Shown in pieces: positions 1 through 64,000 of a stretch of 64,000 nucleotides of DNA (positions are counted from its first letter, which is position 1; each line of letters opens with the position of its first letter). The stretch covers positions 288,001 to 352,000 of the forward strand of contig CBDCKN010000003.1 of assembly GCA_965218295.1 (NCBI GenBank). Reading direction: 5' to 3'. The notes under the pieces are model-generated. The model searched no databases, had not been told where the DNA came from, and saw only the letters and a program-made list of their open reading frames with translations. Source of the DNA: Longimicrobiales bacterium (GTDB lineage Bacteria > Gemmatimonadota > Gemmatimonadetes > Longimicrobiales > Gaopeijiaceae). Both the position numbers and the translations under genes were made by a program.

Positions 1-651
1 TCCGCCACCGCCGCGACGCCTCGCCCGCCGTACTCATGCGGCGCCTGCTCTCGCTCGACTACGTGATCGAGCATCCCGGCTTGCCTTGGCTGGCCACCGA
101 ATCCGAGAAAGTCGCCGCGTTCGAGGCCCTCGGCATCGAACGCGGGCTGCTGCCCGTCCGGGTTTACCGGGGTGCCGCCGGTGCGACTCGGCGCTACTTC
201 CCGGGTAAAGCTGCCCGTCGCGCTGGACGCCGAGAGCGCCGTCTTCGTCTACGCCGATCCCGGCCACGCGACCGCGACCGCGCTTCACTCCTGGGGTGCG
301 GCGCACCGCGGGCTCTGGCACGCGCTTGGGAGACGAGGCCGATCCGTCGAGGTTGTCGCGGTCGCTCGCCCCTCGAGAGAGCTTGAGCGGGCACGGCGAG
401 TCATGCGCCACTGGGCCGAGCCCTCCGGTCCAGCCGAACTCGACCCCCAGGTTCGCAAGGAGCTCGCCCGGATCGAGGAGGCCATTCTCGCGGGCGCGGT
501 CCCGATCCTGGAGAAGTACGGCGGTCTCCAGGCCGCCATGAAGCGCAGCGTGGCGCTGGAGAAACAGGCCCGACGGCAGGCCGCCCGCGCCTCAATCCGC
601 CGCGGCAGCACATGGCGGACCGCGCGCCTCGCCGGGGCTCGCTACCGATGA
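1..651 (+). CDS. Unknown mobile-element protein, copy 1 (runs off the window start; +1 frameshift near 200-207)
   Basis: ORFs 36..386 and 172..651 join into a clear paralogue of 12863..13795 (MRRLLSLDYVIEHP...KLPVAL...RLAGARYR). The alignment offset changes from 13145 to 13144 across the shift. Confidence 0.8.
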
Positions 652-960
652 GCGGCGCGCGACTTACGGCCGCACTGGAGTGCGCAAACGACGCGGGGGT
701 ACGATTCACACTTCGGCGCCCCGGCGATTCACACGGAGCTTCCCGCCTATCCGCTGGCGCGGCAGCGTCTTGCGCTTCCGCGGACAGGCCGGCCAGCGCT
801 GTACGGGCGGCACCGTCCGAGGCGGTAGCGACCCCCCAGTCCGAGGGCCTGGTACGGGTTCGGACGCAGGTGTGTTTGCGCACCCCTGCCCCCGTCCCCT
901 CGGGGTCGCTACCGGCCAATTATCTCTGCGCGGGAAGGCGGTTCAGCGCCGCTTCGAGGC
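648..960. other. Conserved structured cis-element downstream of the unknown gene, copy 1
   Basis: CGATTCACAC at 702-711 and 725-734; stem 823-835/902-914 enclosing two hairpins; collinear with 13792-14100. Confidence 0.7.
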
Positions 961-1503
961 GGCGGAGCACCAGTTCGCCGGCCCCCTGTCCGTCGGGCTA
1001 TCGGACATCGCCGAGCAAGGCCGGGGCCGCGATGGGCGGGGCCGCAGCCCACGCCGCCAAGCCTGGGATGCGCCCGTCCTGGGCACCCAAAAGGCCTTCC
1101 CGCATGGGATACCGTGACCGGAGCGGCATCGCCGCTCCGGCGACCGTGGTGCAACCGCAAAGCAGCCAGCGACATACGGAACCGCTGGCGCGCACACCGC
1201 AACGGTGGTTCCGTGCACATGCACCTCGATGTCGATGTGCACGCGCGGTACGCCACCGACCCCCGGTGATCGGCGGTCAAGATCGGCCCCCCGAGCCGCT
1301 CTCGACACGTCTGCAAAACAACCTTCCCATCATAGCGCCGGACTCGTGAATCGGGAAGCGCCAGCGCGGCGGGTCATCGGCTCGGAGCGGCCTGAACGCC
1401 GGAAGGCCCGGCGCACGCGGAATCGCCCGTCTGGCGAAGATGCCTTTTCAGCGCGAAGTTTCAGGCGCGCAGATCGTGCAGTCCATCATCGAGGAGGAAT
1501 CGA

Positions 1504-2668
1504 ATGATGGCACGCACGAAACGAAGCCGGCACAGTTACGGCGCCGGCGAATGGGGCCGGAACCGGGTCCGGGTGTTTCCCGATCCCAAGACCGGCCTGC
1601 TCCAGATCGGAGTGGCGCGAGAACGGGCGCAGGCTGAGCAAATCGCTCAAGCACCGCGACTGGGCACGGGCGAAGAGGCAGGCGGACGAGTTCGCCGCAG
1701 GCTTCGCCGGGCCGGAGATCGGGGGCGGAGCGGAAGCCGAGCCCGAGCCGCCCACGCTGGAGACGCTTTTTGACATCTACGGTGAAGAGGTGACGCCCAC
1801 CAAGGGCAGGCAATCACGGCGGCACGACAGGGCCGCGATGCGGATGTTCCTTGGGTTCTTCGGACGGGACCGCAGCCCGGCAACGCTCTCCCAGCGCGAC
1901 TGGGACAGGTTCATCAGGGAACGACGGGCGGGGCGGGTCGGCCCGAGCGAAAGGCCCGTATCGGATCGAACAATCCAACAGGACCTGAAGCTACTGCTGG
2001 CGATCCTCAACTGGGCCGCGAAGTCGAGGGACGAGCAGGGCCGCCTGCTCCTCGATTCGAACCCGCTGCAGGGTCTGAAGACGCCCAAGGAGAAGAACCC
2101 GACCCGGGTCGTCCTCGTGGAGGAGGAATACCTGGCGCTTCTAGAGGTGTCCCGCCAAGTCGACTGGCGATTTCGCGTCGCGCTGGTGCTCGTGCACGAG
2201 ACGGGACACCGCATCGGTGCCATCCGTAAGCTCCGGTGGTCGGACATCGACATGGAAGGCGGAATCATCCGGTGGAGGGCCGAGCACGAGAAGTCCGGCT
2301 ACGAACACCGGACGCCGGTGACCATCGAGGCGATCGTCGTCTTGGAAGAGGCGCGAAAGAGGAACCCTGGGATCGGCGACGCGCTTGTGTTACCCGCGCC
2401 CGGGAATCCTTCGACGTGCGTGCGCTCCGGGCGGGCGCGCTCCTGGTGGAGGAGAGCGGAGAGGCTCGCGGGGCTGGAGCCGAAGCACCGCAGAGGCTGG
2501 CACTCGCTGAGGCGGAAGTTCGCTTCGGACCTCATGGACCAGCCGCTCAAGGTGCTGTGCGAGCTTGGGGGCTGGAAGACGGCCAGAACAGTGCTCCAGT
2601 GCTACCAGCACGCCGACGAGGACCAGCTCAGGAACGCGCTCGACAACCGCCGCAGAGTTCGGGCCTGA
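1504..2668 (+). CDS. Tyrosine recombinase/integrase (one +1 frameshift near 1610)
   Basis: GAGGAGG RBS before 1504; motifs ETGHR, HSLRR, LGGW and terminal Y (QCY). Removing one G at ~1610 joins ORF 1504.. to the frame of 1790..2668 (IEWRENGRRLSKSL...). Confidence 0.9.
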
Positions 2669-2671
2669 ACC

Positions 2672-2699
2672 CAATTAGCGGGAATCAATTGGCGGGAAT
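2672..2699 (+). repeat. Tandem 14-bp repeat just after the integrase stop, candidate arm-type binding sites
   Basis: CAATTAGCGGGAAT (2672-2685) followed by CAATTGGCGGGAAT (2686-2699). Confidence 0.6.
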
Positions 2700-2707
2700 C
2701 CGGCACG

Positions 2708-4042
2708 TCACGCTCGTAAGTTCAATGCGAGCAAAAGGATGCACATCTGCCACCGCATGCCCGCAAGGCCTTCGTCAACTGCTGTTCTAACGCGGTCATA
2801 GAGCTCCTTCACTCGTTCGACAGCTTCACGGCCGGCCGAGTGTCCATGGTCCGGGGCGGATAGGCGAGCGCGCCGGCCGGCAGCACCACGAACCGCTCCC
2901 CCTCGATCTCCCGAAGCGTGATCCCCCAGGTGGTCGCCTCGAGCCGCTCCAGGGTCTGGCGTGCCTCCCCGATATCCAGGTCGAGGGCGGCGGCCGTCTG
3001 GATCCGGGCCTGGATGCGCGCCGACAGCCAGTGCATCGTCGCCCAGCTCCCGCCGCAGATGCCAAGCCAGAGGCTCAGGCCGACGACCAGGGGCCGGAGC
3101 CAGGCCTTGAGCAGGAGGGCGCGCATCCGACCGGTCGCCACCGCCGTATCGGCTTCGATGGTATGCAGCGCGTTCCTCGCAACGCGCCGCGAGTTCGCGC
3201 CGAGCCGCTCGAGCTCGCTCGCGGTCAATTCCTCGATCGCCTGGCGTTCGGTCTCCAGCCGTCTCCGCAATCGCTCGGTCAAGTCGTTCGCGTTTGAAGT
3301 CATGTGCGTATAGCTCTCCTTTCAGACGCCACCGGTCCCTGGTCGTGGGATCCAGGGCCGTCAGGTAGTCCTGGCCCTGGCGCGGCACCTCCAGGCCCGC
3401 CTCCCGCAGGGCGGCGACGATATCGGCCCGGTTCCGCACCGTGCCGTGCTCGACGCGCTGGAGCAGGTAGTCCCGGATCAGGTCGCGGGGCTCGGACTCC
3501 AGCCCGAGGCCGGTCCTGAGCCGCGCCGCCTCGACGTAGGCGCGGTGACCGGGGTGCTGCACCCTGGCCCGCGCCGGGTCGTCCGGCCGGCTCCAGCCGT
3601 GTTCGGCGTTGAAGGCGTCGCGGAGCGGGTCGAACGTCTTCCGCCACCCGGGGGGCGCGATGTTGAGGCTCCGGCCGGTCTCCAGGTCGCACCGCGCGGC
3701 CAGGACATGCACGTGAGCGCCGCCGCCGCGCTCGCGGTGCAGCACGGCGGCCCAGGCGTAGCGGTCGGGTTCGAGCCCGGCCCAGGCCGTCTGCTCGAAG
3801 GCATCGATAACCGCGCCGATCTGCGCGTCGGTCGGAGTGTCGTCGGGTGCCCAGGCAATCACGCCCGACGTGTACTTGTGCTCGAACCCCAGCGCATCGG
3901 CCACCGCAGCCGCCTGATGGGGGTTCCCCCGAAAGACCTCCACGCCCGCGCGGAGTTGACCCGCCGCGTCCCGCGCCCCGAGGAGGTAGTCGGCCGCCGC
4001 CCGGGCCGAGCCGGTTCCGCGGGCCAGGAACTTAATGTGCAT
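2708..4042 (-). CDS. Relaxase, ColE1 MbeA/MOBP-like; C-terminus probably truncated
   Basis: N-terminal AADYLL tyrosine motif, KYTSGVI, and VLHRE...HVH His motif; overlaps the mobC stop. Confidence 0.85.
   Translation of the reverse strand: MHIKFLARGTGSARAAADYLLGARDAAGQLRAGVEVFRGNPHQAAAVADALGFEHKYTSGVIAWAPDDTPTDAQIGAVIDAFEQTAWAGLEPDRYAWAAVLHRERGGGAHVHVLAARCDLETGRSLNIAPPGWRKTFDPLRDAFNAEHGWSRPDDPARARVQHPGHRAYVEAARLRTGLGLESEPRDLIRDYLLQRVEHGTVRNRADIVAALREAGLEVPRQGQDYLTALDPTTRDRWRLKGELYAHDFKRERLDRAIAETAGDRTPGDRGIDRERARAARRELAARCEERAAYHRSRYGGGDRSDARPPAQGLAPAPGRRPEPLAWHLRRELGDDALAVGAHPGPDPDGRRPRPGYRGGTPDPGAARGDHLGDHASGDRGGAVRGAAGRRARLSAPDHGHSAGREAVERVKELYDRVRTAVDEGLAGMRWQMCILLLALNLRA
2809..3303 (-). 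CDS. MbeB-like mobilisation protein overprinted inside the relaxase gene
   Basis: GGAGAG RBS; N-terminal coiled coil plus one hydrophobic helix; same nested position as ColE1 mbeB. Confidence 0.7.
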   Translation of the reverse strand: MTSNANDLTERLRRRLETERQAIEELTASELERLGANSRRVARNALHTIEADTAVATGRMRALLLKAWLRPLVVGLSLWLGICGGSWATMHWLSARIQARIQTAAALDLDIGEARQTLERLEATTWGITLREIEGERFVVLPAGALAYPPRTMDTRPAVKLSNE

Positions 4043-4370
4043 CGGGGTCGGGGCGTCCGACGGGGGCCAACGCCGCGAGCGCCCGGTCGATGGCGACCAG
4101 GTGGGCGACGATCTCGACGGCCTCGGCGTTCGCTTTGAAGGTATTGGCCCAGCGGGCGATCTGGTTCAGGTTCGCCCCGATCCGCGCCAGCTCGCGGGTG
4201 CGCTCTCGCTCCACCTCGGTCGCCGGGGCGGTCCACGTCCGCGTACGCGCCATGGCCTGCCGGAGCAGCGCCGACAGCGACACGCCAGCGGCCGCGGCCT
4301 TGGCCCGCCAGTCGGCGAGCTCGGCCGGCGATACGCGGGCGGCCGCAGTGACGGTGCGGCGATCGGCCAT
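4032..4370 (-). CDS. mobC: MobC relaxosome accessory protein
   Basis: RHH-like N-terminus (GVSLSALLR) and RIGANLNQIAR motif; lies directly upstream of the relaxase. Confidence 0.9.
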   Translation of the reverse strand: MADRRTVTAAARVSPAELADWRAKAAAAGVSLSALLRQAMARTRTWTAPATEVERERTRELARIGANLNQIARWANTFKANAEAVEIVAHLVAIDRALAALAPVGRPDPDAH

Positions 4371-4439
4371 CAGGACGCATCGCCAGAGGAGAAAGGGGCG
4401 CGAGCCCCGCCCGCGAACTCCGCCGGAGGGCGGACATCC

Positions 4440-4510
4440 GGGGGATCGAAGGGGGCGGAGCACCCCTCGCCAGCCCCAATGTTGCACATTGGGTAGGCTG
4501 GCTTAGGCAC
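4440..4510 (+). promoter_or_regulatory. Putative oriT, ColE1-like, predicted nic at 4501/4502
   Basis: Perfect IR CCCAATGT (4475-4482)/ACATTGGG (4486-4493), then CTGG^CTTA as in the ColE1 nic; upstream of mobC. Confidence 0.7.
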
Positions 4511-4856
4511 CATAAGGGTGCCAGACAGCCCCCCGGCGAGCGCGCCGGACGGCCTCCGGCAGCGGGAATCTCGGGTCGGCGGAATCTCCATACCCCTACA
4601 CGGAGAAGCCCTTCTCACGCGGTGTCAACAGCGTGAATCGAGGCGATTTCCCAAGGGTTCCAGCGCCGTCCCAGAGTCGGATCGGCCTCCGCCAGCGCCG
4701 CCTCCATCGCCCGCTGACTGATGGCGGACAGAGACCGGGAGGCCGAACCGATCCGCTGTTTCCGGGCTCGCAGCCGCGCGTTGGTTGTAGAGGTCGTGGT
4801 CTACAGAACGGATCGTAGATAGGTTTCTCTACACGCCTCGGTCATGGAGGAGTCGC

Positions 4857-5312
4857 GTGCAGCCTGCATCTCCGAATCATAGCACAGATCTGAGGAGCTT
4901 CCTGTCAAGAGCTGCGGAGGCTGCGTCGTACTCCGGCAAGAAGATGATGGAGTCTGCCGGTCTAAGTTGGCAGTCCCTCGCTGCATGGAAGGCCGGAACC
5001 CGAAGACCCCGTGCTGAGAGCATCCATGCGGTCGGTCACGCCCTGCTGCTTCGTGGTGATAGGATCCGCCGGATTGGCCTTGAGTTGATTCGGGCGGCTG
5101 AGCAGGCGTCTGGCCAGGGGAGGCCTACACCTGCGACCGATGATGGCCCGCAGCGCGTACTGTTCGCTCCGGCACGGGCCGCAGCCGAGACCTCCCAACG
5201 GCTGCACGACGATGGTGCGGAGGGTGCTCCCAACGACCGGCATGACTCGGGAAGGGCCTCGACAACCACCGGTAACTCGGAGGGACTGAGTCTTGGATCG
5301 CGTCACACCTGA
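4857..5312 (+). CDS. XRE-like HTH protein, possible R-M controller
   Basis: GGAGG RBS; SAGLSWQSLAAWKAGTRRP resembles an XRE HTH; overlaps the vsr start. Confidence 0.55.
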   Translation: MQPASPNHSTDLRSFLSRAAEAASYSGKKMMESAGLSWQSLAAWKAGTRRPRAESIHAVGHALLLRGDRIRRIGLELIRAAEQASGQGRPTPATDDGPQRVLFAPARAAAETSQRLHDDGAEGAPNDRHDSGRASTTTGNSEGLSLGSRHT

Positions 5313-5730
5313 GCAGCGTAGCAAGATGATGGCGGCCGTACGCTCCAAGGACACGAAGCCGGAACTGTTCATCCGCAGAGCACTACACGCCCGAGGCTAC
5401 CGATTCCGCCTCCATCGCCGCGACTTGCCGGGCAAACCGGACATCGTGTTCCCGTCCCGAAAATCCGCGATCTTCGTCAACGGTTGCTTCTGGCACGGGC
5501 ACGGCTGTCCGTCCGGCGCACTGCCGGCCACCCGGCGAGCTTTCTGGAAAGCAAAGATCGGCCGAAATAAGGATCGGGACGCGGAGAACCGCCGTGAGCT
5601 TGAGGCGGCGGGGTGGAACGTCCTAGTGGTATGGGAATGCGACTTGCGACGGCCGGAGCCGGTAGAGCGCGTCGTTGCTTGGCTGGAAGCCGATCGGCCC
5701 CGCAATCTTGGACGGGACGTAGAGCCATGA
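5293..5730 (+). CDS. vsr: Very short patch repair endonuclease
   Basis: RSKMMAAVRSKDTKPE, LPGKPD, FVNGCFWHGH, VVWEC. Confidence 0.95.
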   Translation: MDRVTPEQRSKMMAAVRSKDTKPELFIRRALHARGYRFRLHRRDLPGKPDIVFPSRKSAIFVNGCFWHGHGCPSGALPATRRAFWKAKIGRNKDRDAENRRELEAAGWNVLVVWECDLRRPEPVERVVAWLEADRPRNLGRDVEP

Positions 5731-6911
5731 ACGGGCCAGACCGTCCGATTACCGTTGTTGATCTGTTTTCCGGTGCCGGGGGCATGTCCTACGGGTTCAA
5801 AGCGCATGGCGCGTTCGAGATGATCGGCGCTGCCGATGCGGAGATCGGAAAACCTACATCCGGCAACGGACGGCTACAATGCAACACCACCTATCGGAAC
5901 AACATCGGAATCGACCCCAAGCGCGTTGATCTCGCGGACGTTACTCCGACCGATGTGCGCGACGTGCTGGGAATCGGTACGCGCGCGGTCAACGTCTTGA
6001 GCGTGTGTCCGCCCTGCACCGGGTTCACACGAACCAACCCGCAGAATCATCTTCGGGACGATTGCCGCAACGGGCTCGTGTCCAGGGCCGCAGGCTTTGC
6101 CGTAGCCTTGGACGCGGACATCGTAGTAATGGAGAACGCGCGCGAACTCTTACGCGGGAATTTCCTGCATCACTATCGCGCCTTCCGCGAGCGTCTGGAG
6201 GATAACGGCTACAGCGTGTTCGGGCGGAATTACATGCTGAACCGCTTCGGGCTTCCGCAAGTGCGCGAACGGGCCATCGTGATTGCCTCCAAGGAAGGAT
6301 TGCCCCTCTACACGCTGGAGAGCATGTGGGACGGCTGGAGCGTGGAAGAAAGCGCCAAGACCGTTCGCAGGGCGCTCTCGGTCGCCTCGGGAGCGAAGGG
6401 AGCGGACCACCGTTACCCAGGGTTCGCGTCAGAAACCGTCAAACGGCGGATTGCCGCCATACCGCCTGACGGCGGCTCTTGGATGGACCTGTTGGAGCAT
6501 CCTGATGCGGAGCAACTCTTGACCGGATCCATGAAGAGGATCGCGGAGGCCGGGAGATTCGGTTCGTACCCGGATGTCTACGGGCGGATGGCGTGGGACA
6601 AACCCGCCCCTACGATCAAACGGGAGTGCGCACATATCGGAAACGGCAGGTATGCTCACCCGGAACAGGACCGGCTTTGCACGGTCGCGGAAATGGCAGT
6701 TCTGAACGGCTTTCCTCACCACTATCAGTTCAACGGGTCATCACTGGCGAACACGTATCGCCATATCGGGGACGCGGTACCCCCGCTGGTTTCCTATCAG
6801 CTCGCGCATCTCTGCCGGTGGATTCTGACGGGCGAACGACCCAGCATCCAAGAACTCGTCTTGGCTGACACAAGCTTGCGGTTGTCAGATCTCGTGCGCG
6901 ACGCGGCATGA
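5727..6911 (+). CDS. DNA (cytosine-5) methyltransferase
   Basis: DLFSGAGG (motif I), PPC (IV), EN (VI), QVRER (VIII), IGDAVPP (X); ATGA overlap with vsr. Confidence 0.95.
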   Translation: MNGPDRPITVVDLFSGAGGMSYGFKAHGAFEMIGAADAEIGKPTSGNGRLQCNTTYRNNIGIDPKRVDLADVTPTDVRDVLGIGTRAVNVLSVCPPCTGFTRTNPQNHLRDDCRNGLVSRAAGFAVALDADIVVMENARELLRGNFLHHYRAFRERLEDNGYSVFGRNYMLNRFGLPQVRERAIVIASKEGLPLYTLESMWDGWSVEESAKTVRRALSVASGAKGADHRYPGFASETVKRRIAAIPPDGGSWMDLLEHPDAEQLLTGSMKRIAEAGRFGSYPDVYGRMAWDKPAPTIKRECAHIGNGRYAHPEQDRLCTVAEMAVLNGFPHHYQFNGSSLANTYRHIGDAVPPLVSYQLAHLCRWILTGERPSIQELVLADTSLRLSDLVRDAA

Positions 6912-7610
6912 CGACCCCACCGGACTCCACGGAGCAGAGATACCTCGACGAACTGCTTGCCGCGATGCGTGGCCCTTGCGAGACCACGTTCCCTACGTCC
7001 CCGGATGCCGAGACGCAGGCAGCCGAACTGGGGTTCCCGTCCGATCCCACCTTCGCTTCACCCTCGCCGTTCCTCAGCCCGCGATTCGAGAAGGAGTTCC
7101 GAACAACACTGCTCATTCACGATTACTTCCTGAGAGCGCCACTGGCGACGAACTCGTTTGAGGCGGCGTTCGTACGCGCAGCACATGCCGCAGGTCACGA
7201 CATTCGGAAAGCGCCTGACGGTCAGCGTTTTTGGGATGTCGAGATGGACGGGCTCCGAATCAGCCTGAAGTCCACCGCGGCAGCGAATCTGCGCGTCGGG
7301 TCACTGCACATTTCCAAGCTTTGCGAGGCAGCATGGATTCAGGACGCTCGCAGTGCGGCCCACCGAGAAGACAAGACCAAGCGCTTGTTCGAGGAGTATA
7401 CCGCCGCAGTGGGTGCTATCATTCAACTTCGGCTGTTCAAGAAGAAGGCCTTCTACGAAATGGTGAGGATCCCCACCTCTCTCTTGGCTCAAGTCGCGGA
7501 TGTTCCTCGTTCCAAGTTCGCGCCGGAGGGCCCGTCCATTGGAATCCCGGTTGGCCAAGACCCGCCGGACTTCACGTTGAAACTCGATAGATCCGACGCG
7601 AAGGTCACGT

Positions 7611-8988
7611 GAGGTTGGGTCAATAGGTGTGTAAACGTATTAGGCGGCGTTCTTCCGCTGTTGGTGTGAGACGGGCTTTCCGTCTTCGAACTTTCCTCCT
7701 TCAAATACGTCCTTGAGGAGGTGAGGAGCGTCGAGCCTTCGGAACCGCTTCTCAGCCACCAAGAGCAACTTCCAGATTAGCGCCGTAGCGCTCTCGACCC
7801 GCTTGAACCGCTTCGCTGCTGTCGTCCTGAGCCGTACCGCGGCGAACGGGCTCTCGACCACGTTCGTCGTGCGTAGATGCTTCCAGTGGTCCTCGGGGAA
7901 GTCGTAGAACGCTACCATCCGCTCCCAGTCGTCCTCGAGTACGTCCACTGCTTTCGGATACCACGGCCTATAGCGTCGGGCGAACACCTCGCGGGCCTTC
8001 AGGGCCTCGGCCCGGCTCGGTGCGTAGACCACGGCCCGGAGAAGATCCTTCGCCTCGCCCTGCTCCCGCTGAGGTAGTCGGTCCAGCACGTTCCTCATCT
8101 TGTGGTTCCAGCACCGTTGCTCGCCCGCCTCAGGCCATACCTGCCGTACTGCGCCCCAGATCGCCGCGTTGCCGTCCGCCATCAAAAGCCGGGGCGCCTC
8201 GATGCCGCGTGCCTTCAGATCCCGCAACACCTCCGACCAGGACTCGACCGACTCTCGGTAGCCCGATCTCAGGGCCAACACCTCCTTCGTCCCGTCTCGC
8301 ATCGCGCCCAGCACCACCAGTAGCGCCGCCTTGTCCCGCTCGAGCCCTGCCTTCACGTAGATCCCGTCCGCCCATACGTAGACGACCTCACGGCCCTCCA
8401 GGCGACGCTGGCTCCATTCCTCGAACTCCGCCGTCCATCCCGCCCGCAGTCTCCGAATCGAAGACTTCGACAGCGGTGCCCCCTCGCCTAGCAGTCCCCG
8501 CATCGCCAGCTCGAAGTCTCCCTCTGCCAGTCCGTGCAGATACAGCTCCGGAAGCAGAGCGCCCAGCTCCTTCGTCCGCCTCGCGAACAACGGCAGCACC
8601 CGACTCTCGAACCGCTCCTCGACGCCCCGAACCCGAGGGCGTCGGAGTGTGATCGTGCCCGAGCTCATCGCCAACCGCCTCAGCTTGCCGTATCCGTTGC
8701 GGTAGCCCTCGGTCGCGTCCACCACCCTCCTGCGCTCTGACTTCTCTCGCCCTAGCAACTCCGTGACTTCCTCCTCCAAGATCTGTTGAATGAACTCCTG
8801 CGCCTTCTCCCGAACCACTTCTTCCAGAACTTCCCACACGGGCGTCCTGGACTCACCCTCGGGTCCCACCGTATTCTTCCTCACGAGGCGTCGTTCCTTT
8901 CCCCCGGGCTGTCACCCGGAGTTCGCTGGTTATTACTCAGCGGAAAGGTACGTCGCCTCTCTTTTTACACACCCTTTGATCCTAGCTC
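7611..8988 (-). mobile_element. IS256-family insertion sequence, copy 1 (1378 bp)
   Basis: Imperfect IRs GAGGTTGGGTCAATAGGTGTGTAAA / GAGCTAGGATCAAAGGGTGTGTAAA; 8-bp TSD GGTCACGT at 7603-7610 and 8989-8996. Confidence 0.95.
7640..8884 (-). CDS. IS256-family (Mutator-type) transposase
   Basis: YRNGY, WADG, MADG, QRCWNH, RTTNVVES. Confidence 0.95.
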   Translation of the reverse strand: MRKNTVGPEGESRTPVWEVLEEVVREKAQEFIQQILEEEVTELLGREKSERRRVVDATEGYRNGYGKLRRLAMSSGTITLRRPRVRGVEERFESRVLPLFARRTKELGALLPELYLHGLAEGDFELAMRGLLGEGAPLSKSSIRRLRAGWTAEFEEWSQRRLEGREVVYVWADGIYVKAGLERDKAALLVVLGAMRDGTKEVLALRSGYRESVESWSEVLRDLKARGIEAPRLLMADGNAAIWGAVRQVWPEAGEQRCWNHKMRNVLDRLPQREQGEAKDLLRAVVYAPSRAEALKAREVFARRYRPWYPKAVDVLEDDWERMVAFYDFPEDHWKHLRTTNVVESPFAAVRLRTTAAKRFKRVESATALIWKLLLVAEKRFRRLDAPHLLKDVFEGGKFEDGKPVSHQQRKNAA

Positions 8989-9151
8989 GGTCACGTTGGC
9001 GAACATCGACAAGCGCGTGTGTTCGGTCGTAGGAACCTGGCAACTCGCCCGGAGGGCGTAAGCGCCGATTGACGGTCGGAAGACGGGCTTTCTTGGCCGC
9101 TGCCCAGGACTACGATTCGACCGTCGACGACGAGGGGATGGTGGCGGCCAG

Positions 9152-9188
9152 CGCGACTAGCAGCTAGCTAGCTAAGCTAGCTGTCGCG
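9152..9188. repeat. Quasi-palindromic GCTA microrepeat
   Basis: CGCGAC-TAGCAGCTAGCTAGCTAAGCTAGCT-GTCGCG; four CTAG within 24 bp. Confidence 0.7.
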
Positions 9189-9372
9189 CCCCAAGAGTGG
9201 GGACTGCCCTGACCGGAGTGGGCTCGTGCATCTGGGACGGCCCTACACCCGTCCTTTCACGGCCTAGGAGGGCCAACGACATCCGTTTCGTTGCGGCGGA
9301 GAAAATGGGGGGTAACGCTCCACATCCAACTGCGTAAGGCATTTACAGTAAACCGCTTACAGCACTCATGAA

Positions 9373-9565
9373 AGCTGCCAGAACGGCTCGCGGCTCTTGC
9401 CGAAGAGCTGGTTGATCAGGGAGGCGACGCTGTAGGCGAGCGAGTAGGTGTCGAGCAGCGGATCGTCGAGCGGGTTCCACTGCCAGGCACCGCCGAGGCC
9501 GATCTCCAGGTAGTCGTCCCCGCGGCCGGCCTTCTCGAGGATCCCCCGCACGTCGTGGCAGAAGC
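9373..9565 (-). pseudogene. Internal fragment of a TraD/VirD4-like coupling protein
   Basis: FCHDVRGIL...WQWNPL...EPFWQ resembles the NP...FW region after Walker A in coupling proteins; no start and no ATPase remainder. Confidence 0.6.
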
Positions 9566-9686
9566 ACGGCTAAGTCTTCGCAAGTCCCTATGGGACAAAG
9601 ACTTGGAAACACCTTACGGAGACGTGTATCACATGGTGTGTCCGAAGGCCGTAAATCGTGTTACCCGTTGGGTTTAGGACAGAAAC

Positions 9687-9739
9687 CCACGGACCACGGA
9701 CCCACGGACGACGGATGGGCGGCTGCCACGGACCACGGG
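9687..9739 (+). repeat. Cluster of CCACGGA heptamer repeats
   Basis: CCACGGA x3 at 9687-9708, a degenerate copy, then CCACGGA CCACGGG at 9726-9739. Confidence 0.65.
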
Positions 9740-9863
9740 CCGTTCGTTTCACGCACATCCAAAGCACCAGCGCGACAGCCGGCCTTGACAAACTGTCGTT
9801 GCCCGCTGCGATTCGGATGCGAACCGTAAGTCCCTCCGCAGTCCACTGAGTCGGGAAGGCCCC

Positions 9864-11805
9864 ATGCAGCGTCTGAACCTGGTTGTCGCAGTGCTCTCAG
9901 TTCGCCGCCGCGTGCGGTGACGGTGGATCTCCGACGCCGACGGGTCCACCCGCCCCGCCACCCAACCGTGCGCCGACCGTGTCGGCCGCGATTCCGGACC
10001 AGAGCGTGGAGGCGGGAGCGGAGGTGACGGTGGGTGTTTCCGGGGCCTTCTCCGACCCCGACGGGGACGCCCTCAGCTATGGGGCCACCTCGGACGCCTC
10101 GGATATTGCCACAGCGAGCGTCTCCGGAAGCGATGTCACGGTGACCGGCGTGGCTCCGGGGACGGCGACGATCACGGTGACCGCGACCGACCCCGGAAGC
10201 CTCAGCGCCACGCGGACCTTCGAGGTGACGGTCAGGAGCGCCAACCGGGCGCCAACCGTATCGGCCGCGATTCCGGACCAGAGCGTGGAGGCGGGAGCGG
10301 AGGTGACGGTGGACGTTTCCGGGGCCTTCTCCGACCCCGACGGGGACGCCCTGAGCTATGGGGCCACCTCGGACGCCCCGGATGTTGCCGCGGCGAGAGT
10401 CTCCGGAAGCGGTGTCACGGTGACCGGCGTGGCTCCGGGGACCGCGACGGTCACCGTGACCGCGACCGACCCCGGAGGCCTCGGCGCCACCCAGAGATTC
10501 GAGGTGACGGTCGTGAGCGCCAACCGGGCGCCGACCGTGTCGGCCGCGATTCCGGACCAGAGCGTGGAAGTGGGAGCGGAGGTGACGGTGGACGTTTCCG
10601 GGGCCTTCTCCGATCCCGACGGGGACGCCCTGAGCTACGGGGCCGCCTCGGATGCCTCGGATGTTGCCACGGCGAGAGTCTCCGGAAGCGATGTCACGGT
10701 GAGCGGAGCGGCCCGGGGGACGGCAACCGTCACGGTGACCGCGGCCGACCCCGGAGGCCTGAGTGCCACCCAGACCTTCGAGGTCGCCGTCGAAGCGGAA
10801 GCGGACCTCGACGCTCTCTTCGCCCCGCCCACGGAGACGGAGATCGCACAGGTGGTGGCGGAGTGGGAGACCCGTGAGCCCGAGGTCAGCGGGGTTCGCC
10901 TTGAACTCGACATGTTGCACGTGTACGTGCCCACCTCGCCCCTGGGAGGCGCACCCTTCACGGTCCGGGTCCGGATCCTCTCCCACACCGTAGGGGGGTC
11001 CCGGCACTACGGTGCGGTGGTGACCCCGCCCGGTGCGGAGCCCGGCACCCTACCCGTCATCCTCCATGCCCACGGTGGGGACGACGGCGTGGAGCTCGGG
11101 CAGGTTTTTCTGTTGAATTCGTTCCTGCAGGGCCACCGCGCGGCCTTCGTGGTACCGTCGTATCGCTCCGAGCCCCTCCAGTTCGAGGACCAGGAATTCT
11201 TGTCCGAGGGTCTACCCAGCCCGTGGGACCGGGACGTCGACGACACCATGTCACTTCTCTCTGTCGCGATCGAACAGGTGCCGGAGCTGGACGGGGAGCG
11301 GGTAGCGGTCGTGGGGTTCAGCCGGGGGGGCGCCGTGGGTCTCCTGACGGCCGCGCGCGATCCGAGGATCGACGCCGTCGTCGAGTTCTTCGGCCCGACG
11401 GACCTGTTCGGCGAGTATGCGCGTGAGATCTTCGAGGAGGCGCTGGGCGGCGAGCTCCGGGATCTTCCCGGTCTCGACTACCTCAACGAGCACGTCATCG
11501 TGCCGTGGCAGCTGGGGGACCTCTCCGATGCAGAGGCTCGGCTGGAGCTGGTACGCCGATCCGGAGTGTACTTCGTCGATCGCCTCCCGCCGGTCCAGCT
11601 GCACCACGGGACCGCGGACACCGTCGTGGCCTACAGCCAGGCCCAGCGGCTGATCGACGCGATGGAAGAGGCGGGAAAGGGGGAGGAGGAGTTCGAGGCC
11701 CACCGCTATCCTGGCGCTGGTCACGAAATCGAGGCCCTTATCGTACAAGGGGCTCCCACGCGTGCGGTCGACTTCCTTCGTCGCTTCCTCTTCGAGCTTC
11801 CGTAG
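9864..11805 (+). CDS. Lipoprotein with three Ig/cadherin-like repeats and a C-terminal S9-like alpha/beta hydrolase (frameshift in signal peptide near 9900)
   Basis: MQRLNLVVAVLS then lipobox AAAC in the next frame; FSDPDGDALSY repeats; GFSRGG nucleophile, HGTAD, AGH. Confidence 0.85.
9964..10790 (+). repeat. Three tandem 279-bp (93-aa) intragenic repeats
   Basis: Units start at 9964, 10243 and 10522 (NRAPTVSAAIPDQSVE...). Confidence 0.95.
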
Positions 11806-11995
11806 GCCGTATGGAGGAGTCGGCGACCTAACCGCTTCGGGGACTCGGATAGGTGAGTCAGGCAAGCCGTGGAGGGATTACGATCCGGGATCGGCTGGCC
11901 GCCACTGGGGCGTGCCCAAGCAAGGTGGCTACGCGCGCTGGCTAGAGGACAACCTGATCCCAGGCTACCGTTCGATTCAAGGGGGCCATGATTGT
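11806..11995 (+). pseudogene. Fragment resembling the internal region of an N6/N4 DNA methyltransferase
   Basis: GDLTASGTRIGESGKPWRDYDP...GRHWGVP recalls the variable region of beta-class methyltransferases; no catalytic motifs present. Confidence 0.5.
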
Positions 11996-12146
11996 CCCGG
12001 GAACGCTTGCGGGGGGTGTTTTGCCATGCCGCTGGCGGAGCCTCCGGACGGGCTGCTTGCCCTGCTGAACATCTCTAAACGTTACAAGCACTTAGGACAT
12101 TTCCTACGGGTTGACGCGCTTGCCGACGCCTCTTCACCGTTACGGT

Positions 12147-12345
12147 ATGGAGACGCTGGAGCAGCAGTTCAATTCGCAAGTGCGCGCGTTCCTCGGGTGC
12201 ACGGGCCTGAGGCCGACGACGTTCGGCATGAAGGCGTTGGGCGACCCGAACCTGGTGCGCCAGATCGGGCGCGGCCGATTCGTCGTCGCTGAGGACGGCG
12301 GACCACGTTCTGGCATTCTTGGCCGGCTACGACCGGGAGTCCGGG
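12147..12345 (+). pseudogene. Small Cro/XRE-like HTH protein, frameshifted
   Basis: METLEQQFNSQVRAFL...TFGMKALGDPNLVRQIGRGR, continuing as SLRTADHVLAFL in another frame. Confidence 0.6.
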
Positions 12346-12645
12346 CGGTGCGGTTGGCCTTCCCACGAGGTCAAGGCTGATCTGTTCGGTCATCACGGCA
12401 TTGGTCTAATGGTATCGCACCGATTCAGGACACACAGTCGAACGCGGCGGTCGCCCCACGGCCATCCTTCTCGATTGACGGCATCCCCAGTGCCGAGCGG
12501 CTTGCCCCGAGCCCCGCTCAAGGCCTCGCTGGCGGAGGGTGGCCGGACCTCGATTTCCGTATCTCGGTGCTCCGCAAGCAGGTGGAAAATGGCCTATATC
12601 CTACGCTATTGCGTGAATTGCCAACACCGTTTTGCGTGGATGGGT

Positions 12646-12780
12646 ATGGAGAACCTGACGAAGCAGTTCGAGCAGCGCCATGGCGACGTTACTTCGGCGC
12701 ACGCGGCTGACGCGGTCGGAGGCCGGGGAGCGCGCGATCGGGGACCGGAAGTTTGTGGGAGATGTGCGGCGGGGCCTGGA
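12646..12780 (+). pseudogene. Second small HTH paralogue, frameshifted and truncated
   Basis: MENLTKQFEQR / ATLLRRTRL...AIGDRKFVGDVRRG aligns with the 12147 protein. Confidence 0.55.
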
Positions 12781-12862
12781 CCCGGAGCCCTCCGGTTCCT
12801 CTCGACCGAGCTCGCATCACGTATCTCAGAGCCGACCTGGCGCTGGTGACGGAGGACTCGGG

Positions 12863-13795
12863 ATGATCGCCCATCTCCGGGGACGCGAGAAGACGCTCGA
12901 GCCGTTAGGCTGGACAGGTCGCCGTTCCGAGTGGATCGCGCTCGTCTGCTTCCACAGCGGCGTGTTCACCCGCGCCCAATGGACCCAGTTCATGGACGCG
13001 CACCCCGAACAGGTGCGCCGCGGCGTCCACGCGCTGATCGCGCAGGGCGTGGCCGCCGAAGAGACTGTGCCTGGGATACGGGGCATCGGCCGCGTGTCGC
13101 GGATCTTCTCCCGGCGCATCTACCGCGCCCTCCGCGCCGAGCACATCCGCCACCGCCGGACCGCCTCGACCGAGGTGCTCATGCGCCGCCTCCTCTCGCT
13201 CGACTACGTGATCGAACATCCCGACCTGCTGTGGCTGCCGACCGAACCGGAAAAGGTCGCGGCGTTCGAGGCGCTCGGCATCGAGCGCGAGCTCCTGCCC
13301 TCCCGGCTCTACCGGGGAGCCGGCGGCGACACCCGGCGCTGCTTCCCCCTCAAGCTGCCCGTGGCACTTGAGGCCGGCGGCGCCGTCTTCGTCTACGCAG
13401 AGCCCGGCCACGAGACCACGACCGCGCTCCGTTCCTGGGGCAATGCGCACCGCGGACTCTGGCGGGCGCTCCAAGAGCGCGGCCGGTCCGTCGAGGTGGT
13501 CGCCGTTGCCAGCACTTCGCGGGAGACGGAACGAGCCAAGAGGGTCATGCGCGGCTGGGCCGGGGCCTCCGGACCGGCCGAGCCCGACGCCGAGATCCGG
13601 GAGGAGCTTGCCCGGATCGAGCGCGCGATCCTTCAGGGCGCGGTCCAGATCCTCGAGGAGTTTGGAGGCTTGCAGGCCGCCTTGAAGCGCAGCGTATCGC
13701 TGACGAAGCAGACCCGGCGGCGGTCTGGACCCGGGTCCATCCACCGCGCCAGCACCTGGCGGACGGTGCGTCTCGCAGGGGCACGCTACCGATGA
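12863..13795 (+). CDS. Unknown mobile-element protein, copy 2 (intact, 310 aa); possibly wHTH plus nuclease-like, replication-relaxation type
   Basis: GGAGG at 12851-12855 before the ATG; paralogue of 1..651; the functional guess is inference. Confidence 0.8.
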   Translation: MIAHLRGREKTLEPLGWTGRRSEWIALVCFHSGVFTRAQWTQFMDAHPEQVRRGVHALIAQGVAAEETVPGIRGIGRVSRIFSRRIYRALRAEHIRHRRTASTEVLMRRLLSLDYVIEHPDLLWLPTEPEKVAAFEALGIERELLPSRLYRGAGGDTRRCFPLKLPVALEAGGAVFVYAEPGHETTTALRSWGNAHRGLWRALQERGRSVEVVAVASTSRETERAKRVMRGWAGASGPAEPDAEIREELARIERAILQGAVQILEEFGGLQAALKRSVSLTKQTRRRSGPGSIHRASTWRTVRLAGARYR

Positions 13796-14100
13796 CCGGC
13801 GCGCGTCTTACGGCCGTACTGGCGCGTGAAAACGACGTGGGGGGTCGATTCACACTTTGGCGCTCCGGCGATTCACACGGGACCCCACGCGTATCCGTCG
13901 CGACCGCAGCGTCTTGCGCCTTCGTGGCCCGGCCCCGCGTTGTCGGACGGGCCGATCAGGCAGTGGTGGGAGCGACCCCCCAGGCCGAGGGCCTGCTACG
14001 GGCGCGGGGCTAGGTGTGTTTTCACACGCTGGCCCCCGCCCTCCGGGGGTCGCTCCCAGTCCATGGATCCCTTGGCGGGAAGGCCGTCCAGCGCCGCTGT
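13792..14100. other. Conserved structured cis-element, copy 2
   Basis: CGATTCACAC at 13846-13855 and 13869-13878; stem 13967-13979/14046-14058. Confidence 0.7.
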
Positions 14101-15668
14101 GAGCGGCGTATCAACGGACCGATCCGGCTTCCGGGTCTCGGCTCTCGTCGGCCAGGTACGCGGCCCAGTCGAAGGGCAGGCTGTTCATGGTGCCGAGGCA
14201 TGGGGCCTGATCGCGCTCCACGCCGTTCGACGAACGCGAGGTAGCTAAGGCCCTTCGGGCTCGTCGGACACAGGGTCATCGTGCTTGCGCCGAGCATCCT
14301 CCACGCCCATACAAAGTCAATTAGACGCGCTCTGCCGTTGTGCCACGATCCCTCGTCAAGGCGGCAATACCACTGATTCGGAGCGCGACGCGTCGCAGGT
14401 GCGTTCGGCGGCTTCTCAGCTTCGAACGGAATTGCATCCTTCAGCTTCTCGAAACGCTCATGACAAAGGTCGACAGCCGCAGGATAGAAAGTGATCCGTA
14501 TCTTCCCGGGTTCGTCAATTGTAACGGAATGCGACCCGCGGACACACACGTCGTCGGGCAGGGTGATCGTCCGGTGCAGATAGGTAATGCCGGATTTCGT
14601 ATAGTATGTCCGGACACTGTAGTCCAACGACACTTTCACATCCTGCCACACCTTCGCCACTCCGTGCTCGCCGGCCTTCCGATTCAAGTCGCGAGCGCCT
14701 GGGCGGTTGGCGGATGACGTATGGGGATCGTCCGAAGTCCGTACCTGCCTGGCCAACAGCATGCCATCGCCGTCGGGCCGGGCGTAGTGCCCCACGACGT
14801 CGAAGTCGAACTTCCCGCGGGCCACGGCCCCCATGTCGAGCTCGGCCGTGAGGATCCCTTCGGCATCGAAGAGGGGACCGGCCAGGCAGTCTCCAGCCGG
14901 GTCGTAGATGGCACTGCCACCAGGGCACAGGGTGTCGGGCCAGGACTCGAGCTCCCCAGCGATCTCAAGGTCGTCGGGGTACATGTCGCGGGTCACGTAC
15001 TGGTTACACCCCAACACGAAGCAGCGCCCCTCCAGGGCGATGTGCTGCAGTGTTCCCTGCCAGCGGCCCCGGTAGTCGGCGGTGGGTGCGAGGTAGATCT
15101 CCACCCCCTTCCCGTACATGGCCATGCGGGCGAGGGGCATGTAGTTCTCCCAGCAGATGAGGCCACCTACACGGCCGAATGGGGCGTCGACCGTCGTGAG
15201 CGTGCTCCCGTCTCCCTCGCCCCAGATCAGGCGCTCCGCCGCCGTGGGCTTGAGCTTTCGGTGCTTGCCCAGAAGCGAGCCGTCGGCGCCGAAGTACAGG
15301 AGTGTGCAGAAAAGGGTGCCTCCGCTGTAGGTGGAGTCGCGCTCCACGACGCCCACGGCCAGGTATACGCCCGCCTCATGGGCCGCTTCACCCATGCGCT
15401 CGGTGGCCGGACCCGGCACCTCGACCGCCGTGTCCCAGTAGCGCTGCCAGACGCGCCGGCCGGCGTCGCTCCGGCCCCCCACGGCGGTACCGAAGGCCAG
15501 GCCCCAGGGATAGCCGCCGACATACGCCTCGGGAAAGACGACCAGTCCGGCGCCGTCGGCCGCGGCCTGGGCCGTAAGGTCGGTGACCTTCTCGGTGGCC
15601 CCCTCCCGGTCGAAGAAGGTGGGGGATGCCTGCACGACGGCGGCCGTCACGGTGCGATTGTCGCTCAC
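14022..15668 (-). CDS. Nitrilase (homology 14772-15668) with its C-terminus replaced by island sequence
   Basis: FPEA, HRKLKPT and ICWEN give the E-K-C triad; homology ends at GHYARPD; GGAGAG RBS before GTG 15668. Confidence 0.9.
   Translation of the reverse strand: MSDNRTVTAAVVQASPTFFDREGATEKVTDLTAQAAADGAGLVVFPEAYVGGYPWGLAFGTAVGGRSDAGRRVWQRYWDTAVEVPGPATERMGEAAHEAGVYLAVGVVERDSTYSGGTLFCTLLYFGADGSLLGKHRKLKPTAAERLIWGEGDGSTLTTVDAPFGRVGGLICWENYMPLARMAMYGKGVEIYLAPTADYRGRWQGTLQHIALEGRCFVLGCNQYVTRDMYPDDLEIAGELESWPDTLCPGGSAIYDPAGDCLAGPLFDAEGILTAELDMGAVARGKFDFDVVGHYARPDGDGMLLARQVRTSDDPHTSSANRPGARDLNRKAGEHGVAKVWQDVKVSLDYSVRTYYTKSGITYLHRTITLPDDVCVRGSHSVTIDEPGKIRITFYPAAVDLCHERFEKLKDAIPFEAEKPPNAPATRRAPNQWYCRLDEGSWHNGRARLIDFVWAWRMLGASTMTLCPTSPKGLSYLAFVERRGARSGPMPRHHEQPALRLGRVPGRREPRPGSRIGPLIRRSQRRWTAFPPRDPWTGSDPRRAGASV
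14245..14660 (-). CDS. Hypothetical lower-GC ORF segment, in frame with the upstream nitrilase
   Basis: GTG at 14660; protein-like composition (VAKVWQDVKVSLDY...) and lower GC than flanks; 3' end unclear. Confidence 0.4.
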
Positions 15669-15676
15669 GGTTCTCT

Positions 15677-15710
15677 CCAGTGTTCCGTTGCCAAAGCAAC
15701 GGGACACTAA
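15677..15710. repeat. MITE family A, minimal hairpin
   Basis: AGTGTTCCGTTGC-CAAA-GCAACGGGACACT. Confidence 0.75.
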
Positions 15711-15711
15711 C

Positions 15712-16653
15712 TCAGCGGCTACAGTAAACGAACTCTGCCACCACGTCCCCCACTATGAGCAACGTCTGCGCGCTCGTGTTCTCCGGGGTGTCGTAGGGCG
15801 TGTGCCAAAGGCTGTTCTTCGACCCGTAGTCGAAGTCGATGACGTTGATGGTGGGGATTCCGGCGTCGTTGAGCTTCAGATGGTCGTCCACGACCCGGGC
15901 TGTCTCGTCCAACGGGAAATAGCGCCGATAGCCCAGGTCCGCAGCGATTCCCCAAACCCGCTGCACGAGCTGCGGCGCAGCCTCGAGGGAGTAGGCCTCC
16001 ACGGGAAATCGGGGGTCGGCGTCGCCCACCATGTCCAGAAGCACGGCGAAGTCCGGGGGGGCTTCTGAGCCCCTTCCCGTAGCGTAGTGGGCAGCCCCGA
16101 GGAACATGTCGGCCGTGGTGGGCCCGTAGTCCTCGCCGTCGCTGAAGAGAAGATCCACGCCCACGGGCGGAGCCTGCTCGGCGAACATCCGCGCCAGCTC
16201 TAGGAGCACGGCCGTGCCTGACGCCCCGTCGTTGGCACCGGGCACCGGCTTCTCCCGATCGTCGTCGTCTCGGCTCTGGTCCGCCGTCGGCCGCGTGTCC
16301 CAGTGCGTGAGGAGGAGGAGGCGTCGATCGCTCTCGAGGCCGAAACGCGCGATGACGTTCGTGAGGCTCAGGGAGTCTCCGTCGCCGGTGACGTGCTCGA
16401 ACTCGTCGAGGAACACGGTGTCGGCGAGCTCGCTGAGCTGCTCCACCATCCAGGCGAACTGGCGGGCGTGGCCCTCCATCCCCGGCACGCGCGGGCCGAA
16501 GGCCACCTGCGCCTGGAGGTCCTGAAAGGCCCGCGTGGCGTCGAAGGCCGGGCGGTCCACCCTGACCGAGATGGTCATCTCTTCGGAATCCCCACCTCCG
16601 CACCCTACCACCAGAAGCTGTAGAGCCATCATCAACGGCCATCGCTTCGTCAC
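15712..16653 (-). CDS. M28-family peptidase / glutaminyl cyclase-like lipoprotein
   Basis: Lipobox VVGC; HWDTRP, GANDGASG, DGEDYG, DDH, WHT. Confidence 0.9.
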   Translation of the reverse strand: MTKRWPLMMALQLLVVGCGGGDSEEMTISVRVDRPAFDATRAFQDLQAQVAFGPRVPGMEGHARQFAWMVEQLSELADTVFLDEFEHVTGDGDSLSLTNVIARFGLESDRRLLLLTHWDTRPTADQSRDDDDREKPVPGANDGASGTAVLLELARMFAEQAPPVGVDLLFSDGEDYGPTTADMFLGAAHYATGRGSEAPPDFAVLLDMVGDADPRFPVEAYSLEAAPQLVQRVWGIAADLGYRRYFPLDETARVVDDHLKLNDAGIPTINVIDFDYGSKNSLWHTPYDTPENTSAQTLLIVGDVVAEFVYCSR

Positions 16654-16736
16654 TTCGTCCTCGCGGTAGAATATCTCGGCGGGCATGGCGCGCTGGTGTC
16701 GCCGGGCGCCTGAGCCGGTGGGCGGGTAGCAGGACA

Positions 16737-16829
16737 CTAGTGTTCCGTTGCCGTAGTTCTCGAGCCACCAAGAAAGTCGGATGCACCGTGCCCTCGACCG
16801 GCCGAGACACTTTGGTAACGGAACACTAG
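16737..16829. mobile_element. MITE family A, internally deleted copy (93 bp)
   Basis: CTAGTGTTCCGTTGCC...GGTAACGGAACACTAG; interior matches both ends of 49243-49410. Confidence 0.8.
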
Positions 16830-16907
16830 AACCCCTGGGCGGTCCCGGGGTTTCTTCCGGGTCGGGGCCCGCGTATCCTCCCGATCATCCCCTTCCTGGA
16901 GCCGTTC

Positions 16908-17234
16908 ATGAATAGACCTCCGCCCCTCGATGTGCTCGAGCAGGCCAGTGAGTGGAAAGCGCAGGGCTTGGGCGTGGCCCTGGCGACGGTGGTTCGAACG
17001 TGGGGCTCGGCTCCGCGACAGCCGGGCAGTCAGATGTGCATCAACGAGCACGGGCACTTCGTGGGCTCGGTGTCGGGCGGATGCGTCGAGGGCGCCGTAA
17101 TCCAGGAGGCCCAGGAGCTCATGGTCCATGGGGGCACCAAGCTCCTGCAGTTCGGCGTGACCGACGAGCAAGCGTGGGAAGTGGGACTGGCCTGCGGTGG
17201 CGAGGTGGAGATCTACGTCGAGAGAGTGCAATGA
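16908..17234 (+). CDS. xdhC: XdhC/CoxI family, N-terminal module
   Basis: TWGSAPR, GSVSGGCVE, GLACGG. Confidence 0.9.
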   Translation: MNRPPPLDVLEQASEWKAQGLGVALATVVRTWGSAPRQPGSQMCINEHGHFVGSVSGGCVEGAVIQEAQELMVHGGTKLLQFGVTDEQAWEVGLACGGEVEIYVERVQ

Positions 17235-17944
17235 AGGCCGAGCTCCTGAGCCGACTGGTCGAGGACCGGCGTAGGGAGCGAGCCGTGGTCCTCGCCACGG
17301 ACCTGGACACCGGGGAGCAGCTCCTCCTCTACCCGTTGGAGGCCGGCTCGGAGGTCGGCGATCCCGAAGCCTCGGAGGAGGCCGAGCTAAACCGGGCGGC
17401 CCGCAGTGCACTCCTGAACGACCGCTCCCAGCCGATGGACGGGCCCAGCGGCCCCTTCTTCCTGCAGGTGCACAATCCACCTCACCGCATGGTGGTGGTG
17501 GGCGCGGTACACATCGCCCAGCCGTTGGCCCAGATGGCCAGCCACGCCGGCTTCTCCGTCTCGCTCGTGGATCCCCGCGAGGCCTTCAACACGGAAGCTC
17601 GCTTCCCGGGCGTCGACCGTCTCCTTTCGTGGCCGGATACTGCCCTGGCGGACCTGGAGCTGGACCATCGAACCGCCGTGGTGACCCTCACCCACGACCC
17701 CAAGCTCGATGACCCCGCGCTGGCGACGGCTCTGGGCGGTCCTGCCTTCTACATCGGAGCCCTCGGCAGCCGCAAGACACACGGCCGGCGCCTCGAGCGC
17801 ATGAGGGAGGCCGGGTTCGACGAGGAGGCTCTGTCCAGGATTCGCGGCCCCGTGGGTCTCGACATCGGAGCGCGGACGCCGGGGGAGATCGCCGCGGCCA
17901 TTCTGGCCGAGGTCATCGGAGAGCTGCGGCGGGACGTGACATGA
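17231..17944 (+). CDS. xdhC: XdhC/CoxF family, C-terminal Rossmann module
   Basis: GAVHIAQ, THDPKLDD, YIGALGS, GPVGLDIGA. Confidence 0.9.
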   Translation: MKAELLSRLVEDRRRERAVVLATDLDTGEQLLLYPLEAGSEVGDPEASEEAELNRAARSALLNDRSQPMDGPSGPFFLQVHNPPHRMVVVGAVHIAQPLAQMASHAGFSVSLVDPREAFNTEARFPGVDRLLSWPDTALADLELDHRTAVVTLTHDPKLDDPALATALGGPAFYIGALGSRKTHGRRLERMREAGFDEEALSRIRGPVGLDIGARTPGEIAAAILAEVIGELRRDVT

Positions 17945-18621
17945 CCGACGATGCGCTGGAGGCGGCGGATCCGACCCCGCCCGCCCCCTCCGGCGTGATC
18001 TGCGTGGTGCTGGCCGCGGGATCCTCCACCCGCATGGGGGGGCGCAACAAGCTGTTAGAGCCCGTCGACGGCGCTCCCATGGTGGCGACCGTGGTACGAG
18101 CCGCTCTCGCCTCCCGCGCCGATGAGGTCGTCGTGGTCACGGGTGAGGACCGTGAGCGGGTAGAGGCGTGCCTCTCCGGGCTCCCGATCCACCTCGTGTG
18201 GAACCCGGACCACGCCCAAGGCCTCAGCACATCCCTCAAGGCCGGTGTCTCGGCCCTCCCCGGCGGTGCACGGGCGGTCGTGGTATGCCTGGGAGACATG
18301 CCCCGAGTGCGTCCCAGTCACATCGACACCCTGGCCCGAGCCTTTCTCGCGGATCCCGATGGCTCCATCTTCGTGCCTACATGGCAAGGGCGGAGAGGCA
18401 ATCCGGTGCTGTGGACCGTGAACCTGCTCCCTGAGATCGGCACCCTCGCGGGTGACGGCGGTGCCAAAGCGCTCATGTCTCGCCACCCGACCGAGGTGCG
18501 CGAGGTCCCGGTGGATGCGCCTGGCATCCTCACCGACGTGGACACACCCGAGGCACTTCGGGAGTTGACCGCGCCCAATGACGCACGATCCCAGAATTCC
18601 GAATGTCCTCCCTCAAGATAG
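17941..18621 (+). CDS. mocA: Molybdenum cofactor cytidylyltransferase
   Basis: LAAGSSTRMG..NKLL, LGDMP, GNPV, DVDT. Confidence 0.85.
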   Translation: MTDDALEAADPTPPAPSGVICVVLAAGSSTRMGGRNKLLEPVDGAPMVATVVRAALASRADEVVVVTGEDRERVEACLSGLPIHLVWNPDHAQGLSTSLKAGVSALPGGARAVVVCLGDMPRVRPSHIDTLARAFLADPDGSIFVPTWQGRRGNPVLWTVNLLPEIGTLAGDGGAKALMSRHPTEVREVPVDAPGILTDVDTPEALRELTAPNDARSQNSECPPSR

Positions 18622-19241
18622 AGGAGCGCTTCGAGCTGGACGCGCACCCTGACGAGGTCTGGGCATACCTCACTCAACCTGAGCGCATCGTCGTGTGCCT
18701 ACCGGGAGCCGAGTTCACCGAGGTCATCGACGAGCGGAACTATGCGGGCAGGGTCAAGGTGAAGCTCGGCGCGGTGGCCATGGAATACCAGGGGACGATG
18801 GAGTTCACCGAGGTGGATCCCGAGCAACGGGTCATCCGGATGGAGGGCAAAGGCCAGGAGAGGCGCGGCGGTGGGACGGCCACCCTCTCAATGGAGGGCA
18901 CGGTCCGCGAGTTGGAAGGGGACCGCTCCGAGGTCTCGGTCGTGGCGGACATCCGGCTGGCCGGCAAGATCGTCTCCTTCGGAAGGGGCATGATCCAGGC
19001 GGTCACGGCGGAGGTCTTCAGGGAGTTCACCGAACGCCTGGCCGACGAGCTGGCGGCGAACAGCCCGGCGGCAGGTCCTACCGGAGCGTCTGGAGGTCCT
19101 ACCCTAGTTTCCGGAGGCACCGGAGCGTCTGGCGCACCGCCCGGTATGGCCACCGACGCTAGCTCGGAAGCGGTGCCCCTGCTTCCGCTTCTCTTCCGGT
19201 CCCTCAGATCTTGGCTCCGGCGCCTCTTCGGGCGGGAGTAG
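18603..19241 (+). CDS. coxG: CoxG / SRPBCC family protein
   Basis: VWAYL..PERIVVCLPGA, VKVKLG, FGRGMI. Confidence 0.85.
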   Translation: MSSLKIEERFELDAHPDEVWAYLTQPERIVVCLPGAEFTEVIDERNYAGRVKVKLGAVAMEYQGTMEFTEVDPEQRVIRMEGKGQERRGGGTATLSMEGTVRELEGDRSEVSVVADIRLAGKIVSFGRGMIQAVTAEVFREFTERLADELAANSPAAGPTGASGGPTLVSGGTGASGAPPGMATDASSEAVPLLPLLFRSLRSWLRRLFGRE

Positions 19242-20412
19242 GCCGTAAGGTCAGAGCCTTTGCCAGCTCTCTCAGGCTGTTCAGGCTGTGCACAGGTCGG
19301 AAGTCGTCCACGTGCGGAAGGATGGCCCGGATGCCCTGGGCCTCCGGCTGGAACTCCTCATAGCGGAGGAGGGGATTCAGCCAGAGCAGCCGGCGGCAGG
19401 AGCGGTGGAGCCGATCTATGGCCGCTCCGAGTCCCTCCCCCCCTTCCCGGTCCAACCCGTCGGTGATCAGGAGAACCACGGCTCCCTGCCCCAGCACCCT
19501 TCGGGACCAGGAACGGTTGAATGCCTCGATGCAGGCCCCGATGCGCGTGCCGCCGTCCCAGTCCTTCACCACATGGCTCAGGCGCTCCAGCGCCACGTCC
19601 ACGTCGCGATGCCGTAGGTAACGGGTGGCGTTGGTGAGGCGGGTCCCGAACAGGAAGGTGTGCACCCGATCTCTGTCGTTGGTCAGCGCGTGCAGGAAGT
19701 GGAGGAGCATGCGGGTGTATCCGCTCATGGATCCCGAGATGTCGCACAGGGCAACGAGGGTGGGAGGCCTCCGGCGCCGGGCGCGCCACTCCAGCGGTAT
19801 GGTGGCCCCTCCGGCTCTGACCGTCGCGCGGTGCGTGCGTCGCAGGTCCACCTCGGCTCCCGCCGGGTGGGGCCGGCGCCGCCGGGTCGGCAGGTCCCGG
19901 ACCGGGAGCCGCATCCGGGCGATGGTTTCGCGGGCGGCCTCGATCTCCGCGACGGACATGTGCTCGAAGTCCTTCTCCGACAGAGCCTCCCGTTCGGAGT
20001 AGGTCATTCGGAGGTCCACTTCGACACTTTCGCGTTCCGGGCCGGCCCCCGGACCACCCTCGGCCCAGGCTTCGGCTAGACGCCGCGGCTGAGGCGGGCG
20101 CCGGGGCACGGGAACCTTTGACAGAGACAGGAGTTCCTCCAGAACCGAGTTGGAGGGAGGGCGATCCGACCAGAAGAGCTTGAAAGCCTCGTAGAACGTC
20201 GGCCGGTGCTCGCCTCGTCTCACTAGGACGGCGTGAAGGGCCCAGAAGAACTCGTCGGGGCGTGTGACGTCCACAGCGGCCAGAGCCCCCACGGCGTTGA
20301 GCACGTCGCCCGGCCCGGTGGGGAGCCCCGCCCGCCGGAGCAGCCGGGCGAAGTCGGTGACCCTTTCGGTAAGCTGCTCGCCCCAGGCGAGACCATCATC
20401 GCCGGGCGCCAC
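19204..20412 (-). CDS. coxE: CoxE-like VWA protein
   Basis: DISGSM, FGTRL, WDGGTRIG, WLNPLL; start uncertain. Confidence 0.9.
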   Translation of the reverse strand: MAPGDDGLAWGEQLTERVTDFARLLRRAGLPTGPGDVLNAVGALAAVDVTRPDEFFWALHAVLVRRGEHRPTFYEAFKLFWSDRPPSNSVLEELLSLSKVPVPRRPPQPRRLAEAWAEGGPGAGPERESVEVDLRMTYSEREALSEKDFEHMSVAEIEAARETIARMRLPVRDLPTRRRRPHPAGAEVDLRRTHRATVRAGGATIPLEWRARRRRPPTLVALCDISGSMSGYTRMLLHFLHALTNDRDRVHTFLFGTRLTNATRYLRHRDVDVALERLSHVVKDWDGGTRIGACIEAFNRSWSRRVLGQGAVVLLITDGLDREGGEGLGAAIDRLHRSCRRLLWLNPLLRYEEFQPEAQGIRAILPHVDDFRPVHSLNSLRELAKALTLRPTPARRGAGAKI

Positions 20413-20431
20413 CCCATGGGACGACGTCCTC

Positions 20432-21340
20432 CTAGACAACTTCCTGTAGGATGGCCAGGGCCGGCTCGCCGCGCACCCGCGCCAGGTCGTCCTCGTACTT
20501 GAGAAGCACACCTAGCGTATCGTTCACCACGTCGCCGTCCAGGCTCGACCGTCCCAGGGTTAACAGCGCCCGGGTCCAGTCGATGGACTCGGCGAGACCG
20601 GGCACCTTGAAGAGATCCTCCTGCCGCAGCCGCTGGACGAAGCCCACCACCTGACGGGTGAACTCCTCCCCCGCCTCGGGCACCCGAACCGCGACGATCT
20701 CCGTCTCACGATCCCTGGTCGGGTAGTCGATCCAGTGGTAGAAGCACCGGCGCTTGAGCGCATCGTGGATCTCGCGCGTCCGGTTTGAGGTGATGATCAC
20801 CACCGGAGGCTCCTTCGCCTTGATGGTCCCCACCTCCGGCACGGTGATCTGGAAGTCGGAGAGGAGCTCGAGGAGAAACGCCTCGAAGGGTTCGTCAGTG
20901 CGGTCCAGCTCGTCGATGAGGAGGACGGGTGGCCCCTCCGGACGTGGCGCCAGAGCTTCCAGGAGGGGCCTGTGGATCAGGAACTCGTCCGAGAAGACGT
21001 CGGACTCGAGACGGGCCCGATCCGTGACCCCCGCCGCCTCGGCGATCCGGATCTCGATCATCTGGCGAGCGTAGTTCCACTCGTAGACGGCGGACGATAT
21101 GTCCAGACCCTCATAGCACTGGAGGCGGATCAGGCGCCGCCGCAGTCCGGAGGCCAGGACCTTCCCGACCTCGGTCTTACCTACGCCGGCCTCTCCCTCC
21201 AGGAAGAGCGGCCTCCCCAGACGCAGAGACAGGTAGACGGCCGTCGCGAGAGACCGGTCCGCTACGTAGCGCTCCTCCTGGAGGAGCTCGAGGGTCTCAT
21301 CGACCGAATCCGGGATCGATACGCGCTCTTCTATGCGCAC
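20432..21340 (-). CDS. coxD: CoxD / MoxR AAA+ ATPase
   Basis: [28 protein letters not shown]. Confidence 0.92.
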
Positions 21341-22125
21341 GCCTCCACGGCACGGCGGGCCATAACGGACACCAGATGCGCCCGGTACTCCGCGCTGGCG
21401 TCCGTGTCCGAGACCAGATCGTCCTGCTCCACGCCGATGCCGTCGAGGGCTCCCGGCGCGAAGTCGGACGCCAGGGCGTCTTCCATGGCCTCCACGCGGA
21501 AGACCTTGTACCCGGCGCCGGACACCGCCACCCGGACGCCGTCGCCACCCTGGGCCACCATGACACCGGTGATGGCGTACTTGGAGGCCGGGTTTGGGAA
21601 CTTGGCGTAGGCGGCCCTCTCCGGAACGGGGAAGTGGACCGACGTGATGATCTCGTCGTCTTCGAGCGGAGTCTCGAACATGCCCACGAAGAAGTCGCCG
21701 GCGGCGATCTCACGCCGATCGGTCACGACCGTGGCCCCCAGCGCGACCAGGGCGGCCGGATAGTCGGCCCCCGGATCACTGTGTGCCACCGAGCCACCCA
21801 GCGTGCCTCGGTTCCGCACCTGCGGGTCTCCGATCCCTCCCGCCAGGTCGGCGAGAGCCGGGATGGCGTCCCGCACTTCGGCGGAGCCGTTCACCTCGGC
21901 GTGGGTCATGGCGGCCCCGATCACCAGCGTATCGCCGTCCCGCTGGATTCCCCGAAGCTCGTCGAGCCCGGCCAGCGACACCACGTCGCTGGGCGCCGCC
22001 ATGTCCAGCTTCATGATGGGGAGCAGGCTCTGGCCCCCGGCCATGAACTTGCCGTCGTCGGTCCCGCGCACGGCGCTCTGTGCCTCGGCCAACGTGCTCG
22101 GGCGATGGAACGTGAAGTCATCCAT
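21331..22125 (-). CDS. coxM: Molybdenum hydroxylase FAD subunit
   Basis: [21 protein letters not shown]. Confidence 0.92.
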
Positions 22126-22135
22126 GCTCTCCTCC

Positions 22136-24505
22136 TCAGCTCGTGGCCTGCGCGTCCCGGATGGTGCGCCAAACGCGCTCCGGGGTCGCGGGCATGTCCA
22201 TGTGCTCTACGCCGAGATGCGCCAGGGCGTCTACGACGGCGTTCATGACGGCTGGGGGGATTCCGATCGAGCCGACTTCCCCAACGCCCTTCACCCCCAA
22301 CGGATTGTGGGTGCAGTGCGTGATGTTGTGGCCGGTCTTGAAGAACGGCAGGTCGGCGGCACGGGGCATGCAGTAGTTCATGTACGACCCGGTCAACAGC
22401 TGGCCGCTCTCGTCGTACTTGCAGCACTCCAGCAGGGCCTGCCCGATGCCGTGCGCGAGCCCTCCGTGCATCTGGCCCTCGACGATCATGGGGTTGATGA
22501 TGCGCCCCACGTCGTCGGCGCAGGAGACCGCCACCAGTTCGACTTCTCCCGTTTCGGGACTGATCTCGACTTCGGCCACGTGGGCGCCAGCGGGATACGT
22601 GAAGTTCTTGGGATCGTAGAAGGCCGTCTCATCCAGCCCGGGCTCCAGATCCTCCGGGTAGTTGTGCGGCACGTAGGCCGCCAGCGACACGTCACCGAGG
22701 CCCAGCGACTTGTCCGTGCCCGCAACCGTGAAGCGGCCGTCCTCGAAGACGACGTCGGCCTCGGAGGCCTCCATGAGGTGCGCCGCGATCTTGGTGCCCT
22801 TGGCAATGATCTTCTGCACGGCCTGGTGGAGCGCCGAGCCGCCGACGGCCAGGGAGCGCGAGCCGTAGGTGCCCATGCCGAAGGGGATCTTGCCGGTGTC
22901 GCCATGAACGATCTCGACCTGGTCGAACGCCACGCCCAGGCCCTCGGCCACGATCTGGGCGAACGCGGTCTCGTGACCCTGGCCGGTGGAGTGTGATCCC
23001 GTGTAGACCGTGACACTCCCGGTGGGGTGCACCCGCACCTGCCCCACCTCGAAGAGGCCGGCGCGCGCTCCCAGCGCACCCGCCATGGCAGACGGAGCGG
23101 CGCCGCACGCCTCCAGGAACGTCGAGAGGCCGATCCCCCTGAGCTTGCCCCTGGATTTGGCCTCCTCCCGGCGAGCCTCGAAGCCTGCCCAGTCGGAGAG
23201 ATCGAGCACCAGGTCCAGCGTACCGTCGTAGTCCCCCGAGTCGTACTCGAGAGCCACCGGCGTCTGATAAGGGAATTGATCCGGCTGAATGAAGTTCTTT
23301 CGCCGGATCTCCACCGGATCCATCCCCAGCTTGCGCGCGGCCGCGTCCACGAGTCGCTCCAGCATGAAGGCGGCCTCCGGGCGTCCGGCTCCCCGGACTG
23401 CGTCCACCGGGACGGTGTTGGTGAAGATGGCCTTCACTTCCGAGTAGATAGCAGGTGTGGTGTAGCAACCCGCGAAGACGGGCGAGTGCATCCAGGTCGG
23501 CACCGCCGCCCCGAACGTGGAGATGTAGGCGCCGAGATTGGCGAGCGTGCTCACCCTGAGCGCCAGGAAGCGCCCCTCCTCGTCCAGGGCCAGCTCGGCG
23601 TGCGTCACGTGGTCGCGCCCGTGCGCATCGGACATGAACGACTCCGAGCGCTCGGCCGTCCACTTCACGGGGCGACCGAGCTTGATGGACGACCACATGG
23701 CGATGATCTCTTCCGCGGAGTGGAAGATCTTGGAGCCGAAGGCCCCGCCCACGTCCGGTGCCACCACGCGCAGCTTGTGCTCGGGAATCTGCAGCACGAA
23801 CGCTCCCATTAGCAGCCGGATTACGTGCGGATTCTGGCTCGTCGTGTAGAGCGTGTGGTCGCCCTGCACCGGGTCGTAGTCGCCGATCGCCGCACGAGGC
23901 TCGATGGCGTTGGGAATCAGGCGGTTGTTCACGATGTCGAGTGACACGACGTGCGCCGCCCCCTCGAGGGCGGCGCCGGTCGCCGCCTTGTCGCCCAGCT
24001 CCCAGTCGAAGCAGACGTTCCCCTCGGCGTCGTCCCAGATCTGGGGCGCCCCAGGGACGACGGCCTGGGCTAGGGAAGCCACCGCGGGAAGGCTCTCGTA
24101 GTCGACGTCCACGAGGCCGCCGGCCTCCTTGGCCTGGGCCTTCGTCTCGGCGATAACCACCGCCACGATGTCTCCAACGTGGCGGACCCGCTCCACGGCC
24201 AGCGCCGGATGGGGCGGCTCCACCATGGGTGAGCCGTCCTTGTTGTGGAGGCCCCAACCGCACGGCACGCCACCGACTCCGTCGGCGGCCATATCGGCCC
24301 CGGTGAACACGGCCACCACGCCCGGGGCGGCCGCGGCCGCCGAGGTGTCGATGCCGGAGATGTTGGCGTGCGCCTCCGGAGAGCGCACGAGGTAGGCGTA
24401 CGTCTGCCCGGGCCGATTGATGTCGTCCAGGTACCGGCCCCTTCCCGTGAGGAAGCGGGCGTCTTCCGTCCGCCGTACGGCGGCTCCGATTCCGTTCTCC
24501 GCCAT
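22136..24505 (-). CDS. coxL: Xanthine dehydrogenase-family large molybdopterin subunit (form II CoxL-like)
   Basis: [32 protein letters not shown]. Confidence 0.92.
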
Positions 24506-24508
24506 GTC

Positions 24509-24976
24509 TCAGCCCCCCATCTCGGAGGCCGCAGCCTGAACGGCCTTCACGATGTTGTGGTATCCGGTGCAGCGGCAGAGGTTGCCCTCGAGCCACTCCC
24601 GCACCTCGCCTTCGGTCGGGTCGGGATTTCTGCTCACCAGGTCGAGGCTGCTCATCACCATGCCCGGGGTGCAAAAGCCGCACTGGAGGCCGTGATGCTC
24701 CTTGAAGGCCTCCTGCATGGGGTGGAACGCTCCGTTCGTCGCGAGCCCTTCGATGGTCGCGACCTCGGCGCCTTCGGCCTCGACGGCCAACATGGTGCAG
24801 CTCTTCACCGACCTGCCCCCGACGTGGACCACGCAAGCCCCGCACTGGCTCGTGTCGCACCCCACGTGGGTGCCGGTCAGGGTCAGGGTCTCACGGAGAA
24901 AGTCCACGAGAAGGGTGCGCGCTTCGACTTCATGTGAGACCGCTTGGCCGTTTACCTGCATCGACACGACTGGCAT
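24509..24976 (-). CDS. coxS: 2Fe-2S small subunit
   Basis: [24 protein letters not shown]. Confidence 0.95.
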
Positions 24977-25129
24977 GAACGACTCCCTTGTAGGGGAGGA
25001 GGTTCACGGCCGGTCCCGAGGAATCCGGCCGCGAAGGGAATGCGGTCAGGATGGGGCGCAGAAAACCTCCGGTCAAGCGACGCTGAGGCCACTCATGCGA
25101 GTCGCGTAGAAGCTGGGGCCGCCGCCCGG

Positions 25130-26596
25130 TCAGGCCGTGGCGGAGCGGCTGGTGCCTCCGCTGAGGAAGATGGCGTGTAGCGCGCTCAGGAGCTCTTCGG
25201 CGACGAACGGCTTCTGAAGGAACGGAATCTCGTAGCGCTGACAGAGTAGCATCTCCTCCTCGTCCAGCGTGGCTCCGCTCATGACCACCGCCCGGACGTT
25301 CTCGAATTCCTTGATGAGCTCCACCGCCAGACCCACGCCCTCTCCGTCCGGAAGGATGTGATCGAAAAGCAGAATGTCGGGCACCGCCTCCATGACCCTC
25401 CGGCGGGCGCCTTCCGACGACGGCGTGATCATGACCTTGTGCCCCTCGCTGGTCAGGACCCGCTCGATCCAGCCGAGGAGGGCCTCGTTGTCGTCTACGG
25501 CGAGGACGGTCACTGCCGCCATCTCCGGGCGGGGCTTCCCGCCCGTGGCCACCAGGGTGAGCTGGTCGCCCTCTTCCTGGAGGTCCACGGCGACGATGGC
25601 GCCCGGTGCCACGTCGCCGTCGGCCACCATGGCGGCCAGTGGTTGCGTGAGGTGCCGATGGATGGTGCGACGGAGCTCGTGGGCACCGTATTCCATGCTC
25701 GTCCCCTTGTCGAGCATGAAGAAGCGGGCCGCGGGTGCCACCTCGATCTCGAAGGAGCGGCTTCCCAGACGACTCTAGACGTGACGCTGCAAGTCCATCA
25801 CGTGCTGGTCCAGGATCGCCACCAGCGAATCGTTCCCCAGAGGACGGTACGTGATGACCGCGTCGATCCGGTTGACGAACTCCGGCGAGAAGTGACGCTG
25901 AACGGCCCGCAGGCCCACCCGCTCCAGGTGTGCCGAGAGTTCGGGGCCGGGCCGCCGCGGCCTGGTGTCGAAGCCCAGTCCCGGCTGGATCTCCGACATC
26001 ATGTCGCGGGCACCCAGGTTGCTCGTCAGGAAGATGAGCGCCTTCTCGAAGTCCACCTCCGAGCCGTCGCCCAGCCTCAGGGTGGCTTTGTCGAGCACAC
26101 CGAGAAGCAGCTGGGCAAGCGAGGGAGCGGCCTTCTCGATCTCGTCGAAGAGGACCAGTGAAAGATCGGACTGCTCGCTGGCCGCCGAGTCCAGGATGTG
26201 CTGGGTGAGCCGGGGCTCCGTCTGGGCGTGCCCCACATACCCAGGAGGTGCGCCGATGAGCTTGGCCACCTCGTGCTCGTTCTGAAACTCGCCACAGTCG
26301 ATCTTGACGATGCTCCGAATATCCCCGTGGAGCACCTCGGCGAGGGCCTCGACCGTCCGGGTCTTGCCAGTCCCCGTAGGTCCGAGCAGGAGAAACACTC
26401 CCACGGGCCGACCTTCGGGGGCGAGTCCCGACTGATGAAGCTGGATGCTCGGAACGATGTGCTCCAGGGCGTGGGCCTGGCCGACGACTTTGCTCGACAA
26501 CAGCCCGATCAGCTCGTCGGTCCGGCTTGGAGGTGCCATCTCGTCGCCTGGCATCACATCAACCGGCTCGGTCACGTCATCACTGGTCCCGCTCAA
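25130..26596 (-). pseudogene. ClpB D2-type AAA+ ATPase with C-terminal receiver domain; in-frame TAG at 25775-25777
   Basis: VVGQ, GPTGTGKT, LFDEIEKA, FSPEFVNRID; after the stop, in the same frame, YGAHELRRTI and a receiver domain (AVDD, LFD, LQKPF). Confidence 0.75.
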
Positions 26597-26640
26597 TTCA
26601 GGCCTCCATCAACGGATCGGCCTTGCGCGACGGACCGGCC

Positions 26641-27516
26641 TCACACGCCCGCGCTCGAGGCTTCCGCCGCGGCACCCGTCTCCACAGCGGCGCCGACGAG
26701 GTTGCCCCACTCGGTCCACGAGCCGTCGTAGTTCTTGATGCTGTCGTATCCCAACAGGTACTTCAGCACGAACCACGAGTGGCTGCTGCGCTCACCGATC
26801 CGGCAGTACGTGATAATGGGCCGCTCTCCCGTGATGCCACGGGCGCCGTAAACCGCGGCCAGCTCGTCCCGTGACTTGAACGTACCGTCGTCGTCGTTGA
26901 CCGCCATGCCCCACGGGATGTTCGACGCACCGGGGATGTGTCCCCCGCGCTGGCAGGTCTCGGGGAGTCCGGGAGGGGCCAGAATCTCTCCGCTGAACTC
27001 GGCAGGGCTCCTTACGTCCACGAGCTCGACCGCGCTGTCGCTGACCTGCGCCTTCACCTCCGGCAGGAACGCCCGGAGGTTGAGGTCGGCATCGGCGGCC
27101 TGGTAGCTCGTGGGCGACACGGAGGGCACCTCCGTCGTCATGTCCCGACCCTCCGCCTCCCACTTCTTGCGACCGCCGTCCATGAGGCGCACGTCCTCAT
27201 GGCCGTAGACCTTGAGCTGCCAGAAGGCCCAGGCCGCGAACCAGTTGTTGCTGTCGCCATACAGCACGACCGTGGATTCGGGGTCGATGCCGGACTCGGA
27301 CATCAGCGCTTCCATGTCCCCCTTGGACAGGATATCCCGCCGGACCTGATCGGCGAGCTGCGTCTTCCAGCTCCAGCCGATGGCGCCGGGCAGGTGCCCT
27401 TGGTCGTAGAGCTCCGTATCGACGTTCACCTCGACGGCGCTGACCTCCGGGTCGCTGGAGTGCTCACTCACCCAGTCGGTAGTGACGAGAACCTCGGGAT
27501 GGACGTGATCGGACAT
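26641..27516 (-). CDS. Thiosulfate/3-mercaptopyruvate sulfurtransferase (double rhodanese)
   Basis: GHLPGA, GHIPGA, YCRIGERS, YDGSWTEW. Confidence 0.92.
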   Translation of the reverse strand: MSDHVHPEVLVTTDWVSEHSSDPEVSAVEVNVDTELYDQGHLPGAIGWSWKTQLADQVRRDILSKGDMEALMSESGIDPESTVVLYGDSNNWFAAWAFWQLKVYGHEDVRLMDGGRKKWEAEGRDMTTEVPSVSPTSYQAADADLNLRAFLPEVKAQVSDSAVELVDVRSPAEFSGEILAPPGLPETCQRGGHIPGASNIPWGMAVNDDDGTFKSRDELAAVYGARGITGERPIITYCRIGERSSHSWFVLKYLLGYDSIKNYDGSWTEWGNLVGAAVETGAAAEASSAGV

Positions 27517-27675
27517 GATTGGCCTCCTTGGGAAAGAGCCGGCGGGTAAAAAGCCCGGAGACACTCCGGGCCACCTCCACAGCGAAAACCTGTGAACGAT
27601 CGGATTCGTTCCGATCATATGCAGAGCTCTGTGAAAAGGAAACCGGAATAGCGGGACGGGGGGCTCAAGCCGTCG

Positions 27676-27699
27676 CCCCCCCGGGGGGGGGGGGGGGGG
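27676..27699. repeat. C7-G17 homopolymer run
   Basis: Intergenic, between nrdJ and the sulfurtransferase gene. Confidence 0.8.
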
Positions 27700-27753
27700 A
27701 ACGGGCCGAGGGGAGATCAGATCAGGTGGGTCAGTGAGTGAAGACGGCTTCCA

Positions 27754-30279
27754 TCATCCACACTCGCTGTATCCGCAGATGTGGCATTTGACGCAGCCCT
27801 CCTCGTAGGAGAGCTGGCCGGCCCCGCACTCGGGACAGCTTCCCAGGAAGCTGTTGGGAAGGTCTGTGCCCGGGGTCGCCTGGGGCTGGGTGGCCCCGGC
27901 TGCTACGCCCACGCCCAGGGGAAGCGTCTCCTGTACGCCGTCCTTCTCCGCCGTGTACTTCTCGAGGGCCTGCCCGATGGCGTCGGGCAGCGAGAGCACC
28001 TTGGTCGGACCCACGCCCACCGCGCGATCCGACGAGATGCCCCGAAGCTGATCCCTCACAGCCGGAAGGGGGATACCGGAGCGGAGGGCCAGTGAGATCA
28101 AGCGGCCGATCGCCTCGGCGTCGGCCGTGGCGGCGCCTCCGGCCTTTCCGAGCGTACAGAACACCTCGAAGGCTCTCCCGTCTTGGTCTTCGTTGATGGT
28201 CACGTAGCAGTCGCCGAGAGGGGAGCTCATCTTGACGGTGCGGCCACGGAGCATAGGCGGACGTTGCCGCTTGTGGCGCGCCGCCGCCGCCGTCAGGTCC
28301 TGCTCCTGCTGCTCCCGATAGACTTGCTCCAGCTCCACGCGGAGTCCGTGGAGCGACTCGCGCGCGTCGGCCAGCAGGTGCTCGAGCTCGACGACCTCGG
28401 CGCTGCTTCCGCTCTTCCCGCTCTCCGACTTCTCCGTCTTTCCGGTGGAGAGCACCTGGTCGGCCCTCGATCCGTCCCGGTAGACGGTGACGCCCTTGCA
28501 GTGGAGCTCGTACGCCAGCTCGTAGATCTGCCTGACGTCTTCCTCCCGAGCCTCCTTCGGGAAGTTCGTGGTCTTGGAGATGGCCGAGTCGGTGTGCTCC
28601 TGGAACGCCGCCTGCATCCGCACATGCCACTCGGGCGTGATGTCGTAGGCGGTCTTGAACACTGCCTGGACTTCCTCCGGCACCTCATCGAAGTGGATGT
28701 GGCCCTCCTCCGCGATCCGGGTCATGAGATCCTCGGAGTACCAGCCTTCTTCCTTGGCCCGAGCGACGAAGTCCGGGTTCACGTCCGGCATCCTCACACC
28801 CGCCTGATTGCGCATGAACGCCACGGCGAAGATGGGCTCGATGCCACCGGAGCATCCCGCGAAGATGGAGATGGTTCCGGTGGGTGCCACCGTGGTGAGG
28901 TTGCAGTTCCGAAGGCGACGCTCGGGCCGAATACGCCGCCCCTCCGACTCACGGGCGCACGTGTCGTCGGGACCCCAGATGGACTCTTCCCACGCCGGGA
29001 ACGCGCCGTGGCTCTCAGCCAGTCTCTCCGACGCGTTGCGAGCCTCCTCGTTAACGAAGCCCATGACCTTCCGCCCCATCTCCACGCCTTCGGGGGTGTC
29101 GTATGCGATTCCGAGCTTGATGAGCATGTCGGCCCACCCCATGACGCCCAGACCGATCCGGCGGATCGCCTGAGCCAGCTCGGTGATGGCCGGGAGGGGA
29201 TACCGGTTCGCGTCGACGACGTTGTCCAGGAAGTGGGTGGACAGGGCGACCGTCTGGCGTAGGCCGTCCCAGTCGATTCGGTCGGCGGGCTCGCCTCCCC
29301 CGCCGGCGTCCTCTTTCACGAACTTCGCCAGGTTGATGCTGCCCAGGTTGCAGACGTCGTACGGCAGGAGCGGCTGCTCCCCGCACGGGTTCGTGGCCTC
29401 ATAGGACCCGAGCTCGGGAACCGGATTGAAGGCGTTGGCACGGTCGATGAAGAAGGTGCCCGGCTCGCCGGTCTTCCAGGCGCCGTGCACGATCATGTCG
29501 AAGATCTCGCCGGCGTCCTCCTGCCCGACCACCTCTCCGCTCTTGGGGCTCACGAGGTCATAGCTGGCCTCGTTGTGCACGGCCTCCATGAAGGTGTCCG
29601 TGAGGGCGACCGAGATGTTGAAGTTCGTGATCTGGGACGTGTCGTCCTTGCACGTGATGAACGACCGGATGTCCGGGTGATCCACGCGTAGGATCCCCAT
29701 GTTCGCACCCCGCCTGGTTCCACCCTGCTTGACGACCTCCGTGCTGGCGTCGTAGAGCCTCATGAAGGAGACGGGCCCGGAGGCCACGCCCATGGTGGAA
29801 CGAACCTGCGACCCGGTGGCGCGCAGCCTCGAGAAGGAAAATCCCGTCCCCCCGCCCGACTGGTGCACCAGCGCCATGGACTTGAGCGTGTCGTAGATAC
29901 CGCTCTTTCCGTTCGACAGGGCGTCGTCGACGGGAAGGACGAAGCACGCCGATAGCTGCCCCAGCGGCCGCCCGGCGTTCATCAAAGTCGGAGAGTTCGG
30001 CTCGAACCTTCCGTCGGTCATGAGGTCGTAGAACTGACGGGCCAGCTCCTCGACAGCCGCATCCGAAGCCCCATACTCCTTGTCCGCCTCCGCGATCACC
30101 CTGGCCACCCGCCAGAACATGGTCTCCGGCTCTTCGAGCGGGTCGCCGTCCTCGTCCTTCTTCAGGTAGCGCTTTCCCAGAACGATGCGTGCGTTCTCGG
30201 AAAGAGTGGCCGGGGCAAGGTCGTCCGGCACTACGTCATCGAAGATGCTCGGATCGTCTGAACGGGACTCCTGCTTCAT
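27754..30279 (-). CDS. nrdJ: Vitamin B12-dependent (class II) ribonucleotide reductase with TSCPD domain
   Basis: PNSPTLMNAG, SACF, TNPCGEQ, APTGTIS, SLPDAI, terminal CxxC...CxxCGYSEC. Confidence 0.95.
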   Translation of the reverse strand: MKQESRSDDPSIFDDVVPDDLAPATLSENARIVLGKRYLKKDEDGDPLEEPETMFWRVARVIAEADKEYGASDAAVEELARQFYDLMTDGRFEPNSPTLMNAGRPLGQLSACFVLPVDDALSNGKSGIYDTLKSMALVHQSGGGTGFSFSRLRATGSQVRSTMGVASGPVSFMRLYDASTEVVKQGGTRRGANMGILRVDHPDIRSFITCKDDTSQITNFNISVALTDTFMEAVHNEASYDLVSPKSGEVVGQEDAGEIFDMIVHGAWKTGEPGTFFIDRANAFNPVPELGSYEATNPCGEQPLLPYDVCNLGSINLAKFVKEDAGGGGEPADRIDWDGLRQTVALSTHFLDNVVDANRYPLPAITELAQAIRRIGLGVMGWADMLIKLGIAYDTPEGVEMGRKVMGFVNEEARNASERLAESHGAFPAWEESIWGPDDTCARESEGRRIRPERRLRNCNLTTVAPTGTISIFAGCSGGIEPIFAVAFMRNQAGVRMPDVNPDFVARAKEEGWYSEDLMTRIAEEGHIHFDEVPEEVQAVFKTAYDITPEWHVRMQAAFQEHTDSAISKTTNFPKEAREEDVRQIYELAYELHCKGVTVYRDGSRADQVLSTGKTEKSESGKSGSSAEVVELEHLLADARESLHGLRVELEQVYREQQEQDLTAAAARHKRQRPPMLRGRTVKMSSPLGDCYVTINEDQDGRAFEVFCTLGKAGGAATADAEAIGRLISLALRSGIPLPAVRDQLRGISSDRAVGVGPTKVLSLPDAIGQALEKYTAEKDGVQETLPLGVGVAAGATQPQATPGTDLPNSFLGSCPECGAGQLSYEEGCVKCHICGYSECG

Positions 30280-30400
30280 ACCGCTCCTGCTCCATCGCTC
30301 AATGTGGGAAGTCGGTGGGAATACATACCCCTCATATGTTGAAAAACGGCGATAGACGGCTCCGCCAAGGCATTGCTAATGTGGAGAATTGTCTCGAGTA

Positions 30401-30448
30401 CCACAAAATATTGGGGTATTCTTAACATACACCCCCTATATCTTGTGG
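30401..30448. promoter_or_regulatory. Tandem NrdR boxes
   Basis: CCACAAAATATTGGGG (30401-30416) and CCCCTATATCTTGTGG (30433-30448), 32 bp apart, upstream of nrdJ. Confidence 0.85.
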
Positions 30449-30738
30449 TCAAGAGTCTTCGTCGAGGAGCGCGCAAGACTGCCTGATTTCGCCGAACCAC
30501 CTCCCCAGGCAAGGCGGCAAGCGGCCGAGATCCGCTCCCGCGGACTTTGATAACACCCTCACAAGGTCCTATGTTGCGTGATATCGGGTTTGGCCAGCCC
30601 TCACAGCATATCTCGCCCCCTGCGGAGCGCCCCGCAGGCGTCCCCCCTTGCGTGTGTGGGCGCAGAATCTTGACATCGGAGCCAACGGTTGATTCGGGGT
30701 GGGGCCGCAGGCTCGGCCTCGGAGAGGGAGATCCACGA

Positions 30739-31104
30739 GTGAGAACGTTTCGCAGAGCCATCGAGCTGGGCCTCCCCATCCTGGGGATGGCCGTGGTTTT
30801 CGGCGGCGTCCTCTTCGTCCCCCCGACCAGCCTCCAGATCCAGGTCCTGGTCGTCCTGGTGGGGGTGTTGATCCTCGAAGCGGGTGTCTGGGGCCTGACC
30901 AGTCAGATTCTTCCCAACGAACGTCACTTTGTCGCCCTTCGCGACGAGGGTGACCACTTCATCAACCTCATCCGCAACCTCAACGCGGCGGCGCTGGCGC
31001 GTAAGGCCGGCCTCGAAGGAAGCGACGAGCACTTCGAGGAGGCTCTGGCCGCCATGCACGCGTCCGTGGAGCGCATGGCGGGGCTGGCTGGGGAGGAGCG
31101 CTAG
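30739..31104 (+). CDS. Hypothetical membrane protein (2 TM)
   Basis: Purine-rich RBS, GTG start, two hydrophobic helices. Confidence 0.7.
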   Translation: MRTFRRAIELGLPILGMAVVFGGVLFVPPTSLQIQVLVVLVGVLILEAGVWGLTSQILPNERHFVALRDEGDHFINLIRNLNAAALARKAGLEGSDEHFEEALAAMHASVERMAGLAGEER

Positions 31105-34100
31105 AAGGCCGTCCCCAGTCGAAGGTACAGAGGATCATCGGCCTCGTCGTTCAGGGTGAGAGCGGCTCCCAACCTGAAGAACAGGCGCGTGTTGAAGAGG
31201 GCCAGCACCGAGAGCTGCAGCTCGGCCCCCACGGCCCCGAGCGTCGGCTCCCGCGGGTTCAGGACGTCGATGGCTGGATTCGAGTCTCCCCAGGCATTCC
31301 CGCCGTCCACGAACAAGGAGCCGCTTAATCGGTCGACATGCAGGGGGAAGAGGCCCAGGCCTCGGTGGGCGTTCAGGATCGGGAAGCGGTATTCGGCGGA
31401 TGCCGTCCAGGCGTAGCGACCTGCGCGCTGGCCCCTGAAGTACCCCCTCACGGGGAAGAGCAGTGACGAGCCTTCGAACAGCTCCCGGGGCCAACCGCCC
31501 CCCTGTGCACCACCCACGTCGAAGTGGAACCGGTCCGCTCCGGGACCGAAGGCCGCTCCCAACGAGGCTCGCCACGCGAAGACGTGGCGCGAGAAGCCCG
31601 GGCCCGCAAAGGCACGGTAACCCCGGATCCGGGCGGTAGCTTCCCGGAACCCGCGATCATCGCCGTGGACCCCGCGCAGCGAGCTCGGAAGCGAGAGCTC
31701 ACGGCGCGCCCGAAGCCGGAGAAAACCCCCGAACCCGGCCTCCGCGCTGGTGGAGAAGGCATAGGAGCGGGCGCTGCTGAAGGAGACTGTCGTCGAGGCC
31801 TCCGCCAGTCGGCGCTGCGGCCGGGAGGGGGCGAAGGGGATCTCATCCAGGTTCTCATCCAGAAGCTCGAGCTCCTCCCAAACGTGCGCGGTCGAGAATG
31901 ACACGGACGTACGGGTCCGCATCCGCTGACGGACCAGCGTCACCGAGCCTCCCAGCCTGCGCTCCCTTTCCCCGTCGAACGCCGGGATCGGGTCGCCGGG
32001 CTCGGGCTCGAAGGCGAAGGGGCCGTCGATGTTGTGATCCTTGATGTCGTGATCCTGACGGAAGGAGAGACCCAGGAACGGATTGCCTCTCCCGGAATAG
32101 GCGTACGACAGATCGAGATCCGTCCGGCCGCTCCTCCGGAACACGCCTTCGATAGCGTAGGAATGCCGGCCCACCAGGTCCTGTCCCTCGACGCGCGCAC
32201 CGAATCCGGGCTTGAGCACTTCCTTGTCCTGCCGTGTCACGCCCGATCGGATGATCGGCTCCCAGGAGCGCGGCCAGATGGTCTGGAGCGCCCGGTACGG
32301 GTGCGAATCGCCCGACACCTGACGGGTGAAGAGCTCCGCGGCCTCCTCCCCCCCGCGTGTGAAGCCCTCCTTCAGCGGGAGCGGATCGAACCAGGAGTCC
32401 GGATCGAAGCGGATGCGCTCCACGTCCCAGCCATGGACATGATAGCTGGAGAAGTAGATCCACTCGCCCATGGGATCCACGGAGGGGTACGCACTCCCCC
32501 CGAGCATGTTCGTGACTTGGCGGAGGGATCCCGGAGCTCCGGACGTAGGATCGACTTCCACGGCATACAAGTTCGGAATCCCGCTCCGGTCCGACGACCA
32601 CAGGAGCCGGTGACCGTCCGGCGTCCAGGCCGCCGTTTGGTCGATGGCCCGGTCGTCGGTGACCTGATGTACGATCCGGCCCGTCGGGTCCAAAACGAAC
32701 AGATCGTAGAAGGCGCCCGGCCTCCACCGCGAGGCGGCGATCCAGCGACCACCCGGTGACCAAGCCGGATACGCCCAGTGCTCGTCCGCCACCGACTCGG
32801 TAAGAGGCTCGATCGCTCCCGTGGACAGATCCACCCTGACGAGGCGGTTCGTCCCGTCGCCATCCTGCACGGCCACGGCGTATCGACCGTCCGGCGAAAC
32901 CGTGGGCTGATCCAGGCGAGCGCCCCGGGTTACCCGGTGCTCGACACCGTCGCTGTCGACGCGCACCAGATCGGACCGTATCCGGTACGGGTCGGTGAAC
33001 TCCTGTTGGGCCACAAGAAGCGCGCCGTCGGGAAGCCAGATCAGGTCCGCGATATTGTTCACGCGTGTGAGCTTACGGCTGTCGGATCCGTCCGGATTCG
33101 CCACCCGTAGCTGGATGTCGCTACGGCCGTCGGAGCGTAGGTAGGCGAGCCGGCTGCCGTCGGGAGAGATCTCCGGGAAGAGCGCCCGGCGCCCTTCCCG
33201 TGCGAGCGGCTTCCCCTTCGTAAGGGGGGCGGCGGCAGCCAGCGAATCGGCCAGGGCACGATAGCCGGCGTCGAGCTCTCGCTCCCACGAGGACCACGCC
33301 TCGCTGAAGCCGGTCCCGAAAGCGTCCTCCGCCCCCGAGTTCACGCGCCACGGGATGATCTGCCGGGCGATGGCCTCCACGAAATCGGCCATGCGCTCCT
33401 CCCCGTACAGGTCCAGCATGTGGTAGAGGAACGACGCACCGTAGACGTACACGCGGCTTCCGGCGGGCCAGTTGGGCGAGAGGCCGGAGACCTGATCCAG
33501 GCCCTCGAACCCGCCCTCGAGGATGGCCGTTCGGAGCACCATGTCGTGGAAGCTCCCCTTCACTCTCCCGGACTCGGTGAGGGCCGACTCGTAGTAGGTG
33601 GCCATCCCCTCGCCGATCCACGTCGGTACGTCGAAGCCCGGAAAAGCCGGCCAGTCCGCCGAGGAGCGTCCCAGCACCGTCCTCACCAGCGACCCGATGG
33701 GTCCCGTGTGGTCGAGATGGAAGACGTGTACCAGCTCGTGGGTGACCACCGTCTCCAACCAGTCGTCGAAGTGGGTGGTGTTGAACCCCTCCAGGGGAGG
33801 CCGGACGAAGACCGTGATCCGATTGAAGGGGAGCGCATTGGTGAAGCCGTTGCTCCGGTCGACGTGATCGGTCAACAGCAGCTCGATGCGGTCGCCAGGG
33901 GGATCGACGAACCTCTCGCTCAGGAGGTCATAAGCGCGTTCCGCACGCTCCCCCGCCCTCCTGGCCAGCGCCTCCAGATCGGCGGGGAAAGTGACGCGAA
34001 AGTGGGTCGTCTCCAGGCTTCGCCAGCGCTCGTCCGGCGGTACTTGCGCCGCCCCCGCGGTCGCCCACAGCACGCAGAGAACGACCGACCAGAGCGTGGT

Positions 34101-34121
34101 CGTGACGAGCGACCGGATCAT
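31101..34121 (-). CDS. Outer-membrane protein: HExxH peptidase-like domain, PD40 beta-propeller and Omp85-like barrel
   Basis: Signal peptide, HELVH...EGMA, SPDG repeats, VRGY motif, terminal Phe. Confidence 0.85.
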   Translation of the reverse strand: MIRSLVTTTLWSVVLCVLWATAGAAQVPPDERWRSLETTHFRVTFPADLEALARRAGERAERAYDLLSERFVDPPGDRIELLLTDHVDRSNGFTNALPFNRITVFVRPPLEGFNTTHFDDWLETVVTHELVHVFHLDHTGPIGSLVRTVLGRSSADWPAFPGFDVPTWIGEGMATYYESALTESGRVKGSFHDMVLRTAILEGGFEGLDQVSGLSPNWPAGSRVYVYGASFLYHMLDLYGEERMADFVEAIARQIIPWRVNSGAEDAFGTGFSEAWSSWERELDAGYRALADSLAAAAPLTKGKPLAREGRRALFPEISPDGSRLAYLRSDGRSDIQLRVANPDGSDSRKLTRVNNIADLIWLPDGALLVAQQEFTDPYRIRSDLVRVDSDGVEHRVTRGARLDQPTVSPDGRYAVAVQDGDGTNRLVRVDLSTGAIEPLTESVADEHWAYPAWSPGGRWIAASRWRPGAFYDLFVLDPTGRIVHQVTDDRAIDQTAAWTPDGHRLLWSSDRSGIPNLYAVEVDPTSGAPGSLRQVTNMLGGSAYPSVDPMGEWIYFSSYHVHGWDVERIRFDPDSWFDPLPLKEGFTRGGEEAAELFTRQVSGDSHPYRALQTIWPRSWEPIIRSGVTRQDKEVLKPGFGARVEGQDLVGRHSYAIEGVFRRSGRTDLDLSYAYSGRGNPFLGLSFRQDHDIKDHNIDGPFAFEPEPGDPIPAFDGERERRLGGSVTLVRQRMRTRTSVSFSTAHVWEELELLDENLDEIPFAPSRPQRRLAEASTTVSFSSARSYAFSTSAEAGFGGFLRLRARRELSLPSSLRGVHGDDRGFREATARIRGYRAFAGPGFSRHVFAWRASLGAAFGPGADRFHFDVGGAQGGGWPRELFEGSSLLFPVRGYFRGQRAGRYAWTASAEYRFPILNAHRGLGLFPLHVDRLSGSLFVDGGNAWGDSNPAIDVLNPREPTLGAVGAELQLSVLALFNTRLFFRLGAALTLNDEADDPLYLRLGTAF

Positions 34122-34169
34122 TCCGGCCCTCCGACCTTGTCAAACCGCAGCGTCGTCATCACCCTTCGC

Positions 34170-34218
34170 ATAGTGTTCCGTTTCCAAAGTTCGCGAGCCA
34201 CCAAGAGGGCCGGGGCGC
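34170..34218. repeat. MITE family A, left-end fragment
   Basis: TAGTGTTCCGTTTCCAAAGTTCGCGAGCCACCAAGAGGGCCGGGGCGC matches 49244-49291. Confidence 0.8.
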
Positions 34219-34262
34219 ACTACGGCCTCCACTCTTCGATCACACTGAGCCCCCCGGGGGGC

Positions 34263-34898
34263 ATGAGCGAATCGTCCAAGAACATCTGGTACCAGCTGGG
34301 CTACGCGCTGGAAACCGCCCGCCAGCATGCTCCTGCCCCGAAGAAGGTACGTAAGAAGCCGGGCAAGGCTGACGATGCGCCTGCGCCTTCCGCCGTAGAC
34401 CAGCTTCTGGCAGCCGGCGGCGGGGCCGTTACACACAGGCTGATCTCCGCCCTTTCGCGACGCCGACCCGGGACGCTGCGCATCGCCCGCGCCGCATTGG
34501 CCGGAGCCGGTGCCGCCTTCGTGTTGAGCCTGCTGCGAATGAGCGCGAACGGCTCGTCCGCCGAGAACGGCGCCGCGCCGGATCCCGCTCTGGAGCTCCT
34601 CATCGGCGCAGCGCGTGGGATCCTGTACGGCTCCGTGCTCGAGCCTCGGCTGCCGGGCTCCTCCATCTTCCGCGGCGCTACTTTCGGGGTCATGGAGTAC
34701 GTGGCCTCTCCCCTGGGCGGCCTTGACGGCATCCTGGGGGCCGCGAGCCCTCACCGGACCATCCCGCTCCTTGCCGTGCTCTTCGCCGGCGACGAGGTTC
34801 CGGCCGGGTCCCTGACCCATCATGTGGCATTCGGCGCAGCCCTGGGTCTCCTCTACGGGGAAGGAAGAGCAAGCAGGGGCAGGCGCGACGTCGTGTAG
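34263..34898 (+). CDS. Hypothetical membrane protein
   Basis: ATG 34263; hydrophobic segments, HHVAFG near the C-terminus. Confidence 0.65.
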   Translation: MSESSKNIWYQLGYALETARQHAPAPKKVRKKPGKADDAPAPSAVDQLLAAGGGAVTHRLISALSRRRPGTLRIARAALAGAGAAFVLSLLRMSANGSSAENGAAPDPALELLIGAARGILYGSVLEPRLPGSSIFRGATFGVMEYVASPLGGLDGILGAASPHRTIPLLAVLFAGDEVPAGSLTHHVAFGAALGLLYGEGRASRGRRDVV

Positions 34899-36637
34899 GG
34901 AGGCAGGCTCCTCGGCTCGCTTCGGAGCATTCCCTCGGGACATGGCACGATCCCTACGCCCCCCCTCGTGTCGTCCACCGCATCGGCTTCGGTCCTGGTC
35001 GCAACATCGTCGACGATCCCAAGAATCTGCGCGGACGACTCTCCCCTTCCCACCCCTATCAGGCTGCAGAACGCCTCGGGCCGGGCCATCAGCACCGGAC
35101 CGACATACGCGGTCGCCAACCGATCTACCCGGTCGAGCACCACGTAGGAGACACCCGCCGCTCTGGCCTCCTCCAAGAAGCGGTCCGGATCCCGGCTCAG
35201 GGGATAGGTTCGACTCCTGACGCCCGAGAGAGTGTAGAAGATCCGCGGTTTTCGGCTGAACACGCCCGCTCCGTCGGGAGCGTTCTCGCCCAGCCACCGG
35301 GCAGCGGCGACGAACTGCTGGAATCCCTCACTGTAGCACGCAAAGGGGCCGGCGGCCTTGACCACCTCTCGGCACGCCGCCGCCTGACGCGTCACGTCAC
35401 TCCACCCCCGGGCCGAGGGGACGACCAGGAGAGAGATCGCGATCAGCCCAACGACAAGTGGCATTCTGGCGTGCACGCGGGCCGCCCCCGCGAGGAGAGC
35501 TTCACCCGCGTAGAAGAGCAAGAGCGGGTAGAGCGGCAGGGCGAAGCGATCCCCGGACCAAACGGCCGGCCAAAGCAGGATCAGGCCGAAGTAAAGGGGG
35601 AGAAACAGCTCGGCCACAGTGGTTTGCTCCCGGAGGCGCCTCGTCCACCCCACCGCCGCCATCCCCGCCAGCAGGAGGCCGAGCATCATCAAGGGCGCAC
35701 CGGACCAGTTCGTCAGCCCCCCCGGAATGTGGGAGAAGACATAGCCCTGGAGGTTGTCCAGAACGCGGCGGACCAGGTCCGAGACGCCGGCGGTACCAAG
35801 TTCCGGCTGGTACGGATCGATGAGCCAGAACTCGGAGACGTACTGGGCCTGCCCCGCGCCCCGGGAGCGTAGCCACCACGCCAGGCTGGGAATCGCGAAC
35901 GCTGCGGCAAATCCCCCGAGGGCCTTCCAGCGCCGGCCGACCGTCAGGGCCCCACCCATCGCGAGAACGAGCGGGAGGCCGGCCGTGCGCGTGAAAGTGG
36001 CCAGGATGGCCATGAGGCAGCCCGCTGCGATCCAGATCCCGGAGCGCTCCCCATCGTGTGAATCCTCTTCGTCGTTCGAGCGCTCTCCGTCGTGCGAGCG
36101 CTCCCCATCGTCCGAGCGGTGGAAGGCCCACAGACACCCCAGTGTCAGGGCCAGAAAAAGAGGGTCGGAAAGGATCCAATTGCTGGACCACAAAAACGCC
36201 GGGGAGAGGGCCAGGACGGCGGCCACTCCCGTGGCCAACCCGGCCCCGTGTCGGTCCTTCACCCACCCGAACGACAGCACCACTGCCGTCGTCACGAAGA
36301 GGACGGAGAGCAGTTTGAAGGTGAGCCATGCCTCGGCGCCCAGAAGCATGGCACCGGCTAGAATAGCGGGATAGAACGGGGGATACTTGGTGTGGGGGTT
36401 CCCGGCGGGGTCCCACGCCTCCACATAACCGGCCCCCTCGGCCAGCGAGTGCGCCAGCGAGATGTATCCGGCGTTGTCGCCCCCGTTGTGCGGGGCGGGG
36501 CTCAGTGCCGGGAGCACGATGGTGAGGTGGGCCAGAGCCACCACCAGGAGGATCGCCCACATGGGGATCCGGCGGCTGGGCGCCTCGGCGGCTCCGGCGG
36601 CCCGAGCCGATCTACCTTCACCGGACCGGCCGCTCAC
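34853..36637 (-). CDS. GT-C fold (ArnT/PMT-like) membrane glycosyltransferase
   Basis: GDNAGY, YPPFYP, LSDPLF; many TM helices. Confidence 0.75.
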   Translation of the reverse strand: MSGRSGEGRSARAAGAAEAPSRRIPMWAILLVVALAHLTIVLPALSPAPHNGGDNAGYISLAHSLAEGAGYVEAWDPAGNPHTKYPPFYPAILAGAMLLGAEAWLTFKLLSVLFVTTAVVLSFGWVKDRHGAGLATGVAAVLALSPAFLWSSNWILSDPLFLALTLGCLWAFHRSDDGERSHDGERSNDEEDSHDGERSGIWIAAGCLMAILATFTRTAGLPLVLAMGGALTVGRRWKALGGFAAAFAIPSLAWWLRSRGAGQAQYVSEFWLIDPYQPELGTAGVSDLVRRVLDNLQGYVFSHIPGGLTNWSGAPLMMLGLLLAGMAAVGWTRRLREQTTVAELFLPLYFGLILLWPAVWSGDRFALPLYPLLLFYAGEALLAGAARVHARMPLVVGLIAISLLVVPSARGWSDVTRQAAACREVVKAAGPFACYSEGFQQFVAAARWLGENAPDGAGVFSRKPRIFYTLSGVRSRTYPLSRDPDRFLEEARAAGVSYVVLDRVDRLATAYVGPVLMARPEAFCSLIGVGRGESSAQILGIVDDVATRTEADAVDDTRGGVGIVPCPEGMLRSEPRSLPPYTTSRLPLLALPSP

Positions 36638-37800
36638 CGACTCGCCCCCGGCGTGAACGAGCCCAGGACCCTAGGGCCACGTGCCCCCGTGGCGTCGGGC
36701 GCGTTGGATGCCACTCCGTGCAGATGTGCCCACGTGAGCACCGCAAAGGCGAGGGCTTCCCAGGCGTCCGGGTCGACGCCAAGCTCTCCCCCGTCCTTCA
36801 CCGGGAGGGGGGCCAGCTCCTCCCGGATCGCCTCCGCCAGCACCGGGTTCCTGGATCCGCCTCCCATGAGGAACACCTCGTCGATCCCTCGTGGGAGGAC
36901 CCACTTGCGGTATGCGGCTCCGATGGTTCGGGCGGTCAGGGCCGTGAGCGTGGCGATGAGGTCGCGCCAGCCCGCTTCGTCGGAGCCGGGGGTCAGGCCC
37001 TCCGCCAGCCGATCCACGTAGGCGCGACCGTACCGCTCCCGGCCGGTGGTCTTGGGAGGCTCCGCCCGGAAGTAGTCGTCATCAAGGAGGCGAGCCAGGA
37101 GGTCCTCGTCGACCCGCCCGCGCCGGGCCAGCCCGCCGTCCACGTCGAAGGGGAGCTCACGGTTGGTGGCGCGTCTGGCGGCCTCGTCCACCAGGGCCGT
37201 TCCCGGGCCCGTGTCGAAAGCCAGAAGCGGCTCGGCCAACCCCGACGGGGGAAGCCACGTCACGTTGGACATGCCACCGATGTTGTGCAGGGCCCGCCGG
37301 TGCTGCGGCACGGAGTAGAGCAGCCAGTCCGGCCAGGTGACCATGGGGGCTCCATGGCCCCCGGCGGCCACGTCCCGGCTCCGGAAGTCGCTGACGACCG
37401 CCACCCCCGTGACCTCGGCCACGGTGGCCGGATCGCCGAGTTGGAGGGTCGATCCCCGCGCCCCGTCATCCGGTGGAACGTGCCAGATCGTGTGGCCGTG
37501 GCATCCCACGGCGGCCAGGTCCGCCGGGCTCAGCCCGGCCCCTTCGCACACCCTCAGCACCGCCGCGGCCATCCACTCTCCCAGGGAGGCGTTCAGCCGG
37601 CACAGCCCCTCCGGCGTGCCCTCCTCCATACCCTTCAGAAGCAGCGCCTGGCGATCCGGCTCATAGGGCGTGCTCTCGAAGGCGAGGAGTGTCCACGTGA
37701 AGTCCTCAGGAGAGCTCCCCCCGAAGCGCACCAGAGCGGCGTCGATCCCATCCAGGGAGGTCCCTGACATGAGGCCCACCACAAGCTCTCCCGAGCTCAC
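36634..37800 (-). CDS. anmK: Anhydro-N-acetylmuramic acid kinase
   Basis: GLMSGTSLDGID, DFRSRD, NIGG, FDTGPG, PPKTTGRE. Confidence 0.95.
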   Translation of the reverse strand: MSSGELVVGLMSGTSLDGIDAALVRFGGSSPEDFTWTLLAFESTPYEPDRQALLLKGMEEGTPEGLCRLNASLGEWMAAAVLRVCEGAGLSPADLAAVGCHGHTIWHVPPDDGARGSTLQLGDPATVAEVTGVAVVSDFRSRDVAAGGHGAPMVTWPDWLLYSVPQHRRALHNIGGMSNVTWLPPSGLAEPLLAFDTGPGTALVDEAARRATNRELPFDVDGGLARRGRVDEDLLARLLDDDYFRAEPPKTTGRERYGRAYVDRLAEGLTPGSDEAGWRDLIATLTALTARTIGAAYRKWVLPRGIDEVFLMGGGSRNPVLAEAIREELAPLPVKDGGELGVDPDAWEALAFAVLTWAHLHGVASNAPDATGARGPRVLGSFTPGASR

Positions 37801-38711
37801 CCGGTGGGATCCTCGGTGAGGTCTCCGAGTACGCGCGCCAAGACGCCGTCCGCCGCTTGGAGCATCCGAGTCGCCTCGTCCAGCTCGACCCCCCGATGTC
37901 CCATGACCAGGGCCGCCTTCACGTGCCCGCCTGCCGCCTCCAGGAGTGCCGAGGCCTGGGTCCGGTCCACTCCCAGAGTCTTCATGAGGATCCTCTCCCC
38001 GCGGTCCTGGAGCTTCTCGCATGTGGCTTGGAGGTCCACCATGAGGTTCCCGAACACCTTCCCGATCCGGATCATGGCCCCCGTGGTGATGATGTTCAGG
38101 ACCATCTTGGTGGCGGTCCCGGCCTTCATGCGCGTGGACCCGGTGACCACCTCGGGCCCAACCAGGGGCGCGATGACGACGTCGTGAGTGTCCACCAGCT
38201 CGGGCGTCGGATGGGTGCAGAGGAGGAAGCCGGTGCGGGCGCCCCGCTCCCGGGCCCGGGCGAGAGCACCGTGCACATAGGGCGTCGTCCCCGAGGTGGC
38301 AATCCCCAGGACGAAGTCGCTCGGCCCCACGTTCCTTTCGTCGATGGCGCGGGCACCGTCGTCGGGGCTGTCCTCGGCCCCCTCCTGTGAGCGGACCAGG
38401 GCCTCGAAGCCGCCGGCGATGATGCCCTGGACCAGGACGGGGTGGGTGCCGTAGGTCGGGGGCATCTCGGCCGCGTCCAGCACCCCCAGCCGCCCCGACG
38501 TGCCGGCGCCCACATAGATCAGGTGTCCGGCCCCCTTGAATGCCTCCACCACCATGTCGATGGTCCTAGCGATGGCCACCCGCTCCTCGGCCACGGCGTC
38601 CGCCACCATCCGGTCTTCGGCGTTGATGAGATCCACGATCTCGACGGACGAGAGGGCGTCGATGCGCGTGGAACGCGGGTTCCTCTGCTCTGTAAGGCGG
38701 TCATCGAGCAT
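37797..38711 (-). CDS. murQ: N-acetylmuramic acid 6-phosphate etherase
   Basis: TEQRN, GAGTSGRLGVLDA, GPEVVTGSTRMKAG. Confidence 0.95.
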   Translation of the reverse strand: MLDDRLTEQRNPRSTRIDALSSVEIVDLINAEDRMVADAVAEERVAIARTIDMVVEAFKGAGHLIYVGAGTSGRLGVLDAAEMPPTYGTHPVLVQGIIAGGFEALVRSQEGAEDSPDDGARAIDERNVGPSDFVLGIATSGTTPYVHGALARARERGARTGFLLCTHPTPELVDTHDVVIAPLVGPEVVTGSTRMKAGTATKMVLNIITTGAMIRIGKVFGNLMVDLQATCEKLQDRGERILMKTLGVDRTQASALLEAAGGHVKAALVMGHRGVELDEATRMLQAADGVLARVLGDLTEDPTG

Positions 38712-38851
38712 GAATGGTCCTGGCCGCTCCTCAGTGGATGTGGGCCGAGGTGTGTACACCCCTCGCTTGCGGTATCTAGTACCGGCGAACAAGCTAACCT
38801 TCGTATTTTTCCGACAGCAACCGAAGATCGCATACACCGAGGGCATACACT

Positions 38852-40060
38852 TTGAACCTTCTCGAGCAGGCCAGAGCCATGGCCCCCGATCTGGTGGAGA
38901 TACGCCGCGACCTGCACCGGCATCCGGAGCTCTCCTTTCTGGAGGTGCGCACCGCCGGCATCGCGGCGAGAGCCATGGAGGCCCTGGGTTGCCGGGTCCG
39001 AACCGAGGTAGGCATCACGGGAGTGGTGGCCGACCTCGACAACGGCGCGGGTCCCATGGTCGCCCTCCGGGCCGACATGGACGCTCTCCCCATTCACGAG
39101 ACGAACACCCACGACTTCGTCTCGGAGAATCCCGGAGTCATGCACGCTTGTGGCCACGACGCCCACGTGGCGGGACTAATCGGGGCGGCAAGGCTGCTGG
39201 CTCGGGAGCGTGACGAGGGCCGGCTCCCGCCGGGCTCCGTCCGGTTCCTCTTCCAGCCCTCCGAGGAGCGGACGGACGAGGAGGGCAAGAGCGGCGCGGC
39301 GCGCATGGTGGACGAGGGAGTCATGGACGGGGTCGCCGCCGTCACCGGGCTCCACATCGCGTCGGTGCTCCCCTCGGGGAAGCTCTTCTTCCGGGTGGGC
39401 CCTCTGATGGCGGGCACCGAGGAGATTCAGGTGGAGGTCCGGGGCGAGAGCGGCCACGCCGCTCGGCCCGACCTCGGTGTGGACGCGCTCGTGCTGGCGG
39501 CCCAGGGGATCGTCACCGCACAGCAGGCCGTCTCCCGCGGCCTCTCGCCCACGGAAGCAGGCGTGCTCACCTTCGGCCGCATCGAGGGGGGCACTGCGAA
39601 CAACGTGTTGGCCGACCTGGTCACGATCGAGGGGACCATGCGGTTCTTCTCCGAGGACGTGCGGGATCGGCTTTGCCGCCACCTGAAGGCATCCTTCGGC
39701 ATGCTCGAGGCCCTCGGGGCCAAGGTGACGGTCCGCATCGGCCCCGGTTATCCGCCTGTGGTCAACGATGCCCGGATCACGGAGTGGGTGCAGGCAGCCG
39801 CCGTCGACCTCGTGGGCGACGACGCCACGCTGCCCATCGAGCCGACGACCCTTGCGGAGGACTTCTCCTTCCTGGCGCGCGAAGCACCGGGCACCTTCTT
39901 CTTGCTGGGAGCCGCACCTCCCGAGCCGCGGATGCACCACCGGCCCGACTTCGATATCGACGAATCTGCCATCCCCCTGGGCGCCGCCACGCTGGCCGCC
40001 GGCGCCGTCCGACTCCTTCGTGAGATGGCCGGAGGTACTGACACCGAGGAGGATGACTGA
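38852..40060 (+). CDS. M20D amidohydrolase
   Basis: HPELSF, RADMDALP, MHACGHD, FQPSEE, EDF. Confidence 0.92.
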   Translation: MNLLEQARAMAPDLVEIRRDLHRHPELSFLEVRTAGIAARAMEALGCRVRTEVGITGVVADLDNGAGPMVALRADMDALPIHETNTHDFVSENPGVMHACGHDAHVAGLIGAARLLARERDEGRLPPGSVRFLFQPSEERTDEEGKSGAARMVDEGVMDGVAAVTGLHIASVLPSGKLFFRVGPLMAGTEEIQVEVRGESGHAARPDLGVDALVLAAQGIVTAQQAVSRGLSPTEAGVLTFGRIEGGTANNVLADLVTIEGTMRFFSEDVRDRLCRHLKASFGMLEALGAKVTVRIGPGYPPVVNDARITEWVQAAAVDLVGDDATLPIEPTTLAEDFSFLAREAPGTFFLLGAAPPEPRMHHRPDFDIDESAIPLGAATLAAGAVRLLREMAGGTDTEEDD

Positions 40061-40062
40061 AG

Positions 40063-41886
40063 ATGAAGGAGCTCCGCACCCTCCTGCCGTACTTCCGGCC
40101 GTACCGGAAGGGTGTCGTGGCGGGGCTCGTTCTGGTGGTGATCAGCAACCTCTTCACCGTGGCCATCCCCTACCTCGTGAAGCTGGCCATCGACGGTCTG
40201 GGTGATCTCGAGGTGGCGGCTGCTCGGATCACCACCTACGCGCTGCTGATCGTCGGGGTGGCAATCCTCGGAGGGGCCGCAAAGTTCGGGATGCGTGAGA
40301 TGCTCAATGGGCTGAGCCGCCGCATCGAGTGCGATCTCCGGAATGACTTCTTCAAGCACCTCCTACGGCTGGACGCCGCATTCTACGGGTCAGTCCGCAC
40401 CGGCGACCTCATGGCGCGGGCGACCAACGACACCCTGGCGGTTCGCATGGCCGCAGGCCCGGCCATCATGTACTCGGTGAACACGGTGGTGAGCTTTCTC
40501 CTCGCCCTGGGCTTCATGCTGTGGATCAGCCCGCGCCTCACGGTCTACGCGTTGATCCCGATGGTCGTCCTCCCTCCTGTGGTCTTCGCGTTCGCTCGGG
40601 TCATCCACGCCCGGTTCGAGGAGATCCAGGAGCAGTTCTCCACCCTTTCGACGATGGTGCAGGAGAACCTGACCGGCGTGCGAATCGTCCGGGCTTACGT
40701 GCAGGAAGAGTCTCAGGCGCAGCACTTCGACGAGCTCAACCGCCAGTACATGGGACGGAACATGGGCCTGGCGAAGGTGGCGGGTCTCTTCCACCCGATC
40801 CTCGCCCTCTTCTCGGGCGCGGGCATGGTGATCGTGCTCTGGCTCGGCGGACTGGAGGTTATCGCCGGCCGCCTCACCATCGGCGCCTTCGTGGCCTTCC
40901 AGATCTATCTGGTGCTTCTCATCTGGCCACTCATCGCCCTGGGGTGGGTGGTGAACCTCTACCAGAGGGGCGCCGCAAGCATGGGCCGCATCAACAAGAT
41001 CCTGTCCACCGAGCCCGATATCCGGGCACCGGAGCATCCCACTCGCCTCGAGAAGCCTCGGGGGGAGATCGAGTTTCGGAACGTGTTCTTCCGGTATCCG
41101 GGCACCGAGCGTCTGGTCTTGGAGGACGTCTCCTTCGTGACGAAGCCCGGTGAGACCGTGGCCGTGGTAGGCCCGACCGGCGCGGGAAAGACGACCCTCG
41201 TCTCACTGATCCCGCGGATCTATGACGCCACCGAAGGCGACGTGCTGGTGGACGGGATCGGGGTCACAGAGCTGGACCCGGACGAGCTGCGCACTTTCAT
41301 CGGCATGGTGCCTCAGGAGCCGTTCCTGTTCTCCACGACGATCGAGGAGAACATCGGACTGGGCCTTCCGGGAGACGAGTGGGCGCTGGAGGAGCCCCAG
41401 GTCCACGATGCCCCGGAGGGACCGCTCGAAGATCCGGACGAGGCCGTTGCCGAAGCGGCTCGCATCGCCCAGCTCGACGAGTCGATCCGGGGCTTCCCGA
41501 AGGGCTACGGGACGTATCTGGGTGAGCGGGGCATCAATCTCTCAGGAGGACAGAAACAGCGCGCGACCCTGGCCCGTGCCGTGGCTCGCGACCCTACCAT
41601 CCTGATTCTCGACGATGCGCTGAGCACGGTCGACACCCACACGGAAGCCCTTATCCTGGACGATCTGGCTCGGGTGATGGCCGGACGGACGTCATTCATC
41701 ATCAGCCACCGGGTCTCGGCGGTCATGAACGCCGACCTCATCCTGGTCCTCGACGACAGCCGGATCGTCGAGCGGGGCCGGCATGCGGAGCTCATGGCCC
41801 TGGGCGGCACCTACGCGACACTCCTCCGCCGGCAGATGCTGGAGCAGGACATCGAGTCCACCGTGGTGGGGACCGGCGGGGACTAG
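40063..41886 (+). CDS. ABC exporter, fused TM and ATPase domains (MdlA-like)
   Basis: GPTGAGKT, LSGGQKQR, ILDD. Confidence 0.93.
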   Translation: MKELRTLLPYFRPYRKGVVAGLVLVVISNLFTVAIPYLVKLAIDGLGDLEVAAARITTYALLIVGVAILGGAAKFGMREMLNGLSRRIECDLRNDFFKHLLRLDAAFYGSVRTGDLMARATNDTLAVRMAAGPAIMYSVNTVVSFLLALGFMLWISPRLTVYALIPMVVLPPVVFAFARVIHARFEEIQEQFSTLSTMVQENLTGVRIVRAYVQEESQAQHFDELNRQYMGRNMGLAKVAGLFHPILALFSGAGMVIVLWLGGLEVIAGRLTIGAFVAFQIYLVLLIWPLIALGWVVNLYQRGAASMGRINKILSTEPDIRAPEHPTRLEKPRGEIEFRNVFFRYPGTERLVLEDVSFVTKPGETVAVVGPTGAGKTTLVSLIPRIYDATEGDVLVDGIGVTELDPDELRTFIGMVPQEPFLFSTTIEENIGLGLPGDEWALEEPQVHDAPEGPLEDPDEAVAEAARIAQLDESIRGFPKGYGTYLGERGINLSGGQKQRATLARAVARDPTILILDDALSTVDTHTEALILDDLARVMAGRTSFIISHRVSAVMNADLILVLDDSRIVERGRHAELMALGGTYATLLRRQMLEQDIESTVVGTGGD

Positions 41887-42611
41887 ATCCTCTCCAGCAC
41901 CCACTCCGGTGTGAAGCGCACCAAGTACGAGCTCAAGATCGTGAACGAGCCCGTCGCCAGCAGCAGCCCCAGGATGATGAGCATCGCACCCGAGGCCTTC
42001 TCCACGACCGGAAGGAAACGCCGGAACCTGGAGAACGCCCCCAGAAAGAGGTCCAAAGCCAGGGCAGAGATCAGGAAGGGGATGGCCAGTCCCAGGGAGT
42101 ACACGCTCAGGAGAATCACCCCCGACCAAACCGTGTCCTGCGTGCCCGCCAGGGTGAGGATGGCGCCGAGGACCGGACCGATGCAGGGCGTCCACCCTGC
42201 TCCGAAGGCAGCGCCGACACCCAGCGTGCCCACGTATCCGGCCGGCTTGTCGTTCACGTGAACCCGCCGCTCGCGCATGAGCAGAGCGATGCGGAAGACG
42301 CCTATGAGGTGGAGTCCCAGAATGATGATGAGGACGCCGCCGATTCGGGCGATCCACACCTCATAGTAGCGGAGGAACACCCCCAGGAACGAGGCCGAGG
42401 CCCCCAGCGTGATGAAGATGATGCTGAAGCCCGCCACGAAGAGAAGGGAGTGGATGAGGGTCGCCTTGCGATCCACACCCTCCTGGAGGTCCTCCAACGA
42501 CATCCCCGTCACGAACGACAGGTAGCTCGGCACCAGTGGCAGGACACACGGTGACAGGAACGACAAGATTCCCGCCATCAACGCAACGACAACACTAACC
42601 GATCCGGTCAT
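41883..42611 (-). CDS. ccdA: Cytochrome c biogenesis protein CcdA
   Basis: SFLSPCVLPL, WTPCIGP. Confidence 0.93.
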   Translation of the reverse strand: MTGSVSVVVALMAGILSFLSPCVLPLVPSYLSFVTGMSLEDLQEGVDRKATLIHSLLFVAGFSIIFITLGASASFLGVFLRYYEVWIARIGGVLIIILGLHLIGVFRIALLMRERRVHVNDKPAGYVGTLGVGAAFGAGWTPCIGPVLGAILTLAGTQDTVWSGVILLSVYSLGLAIPFLISALALDLFLGAFSRFRRFLPVVEKASGAMLIILGLLLATGSFTILSSYLVRFTPEWVLERI

Positions 42612-44262
42612 CTATCTTCCTGGTGCTTCCACTCTCGATGGGCTCGGAAGCCATGTCGTCCGCACCCTCGGCAGCCACGTATCGGGCACGCATCCGGTGC
42701 CAGATGGCCCGAACACCCGTGACCACCCCCAGCCACAACAGTACGAACGCCCCGGCCCACCCGAACGCTCTCGGGAAGAAGCCGACGATGGCGGCGGCCG
42801 AGATCGCCATGACCGAGACGGTCCCGAGGATTGTGCGATCCTCCCGCCCCAAGGTGCGGTGTCCGGCCAGAGCTCCGCCGAAGGAAGCGCCGGCGCGCAT
42901 GAAGTGGGCGAGCCGCCACGGTCTGGTGGTGCGTCCCGTCTCCATCAGGGCTTCGAGCCGCCGAGTCAGTCCTCCCTCAGGCTCGAGCGAGGTCTGGGGA
43001 ATCCCGCTGAGTGTGGGTAGGTGCTCGGCCTGCGTAACGGTGTGTATGCTTCGACTCCCGGGGAGCACGATCTCGGACGAAGACGCCAGGTCCGCGAGGA
43101 ACAGGCCCTCGAGCTGCCCGGCAAGTGACGCATCCATAACGCCGACGTCTATCTCCCAGTTCCCCAGGAGACTCCAGGCGTTCAGGTTGCTGGAGCCCAC
43201 GCGACACCAGAGTCCGTCGGCCACTGCGGTCTTCGCGTGGATCATGGGACCCTGCCACTCGAAGAGGCGAACTCCGTGATCCAGCAAGTGACGGTATCCG
43301 GCCCTCGACAGGCTTCCAACCAGAGGCCAGTTGTTGTTCGCAGGCACCAGTAGCCGGACGTCGACTCCCGCGTGGGCCGCCTCGGTCATGGCCTCGGCGA
43401 CGATGCCTGGAGCCACGAAGTAGGGATCCGTGATCCACAGGCGCTCCTGGGCCATGGCGGCCACGAGGGTGAGGGTCCGCATCACCCGGCTTCGCCGGGG
43501 CTCGCCCTCGATCAGCCAGACGGACGTGTCCCCTGCCGGGTCCGTCCGCCCCTCCAGGGCATGGCTCGGGAGGGGCTCCCCCATGACGTCCCATATGCGC
43601 CCGAAGGCCCGGGCAGCCACCCCGGCCGCCGGTCCTCGGACCTCCACCCCGGTGTCACGCCAGGGAGGCTCGTCACCACTGCCCGCCCACTCCTGGCCCA
43701 CACAGAAGCCCCCGGCGAATGCCACCTCGCCATCCACGACCACTAACTTCCGGTGATCCCGCTGGAAGATGCCGTAGGGGTCACGAACGGACGGGCGGTT
43801 GAAGGCCCGAACCTCGATGCCCGCCTGCCGGAACGGCTTCCAATAGCGGCGAGGCGTCGCCCAGCAGCCCAACCAGTCGTAGAGCAACCGGACTTCGATG
43901 CCCTGCCGTGCCTTCTCGATCAGGACGTCACGGAAGACCCGTCCGACGTTGTCGTTCCTGAGGATGTAGTTCTCGAAGTGGACGTACCGCTTGGCGCCCT
44001 CGATGGCTTCGATCCAGGCATCGAACGTGGCGGGGCCGTCGAACTGGAGCCCCACTGCGTTTCCCGCGATCTCCGGCGATCCTGTGGCACGGGCGAGCAT
44101 GTCCGCACTCATCCCCGGCAAACCACCTCTTGCGGAGGCCGAGGATTCGGCCACGGGCTGGCGTGACGCTCCACCCCCGGTGGGGGCAGGCCCTTCCGGC
44201 ATTGACGGGATCGCGGTGTCCTCAGGTGGATTCATCGAGACCGTTGGTTGACGGATTGTCAC
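42595..44262 (-). CDS. Cardiolipin synthase / phospholipase D family
   Basis: Two HKD motifs (HRKLVVVD, HAKTAVAD); start uncertain. Confidence 0.9.
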   Translation of the reverse strand: MTIRQPTVSMNPPEDTAIPSMPEGPAPTGGGASRQPVAESSASARGGLPGMSADMLARATGSPEIAGNAVGLQFDGPATFDAWIEAIEGAKRYVHFENYILRNDNVGRVFRDVLIEKARQGIEVRLLYDWLGCWATPRRYWKPFRQAGIEVRAFNRPSVRDPYGIFQRDHRKLVVVDGEVAFAGGFCVGQEWAGSGDEPPWRDTGVEVRGPAAGVAARAFGRIWDVMGEPLPSHALEGRTDPAGDTSVWLIEGEPRRSRVMRTLTLVAAMAQERLWITDPYFVAPGIVAEAMTEAAHAGVDVRLLVPANNNWPLVGSLSRAGYRHLLDHGVRLFEWQGPMIHAKTAVADGLWCRVGSSNLNAWSLLGNWEIDVGVMDASLAGQLEGLFLADLASSSEIVLPGSRSIHTVTQAEHLPTLSGIPQTSLEPEGGLTRRLEALMETGRTTRPWRLAHFMRAGASFGGALAGHRTLGREDRTILGTVSVMAISAAAIVGFFPRAFGWAGAFVLLWLGVVTGVRAIWHRMRARYVAAEGADDMASEPIESGSTRKIDDRIG

Positions 44263-45236
44263 TCGCCTTCGAAGCGGTACCCAATGAGCTTATACACCAG
44301 CTTGGCCACCAGGAAGTCCGGGGCGTGCACGCCGGGAGTGGGGGCGAGCTCCACCACGTCGCAGGCGACGACTCTTCTCTCGCGGAACACGCGCCTCAGG
44401 AAGCGGAGGGTCCGATACCAGTCCCCTCCCCCCGGCTCCGGAGTTCCCGTGGAAGGCACCAGGGAGGGGTCGAAGTAGTCCACGTCGAAGGTCAGGTAGA
44501 CCGAGTCGCCCAGGGCTGCCAGGGCGCGATCCATCCAGGCGTCATCCTCCCACATCTCGTCGGCCCAGATCAGGGTGATCCCCTCGTTGGCGTCGGCCAC
44601 CTCCACCTCTTCCTCGCTCACCCCCCGGACTCCCACCGACACCACGTCCGCCACGTCCAGGACGCGGGCCATGGCGCAGGCATGCGAGTGGGCCGAGCCT
44701 TCGAACTCGGCTCGGAGGTCCGCGTGTGCGTCGAGCTGAAGGACGTTGAGGCGCCCAACCCGAGCGGCCTGGGCTCGGATGGCCGGAGCGGAGACGGTGT
44801 GTTCCCCGCCGAGCATGATCAGGAACCGGTCCTGGGCTACTTCCGCCACTCGGGCGTACGCGCTCCCCAGCTCGGCCATGGCGGCAGGGGCACCGTCACG
44901 GCTCAACTCCAGAGCCGGAAGTGTATGGATCCCCACCGTCGAAGGGTTAGTCCCGAGCTCCTGGTCGAAGAGCTCTATGTACCGTGACGCCTCGATGATG
45001 GCGCCGGGCCCGCTTCGTGCTCCGCCCCCGTAGCTGGTCGTGGTCTCGCAGGGGACGGGTAGGATCACGGCCCTGCACTTCCCGAAGTCGGTGGCCTCCT
45101 CGTCCAGCCCCAGGAAGGTGTGCGGCAGCTCCCACGGTAGATCCAAAAGCCCCGGAGGCAGCCGTCCTGGCTGCTCTGGATCGCCCTCGGGCTCGAAGCC
45201 TCGACCGGGAGTTCGGAAAGATCGGCGATTGGGCAC
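44259..45236 (-). CDS. speB: Agmatinase
   Basis: GGEH, DAHAD, FDVD, TGTPEPGG; start uncertain. Confidence 0.88.
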   Translation of the reverse strand: MPNRRSFRTPGRGFEPEGDPEQPGRLPPGLLDLPWELPHTFLGLDEEATDFGKCRAVILPVPCETTTSYGGGARSGPGAIIEASRYIELFDQELGTNPSTVGIHTLPALELSRDGAPAAMAELGSAYARVAEVAQDRFLIMLGGEHTVSAPAIRAQAARVGRLNVLQLDAHADLRAEFEGSAHSHACAMARVLDVADVVSVGVRGVSEEEVEVADANEGITLIWADEMWEDDAWMDRALAALGDSVYLTFDVDYFDPSLVPSTGTPEPGGGDWYRTLRFLRRVFRERRVVACDVVELAPTPGVHAPDFLVAKLVYKLIGYRFEGE

Positions 45237-45258
45237 GGAAGGGATGTGGTGGGTGCTG

Positions 45259-45759
45259 CTACAGGGCCTCGATGGGGCAGGACAGCCCCTCGGGCGTGAG
45301 CTCGATCCCGGCCTCCGAGCACTCTTTGCAGAGCCCGTAGATCTCCAGCTTGTGGTGGGCGGGCCGAAAGCCGTGTCGTGCGGTGACGAGGGCCTCGATC
45401 CGGGGAAGATCCGGGCTCTGGAACTCGAGGACCCTGCCACAGTTGAGGCAGATCAGATGCTCGTGAATCGGCTGCGGCGAAAGGCGGTGCTCGTACCGCT
45501 TGAAGCCCTCTCCGAAATCATGCTCGGCCACCAGCTTGCTCTTCACGAGCAGGTCCAGCGTCCGGTAGATGGTTGCCTTTCCGATGCGCTGCCCGCTCGA
45601 GCGAAGGACTCGCTCGATCTCGTCCACCGAGAGGTGCTCGTCCGAGCCGAAGACGACCTTCGCCACAGCCTCCCGTTGAGGTGTGACGGGCAGGCCCTGC
45701 TCCCTCAGGTAGCGTCCGAAGAGTCGGACGAAGGGTGACGGATCGTGGAGCGTCTTCAC
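45259..45759 (-). CDS. fur: Fur-family regulator
   Basis: TPQR, ATIYRTL, HEHLICLNCG, GLCKEC. Confidence 0.92.
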   Translation of the reverse strand: MKTLHDPSPFVRLFGRYLREQGLPVTPQREAVAKVVFGSDEHLSVDEIERVLRSSGQRIGKATIYRTLDLLVKSKLVAEHDFGEGFKRYEHRLSPQPIHEHLICLNCGRVLEFQSPDLPRIEALVTARHGFRPAHHKLEIYGLCKECSEAGIELTPEGLSCPIEAL

Positions 45760-46151
45760 GTCTCACTGTTCTCCAGAAGCGACGGGTCGAACTCGTTCAT
45801 CAACTCCTGAAACTTGTCGGGGTCGCCGGCGATCTCCACCGTCCGCGGCTCACCGAGGTCGACTTGGCTTCTCCGTACTACCCCGATCATGACCCGGGGG
45901 AGCCGATCGGGCGGTGCCTGGCCTTCGTCAGCCATCCCCGCGTCCACGGTAAGGCTCGTTCCCGATCTCTCCGCCGAGTACTGGGCCGTGTAGAGGCGCC
46001 TCGCGCCGCCGTCGGCGAAGCAGCTGGCGGCAACGAGGCCCCATTCCTTCCTTCCGCGAATCAGCGGAGGGAATACCCAGAGGCGGTCGATCTCTCCGGC
46101 GCCCAGGCTGCGAGCCACCAACTGTAGCGTCCTCGGGATGGCCTCCGGCAC
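45756..46151 (-). CDS. Hypothetical protein
   Basis: Coupled to fur by a GTGA overlap; start uncertain. Confidence 0.65.
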   Translation of the reverse strand: MPEAIPRTLQLVARSLGAGEIDRLWVFPPLIRGRKEWGLVAASCFADGGARRLYTAQYSAERSGTSLTVDAGMADEGQAPPDRLPRVMIGVVRRSQVDLGEPRTVEIAGDPDKFQELMNEFDPSLLENSET

Positions 46152-46253
46152 TCCCGGACCACGATCATCCTTCACAAAGTCTCTCCACGCTGCATGCCCG
46201 GGGAGACGCGGCTTCCACCGGGGAGGCGACATTGCCCGGCTAACGCTTATATC

Positions 46254-47279
46254 CTACCCCTCGGCGCCCAATAGCTCCACGGCCGCGAGGGTCGCGGCTA
46301 CGACCTCGCTGCGGACCTGCTCCAGCTTCCCCTCCACCAGCGCCCCGGAAGCGCGGACGTGACCGCCACCCGCGAAGCGGCGGGCCAGCTCGTTCACGTC
46401 CACTGCTCCGTTGGAGCGGAACGAGACCTTGATACCACCTTTGGTCGTTCTCCGGAAGAGGAGACCGACCTCCACCCCCTCCACGGAGCGTGGGTAGTCC
46501 ACCAGTCCCTCGATGTCGTCGGAGGTGGCGCCCAGCTCCTCGTAATCCTTGGACGGCACGGTCATCCATGCGACTCGGGAGCCGGGGTCGACTTCGAGCT
46601 CTCCGAGGGCACTCTGGAGCAGCCGCAGCCGTCGAGGCGAAGAGGTACCGTAGACACGGCGGTACGTGTCCTCGGGGCTCACGCCCCGCTGGAGAAGCTC
46701 GGCCACGATGTTGTGGCTCGCCGGAGTGGAGTTGCTGAAGCGAAACGATCCGGTGTCGGTGAGGATGGCCACGTACACGGCCAGGTCGGCCGCAGCGGGC
46801 CACGGTCCCCCGGCCCTCAGGATGATATCGAACACGAGCTCGCCCGTGGCGCACGCAGTGGGATCGCGGAACGAGACCCCCGCGATGGGCTGATCTCCGG
46901 GAGGGTGGTGGTCGACGACGATCGTGGTGAGCCCGTCGATGAGCGGCTTTACTCGCCCGATGCGCGGCGCCTCACCCGTGTCCAGCACGAGGGCTACGTC
47001 GGCGCCGTCACAGAGCTCCCGAGCCTCCGGTGCCGACGGATTCACCACCCACGACTCGTCCGGGACGACGAAGCGGAGCGACTGCGGCACCGGGGTCGGA
47101 TTCACGATATGCGCTTCGGTCCCCCGGGAGCGCAGCCAAGCAGCCAGCGCAACCTCGGATCCGATACCATCCCCGTCAGCGTTGATATGCGTGGTGAGGA
47201 TGGCCGTCTCTATTCCGTCCAAGGCGTCCAGGACCGCCTCGACGGCTGTGGACCTGGATTCTGGAGTCTGGTAGGTCAT
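46254..47279 (-). CDS. nrnA: DHH/DHHA1 oligoribonuclease / pAp phosphatase
   Basis: HINADGD, DHH, TDTGSF, GGGH. Confidence 0.9.
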   Translation of the reverse strand: MTYQTPESRSTAVEAVLDALDGIETAILTTHINADGDGIGSEVALAAWLRSRGTEAHIVNPTPVPQSLRFVVPDESWVVNPSAPEARELCDGADVALVLDTGEAPRIGRVKPLIDGLTTIVVDHHPPGDQPIAGVSFRDPTACATGELVFDIILRAGGPWPAAADLAVYVAILTDTGSFRFSNSTPASHNIVAELLQRGVSPEDTYRRVYGTSSPRRLRLLQSALGELEVDPGSRVAWMTVPSKDYEELGATSDDIEGLVDYPRSVEGVEVGLLFRRTTKGGIKVSFRSNGAVDVNELARRFAGGGHVRASGALVEGKLEQVRSEVVAATLAAVELLGAEG

Positions 47280-47289
47280 GGACCGATCG

Positions 47290-49179
47290 CTATCCCGAGA
47301 AGGGCAGTCGCTTCCTCACATTGGCCCACGTGGAGGCCAGGTGCACGGACCAGGGAGTCGTGACACCGCTGATTCGCGCCCCCGCCAGGGCTTCCAGGAA
47401 GGCCGCCGGCTCGTTCGGATGATCCGCCACTTCCACGAACGCCCCCGCAACCTCGCCCACGGTGTGAGCGTCGGAGCCGGCCCCCCTCGCCTTGTCCCAA
47501 CGGGCCGCCAACTCCTCTCCGGGCTCGTTCAGCCTGCCCGGGTGAAGCCGCGCGTTGAAAACCTCGACCACATCGACCAATGGAGCAAGCTCTTCGGCGT
47601 AGCGGCCCGATGCGCCCTTGCCGCGGGCGTAGGGGTGCGGGAGGTACACGATGCCCCCCTGCTCACGGACCAGACGGCAGACCTCCCTGGCGGACATCCC
47701 TTTGGGAATCTCCTCCCGGAGGTAGAGACCGATCACGTCGATCCCCTCGGCTGTCTTCACCTCCTCGCCGGGGATCACCGCATCCGGAAACGCCTTCGCC
47801 ATCTCCAGCGCCAGGGCCAGGCGGTTGTGATCGGTGATGGCGATGCGCTGAACCCCCTTCGCTCTGGCCGCGTCGATGACCCGGCGCGGATCGGAGAGAC
47901 AGTCGAAGGAGGCCCGCGTGTGGAGGTGCATGTCGATCCTGATGCGTCCCGAGGGCGGGCTCTGCCCCGCTCGGGCCTCCTTCCGCATCCGAGCCAGGAG
48001 CCGGGAAGCCGAGTCCTCCAGCTCGTCGAGCGTGCCCTCGTTGACCAGCACGTGATCGGCCCTGTCTCGCTTGAGGCCGGGCTCCATCTGGCTGGCCATG
48101 ATGCTGCGTGCTTCCTTGGCGTCGAGGCCTCGCTCGCCGGTGAGCCGAGCGAGCCGCACGTCTTCCGGAGCGTCCACCAGGACGGTCACGTCGAAGTCAT
48201 CTTCGAGGCCGGCCTCGAACAGGAGGGGTACCTCCGATACAGTGAGCGAGGCGCCCTCCGCGAGCCGTTCCCTCATCCACCGGTCCCGCAGCACCCAGAT
48301 ACGTGGATGGAGGATCGCTTCGAGGGTGGCTCGCGCCTCCTCGTCCTGGAACACTCGGGCCCCGAGGGCGGTCCTGTCCAGGGAGCCGTCTTCATTCAGT
48401 ACTCCTTCCCCGAAGACCTCCACGACGGCCGCCAGGCCCGGGCTCCCCGGCTTCACCGCCTCCCGGGACAGCTCGTCGGCGCTGATCACGGGCACTCCAT
48501 CCTCCGCCCAACACCCGCCAACCGCCGACTTGCCGGCCGCAACGTTTCCGGTGAGCCCGATGGACACCGGGCCCGGGGCGCTCGACGACCCGAGGACGCG
48601 ACCCTTGACCGCCAGAAACAGCACCACCGCGATGACGGCCACGATGGCAGCCCATCCCATGCCCAGGAATTCTACGCTCACCTGCCAACCCCGCGCGGCG
48701 CCAAAGGCGAAACCCAAGCCCAAGACCCCCCAGGCGGCGATGCCCAGGAAGTCGAACACGAGAAAGCGCCGATAGGAAATTCGTGTCGAGCCGGCGGCCA
48801 GGGGCATGAGGGTGCGTGCGAACGGGATAATGCGGGCGAGGCTGATGGAGAGCACGCCGTGCCTCTCGAAGAGGGCCGAACTCCGATCCTGGTGGCGCCG
48901 GGCGCTCCTGGCCAGACGGCCTTTGCTCCGCAAGAAGCGACGACCTCCGAAGCGTCCCAGCATGAAACCGCATGAGTCACCAAGTGCGGCGCCCACCAGG
49001 GCGGCAACCACCACCGCCCCGAAGCTGAAGTGACCCTCGAGGGCGAAAGCCGTGGCGACGATGATGGTCGGCTCCGCCGGCAGAACGAGACCGATGATGA
49101 GAGCGGTCTCGAACATGGCCATGGCTCCCACGAACAGAGGACCGTAGACCGCCATATTAGCGCCGATCCACTCGATCAT
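47290..49179 (-). CDS. coaE: DedA - dephospho-CoA kinase - PHP fusion protein
   Basis: DedA (LPAE, GD..GF..GR, ARIIPFAR), CoaE (GLTGNVAAGKS, HP, VPLLFE), PHP (DMHLHT, TDHN, HP, GSDAH) in one 629-aa ORF. Confidence 0.85.
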   Translation of the reverse strand: MIEWIGANMAVYGPLFVGAMAMFETALIIGLVLPAEPTIIVATAFALEGHFSFGAVVVAALVGAALGDSCGFMLGRFGGRRFLRSKGRLARSARRHQDRSSALFERHGVLSISLARIIPFARTLMPLAAGSTRISYRRFLVFDFLGIAAWGVLGLGFAFGAARGWQVSVEFLGMGWAAIVAVIAVVLFLAVKGRVLGSSSAPGPVSIGLTGNVAAGKSAVGGCWAEDGVPVISADELSREAVKPGSPGLAAVVEVFGEGVLNEDGSLDRTALGARVFQDEEARATLEAILHPRIWVLRDRWMRERLAEGASLTVSEVPLLFEAGLEDDFDVTVLVDAPEDVRLARLTGERGLDAKEARSIMASQMEPGLKRDRADHVLVNEGTLDELEDSASRLLARMRKEARAGQSPPSGRIRIDMHLHTRASFDCLSDPRRVIDAARAKGVQRIAITDHNRLALALEMAKAFPDAVIPGEEVKTAEGIDVIGLYLREEIPKGMSAREVCRLVREQGGIVYLPHPYARGKGASGRYAEELAPLVDVVEVFNARLHPGRLNEPGEELAARWDKARGAGSDAHTVGEVAGAFVEVADHPNEPAAFLEALAGARISGVTTPWSVHLASTWANVRKRLPFSG

Positions 49180-49242
49180 GGCGCGGGAATCACCGGGACC
49201 GGGTCCGGGCGGGTCGGGCGAATAGGGCGGCCGGTGAAGCCG

Positions 49243-49410
49243 CTAGTGTTCCGTTGCCGAAGTTCGCGAGCCACCAAGAGGGTCGGGGCGCCGTGGGATC
49301 AAGGCGGGACGACGCGGCGCAGCGCAAGCTACGGCAAGGAGTCCCAACGCCGAGCCCACGGATGCACCGTGCCCTCGACTGGCCGAGATACTTCGGCAAC
49401 GGGACGCTAG
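49243..49410. mobile_element. MITE family A, longest copy (168 bp)
   Basis: TIR CTAGTGTTCCGTTGCCGAAGT / ACTTCGGCAACGGGACGCTAG (19 of 21 match). Confidence 0.8.
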
Positions 49411-49778
49411 AACGGGCGGCGCTTGGAGACGCGAAGGTCGTCTTGGCTCCCTATCTCCCCGTCCGGCCCGTAGGAGTGGATCGCGAAAGAGTCGGCCCAC
49501 GACTGGTAGCTGTAGGCCCGTCCCCAGGGATCGATGCCAGCGTCTCCGGAGAAGTTGGTCTCCAGCCAGGCACTCCACTCGCGGCGATTCGGAAGTCGAT
49601 ACGTCTCGCGCTGCTGCCTCCGGACGGCTCTGGACAGATCCTCCATCTCCCGCTCCGCATTCCAGACGAGAACGGGTTGGAGAACCGGCATGGCCTTGTC
49701 GATCATCGCCTGGCGACTGTCGGGAAAATACAACGCCGCGACGAAGCCGAAGATGACCATGAGAACGAGTTTGCTCAC
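49407..49778 (-). CDS. GspG-like (T2SS pseudopilin domain) small protein
   Basis: DPWGRAY, SYGPDG..G..DD; N-terminal TM. Confidence 0.75.
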   Translation of the reverse strand: MSKLVLMVIFGFVAALYFPDSRQAMIDKAMPVLQPVLVWNAEREMEDLSRAVRRQQRETYRLPNRREWSAWLETNFSGDAGIDPWGRAYSYQSWADSFAIHSYGPDGEIGSQDDLRVSKRRPF

Positions 49779-50071
49779 GGCGCCGTCTTCACTTTCATGC
49801 GCTTCCGCTTCCTGCGCTTCCGCATCTCAGACCCCCAGCGGATATACCGCTCCATCTCTGCCAGGGGAGGCACCGCCTCCGCATCCCCGTATGCGGTCTC
49901 CATCCGCCATTTCATGTAGCTTCTCGGCGGAATGGGGAGGAAGGGGGGCCGCAAGTACCATCCATTCGACCGGAACGCCCAGGCTGTGCCCAGAAGTCCC
50001 TGGATGAGCAAAGGCTTTCGAATCGCTGCCTTCGCCAGCCGTATGTATATCGATTCCAAGCGGATTCTCAC
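49775..50071 (-). CDS. Hypothetical protein
   Basis: W..RPPFLP.P...Y..WRMETAYG; overlaps the next start. Confidence 0.6.
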   Translation of the reverse strand: MRIRLESIYIRLAKAAIRKPLLIQGLLGTAWAFRSNGWYLRPPFLPIPPRSYMKWRMETAYGDAEAVPPLAEMERYIRWGSEMRKRRKRKRMKVKTAP

Positions 50072-50264
50072 GGTTGCGGAGCCGTCGAAAACGCGTCCGT
50101 AAACATTTGATACAAGAATCTACGTGCGCCCCAGAACGAATTCAACGATCATAGTTCCCGAGAAGCTCCCCCGCTTGCCGGGAAAGCCGTGAGCTTTCTG
50201 GGGTAGGTGGCCTGATCAAGCGGCCTCGACTAAGGTGTCTTCTCGTCAGAGCCCGGGAGTCCCA

Positions 50265-52340
50265 GTGGCCAATCGCCTGTCTCAAGAGAGCAGTCCCTAC
50301 CTCCTCCAACACGCCGAGAACCCGGTGGACTGGTATCCTTGGGGGGATGAGGCCTTCACCCGAGCCAGGGAGCGGGACGTTCCCATCCTCCTTTCCATCG
50401 GTTACTCGGCGTGCCACTGGTGTCACGTCATGGAGAGGGAGTCGTTCGAGGATCCGGCCACCGCCGAGATCATGAACCAGAGCTTCGTGAACATCAAGGT
50501 GGACCGGGAAGAGAGGCCCGACATCGACTCCGTATACATGCGGGCCGTTCAAGCCATGTCGGGACAGGGGGGGTGGCCGCTCACGGCGTTCCTCACACCA
50601 GAAGGCGAGCCCTTCTACGGAGGCACGTACTTCCCGCCCGAGCCCCGCCACGGATTGCCGTCTTTCCGTCAGATCCTCGGCGCCATCCAGAACGCCTACG
50701 GGGAGAGACGAGACGAGGTGTTGAAGAACGCCGGCGAGCTCCGAGGGATCCTGGAGCGCAGCACGGCCGAGGTGGGTGAAGGGCCGCTGACCAGCGACGG
50801 CGAGACGCTCGCCGGTGCGGGCCTCCTCGACCACGCGTACCGTTTTCTCTCCTCCCGCTTCGATCCCACCCACGGTGGATTCGGTGGCGCGCCGAAGTTC
50901 CCCCAGCCCGTGACCCTCGAGTTCGCCCTGAGAGTCCACGCCCGGACCGGCGACGACCAGGCTCTGGGCATCGTCACGCATACGCTGCGCAAGATGGCCG
51001 GTGGGGGCATGCACGACCACCTGGCGGGCGGGTTCCACCGATATTCGGTGGATGCACGCTGGCTGGTGCCCCACTTCGAGAAGATGCTCTACGACAACGC
51101 CCTCCTCGCGCGGGTCTATTTGAACGCCTTCCAGGCCACCGGCGACACCGACCTGAGGGACGCGGCCGAGCGGACCCTGGATCACATGCTGAGGGACATG
51201 CGCGACCCCGAAGGGGGCTTCTACTCCGCCCTCGACGCCGATTCCGAGGGTGAGGAGGGCATCTTCTACGTGTGGACCCCGGCTCAGGTCCGGGAGGTGC
51301 TGGACAGCGACCTGGCCACCCTCTTCGAGCGCTGCTATGACGTCAGCGACGCCGGGAACTTCGAGGGAAAGAGCATCCTGCACCTTCCCCACGACCTGGC
51401 GGCCGTCGCTCGAAGCGAGGGTATGGAGTCGGAGCAGCTCCGGGAGCGGCTTCATGAGGCGAGAGACCTGTTGCTGGAGGCTCGGAATCTCAGGGAGCCC
51501 CCCTTCCGTGACGAAAAGATCCTGGCGAGCTGGAACGGCATGGCGTTCAGGACGATGGCGGAGGCCGGGGGAGCCCTCGGACGCGAGAGTTACCTGCAGG
51601 CCGGCGTCTCCGGACTCGACTTCGTGCTTTCGAAGATGCGACGGGACAACCGGCTTCTCCGGTCATACAAGGACGGCGTGTCGCGCATCGACGCCTTCCT
51701 GGAGGACTATGGAGCGGTCGGGAACGCCCTCGTCACAGTGTACGAGGTTACCCTCGAACCGCCCTGGCTGGACGAGATCCGTTGGACCACCGACCGGATG
51801 ATCGAGCTCTTCTGGCATGCAGAGGTGGGCGTCTTCTATGACGCCCCGTCGGATGGAGAGGACCTGATCGTCCGGCCCCGTGACATCATGGACAACGCTA
51901 CGCCGTCCGGGAATTCCCTGGCCGTGGAGCTCCTCCTCAGGACGGCCCACCTCTTTGGCGATGACAGACATCAGGAGATCGCCGAGCGGGCTCTCGGCCG
52001 CGAGGCCGGGTCCATGGCACGGTTCCCCTCGGCATTCGGCCGACTCCTCTCGGCTCTGGACCGTAAGGTGGCAGCGTCCGTTGAGATTGCCATCGTCGGA
52101 GAGCGGGATGATCCCGCGACGGGCGATCTGCTCCGGGCGGCGCTGACGCCGTACCTTCCGAACCGGACCATGGCAGGGGTGGCCCCAGGGGAGGTCCTCG
52201 ACCACGCCATCCCGCTTCTGGAGGATCGAAAGGGACAAGACGGCAGGCCCACGGCCTACGTCTGCGAGGGCTACGCCTGTCGCGCACCGGTCAACGATCC
52301 CGACGCCCTGACGGAGCAGCTGCGTACGCGAACCGGATAG
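50265..52340 (+). CDS. Thioredoxin domain-containing protein (YyaL/SSP411 family)
   Basis: [36 protein letters not shown]. Confidence 0.93.
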
Positions 52341-52402
52341 CGGTCGTAGGGCGTTTGGCTATCTTATCGCCTGTCCGACCGAACCCTGATGCGCCGGAAT
52401 AG

Positions 52403-54539
52403 ATGGCAACGAAAGAGAAGGAGATCATCACGACACCGGACGAGCCGGGCATCAACCCCGACTGGTTACTAGACGCATACCGAACCATGGTCACCGCCCG
52501 GCGGGTGGATGACCGTGAGATGGCCCTCAAGCGCCAGAACAAGATCTTCTTCCAGGTCTCGGGTGCCGGACACGAGGCCATTCAGGTTGCGATGGCCGCC
52601 CACCTGAACGGCGGTTACGACTGGTTCTACCTCTACTACCGCGACCGGGCGCTAGCCCTCGCCATCGGGCAGACGCCCCTCGACCATCTCCTCGGGGCCG
52701 TGGGGGCACACGACGATCCGAACAGCGCAGGCCGGCAGATGCCGTCGCACTTCGGAGACGTACGGTTCAACATCGCCAGCGCATCGTCGCCCACTGCTAC
52801 CCAATTCCTCCCGGCCGTGGGAGCCGCCGAGGCCGGGCAGCACGTCGGGCGAGTTCCGGAGCTCGAGGACAAGGTCACCGGATTCCGGGAGGACGAAGTC
52901 GTTTTGGTCTGTGCAGGGGATGGAGCCACCTCGGGGGGTGAGTTCTGGGAGGCACTGAACGTCTCCTGTAATCTCAAGCTCCCAATCGTGTTCCTGATCG
53001 AGGACAACGGGTATGCCATCTCGGTTCCCGTGGAGGTCAACACGGCGGGCGGGAGTATCTCCAAGCTCGTCGAAGGCTTTCCGGATCTTCTCATTCGAGA
53101 GTGCGACGGCACCGACGTGGTGGACAGCTACATGGCTGCCGGGGAGGCCGTGGCGCACTGTCGCTCGCGGAAGGGGCCCGCGCTCGTCCACGCGCATACG
53201 ATCAGACCATATTCCCACTCGATGTCGGACGACGAGCGGACGTATCGGCCCGAGGCCGAGCGAGCGGAGGAGGCCAAGCGAGATCCACTCCTGAGGACAC
53301 GGGCGCTCCTCATCGACCGGGGGATCTCGACGCCCGAAACCCTCGACGCTCTCGAGGAGGAGATCCAGGCGTTGGTCGCGGCCGACGCCGACGAGGCCGC
53401 GAGTCATCCGCAGCCGGCCCCCGAAACGGTGTTGCAGCACCTCTACTCAGAGGACGTCGACCCCGCGGGACCCGACTTCGACAACGAGGATTCGCCCGAC
53501 TTCACGGGACGATCGAGATCTGACCGTCGTCGATCTCCTGAACGCCTGCATGCGCGACGAGCTGGAACGGGATCCCCGAATCCTCGTCTTCGGGGAGGAC
53601 GTGGCGGACGCTTCTCGGGAAGAGATCCTGTCCGAGGTGAAGGGCAAAGGGGGTGTCTTCAAGGTGACCCACGGCCTCCAGCGCCGTTTCGGAGGCCAGC
53701 GGGTCTTCAACACTCCCCTTGCCGAGGCCAGCATCGTGGGTCGGGCGATCGGGATGGCCCAGCGCGGCCTCAAGCCCGTGGTCGAGATCCAGTTCTTCGA
53801 CTACATCTGGCCGGCGTTCATGCAGATCCGGAGCGAGCTGGCCATCATGCGATACCGGACGGCTGGGGCCTTTTCGGCTCCGGTCGTGATACGTGTTCCG
53901 TACGGGGGATACTTGAAGGGTGGCGGTCCCTACCACTCACAGACGGGGGACACGCTCTTCACGCACACACCCGGCCTCAGGGTGGTATTGCCGTCCAACG
54001 CCCTGGATGCCAACGGGCTCCTGAGAACGGCCATCCGCTGTGACGACCCCGTCATCTTCCTGGAGCACAAGCACCTCTACCGGCAGGTCCACAACAAGGG
54101 CCGGTATCCGGGCAAGGACTTCATGATCCCCTTCGGCAAGGCGAAGGTGGTCCGCCCAGGCTCGGATCTGACCATCGTGACGTGCGGCGCCCTGGTGAAG
54201 CGCTCCATGGACGCCGCGAAGACAGCGGCGGACCAGCACGGCATCGACTGCGAGGTCATCGATCTACGAACGCTTTCGCCCTTGGACATGGAGTCTGTGG
54301 CCGCGTCGGTAAAGAAGACCAACAAGGTCCTCGTCACCCACGAGGATTCCCTCTCCTGGGGCATCGGCTCGGAGATCGTGGCCCGCATCGCGGACGAGCT
54401 CTTCCCTTGGTTGGACGGACCGGTGCGGCGAGTGGCGTCGATGGACACCTGGGTCGCCTATGCGCCGCAGCTGGAAGAAGTCATCCTCCCCCAGGCCAAA
54501 GACGTCCTCGAAGGAATCCTGGACCTGGCGAAGCACTAG
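52403..54539 (+). CDS. Fused E1 alpha/beta 2-oxoacid dehydrogenase (frameshift near 53510)
   Basis: Alpha: GDGA, EDN, HSMSDD. Beta: [18 protein letters not shown]. The beta frame is open from LTVVDLLN immediately after the shift. Confidence 0.88.
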
Positions 54540-55829
54540 TCTTTGGATTCCGGTTGGGTGCTCTCCGGCGGTCCCCTGGCGGCTTCGGGCAGGATCAGAC
54601 GGACTGCTCGCCGATAGAAAACGTAGTTCCAGGCCCAGTTCACCAGGACCAGCGCGCGGTTGCGGAATCCGATGAGCCAGGCCAGGTGGATCGTCAGCCA
54701 CAACACCCACGCAGAAAAGCCCGTGAAGGATCTTCCCCGGACGCTGGCGACCGCGGCGTTGCGCCCGATCACTGCCAGCATTCCAAGGTCCTTGTAGACG
54801 AACGTGCCGGGCGCCTTGCCGGCGATGAGCCTTGCGATGCTGTCCGCCGCCGAGCTCCCCTGCTGAAGGGCGACCTGAGCCACCTGTGGCAACGGTTTCC
54901 CTTCCACCTCGAGAAAGGCCAGGTCCCCTACCACGAACACCTCCGGGTGGCCCGGCACCTGTAGTGTCGGCTCCACCGGCACGCGTCCGGACGGTCCCGC
55001 CGGAAGCCCCCACCGGCCCATCGCCGGATCACCCTGAACTCCCGCCGCCCACACAACCGTGTGGGTCGGGAGCTCTCCCTGGGCACTCGTCACGGCTGCG
55101 TCCGGTCGGACTGCCAGGACCCGCGAGCCGAGCCGGACCGTCACGCCGCGTTTCTCCAGGCGGGCGCACGCATACTCCTGCAGGCGTCCCGGCATGCCCG
55201 GAAGAAGGCGCTCTTCTCCCTCCACGAGAATCACGTCCACTTCATCCGGAGAGATGTCCCCGTAGTCCTTCAGCAGGGGACCGTAGATCAGCTCTGCCAG
55301 CGCCCCGGCATACTCCACTCCGGTGGGGCCCCCACCGACGATGGTGAAGCGAAGTAGGGCGCGACGCTCCTCCGGGTCCGATGCCTGGGCCGCCCGCTCG
55401 AAGCAAGCCAGCACGTGGTAGCGGAGGGGGATGGCGTCGTCCATCGTCCGGAGCGGGAAGGAATGGCGGGCAGCACCCTCGACATCGAAGAAGTTCGGGA
55501 CGCTGCCCGGAGCGAGGACCAGATAGTCGTATTGCAGGGAGTCGCTCTCGGTGACGACACTTCTCGACTCGAGGTCGAGCTCGCGCAGCTCCGCCTTCCG
55601 GAAGTCGACCAGCGGCTCTCTTCGGAAGAGACTCCGTATGGGGTAGGCGATCTCTCCCGGACCGAGCTCGGCGGCGGCCACCTGGTAGAGGAGCGGGAAG
55701 AAGGTGTGATAGTTATTGCGGTCGAGCACGATCACCCGCAGCCCGTGCCGGGACGAAGCGCCTCGCCGCCCACAGGCCCCCGAAGCCTGCTCCCACGACC
55801 ACGATCCGAGGATGCGATGGAGGGTCCAC
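54536..55829 (-). CDS. ndh: Type II NADH dehydrogenase (frameshift near 55752)
   Basis: GTG 55829 gives [12 protein letters not shown] in one frame; [22 protein letters not shown] and GD follow in the next. Confidence 0.88.
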
Positions 55830-56060
55830 GGACTAGAGGCCTGTTGAGGAAGTGGGGCGAGCCGCGTTAGGAGCGCCACGGGGCCAGACCCTAGGCGGCG
55901 CCCCGAAGGCATAGCAATAGCTACGTCGAGGGGCGCCAACAACGGGGGCACCGCGCGAAGCGTGGTCGGCCCCGTGCCGCCCTAACCGGGCACCGACAGG
56001 GCGCCAGCCCTGTTGGTCGGGCGAAGGGGGGTTGCGGGCCCATAGCGCGTCTCTCTTCCT

Positions 56061-57438
56061 GAGGTTGGGTCAATAGGTGTGTAAACGTATTAGGCGGCGT
56101 TCTTCCGCTGTTGGTGTGAGACGGGCTTTCCGTCTTCGAACTTTCTTCCTTCAAATACGTCCTTGAGGAGGTGAGGAGCGTCGAGCCTTCGGAACCGCTT
56201 CTCAGCCACCAAGAGCAACTTCCAGATTAGCGCCGTAGCGCTCTCGACCCGCTTGAACCGCTTCGCTGCTGTCGTCCTGAGCCGTACCGCGGCGAACGGG
56301 CTCTCGACCACGTTCGTCGTGCGTAGATGCTTCCAGTGGTCCTCGGGGAAGTCGTAGAACGCTACCATCCGCTCCCAGTCGTCCTCGAGTACGTCCACTG
56401 CTTTCGGATACCACGGCCTATAGCGTCGGGCGAACACCTCGCGGGCCTTCAGGGCCTCGGCCCGGCTCGGTGCGTAGACCACGGCCCGGAGAAGATCCTT
56501 CGCCTCGCCCTGCTCCCGCTGAGGTAGTCGGTCCAGCACGTTCCTCATCTTGTGGTTCCAGCACCGTTGCTCACCCGCCTCAGGCCATACCTGCCGTACT
56601 GCGCCCCAGATCGCAGCGTTACCGTCCGCCATCAGAAGCCGGGGCGCCTCGATGCCGCGTGCCTTCAGGTCCCGCAACACCTCGGACCAGGACTCGACCG
56701 ACTCTCGGTAGCCCGCTCTCAGGGCCAACACCTCTTTCGTCCCGTCTCGCATGGCACCCAGCACCACCAGCAGCGCCGCTTTGTCCCGCTCCAGCCCTGC
56801 CTTCACATAGATCCCGTCCGCCCACACGTAGACGACCTCACGACCCTCCAGGCGACGCTGGCTCCATTCCTCGAACTCCGCCGTCCATCCCGCCCGCAGC
56901 CGCCGAATCGAAGACTTCGACAGCGGTGCCCCCTCGCCCAGCAGGCCCCGCATCGCCAACTCGAAGTCTCCCTCCGCCAGTCCGTGCAGATACAGCTCCG
57001 GAAGCAGAGCGCCCAGCTCCTTCGTCCGCCTCGCGAACAACGGCAGCACGCGGCTCTCGAACCGCTCCTCAAGGCCTCGAACTCGAGGGCGTCGGAGTGT
57101 GATCGTGCCCGAGCTCATCGCCAGCCGCCTCGGCTTGCCGTATCCGTTGCGGTAGCCCTCGGTCGCGTCCACCACCCTCCTGCGCTCTGACTTCTCTCGC
57201 CCTAGCAACTCCGTGACTTCCTCCTCCAAGATCTGTTGAATGAACTCCTGCGCCTTCTCCCGAACCACTTCTTCCAGAACTTCCCACACGGGCGTCCTGG
57301 ACTCACCCTCGGGTCCCACCGTATTCTTCCTCACGAGGCGTCGTTCCTTTCCCCCGGGCTGTCACCCGGAGTTCGCTGGTTATTACTCAGCGGAAAGGTA
57401 CGTCGCCTCTCTTTTTACACACCCTTTGATCCTAGCTC
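56061..57438 (-). mobile_element. IS256-family insertion sequence, copy 2
   Basis: Same ends as copy 1; TSD CTCTTCCT at 56053-56060 and 57439-57446. Confidence 0.95.
56090..57334 (-). CDS. IS256-family transposase
   Basis: 414 aa; differs from copy 1 at four residues. Confidence 0.95.
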   Translation of the reverse strand: MRKNTVGPEGESRTPVWEVLEEVVREKAQEFIQQILEEEVTELLGREKSERRRVVDATEGYRNGYGKPRRLAMSSGTITLRRPRVRGLEERFESRVLPLFARRTKELGALLPELYLHGLAEGDFELAMRGLLGEGAPLSKSSIRRLRAGWTAEFEEWSQRRLEGREVVYVWADGIYVKAGLERDKAALLVVLGAMRDGTKEVLALRAGYRESVESWSEVLRDLKARGIEAPRLLMADGNAAIWGAVRQVWPEAGEQRCWNHKMRNVLDRLPQREQGEAKDLLRAVVYAPSRAEALKAREVFARRYRPWYPKAVDVLEDDWERMVAFYDFPEDHWKHLRTTNVVESPFAAVRLRTTAAKRFKRVESATALIWKLLLVAEKRFRRLDAPHLLKDVFEGRKFEDGKPVSHQQRKNAA

Positions 57439-57624
57439 CTCTTCCTCGCCGTAGCGCTGCTACGCCTCGTCATCGTTCGTTCTTCGCCTTCGGCTCAGGT
57501 GTCGCGGAACACCACTGCGCACGCCGAACACCAGGTCCACGACGTTCTCTGGTCACCGCAAGACCGGGGCACCCGCGCCGTAGGCGTGGGTCGCGCGGCC
57601 GCACCCCACTTCCTCAACAGGCCT

Positions 57625-58821
57625 CTAGTACTTCGGGAGGCTCGGGTCGATCTCGTCCACCCAGGCGAGGATGCCTCCTGTGAGGTTGTCCACACGCCTG
57701 AAGCCCGCGTCCACCAGTGCGCCGGCGGCCATGAGGCTACGCGCACCGGACCGGCAATACACCACGATCTCTCGATCCCGGGGCAGCTCGTTCATCCGAT
57801 CGGGTAGCTCGCCAAGGGGGATCCGCACCTCCCCATCGGCATGAACGCTCACGATATCCCACTCGAAAGGCTCCCTGACGTCGAGAAGCAGCGGTGGCTC
57901 GGCGTCGGCGAGACGCTCCTTCAGTTCCCTGGGGCCAACCTCGCCGATGCCATTCGGGGGCTCTTGTTCCGTCTCTCCAGCCCCCGCCGCGCCTTCATCC
58001 TGCGAGCGGAGTCCGCAGAAGTCCTCGTAGTCGATGAGACTCGTCTGGGTCGGCACGTCTCCACATACCGGACAGTCCGGGTTCCGGCTCAGCGCGACCT
58101 CTCTCCAGGTCAGGTCCATGGCATCGAAGATGAGGAGCCGCCCGCTGAGGGTGTTGCCCTTTCCAAGGACGAGCTTGATGACCTCCAAGGCCTGAAGCGA
58201 ACCGATGACCCCCGGGAGGACTCCCAACACGCCGGCTTCTGCGCAGTTGGGCACGAGGCCCGGAGGGGGCGGCTCACGGAAGAGGCAGCGGTAGCAAGGC
58301 CCGTCATCGAGTCCGAAGACCGAAACCTGCCCTTCCCAGCGGAAGATCGAGCCATAGACGTTGGGCTTGCCCAGGAGCACGGATGCGTCGTTGACCAGAT
58401 AGCGCGTCGGGAAGTTGTCGGTACCGTCCACCACCACGTCGTACGGCTCGAGAATCTCCAGGGCGTTGTCGGAGCTCAGTCGTACGGGGTGTGCGACCAC
58501 GTCCACGTGCGGATTGATGTCCGCCAGTCGGTCCTTCGCCGATTCGAGCTTGTGCCGCCCAATGTCCTTGGTGCCGTGCAGGATCTGCCGCTGGAGGTTG
58601 CTGGCGTCCACCTCATCGAAGTCCACCAGACCCAGTGTGCCGATTCCGGCGGCGGCCAGGTAGAGGGCCAAGGGTGAGCCGAGGCCCCCCGCACCCACCA
58701 CCAGCACCCGAGCCTCCTTGAGGCGTTGCTGGCCCTCTAGTCCCACCTCGGGAAGCGACAGATGTCGGGCGTACCGGGTCAGCTCCGCCGGCTCCAGCTC
58801 AGGATTGCGACGCTCTGCCAA
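57625..58821 (-). CDS. moeB: Molybdopterin-synthase adenylyltransferase with rhodanese domain (MoeB/MoeZ)
   Basis: RYARH, GAGGLG, SNLQRQ, CYRC, CPVC, YCRSGARS. Confidence 0.93.
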   Translation of the reverse strand: MAERRNPELEPAELTRYARHLSLPEVGLEGQQRLKEARVLVVGAGGLGSPLALYLAAAGIGTLGLVDFDEVDASNLQRQILHGTKDIGRHKLESAKDRLADINPHVDVVAHPVRLSSDNALEILEPYDVVVDGTDNFPTRYLVNDASVLLGKPNVYGSIFRWEGQVSVFGLDDGPCYRCLFREPPPPGLVPNCAEAGVLGVLPGVIGSLQALEVIKLVLGKGNTLSGRLLIFDAMDLTWREVALSRNPDCPVCGDVPTQTSLIDYEDFCGLRSQDEGAAGAGETEQEPPNGIGEVGPRELKERLADAEPPLLLDVREPFEWDIVSVHADGEVRIPLGELPDRMNELPRDREIVVYCRSGARSLMAAGALVDAGFRRVDNLTGGILAWVDEIDPSLPKY

Positions 58822-58853
58822 GGTCGAGTCTCTGTCGTGAAAGGGGGCGCGAT

Positions 58854-58920
58854 CTAATGTGTGGTGTTACAGAAGTGTCTCGACCATTCGAGCTCGCGAA
58901 CTTCTGTAACACCACTCTAG
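58854..58920. repeat. Divergent MITE family A relative
   Basis: Perfect 16-bp IR GTGGTGTTACAGAAGT at 58861-58876/58900-58915; inner AAGTTCGCGAGC and CGAGACACTT on the minus strand as in family A; CTAA/CTAG ends. Confidence 0.7.
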
Positions 58921-58977
58921 CGAACTTGCACCCCCTCGTGGGATTCGGGTTCCCCGGCCGGGAAGGCGATGAAGTCT

Positions 58978-61164
58978 CTATTGCTCAGAGGACAGGTAGC
59001 GGAGGCCTCCCAGGGCCGTCGTGCGGAAAGCGGCGGCCTCTTCGGCCAGGTCGTTCACCTCCTCCGTGGCCACTCCGGCGATGGCCGCGGCGTCGGCAAG
59101 CTGAACGAACAGGAACTGATAGTGGAGCGGGATGTTCAACGTGCTGCGATCCTGCCAGATGTCCCGGTCCCGGATCCCTCGGTACTGATAGACGTCGCGC
59201 ACCAGGGTGAGATTCCGGTCGAGGTCGAACCACTGGCCACCCATTCGATCGCTTCCCTGCACCAACCCCTCCGGGCGCTCCTCGTTCAAGTTCCGCATCA
59301 CCAGCTTCGTCGTGAGGCCGTGACGGATCCCCCAGTCCTGCAGGCCGAGGTCTCCCAGCAGGCCAGCGGAGCTCGCGAAGTAGACGGGACGCTGTCCGAT
59401 GGAGTCGTGGATGAAGCTCAGAGCCAGGCGATGGCCGCGGTCCAGGTACGTCCCCGCCGGATACGTTACCACCACGGCGCCGAGCGGTAGGTCCAGATCG
59501 TCGGGAATCCTCCCCGACCCCACGGCATCGAGGATTTCGTCGCTGGCTCCCGTGATGGCCGAGTCCGGGATCGGGGTGGCAGGATAAAGGCCCACGGCGA
59601 ACTCCTCGCTGAACGCCCTCTGCCGCTCCGGCTCCGTCATGTCCCGGAGCTGCTTGGGATACCAGTCCGTGTAGAGGTATTGGAGGACGATGACGCTCAC
59701 ATCCTTCCGAATTCCCTCGATCTCCTGCAGGTACCAGAGCGGGAAGGTATCGTTATCCCCATTCGTGAAGAGGATCCCGTACGGCTCGACGCTCATCAGA
59801 AGATCGTAGGCCCAATCACGCGGGGCGTAGTCCCCCGCCCGGCTGGCCCAGGCCCAATTGTAGGCCAACGGGATCAGGGCGACGATGAAGATCGGAGCTG
59901 CCCACCGATATGCCGCTCCGCCACCCCAGTGGTCCGAGAGTGCCGACCAGAACCCCGCGAGACCGAGCCCGGCCAGGTTGCCCCACAGAATGAAGCTGGC
60001 CACGAAGAAGTAGTCTCTCTCACGCACCTCGTGGGCCAGCCGATCCGTTACGTGGGGGGCGAGTGAGAATCCGTATTCGAAGTTCAGATAGACGACCAGG
60101 CCAAGCGTGACTGTGGCCGTCAGAGTCACCATGTACGCGAAGATGTACCGATCCGCTCGCCACACGACGAGAAAGCCCATGAACCCCATGGCCATGAACA
60201 GCACGGTCGCCGGCAGACGGGCGCCCATGGGCAACGACCCGAGATCGGCTCCTCTCGCCCACTGCCAGTCGAAGTACTGGAAGTAGTTGAGCAGCTGATC
60301 CCGGAACGGTGCCTGCCGTTCGCCGAGGGGGGGCTTGGCGTACTGCTCCCGACTCAGGGACGAGGCCAGAGCCGGGCAGCCGGCCTTGCCGTTGGTGTAG
60401 ATGGCCACGGCCACCCCACCGGCAGACGTACAGGTAGGATCGCCCTCGTTTATTATCGGATCCTGGGCCGCGCGAATGGGCAGGAAAACGCTGAACGACA
60501 GCCCCAGAACCACCAGGGGAACGGCACGGATCCAGAATCCCTTGCGCAACAGGACCGCTGGACCCGCCAGAAGCACGAAGAGACCGAAAGCAGGCAGCGG
60601 AAGCACCGACATGAGATGGTTGGCAGCCCCCAGAACCATAACATATAGGGCTCCAAGTAGCGCCCTCAGGCCCGCCGGCTCGTCCTGCTGGTCATACCAA
60701 CGGAGCAGCAGCCACGACGCAGCGGCCACGATGGCCACACTCACCGTATAGACCTTCTCGTTCGCGTTCGACTGATTCCACACGGTGTACGCCGTAGCCC
60801 CCATGAGGGCCCCGGACGCGGCACCCACGATGGCCATCCAACGCTCTTCGAGCACCGCCGAGAGGATCCGGTGGCCGATCATGAAGAAGAAGAACGTGGC
60901 CGTTGCACTGGTGAAGGCGGCCAAGAGGTTGATGCGGACGGCCACGGGCAACCCAAGCGGCGCCAGCAGCAGGCTCCACGTGCGGGCCAACGACACGAAC
61001 AGCGGATTCCCGGGCGGGTGAGGGATACCCAGCAGGTGCCCCGTAGTGATGTACTCGCTGGCGTCCCACCACGCCGTCGTGGGTGCCAGGGTCCACACGT
61101 AGAGCGCGAAGATCGCCGCTCCCACGAGAGCGCCGGCTCGGTACGGCGGTCGATATCCCGTCAT
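58978..61164 (-). CDS. DUF2723 / TMEM260-like membrane glycosyltransferase
   Basis: WDASEY, HPPGNPL, RERDYF, GDNDTFPLWY. Confidence 0.88.
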   Translation of the reverse strand: MTGYRPPYRAGALVGAAIFALYVWTLAPTTAWWDASEYITTGHLLGIPHPPGNPLFVSLARTWSLLLAPLGLPVAVRINLLAAFTSATATFFFFMIGHRILSAVLEERWMAIVGAASGALMGATAYTVWNQSNANEKVYTVSVAIVAAASWLLLRWYDQQDEPAGLRALLGALYVMVLGAANHLMSVLPLPAFGLFVLLAGPAVLLRKGFWIRAVPLVVLGLSFSVFLPIRAAQDPIINEGDPTCTSAGGVAVAIYTNGKAGCPALASSLSREQYAKPPLGERQAPFRDQLLNYFQYFDWQWARGADLGSLPMGARLPATVLFMAMGFMGFLVVWRADRYIFAYMVTLTATVTLGLVVYLNFEYGFSLAPHVTDRLAHEVRERDYFFVASFILWGNLAGLGLAGFWSALSDHWGGGAAYRWAAPIFIVALIPLAYNWAWASRAGDYAPRDWAYDLLMSVEPYGILFTNGDNDTFPLWYLQEIEGIRKDVSVIVLQYLYTDWYPKQLRDMTEPERQRAFSEEFAVGLYPATPIPDSAITGASDEILDAVGSGRIPDDLDLPLGAVVVTYPAGTYLDRGHRLALSFIHDSIGQRPVYFASSAGLLGDLGLQDWGIRHGLTTKLVMRNLNEERPEGLVQGSDRMGGQWFDLDRNLTLVRDVYQYRGIRDRDIWQDRSTLNIPLHYQFLFVQLADAAAIAGVATEEVNDLAEEAAAFRTTALGGLRYLSSEQ

Positions 61165-61258
61165 CCCCTACCCTGGTGTGAGAAGTGATGCACGTGACCG
61201 GACTCGCACGACCTTGTAGCCCGTCCGCCCTCCACGGTTCCGCCTACCGCCTGTGAGG

Positions 61259-62530
61259 TCAACCGTCGGACGGCAGTCCCTCCCGGCCCGCGCTGTCCAG
61301 AAGCTCCAGGACCCGGTCCAGATCTGAAGGGCGATTGTAGATGTGGGTGGACAGGCGCATCCAACCGTAGTCGTACTCTCCAATCACCCGCGTGCGGATC
61401 TTGGCGGTGCGGCTCAAGTGGGCCTGGAGCGCCAAGGAGTCGATACCCTCCATCCGGAACGACACCATTCCGGAAGACAGCTCGTCGCCCTCCGGAGACA
61501 CGATCTCAACGCTCGGCAGGCTCTCCAACTCGGCCCGCAGCAGTGCACGGAGATAGCGCACCCTGGCCTCGATCCGGTCGACCCCCAGCACGCCATGGAA
61601 CTCCACCGCCGCCAGGAGACCGGCGAGGCGGGACTCATCAAAGGTCCCGAGGTGGTTGAACCGCTGGGCGCCCAGATCGAGATCATCCCAGCCACCCGAG
61701 GCGAGGGTCGGCCAGAGCCGGGTCCGCCATTCGCTCGTCATGTAGAGCAGCCCCGTCCCCTGTGGCGCGAGCAGCCACTTGTGGGGTGAGGATACGTAGA
61801 AGTCGCCGCCCAGATCCCGGAGGCTGACCCGAAACATGCCAGGGGGTTGCGCGCCGTCCACCGCGAAGACGATGGACCGGTCACGGCAGACCTGGGCCAG
61901 CTCGGCGATGGGCAGTACGGTGCCCGTCGTGAACGTGACGTGGGAGAGGGCCAGCACACGGGTACGAGGCGTGAGGGCTCCCACCACGGCGTCCAGAAGC
62001 TCACCGGACGAGCGGGCAGGCGTCGGAAGGCGAGCGGTCTCCAGCGAGGCTCCGCGACGCGCGCACACCAGCTCCCAGGGCTTGTACCCGCCGATGTGCT
62101 CATGGTCGGTGACGACCACCTCGTCGCCCACCTCCAGCTCGAGGCCGTTGGCCACGAAGTTCATGGCTTCCGTCGTGTTCCTCGGGAACACGAAGCCCTC
62201 CGGGTCGGCATCCAAGAGCGCTCCCATGGCCCCCTTGAGATCATCCCAGCAGACACCAGGTGGGTAGGTGGCCGCCACGCGTCGCGCGTGCTCGGCAACC
62301 GCCTCCACGACCACCCTGGGGGACGGCCCCAAAGTCCCGTTGTTCAGGTAGATACGATCGCTGGGGATGAGGAACTGACTTCGGACGAAACCCCAGAACT
62401 CCTCGTCATCGGGAGTCCCACCCACCTGGAGGTCGCGACCGAGGGCGGCAACGGCGTGAGGCCAAGCCAGGGCCGCCGCCCCGGCGGCGTGAAGAAAGTT
62501 GCGTCGTCCTATGCTCATCGGTCGGATCAT
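61259..62530 (-). CDS. Class V PLP aminotransferase (isopenicillin N epimerase-like) with Tat signal
   Basis: RRNFL, YLNNGTLG, DGAQ, SPHKW. Confidence 0.88.
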   Translation of the reverse strand: MIRPMSIGRRNFLHAAGAAALAWPHAVAALGRDLQVGGTPDDEEFWGFVRSQFLIPSDRIYLNNGTLGPSPRVVVEAVAEHARRVAATYPPGVCWDDLKGAMGALLDADPEGFVFPRNTTEAMNFVANGLELEVGDEVVVTDHEHIGGYKPWELVCARRGASLETARLPTPARSSGELLDAVVGALTPRTRVLALSHVTFTTGTVLPIAELAQVCRDRSIVFAVDGAQPPGMFRVSLRDLGGDFYVSSPHKWLLAPQGTGLLYMTSEWRTRLWPTLASGGWDDLDLGAQRFNHLGTFDESRLAGLLAAVEFHGVLGVDRIEARVRYLRALLRAELESLPSVEIVSPEGDELSSGMVSFRMEGIDSLALQAHLSRTAKIRTRVIGEYDYGWMRLSTHIYNRPSDLDRVLELLDSAGREGLPSDG

Positions 62531-62609
62531 GTTCGCCCCCCCAGACGAACGCAAGCGCGTGGGATGCGGCTGGCGGCCCCCTCCGCCCCACTCGTAGCTT
62601 CATCGATCT

Positions 62610-63707
62610 ATGCGCACAGTCAGAACGTTCCGCTCCGTGAGGAGCTGGCTTACCGGCAAGGCCGACACGAGTGAGTACGAGACGCTCTTGAACCGAGGCG
62701 ACAGAGAGGTCCCGGCCTCGGTGATCGTTCCGCGCGCGGCGGGCCGCAAGCTGCCGGGGTGGATCGTCCTCCACGGCCTCACCCGACCGGGCCGATTCCA
62801 CCCCACTCTACTTCGCTTCGTACGGGCTCTCGCGTCATCCCAGGCTGCCGTGCTCGTCCCCCAGGTGCCCGAGTGGAAGAACCTCCGTCTTGCCCCCGAG
62901 TACACACTCCCTACTGTACGGGCCGCCCTCGAGGGGCTCCGCCGCCTCGACGCCACTGACGATGGTCCCTACGGGATCATCGGCTTCTCGTTCGGAGCCC
63001 CCCAAGTCATGATCGCGGCTTCCCACGAGGACATCGCCGAGCAGCTAGGAGGTGCCGTGGGCTTCGGGGGCTACTGCGACATAGAACGCATGGTGCGATT
63101 CCAGATGACGGGCGAACATGAATGGGGGGGAGTCACGCACCGCGTCCGGCCGGATCCCTACGGGCGATGGATCCTCGGCGGAAATCACCTGGTCTCCATT
63201 CCCGAGTACCGTGACTCACAGGATGTCGCCGACGCGCTGTGGCGCCTTGCCGTGGAGGCCGGTGAGCGGCGCATCCTGGCGTGGGATCCCTCGTTCGATG
63301 CCCTGAAGAACGAGCTCAGGAGGCAGGTGGTGCCGGAGCACACGTGGTTGTTCGACCTGTTCGCCCCTCCCTCGGACCGTGAGCCGGACATGAGCGGATC
63401 CGAGGACATCGCCAAACGGCTGGCTGAAGCCGTCACGGAGTCGGTACCCCTCATGGACCCCAAGCCCTACCTCGCCCGAATCCGCACGAAAGTCCAGCTA
63501 ATACATGGAGAGGACGACCGGCTCATCCCCTACACCGAGACCTTGAGGATGCAGGCGTCGTTCCCGACGGAACGGCGCGTCGACACCACCATCACAGCCT
63601 TCTTCGCCCACTCCGATCAAGGAGGGCGTCTCTCGTCACTCCGGCACGAGTTTCGTGAGGGTCTGAAGCTGGCGCGGACACTGGGTCGCGTGCTGGGGAT
63701 CGCCTAG
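62610..63707 (+). CDS. Alpha/beta hydrolase-fold protein
   Basis: LHG, GFSFG, HGEDD, AH. Confidence 0.75.
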   Translation: MRTVRTFRSVRSWLTGKADTSEYETLLNRGDREVPASVIVPRAAGRKLPGWIVLHGLTRPGRFHPTLLRFVRALASSQAAVLVPQVPEWKNLRLAPEYTLPTVRAALEGLRRLDATDDGPYGIIGFSFGAPQVMIAASHEDIAEQLGGAVGFGGYCDIERMVRFQMTGEHEWGGVTHRVRPDPYGRWILGGNHLVSIPEYRDSQDVADALWRLAVEAGERRILAWDPSFDALKNELRRQVVPEHTWLFDLFAPPSDREPDMSGSEDIAKRLAEAVTESVPLMDPKPYLARIRTKVQLIHGEDDRLIPYTETLRMQASFPTERRVDTTITAFFAHSDQGGRLSSLRHEFREGLKLARTLGRVLGIA

Positions 63708-63730
63708 TGTCCCGTTACCAAAGTCTCGGC
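63704..63730. repeat. MITE family A, single-end fragment
   Basis: CTAGTGTCCCGTTACCAAAGTCTCGGC; overlaps the TAG of 62610..63707. Confidence 0.7.
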
Positions 63731-63750
63731 GAGCCGTGTAAGGTCGGATC

Positions 63751-64000
63751 CTACCTGGCGGCGAGAATCTGTTGAACCACCACCCGAACGTCGGGGTCCT
63801 TGTCGCCCTTGGCGGCCTCGACGACGCTCATGGCGTGGGGAGTGCCGATGGAGCCGAGGGCCGAGAGCGCGGCCACACGGACCCCGGGAGAGGGCTTGTA
63901 GAAGAAGGATCCGACGGCTCGCTTCTCGATGAGGGGGACGGCCGCGGGATCTCCGAGCTGTCCCAGAGCCCGAAGCGCCTGCTCGATCACGGAATCGTCG
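63751..64000 (-). CDS. HEAT-repeat protein, C-terminal part (runs off the window end)
   Basis: ALGQLGDPAAVP, VRVAALSALG, DKDPDVR. Confidence 0.7.
   Translation of the reverse strand, partial: DDSVIEQALRALGQLGDPAAVPLIEKRAVGSFFYKPSPGVRVAALSALGSIGTPHAMSVVEAAKGDKDPDVRVVVQQILAAR

Follow-up and report, generated by a model that had tools for sequence, protein, structure and literature searches.

A covarying hairpin as a candidate MOBC-type origin of transfer behind a gene family without annotation in Gemmatimonadota and Acidobacteriota

A long hairpin with a paired, covarying outer stem recurs behind one unannotated gene family, here called X, in two bacterial phyla. As judged from sequence comparison, it probably works like the MOBC-type origin of transfer (oriT) of a divergent conjugation system, in which X would bind the DNA and a second protein, REL, would nick it. 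The hairpin belongs to a larger unit, element E, which occurs twice in the 64,000-nucleotide stretch analysed here (the window; G000 C3:288001-352000, G000 being the source genome). Copy 1 spans positions 652..938 (profile hit 658-938, E 1e-51) and copy 2 positions 13796..14083 (profile hit 13803-14083, E 1e-53). Copy 1 follows the 3' part of an X gene (1..651, plus strand) that starts upstream of the window and has a frame break near 205-209, as it is matched by tblastn in two pieces (residues 2-164 and 163-304); copy 2 follows an intact X gene of 310 codons (12863..13795, plus strand). According to two reports, few relaxase classes are as poorly understood as MOBC, with no covalent intermediate seen and the resealing of the strand left open (PMC12857230; PMC6736028). 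The collection described below offers roughly a hundred naturally occurring versions of this putative MOBC origin, for which a nick, a strand and a binding code are predicted, and it suggests a division of DNA binding and cleavage between two separately testable proteins.

The initial annotation had described a 13-bp outer stem in each window copy, and both stems are present, 823-835 pairing with 902-914 in copy 1 and 13967-13979 with 14046-14058 in copy 2; the two compensatory changes by which it distinguished them were verified, both being Watson-Crick. Both copies fold far below dinucleotide shuffles (z of -3.7 to -7.7 on both strands, with RNA and DNA parameters). The annotation had also proposed a comparison with Rfam and a covariation analysis over further homologues. 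Rfam gave four weak matches in window positions 1-16000 and no known family over either hairpin copy. For the covariation analysis, a profile of element E returned 131 hits, 115 of them near full length, which dereplication at 95% reduced to 99; one of these, L067:5116-5373 (G000 C4), in which most of the interior is deleted and a perfect 19-bp stem is retained, was excluded from the alignment, which hence has 98 rows. Since the profile was seeded with 46 of the 54 X loci, its hits at the seed loci are partly circular; the Acidobacteriota count given below is free of this circularity. Over the 98 copies the outer stem is paired at 95.7%, with 69 cells changed on both sides vs 4 changed on one side (alignment A6), and slid control pairings are paired at 39-54%. 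On a tree built with the non-stem columns, joint changes in the outer stem fall on 16 branches, 14 of them ending Watson-Crick. The null gave 0.97 such branches on average and never more than 6 over 5000 draws, and slid control pairs on the same tree give 0-3. The covariation was thus found, and it supports the proposed selection on pairing.

Other parts of the initial description had to be revised. The structure is not confined to two copies, as the source genome has 14 with an intact stem: a strict inverted-repeat pattern matches 26 times in its 3.57 Mb, and all 14 matches with a (A/T)(A/G)CGACC core coincide with element E profile hits, which makes this short pattern a specific finder of the origin in that genome. 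The conserved unit is also wider than the 92 nt first delimited. Element E runs from the X stop codon to a GGAAGG sequence, about 290 nt, and comprises three short repeats, of which one is inverted and two are direct, the long hairpin (823..914 and 13967..14058, with the minus strand as the predicted folding strand) and a small hairpin over the likely ribosome-binding site of the next gene (TCCC..GGGA plus GGAAGG, 14068..14083, in copy 2; GGGAAGG in copy 1). The repeat motif recurs in the apical loop of the long hairpin (875-883 and 14019-14027). The proposed inner hairpin CAG(G/T)CC-GAG-GGCCTG fell away, having a T.C mismatch in copy 1 with no compensation and being present in only 14 of the 98 copies, as did the conserved multi-branch shape, for the RNAalifold consensus retains the outer stem only and the interior has no single shared shape. 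The interior does fold (median z of -3.3 on the minus and -1.8 on the plus strand, 98 copies); in distant Acidobacteriota it is unrelated in both length and sequence. Two candidate readings of the unit were rejected: that the sharp junction at GGAAGG is the nick, because similarity often continues into a shared spacer, and that E is a MITE with terminal repeats, because its association with X and with the coupling gene persists in different phyla.

X was found in 19 of the 201 Gemmatimonadota and 26 of the 251 Acidobacteriota genomes searched; its close relatives are mostly in Gemmatimonadota/Longimicrobiales records, with some in Acidobacteria and Gammaproteobacteria. Element E lies behind X at 50 of 54 X loci, and a gene for a coupling protein is directly next at 16 of these 50 and absent at 34. 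Most of the 16 lie within the arrangement virB-X-E-virD4-virB11-ardC-REL-xis-int. In full, intact integrative and conjugative elements (ICEs) read virB2, B3, B4, B9, B10, B5-like, B6, B8, X, E and coupling protein, followed by virB11, ardC, REL (an unknown protein of 300 aa), a xis-like gene and an integrase gene. No relaxase family of Pfam was found among the 17 ORFs of L010, a locus at which the virB8 stop overlaps the X start; two proteins, P0009 and P0020, are VirB8-X fusions of 532 aa. Among the Acidobacteriota, the strict inverted repeat is present at 21 of 27 X loci, with additional compensated variants, and 4 of 10 regions of 20 kb are ordered virB8..REL-X-repeat-virD4-virB11; in several, a small gene lies between hairpin and coupling gene.

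This position recalls known MOBC regions, which are ordered oriT-mobB-mobC (PMC2262945; bioRxiv 2024.01.30.577996). Upstream of the coupling gene of annotated MOBC plasmids, the DNA folds into long branched hairpins. In six of seven such regions, among which CloDF13 and the closely related L100 nearly duplicate each other, a long hairpin carries arms GACCA(A/C)CC..GG(G/T)TGGTC, 59-83 nt apart. These arms (e.g. GCGCGACCACCCC..GGGGTGGTCGCGC) can be set beside those of element E (GAGCGACCCCC..GGGGGTCGCTC), of which the stem core CGACC-CCC/GGG-GGTCG is the MOBC arm core minus one base. The CloDF13 nick, GGGTG/GTCGGG as quoted in PMC5935869, falls inside an arm of this kind and on the mobB antisense strand. 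By analogy, the equivalent bond in E would be 832/833 in copy 1 and 13976/13977 in copy 2, both on the minus strand, with mirror positions at 904/905 (plus strand) and 14048/14049. Hairpin polarity in the known MOBC regions is mixed, the antisense strand folding better in L100 and L115 and the sense strand in L111, L113 and L114. Element E shares with a CloDF13-like oriT a large inverted repeat upstream of the coupling gene, with arms 60-85 nt apart, and a nick sequence on its arms; a nick-like sequence stands on both strands, as in IR2 of pMET1/HPI (PMC2262945). It differs in its distance from the coupling gene, 25-50 nt in Gemmatimonadota ICEs vs 270-440 nt. A single MobC, encoded right after mobB, serves the CloDF13-like systems, whereas here there are X and REL, both missed by MOBC profiles, and the relaxase candidates are encoded upstream or at a distance. 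No publication on element E was found in open-access literature listings; supplementary oriT sets (e.g. PMC7755788) may contain related origins.

The initial annotation had left the choice between a non-coding RNA and a folded single-stranded DNA site, either origin or nick site. The latter is favoured by the position upstream of the coupling gene, the MOBC-like core and the repeats that track the helix of X, and the former, in its sense-strand form, is disfavoured because the mismatches are of kinds that the opposite strand tolerates. In plus-strand letters they are CT 40, CC 23, AC 21 and TT 11 vs AG 5, GT 4 and GG 1; as distinct 1x1 types the two groups number 42 and 9 (binomial p 3e-6, the copies not being independent). 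On the minus strand the same mismatches are G.A, G.G and G.T, which are better-tolerated kinds. In the outer stem, C.A was counted 13 times vs 2 for G.T. For the interior, the minus strand is the better-folding one in 82 of 98 copies (flanking control, 64 of 98). This bias argues against a sense-strand mRNA structure; an antisense RNA would show the same bias.

A minus-strand antisense RNA, acting either as a regulator of X or of the coupling gene or as an aid to mobilisation, is a reading that we hold improbable. The strong covariation would fit such an RNA, as would the better folding of the minus strand, seen with RNA parameters too (36 of 49 copies), and in SGI1 a self-encoded small RNA is reportedly needed for mobilisation. 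However, the stem changes are nearly all double Watson-Crick, the stem core matches the nick-bearing DNA arms of MOBC plasmids, conservation is lacking in the interior, Rfam gave no match to the hairpin, and no promoter- or terminator-like site was found in 13700-14500, a weak test. Metatranscriptome contigs from four runs of two studies gave a summed depth of 3-6 per bin over both copies and of hundreds over the integrase, these being assembled contigs of related organisms by which level, strand and ends are not shown.

The upstream repeats behave like protein sites and are predicted, from sequence, to be bound by X through its predicted recognition helix. Some 100-150 nt separate them from the predicted nick; they are found at 680..734 in copy 1 (inverted GTGCGCAAA at 680-688, direct GATTCACAC at 703-711 and 726-734) and at 13824..13878 in copy 2 (inverted GCGTGAAAA at 13824-13832, direct GATTCACAC at 13847-13855 and 13870-13878); those of copy 2 are of the TTCAC class, in accord with the HPEQVRR helix of its X. 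Among 43 X proteins of one clade, residue 50 is Arg with TGCGC repeats in 7 of 7 cases and another residue with A in 36 of 36, and residue 48 is Pro with TTCAC in 16 of 17 and His with TGC in 26 of 26. The Arg50 association occurs at three separate places in the tree, which gives three independent pairs (sign test, p 0.25), and with only three independent origins it cannot reach significance; for Pro48, one of two supported pairs agrees.

A protein whose gene directly precedes iteron-like repeats, and which tracks them, might also be an initiator, with E serving as a replication or single-strand priming origin of the excised element. Facing pairs of E, described below, resemble two-sided priming sites, and relaxases can double as initiators (PMC5714925; PMC5357655). 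Yet X has no primase or Rep match, no AT-rich melting region is evident, the core matches that of MOBC oriTs and the ICEs would then be left with no oriT candidate, so that we regard this reading as quite improbable.

Returning to the MOBC-type reading, structure comparison of X as modelled by AlphaFold (pLDDT 90.5) identifies its N-terminal part as a winged helix like that of MarR (Z 7.8). The C-terminal domain, folded alone, is best matched by SdaI (Z 7.3, rmsd 3.9, 121 residues aligned), then by a Pyrococcus repair endonuclease (Z 6.7), and its matches over more than 100 residues are mostly restriction-type nucleases, with moderate Z scores that are all below 8. X as modelled therefore combines a winged helix (about residues 7-92 in copy 2) with a PD-(D/E)XK restriction-nuclease-like fold, the layout of MOBC relaxases, at moderate Z. 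Foldseek returned nothing at E<=0.001 for either model. PMC12857230 describes the MOBC protein TraX in similar terms, with an N-terminal winged helix, a restriction-nuclease fold and binding to repeats 70-120 bp from nic. By that description, X resembles the TraX of pAD1 oriT2 in its domains and, if the predicted binding and nick sites hold, in the placing of its repeats away from nic, and differs in that binding and cutting appear to be split between two paralogue-like proteins.

This split is suggested by the active-site residues. D114, E128, K131, R148 and Y150 are conserved in X. The position after the invariant Pro166, which by motif order would be the counterpart of the PD motif, is Asp in none of 104 sequences and V/I/L in 103, and Y-x-D/E stands where ExE is expected, so that X departs from the PD..ExE triad. 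The six MobC proteins compared all have PD..ExE (6/6), and REL keeps PD..NxE in 25 of 25 sequences, with Asn in place of the first Glu. The initial annotation had assigned use of the site to the adjacent protein; this stands better for a binding than for a nicking role, because X lacks the Asp after Pro166 while REL keeps PD..NxE. X and REL are candidate members of the MOBC relaxases. Comparison of shallow profiles with those of the six MobC proteins (hhalign) was not significant (0.4% for REL, 2.3% for X), and that of X with REL gave a probability of 37%, over the winged helix only. The nearest named Atlas cluster of REL is Replic_Relax (score 0.89), which is a lead only. Neither PF13814 nor NCBIfam matched X or REL, a PF13814 search of the source genome gave no match, and searches of Pfam, NCBIfam and PDB sequences with both proteins gave no meaningful family, TetR_C_33 falling under its cut-off. 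Relaxase profiles would hence score such ICEs and islands of Gemmatimonadota and Acidobacteriota as non-mobile.

That X itself nicks, through a rearranged active site, and forms with E a self-contained recombination or transposition module, E then being mainly not an oriT, seems to us very improbable. X and E do travel in places where REL is absent (14 intact stems vs one intact REL gene in the source genome; five other genomes have 2-8 REL genes each), and the conserved residues of X, the arrays and the facing pairs would suit such a module. Against this, REL keeps its PD motif and is encoded directly before X in Acidobacteriota, and the islands have an integrase of their own. The least probable reading, to which we give next to no weight, is a sense-strand mRNA leader or terminator governing translation of the coupling gene, which would fit the GGAAGG about 11 nt before the coupling-gene start of intact ICEs and the covarying pair of the small hairpin (C-G in 71 of 98 copies, T-A in 21, not found in 6, never mixed), but not the destabilising mismatches on the plus strand, the persistence of 34 of 50 copies where the coupling gene is absent or the small gene that intervenes in several Acidobacteriota. 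The small hairpin could have a side role in control of coupling-gene translation.

On the preferred, MOBC-type reading, X would bind the upstream repeats of E, the strand opposite to the coupling-gene mRNA would extrude or fold into the hairpin, and REL would cut the folded DNA at the GG^GTC of its stem. The cut strand would then enter the VirB channel with X and virB leading and the coupling gene and REL last, and recircularisation would occur at the same stem. A more elaborate scheme appears unlikely to us, though it merits statement: a MOBC relaxosome divided between two proteins, its adaptor code able to evolve, in which two helix residues of a nuclease-dead paralogue recognise the oriT repeats and so give a shared nicking enzyme its specificity. 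Islands with two facing adaptor-origin modules, and origin-cargo arrays, would then move on either strand by a helper relaxase and swap cargo at the stems, much as integrons exchange cassettes, but on the basis of conjugative origins.

Neither window copy is accompanied by transfer genes. Both belong to islands that lack virB, the coupling gene and REL, and that would consequently move only with a helper ICE or else are remnants. Copy 1 is followed by a spacer (939..1094) that by eye is like the 115-135-nt gaps in L022, L034, L038 and L045; in the contigs of two RNA runs 121 bases of 1005-1127 are omitted, which may reflect a related island. Beyond it lies, on the minus strand, the remnant of a convergent second E, which belongs to another clade and has lost its long stem (1095..1265; profile hit 1265-1116, E 2e-7; CCTTCCC at 1095), and then a tyrosine integrase gene in two frames (1504..2668, plus strand; PF00589) of the family that ends intact ICEs. 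With its broken X and integrase, copy 1 is probably decayed. For the islands in the window, neither an att repeat nor a tRNA target could be found. The source genome carries many copies and fragments of X, and with one intact REL and interrupted coupling genes its assembly holds no evident complete helper. The coupling gene breaks near residue 251-260 (C13:184628-185588, C15:528017-528736, C12:200073), and two of the three breaks are directly followed by a second integrase family that is also found at truncated X copies. A separate cluster of 18 tRNA genes occupies 4 kb at C9:276539-280522.

A facing arrangement is common where the coupling gene is absent: a further E lies downstream at 22 of 34 such loci, convergent at 21, and at none of 16 ICE-type loci. 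Several loci read X1-E-cargo-E-X2-integrase, and L019, L025, L028 and L037 carry E in arrays, three to six copies each, separated by cargo genes; the same cargo families recur behind E at different loci. Facing origins kept for mobilisation by two helper specificities, or for exchange of cargo at the stems, are candidate explanations. Islands with an integrase and an origin and with neither relaxase nor mating channel have been described as relaxase-less or oriT-only mobilisable islands (bioRxiv 10.64898/2026.01.13.699239, in extract); the window-type islands share this gene content, but differ in that a binding-protein gene is kept with each origin, in that there are usually two facing origins of different specificity, and in the occasional arrays of origins.

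TraX reportedly recombines oriTs (PMC5714925). Upstream of the 5' arm, window copy 2 and L017 are 56% identical; from there onwards they are 98-100% identical. A switch at this arm is seen in several further pairs, and a window scan has a weak peak at the 5' arm (4-5 copies vs up to 3 elsewhere). A strict triplet test found one mosaic among 98 copies, located away from the 5' arm, and segment correlations show no drop across that arm. These sequence patterns are only suggestive of recombination at the stem and do not pin the position of the nick.

The window also holds, at 2708-4487 on the minus strand, a separate MOBP-type module, in which a relaxase (PF03432) and MobC/NikA are accompanied by a small gene that overlaps. 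This relaxase (2708-4042) was rejected as the partner of E, since E occurs in ICEs that lack it and its mobC cluster was found at three loci only. At 5293-8884 lie genes for Vsr, a C5 methylase and a SmaI-like endonuclease, the last of which adjoins an IS256-family transposase, and that DNA recurs at 56060. The protein of 9883-11805 joins three Ig-like repeats of 93 aa to an alpha/beta hydrolase. X copy 2 is preceded by two degenerate copies of a small ORF (12146-12380, with no Pfam match, and 12647-12800), which may resemble small HTH repressors. A dispersed intergenic repeat unrelated to E, its copies 75-94% alike, is present at 16738-16832, 34171-34218 and 49244-49413.
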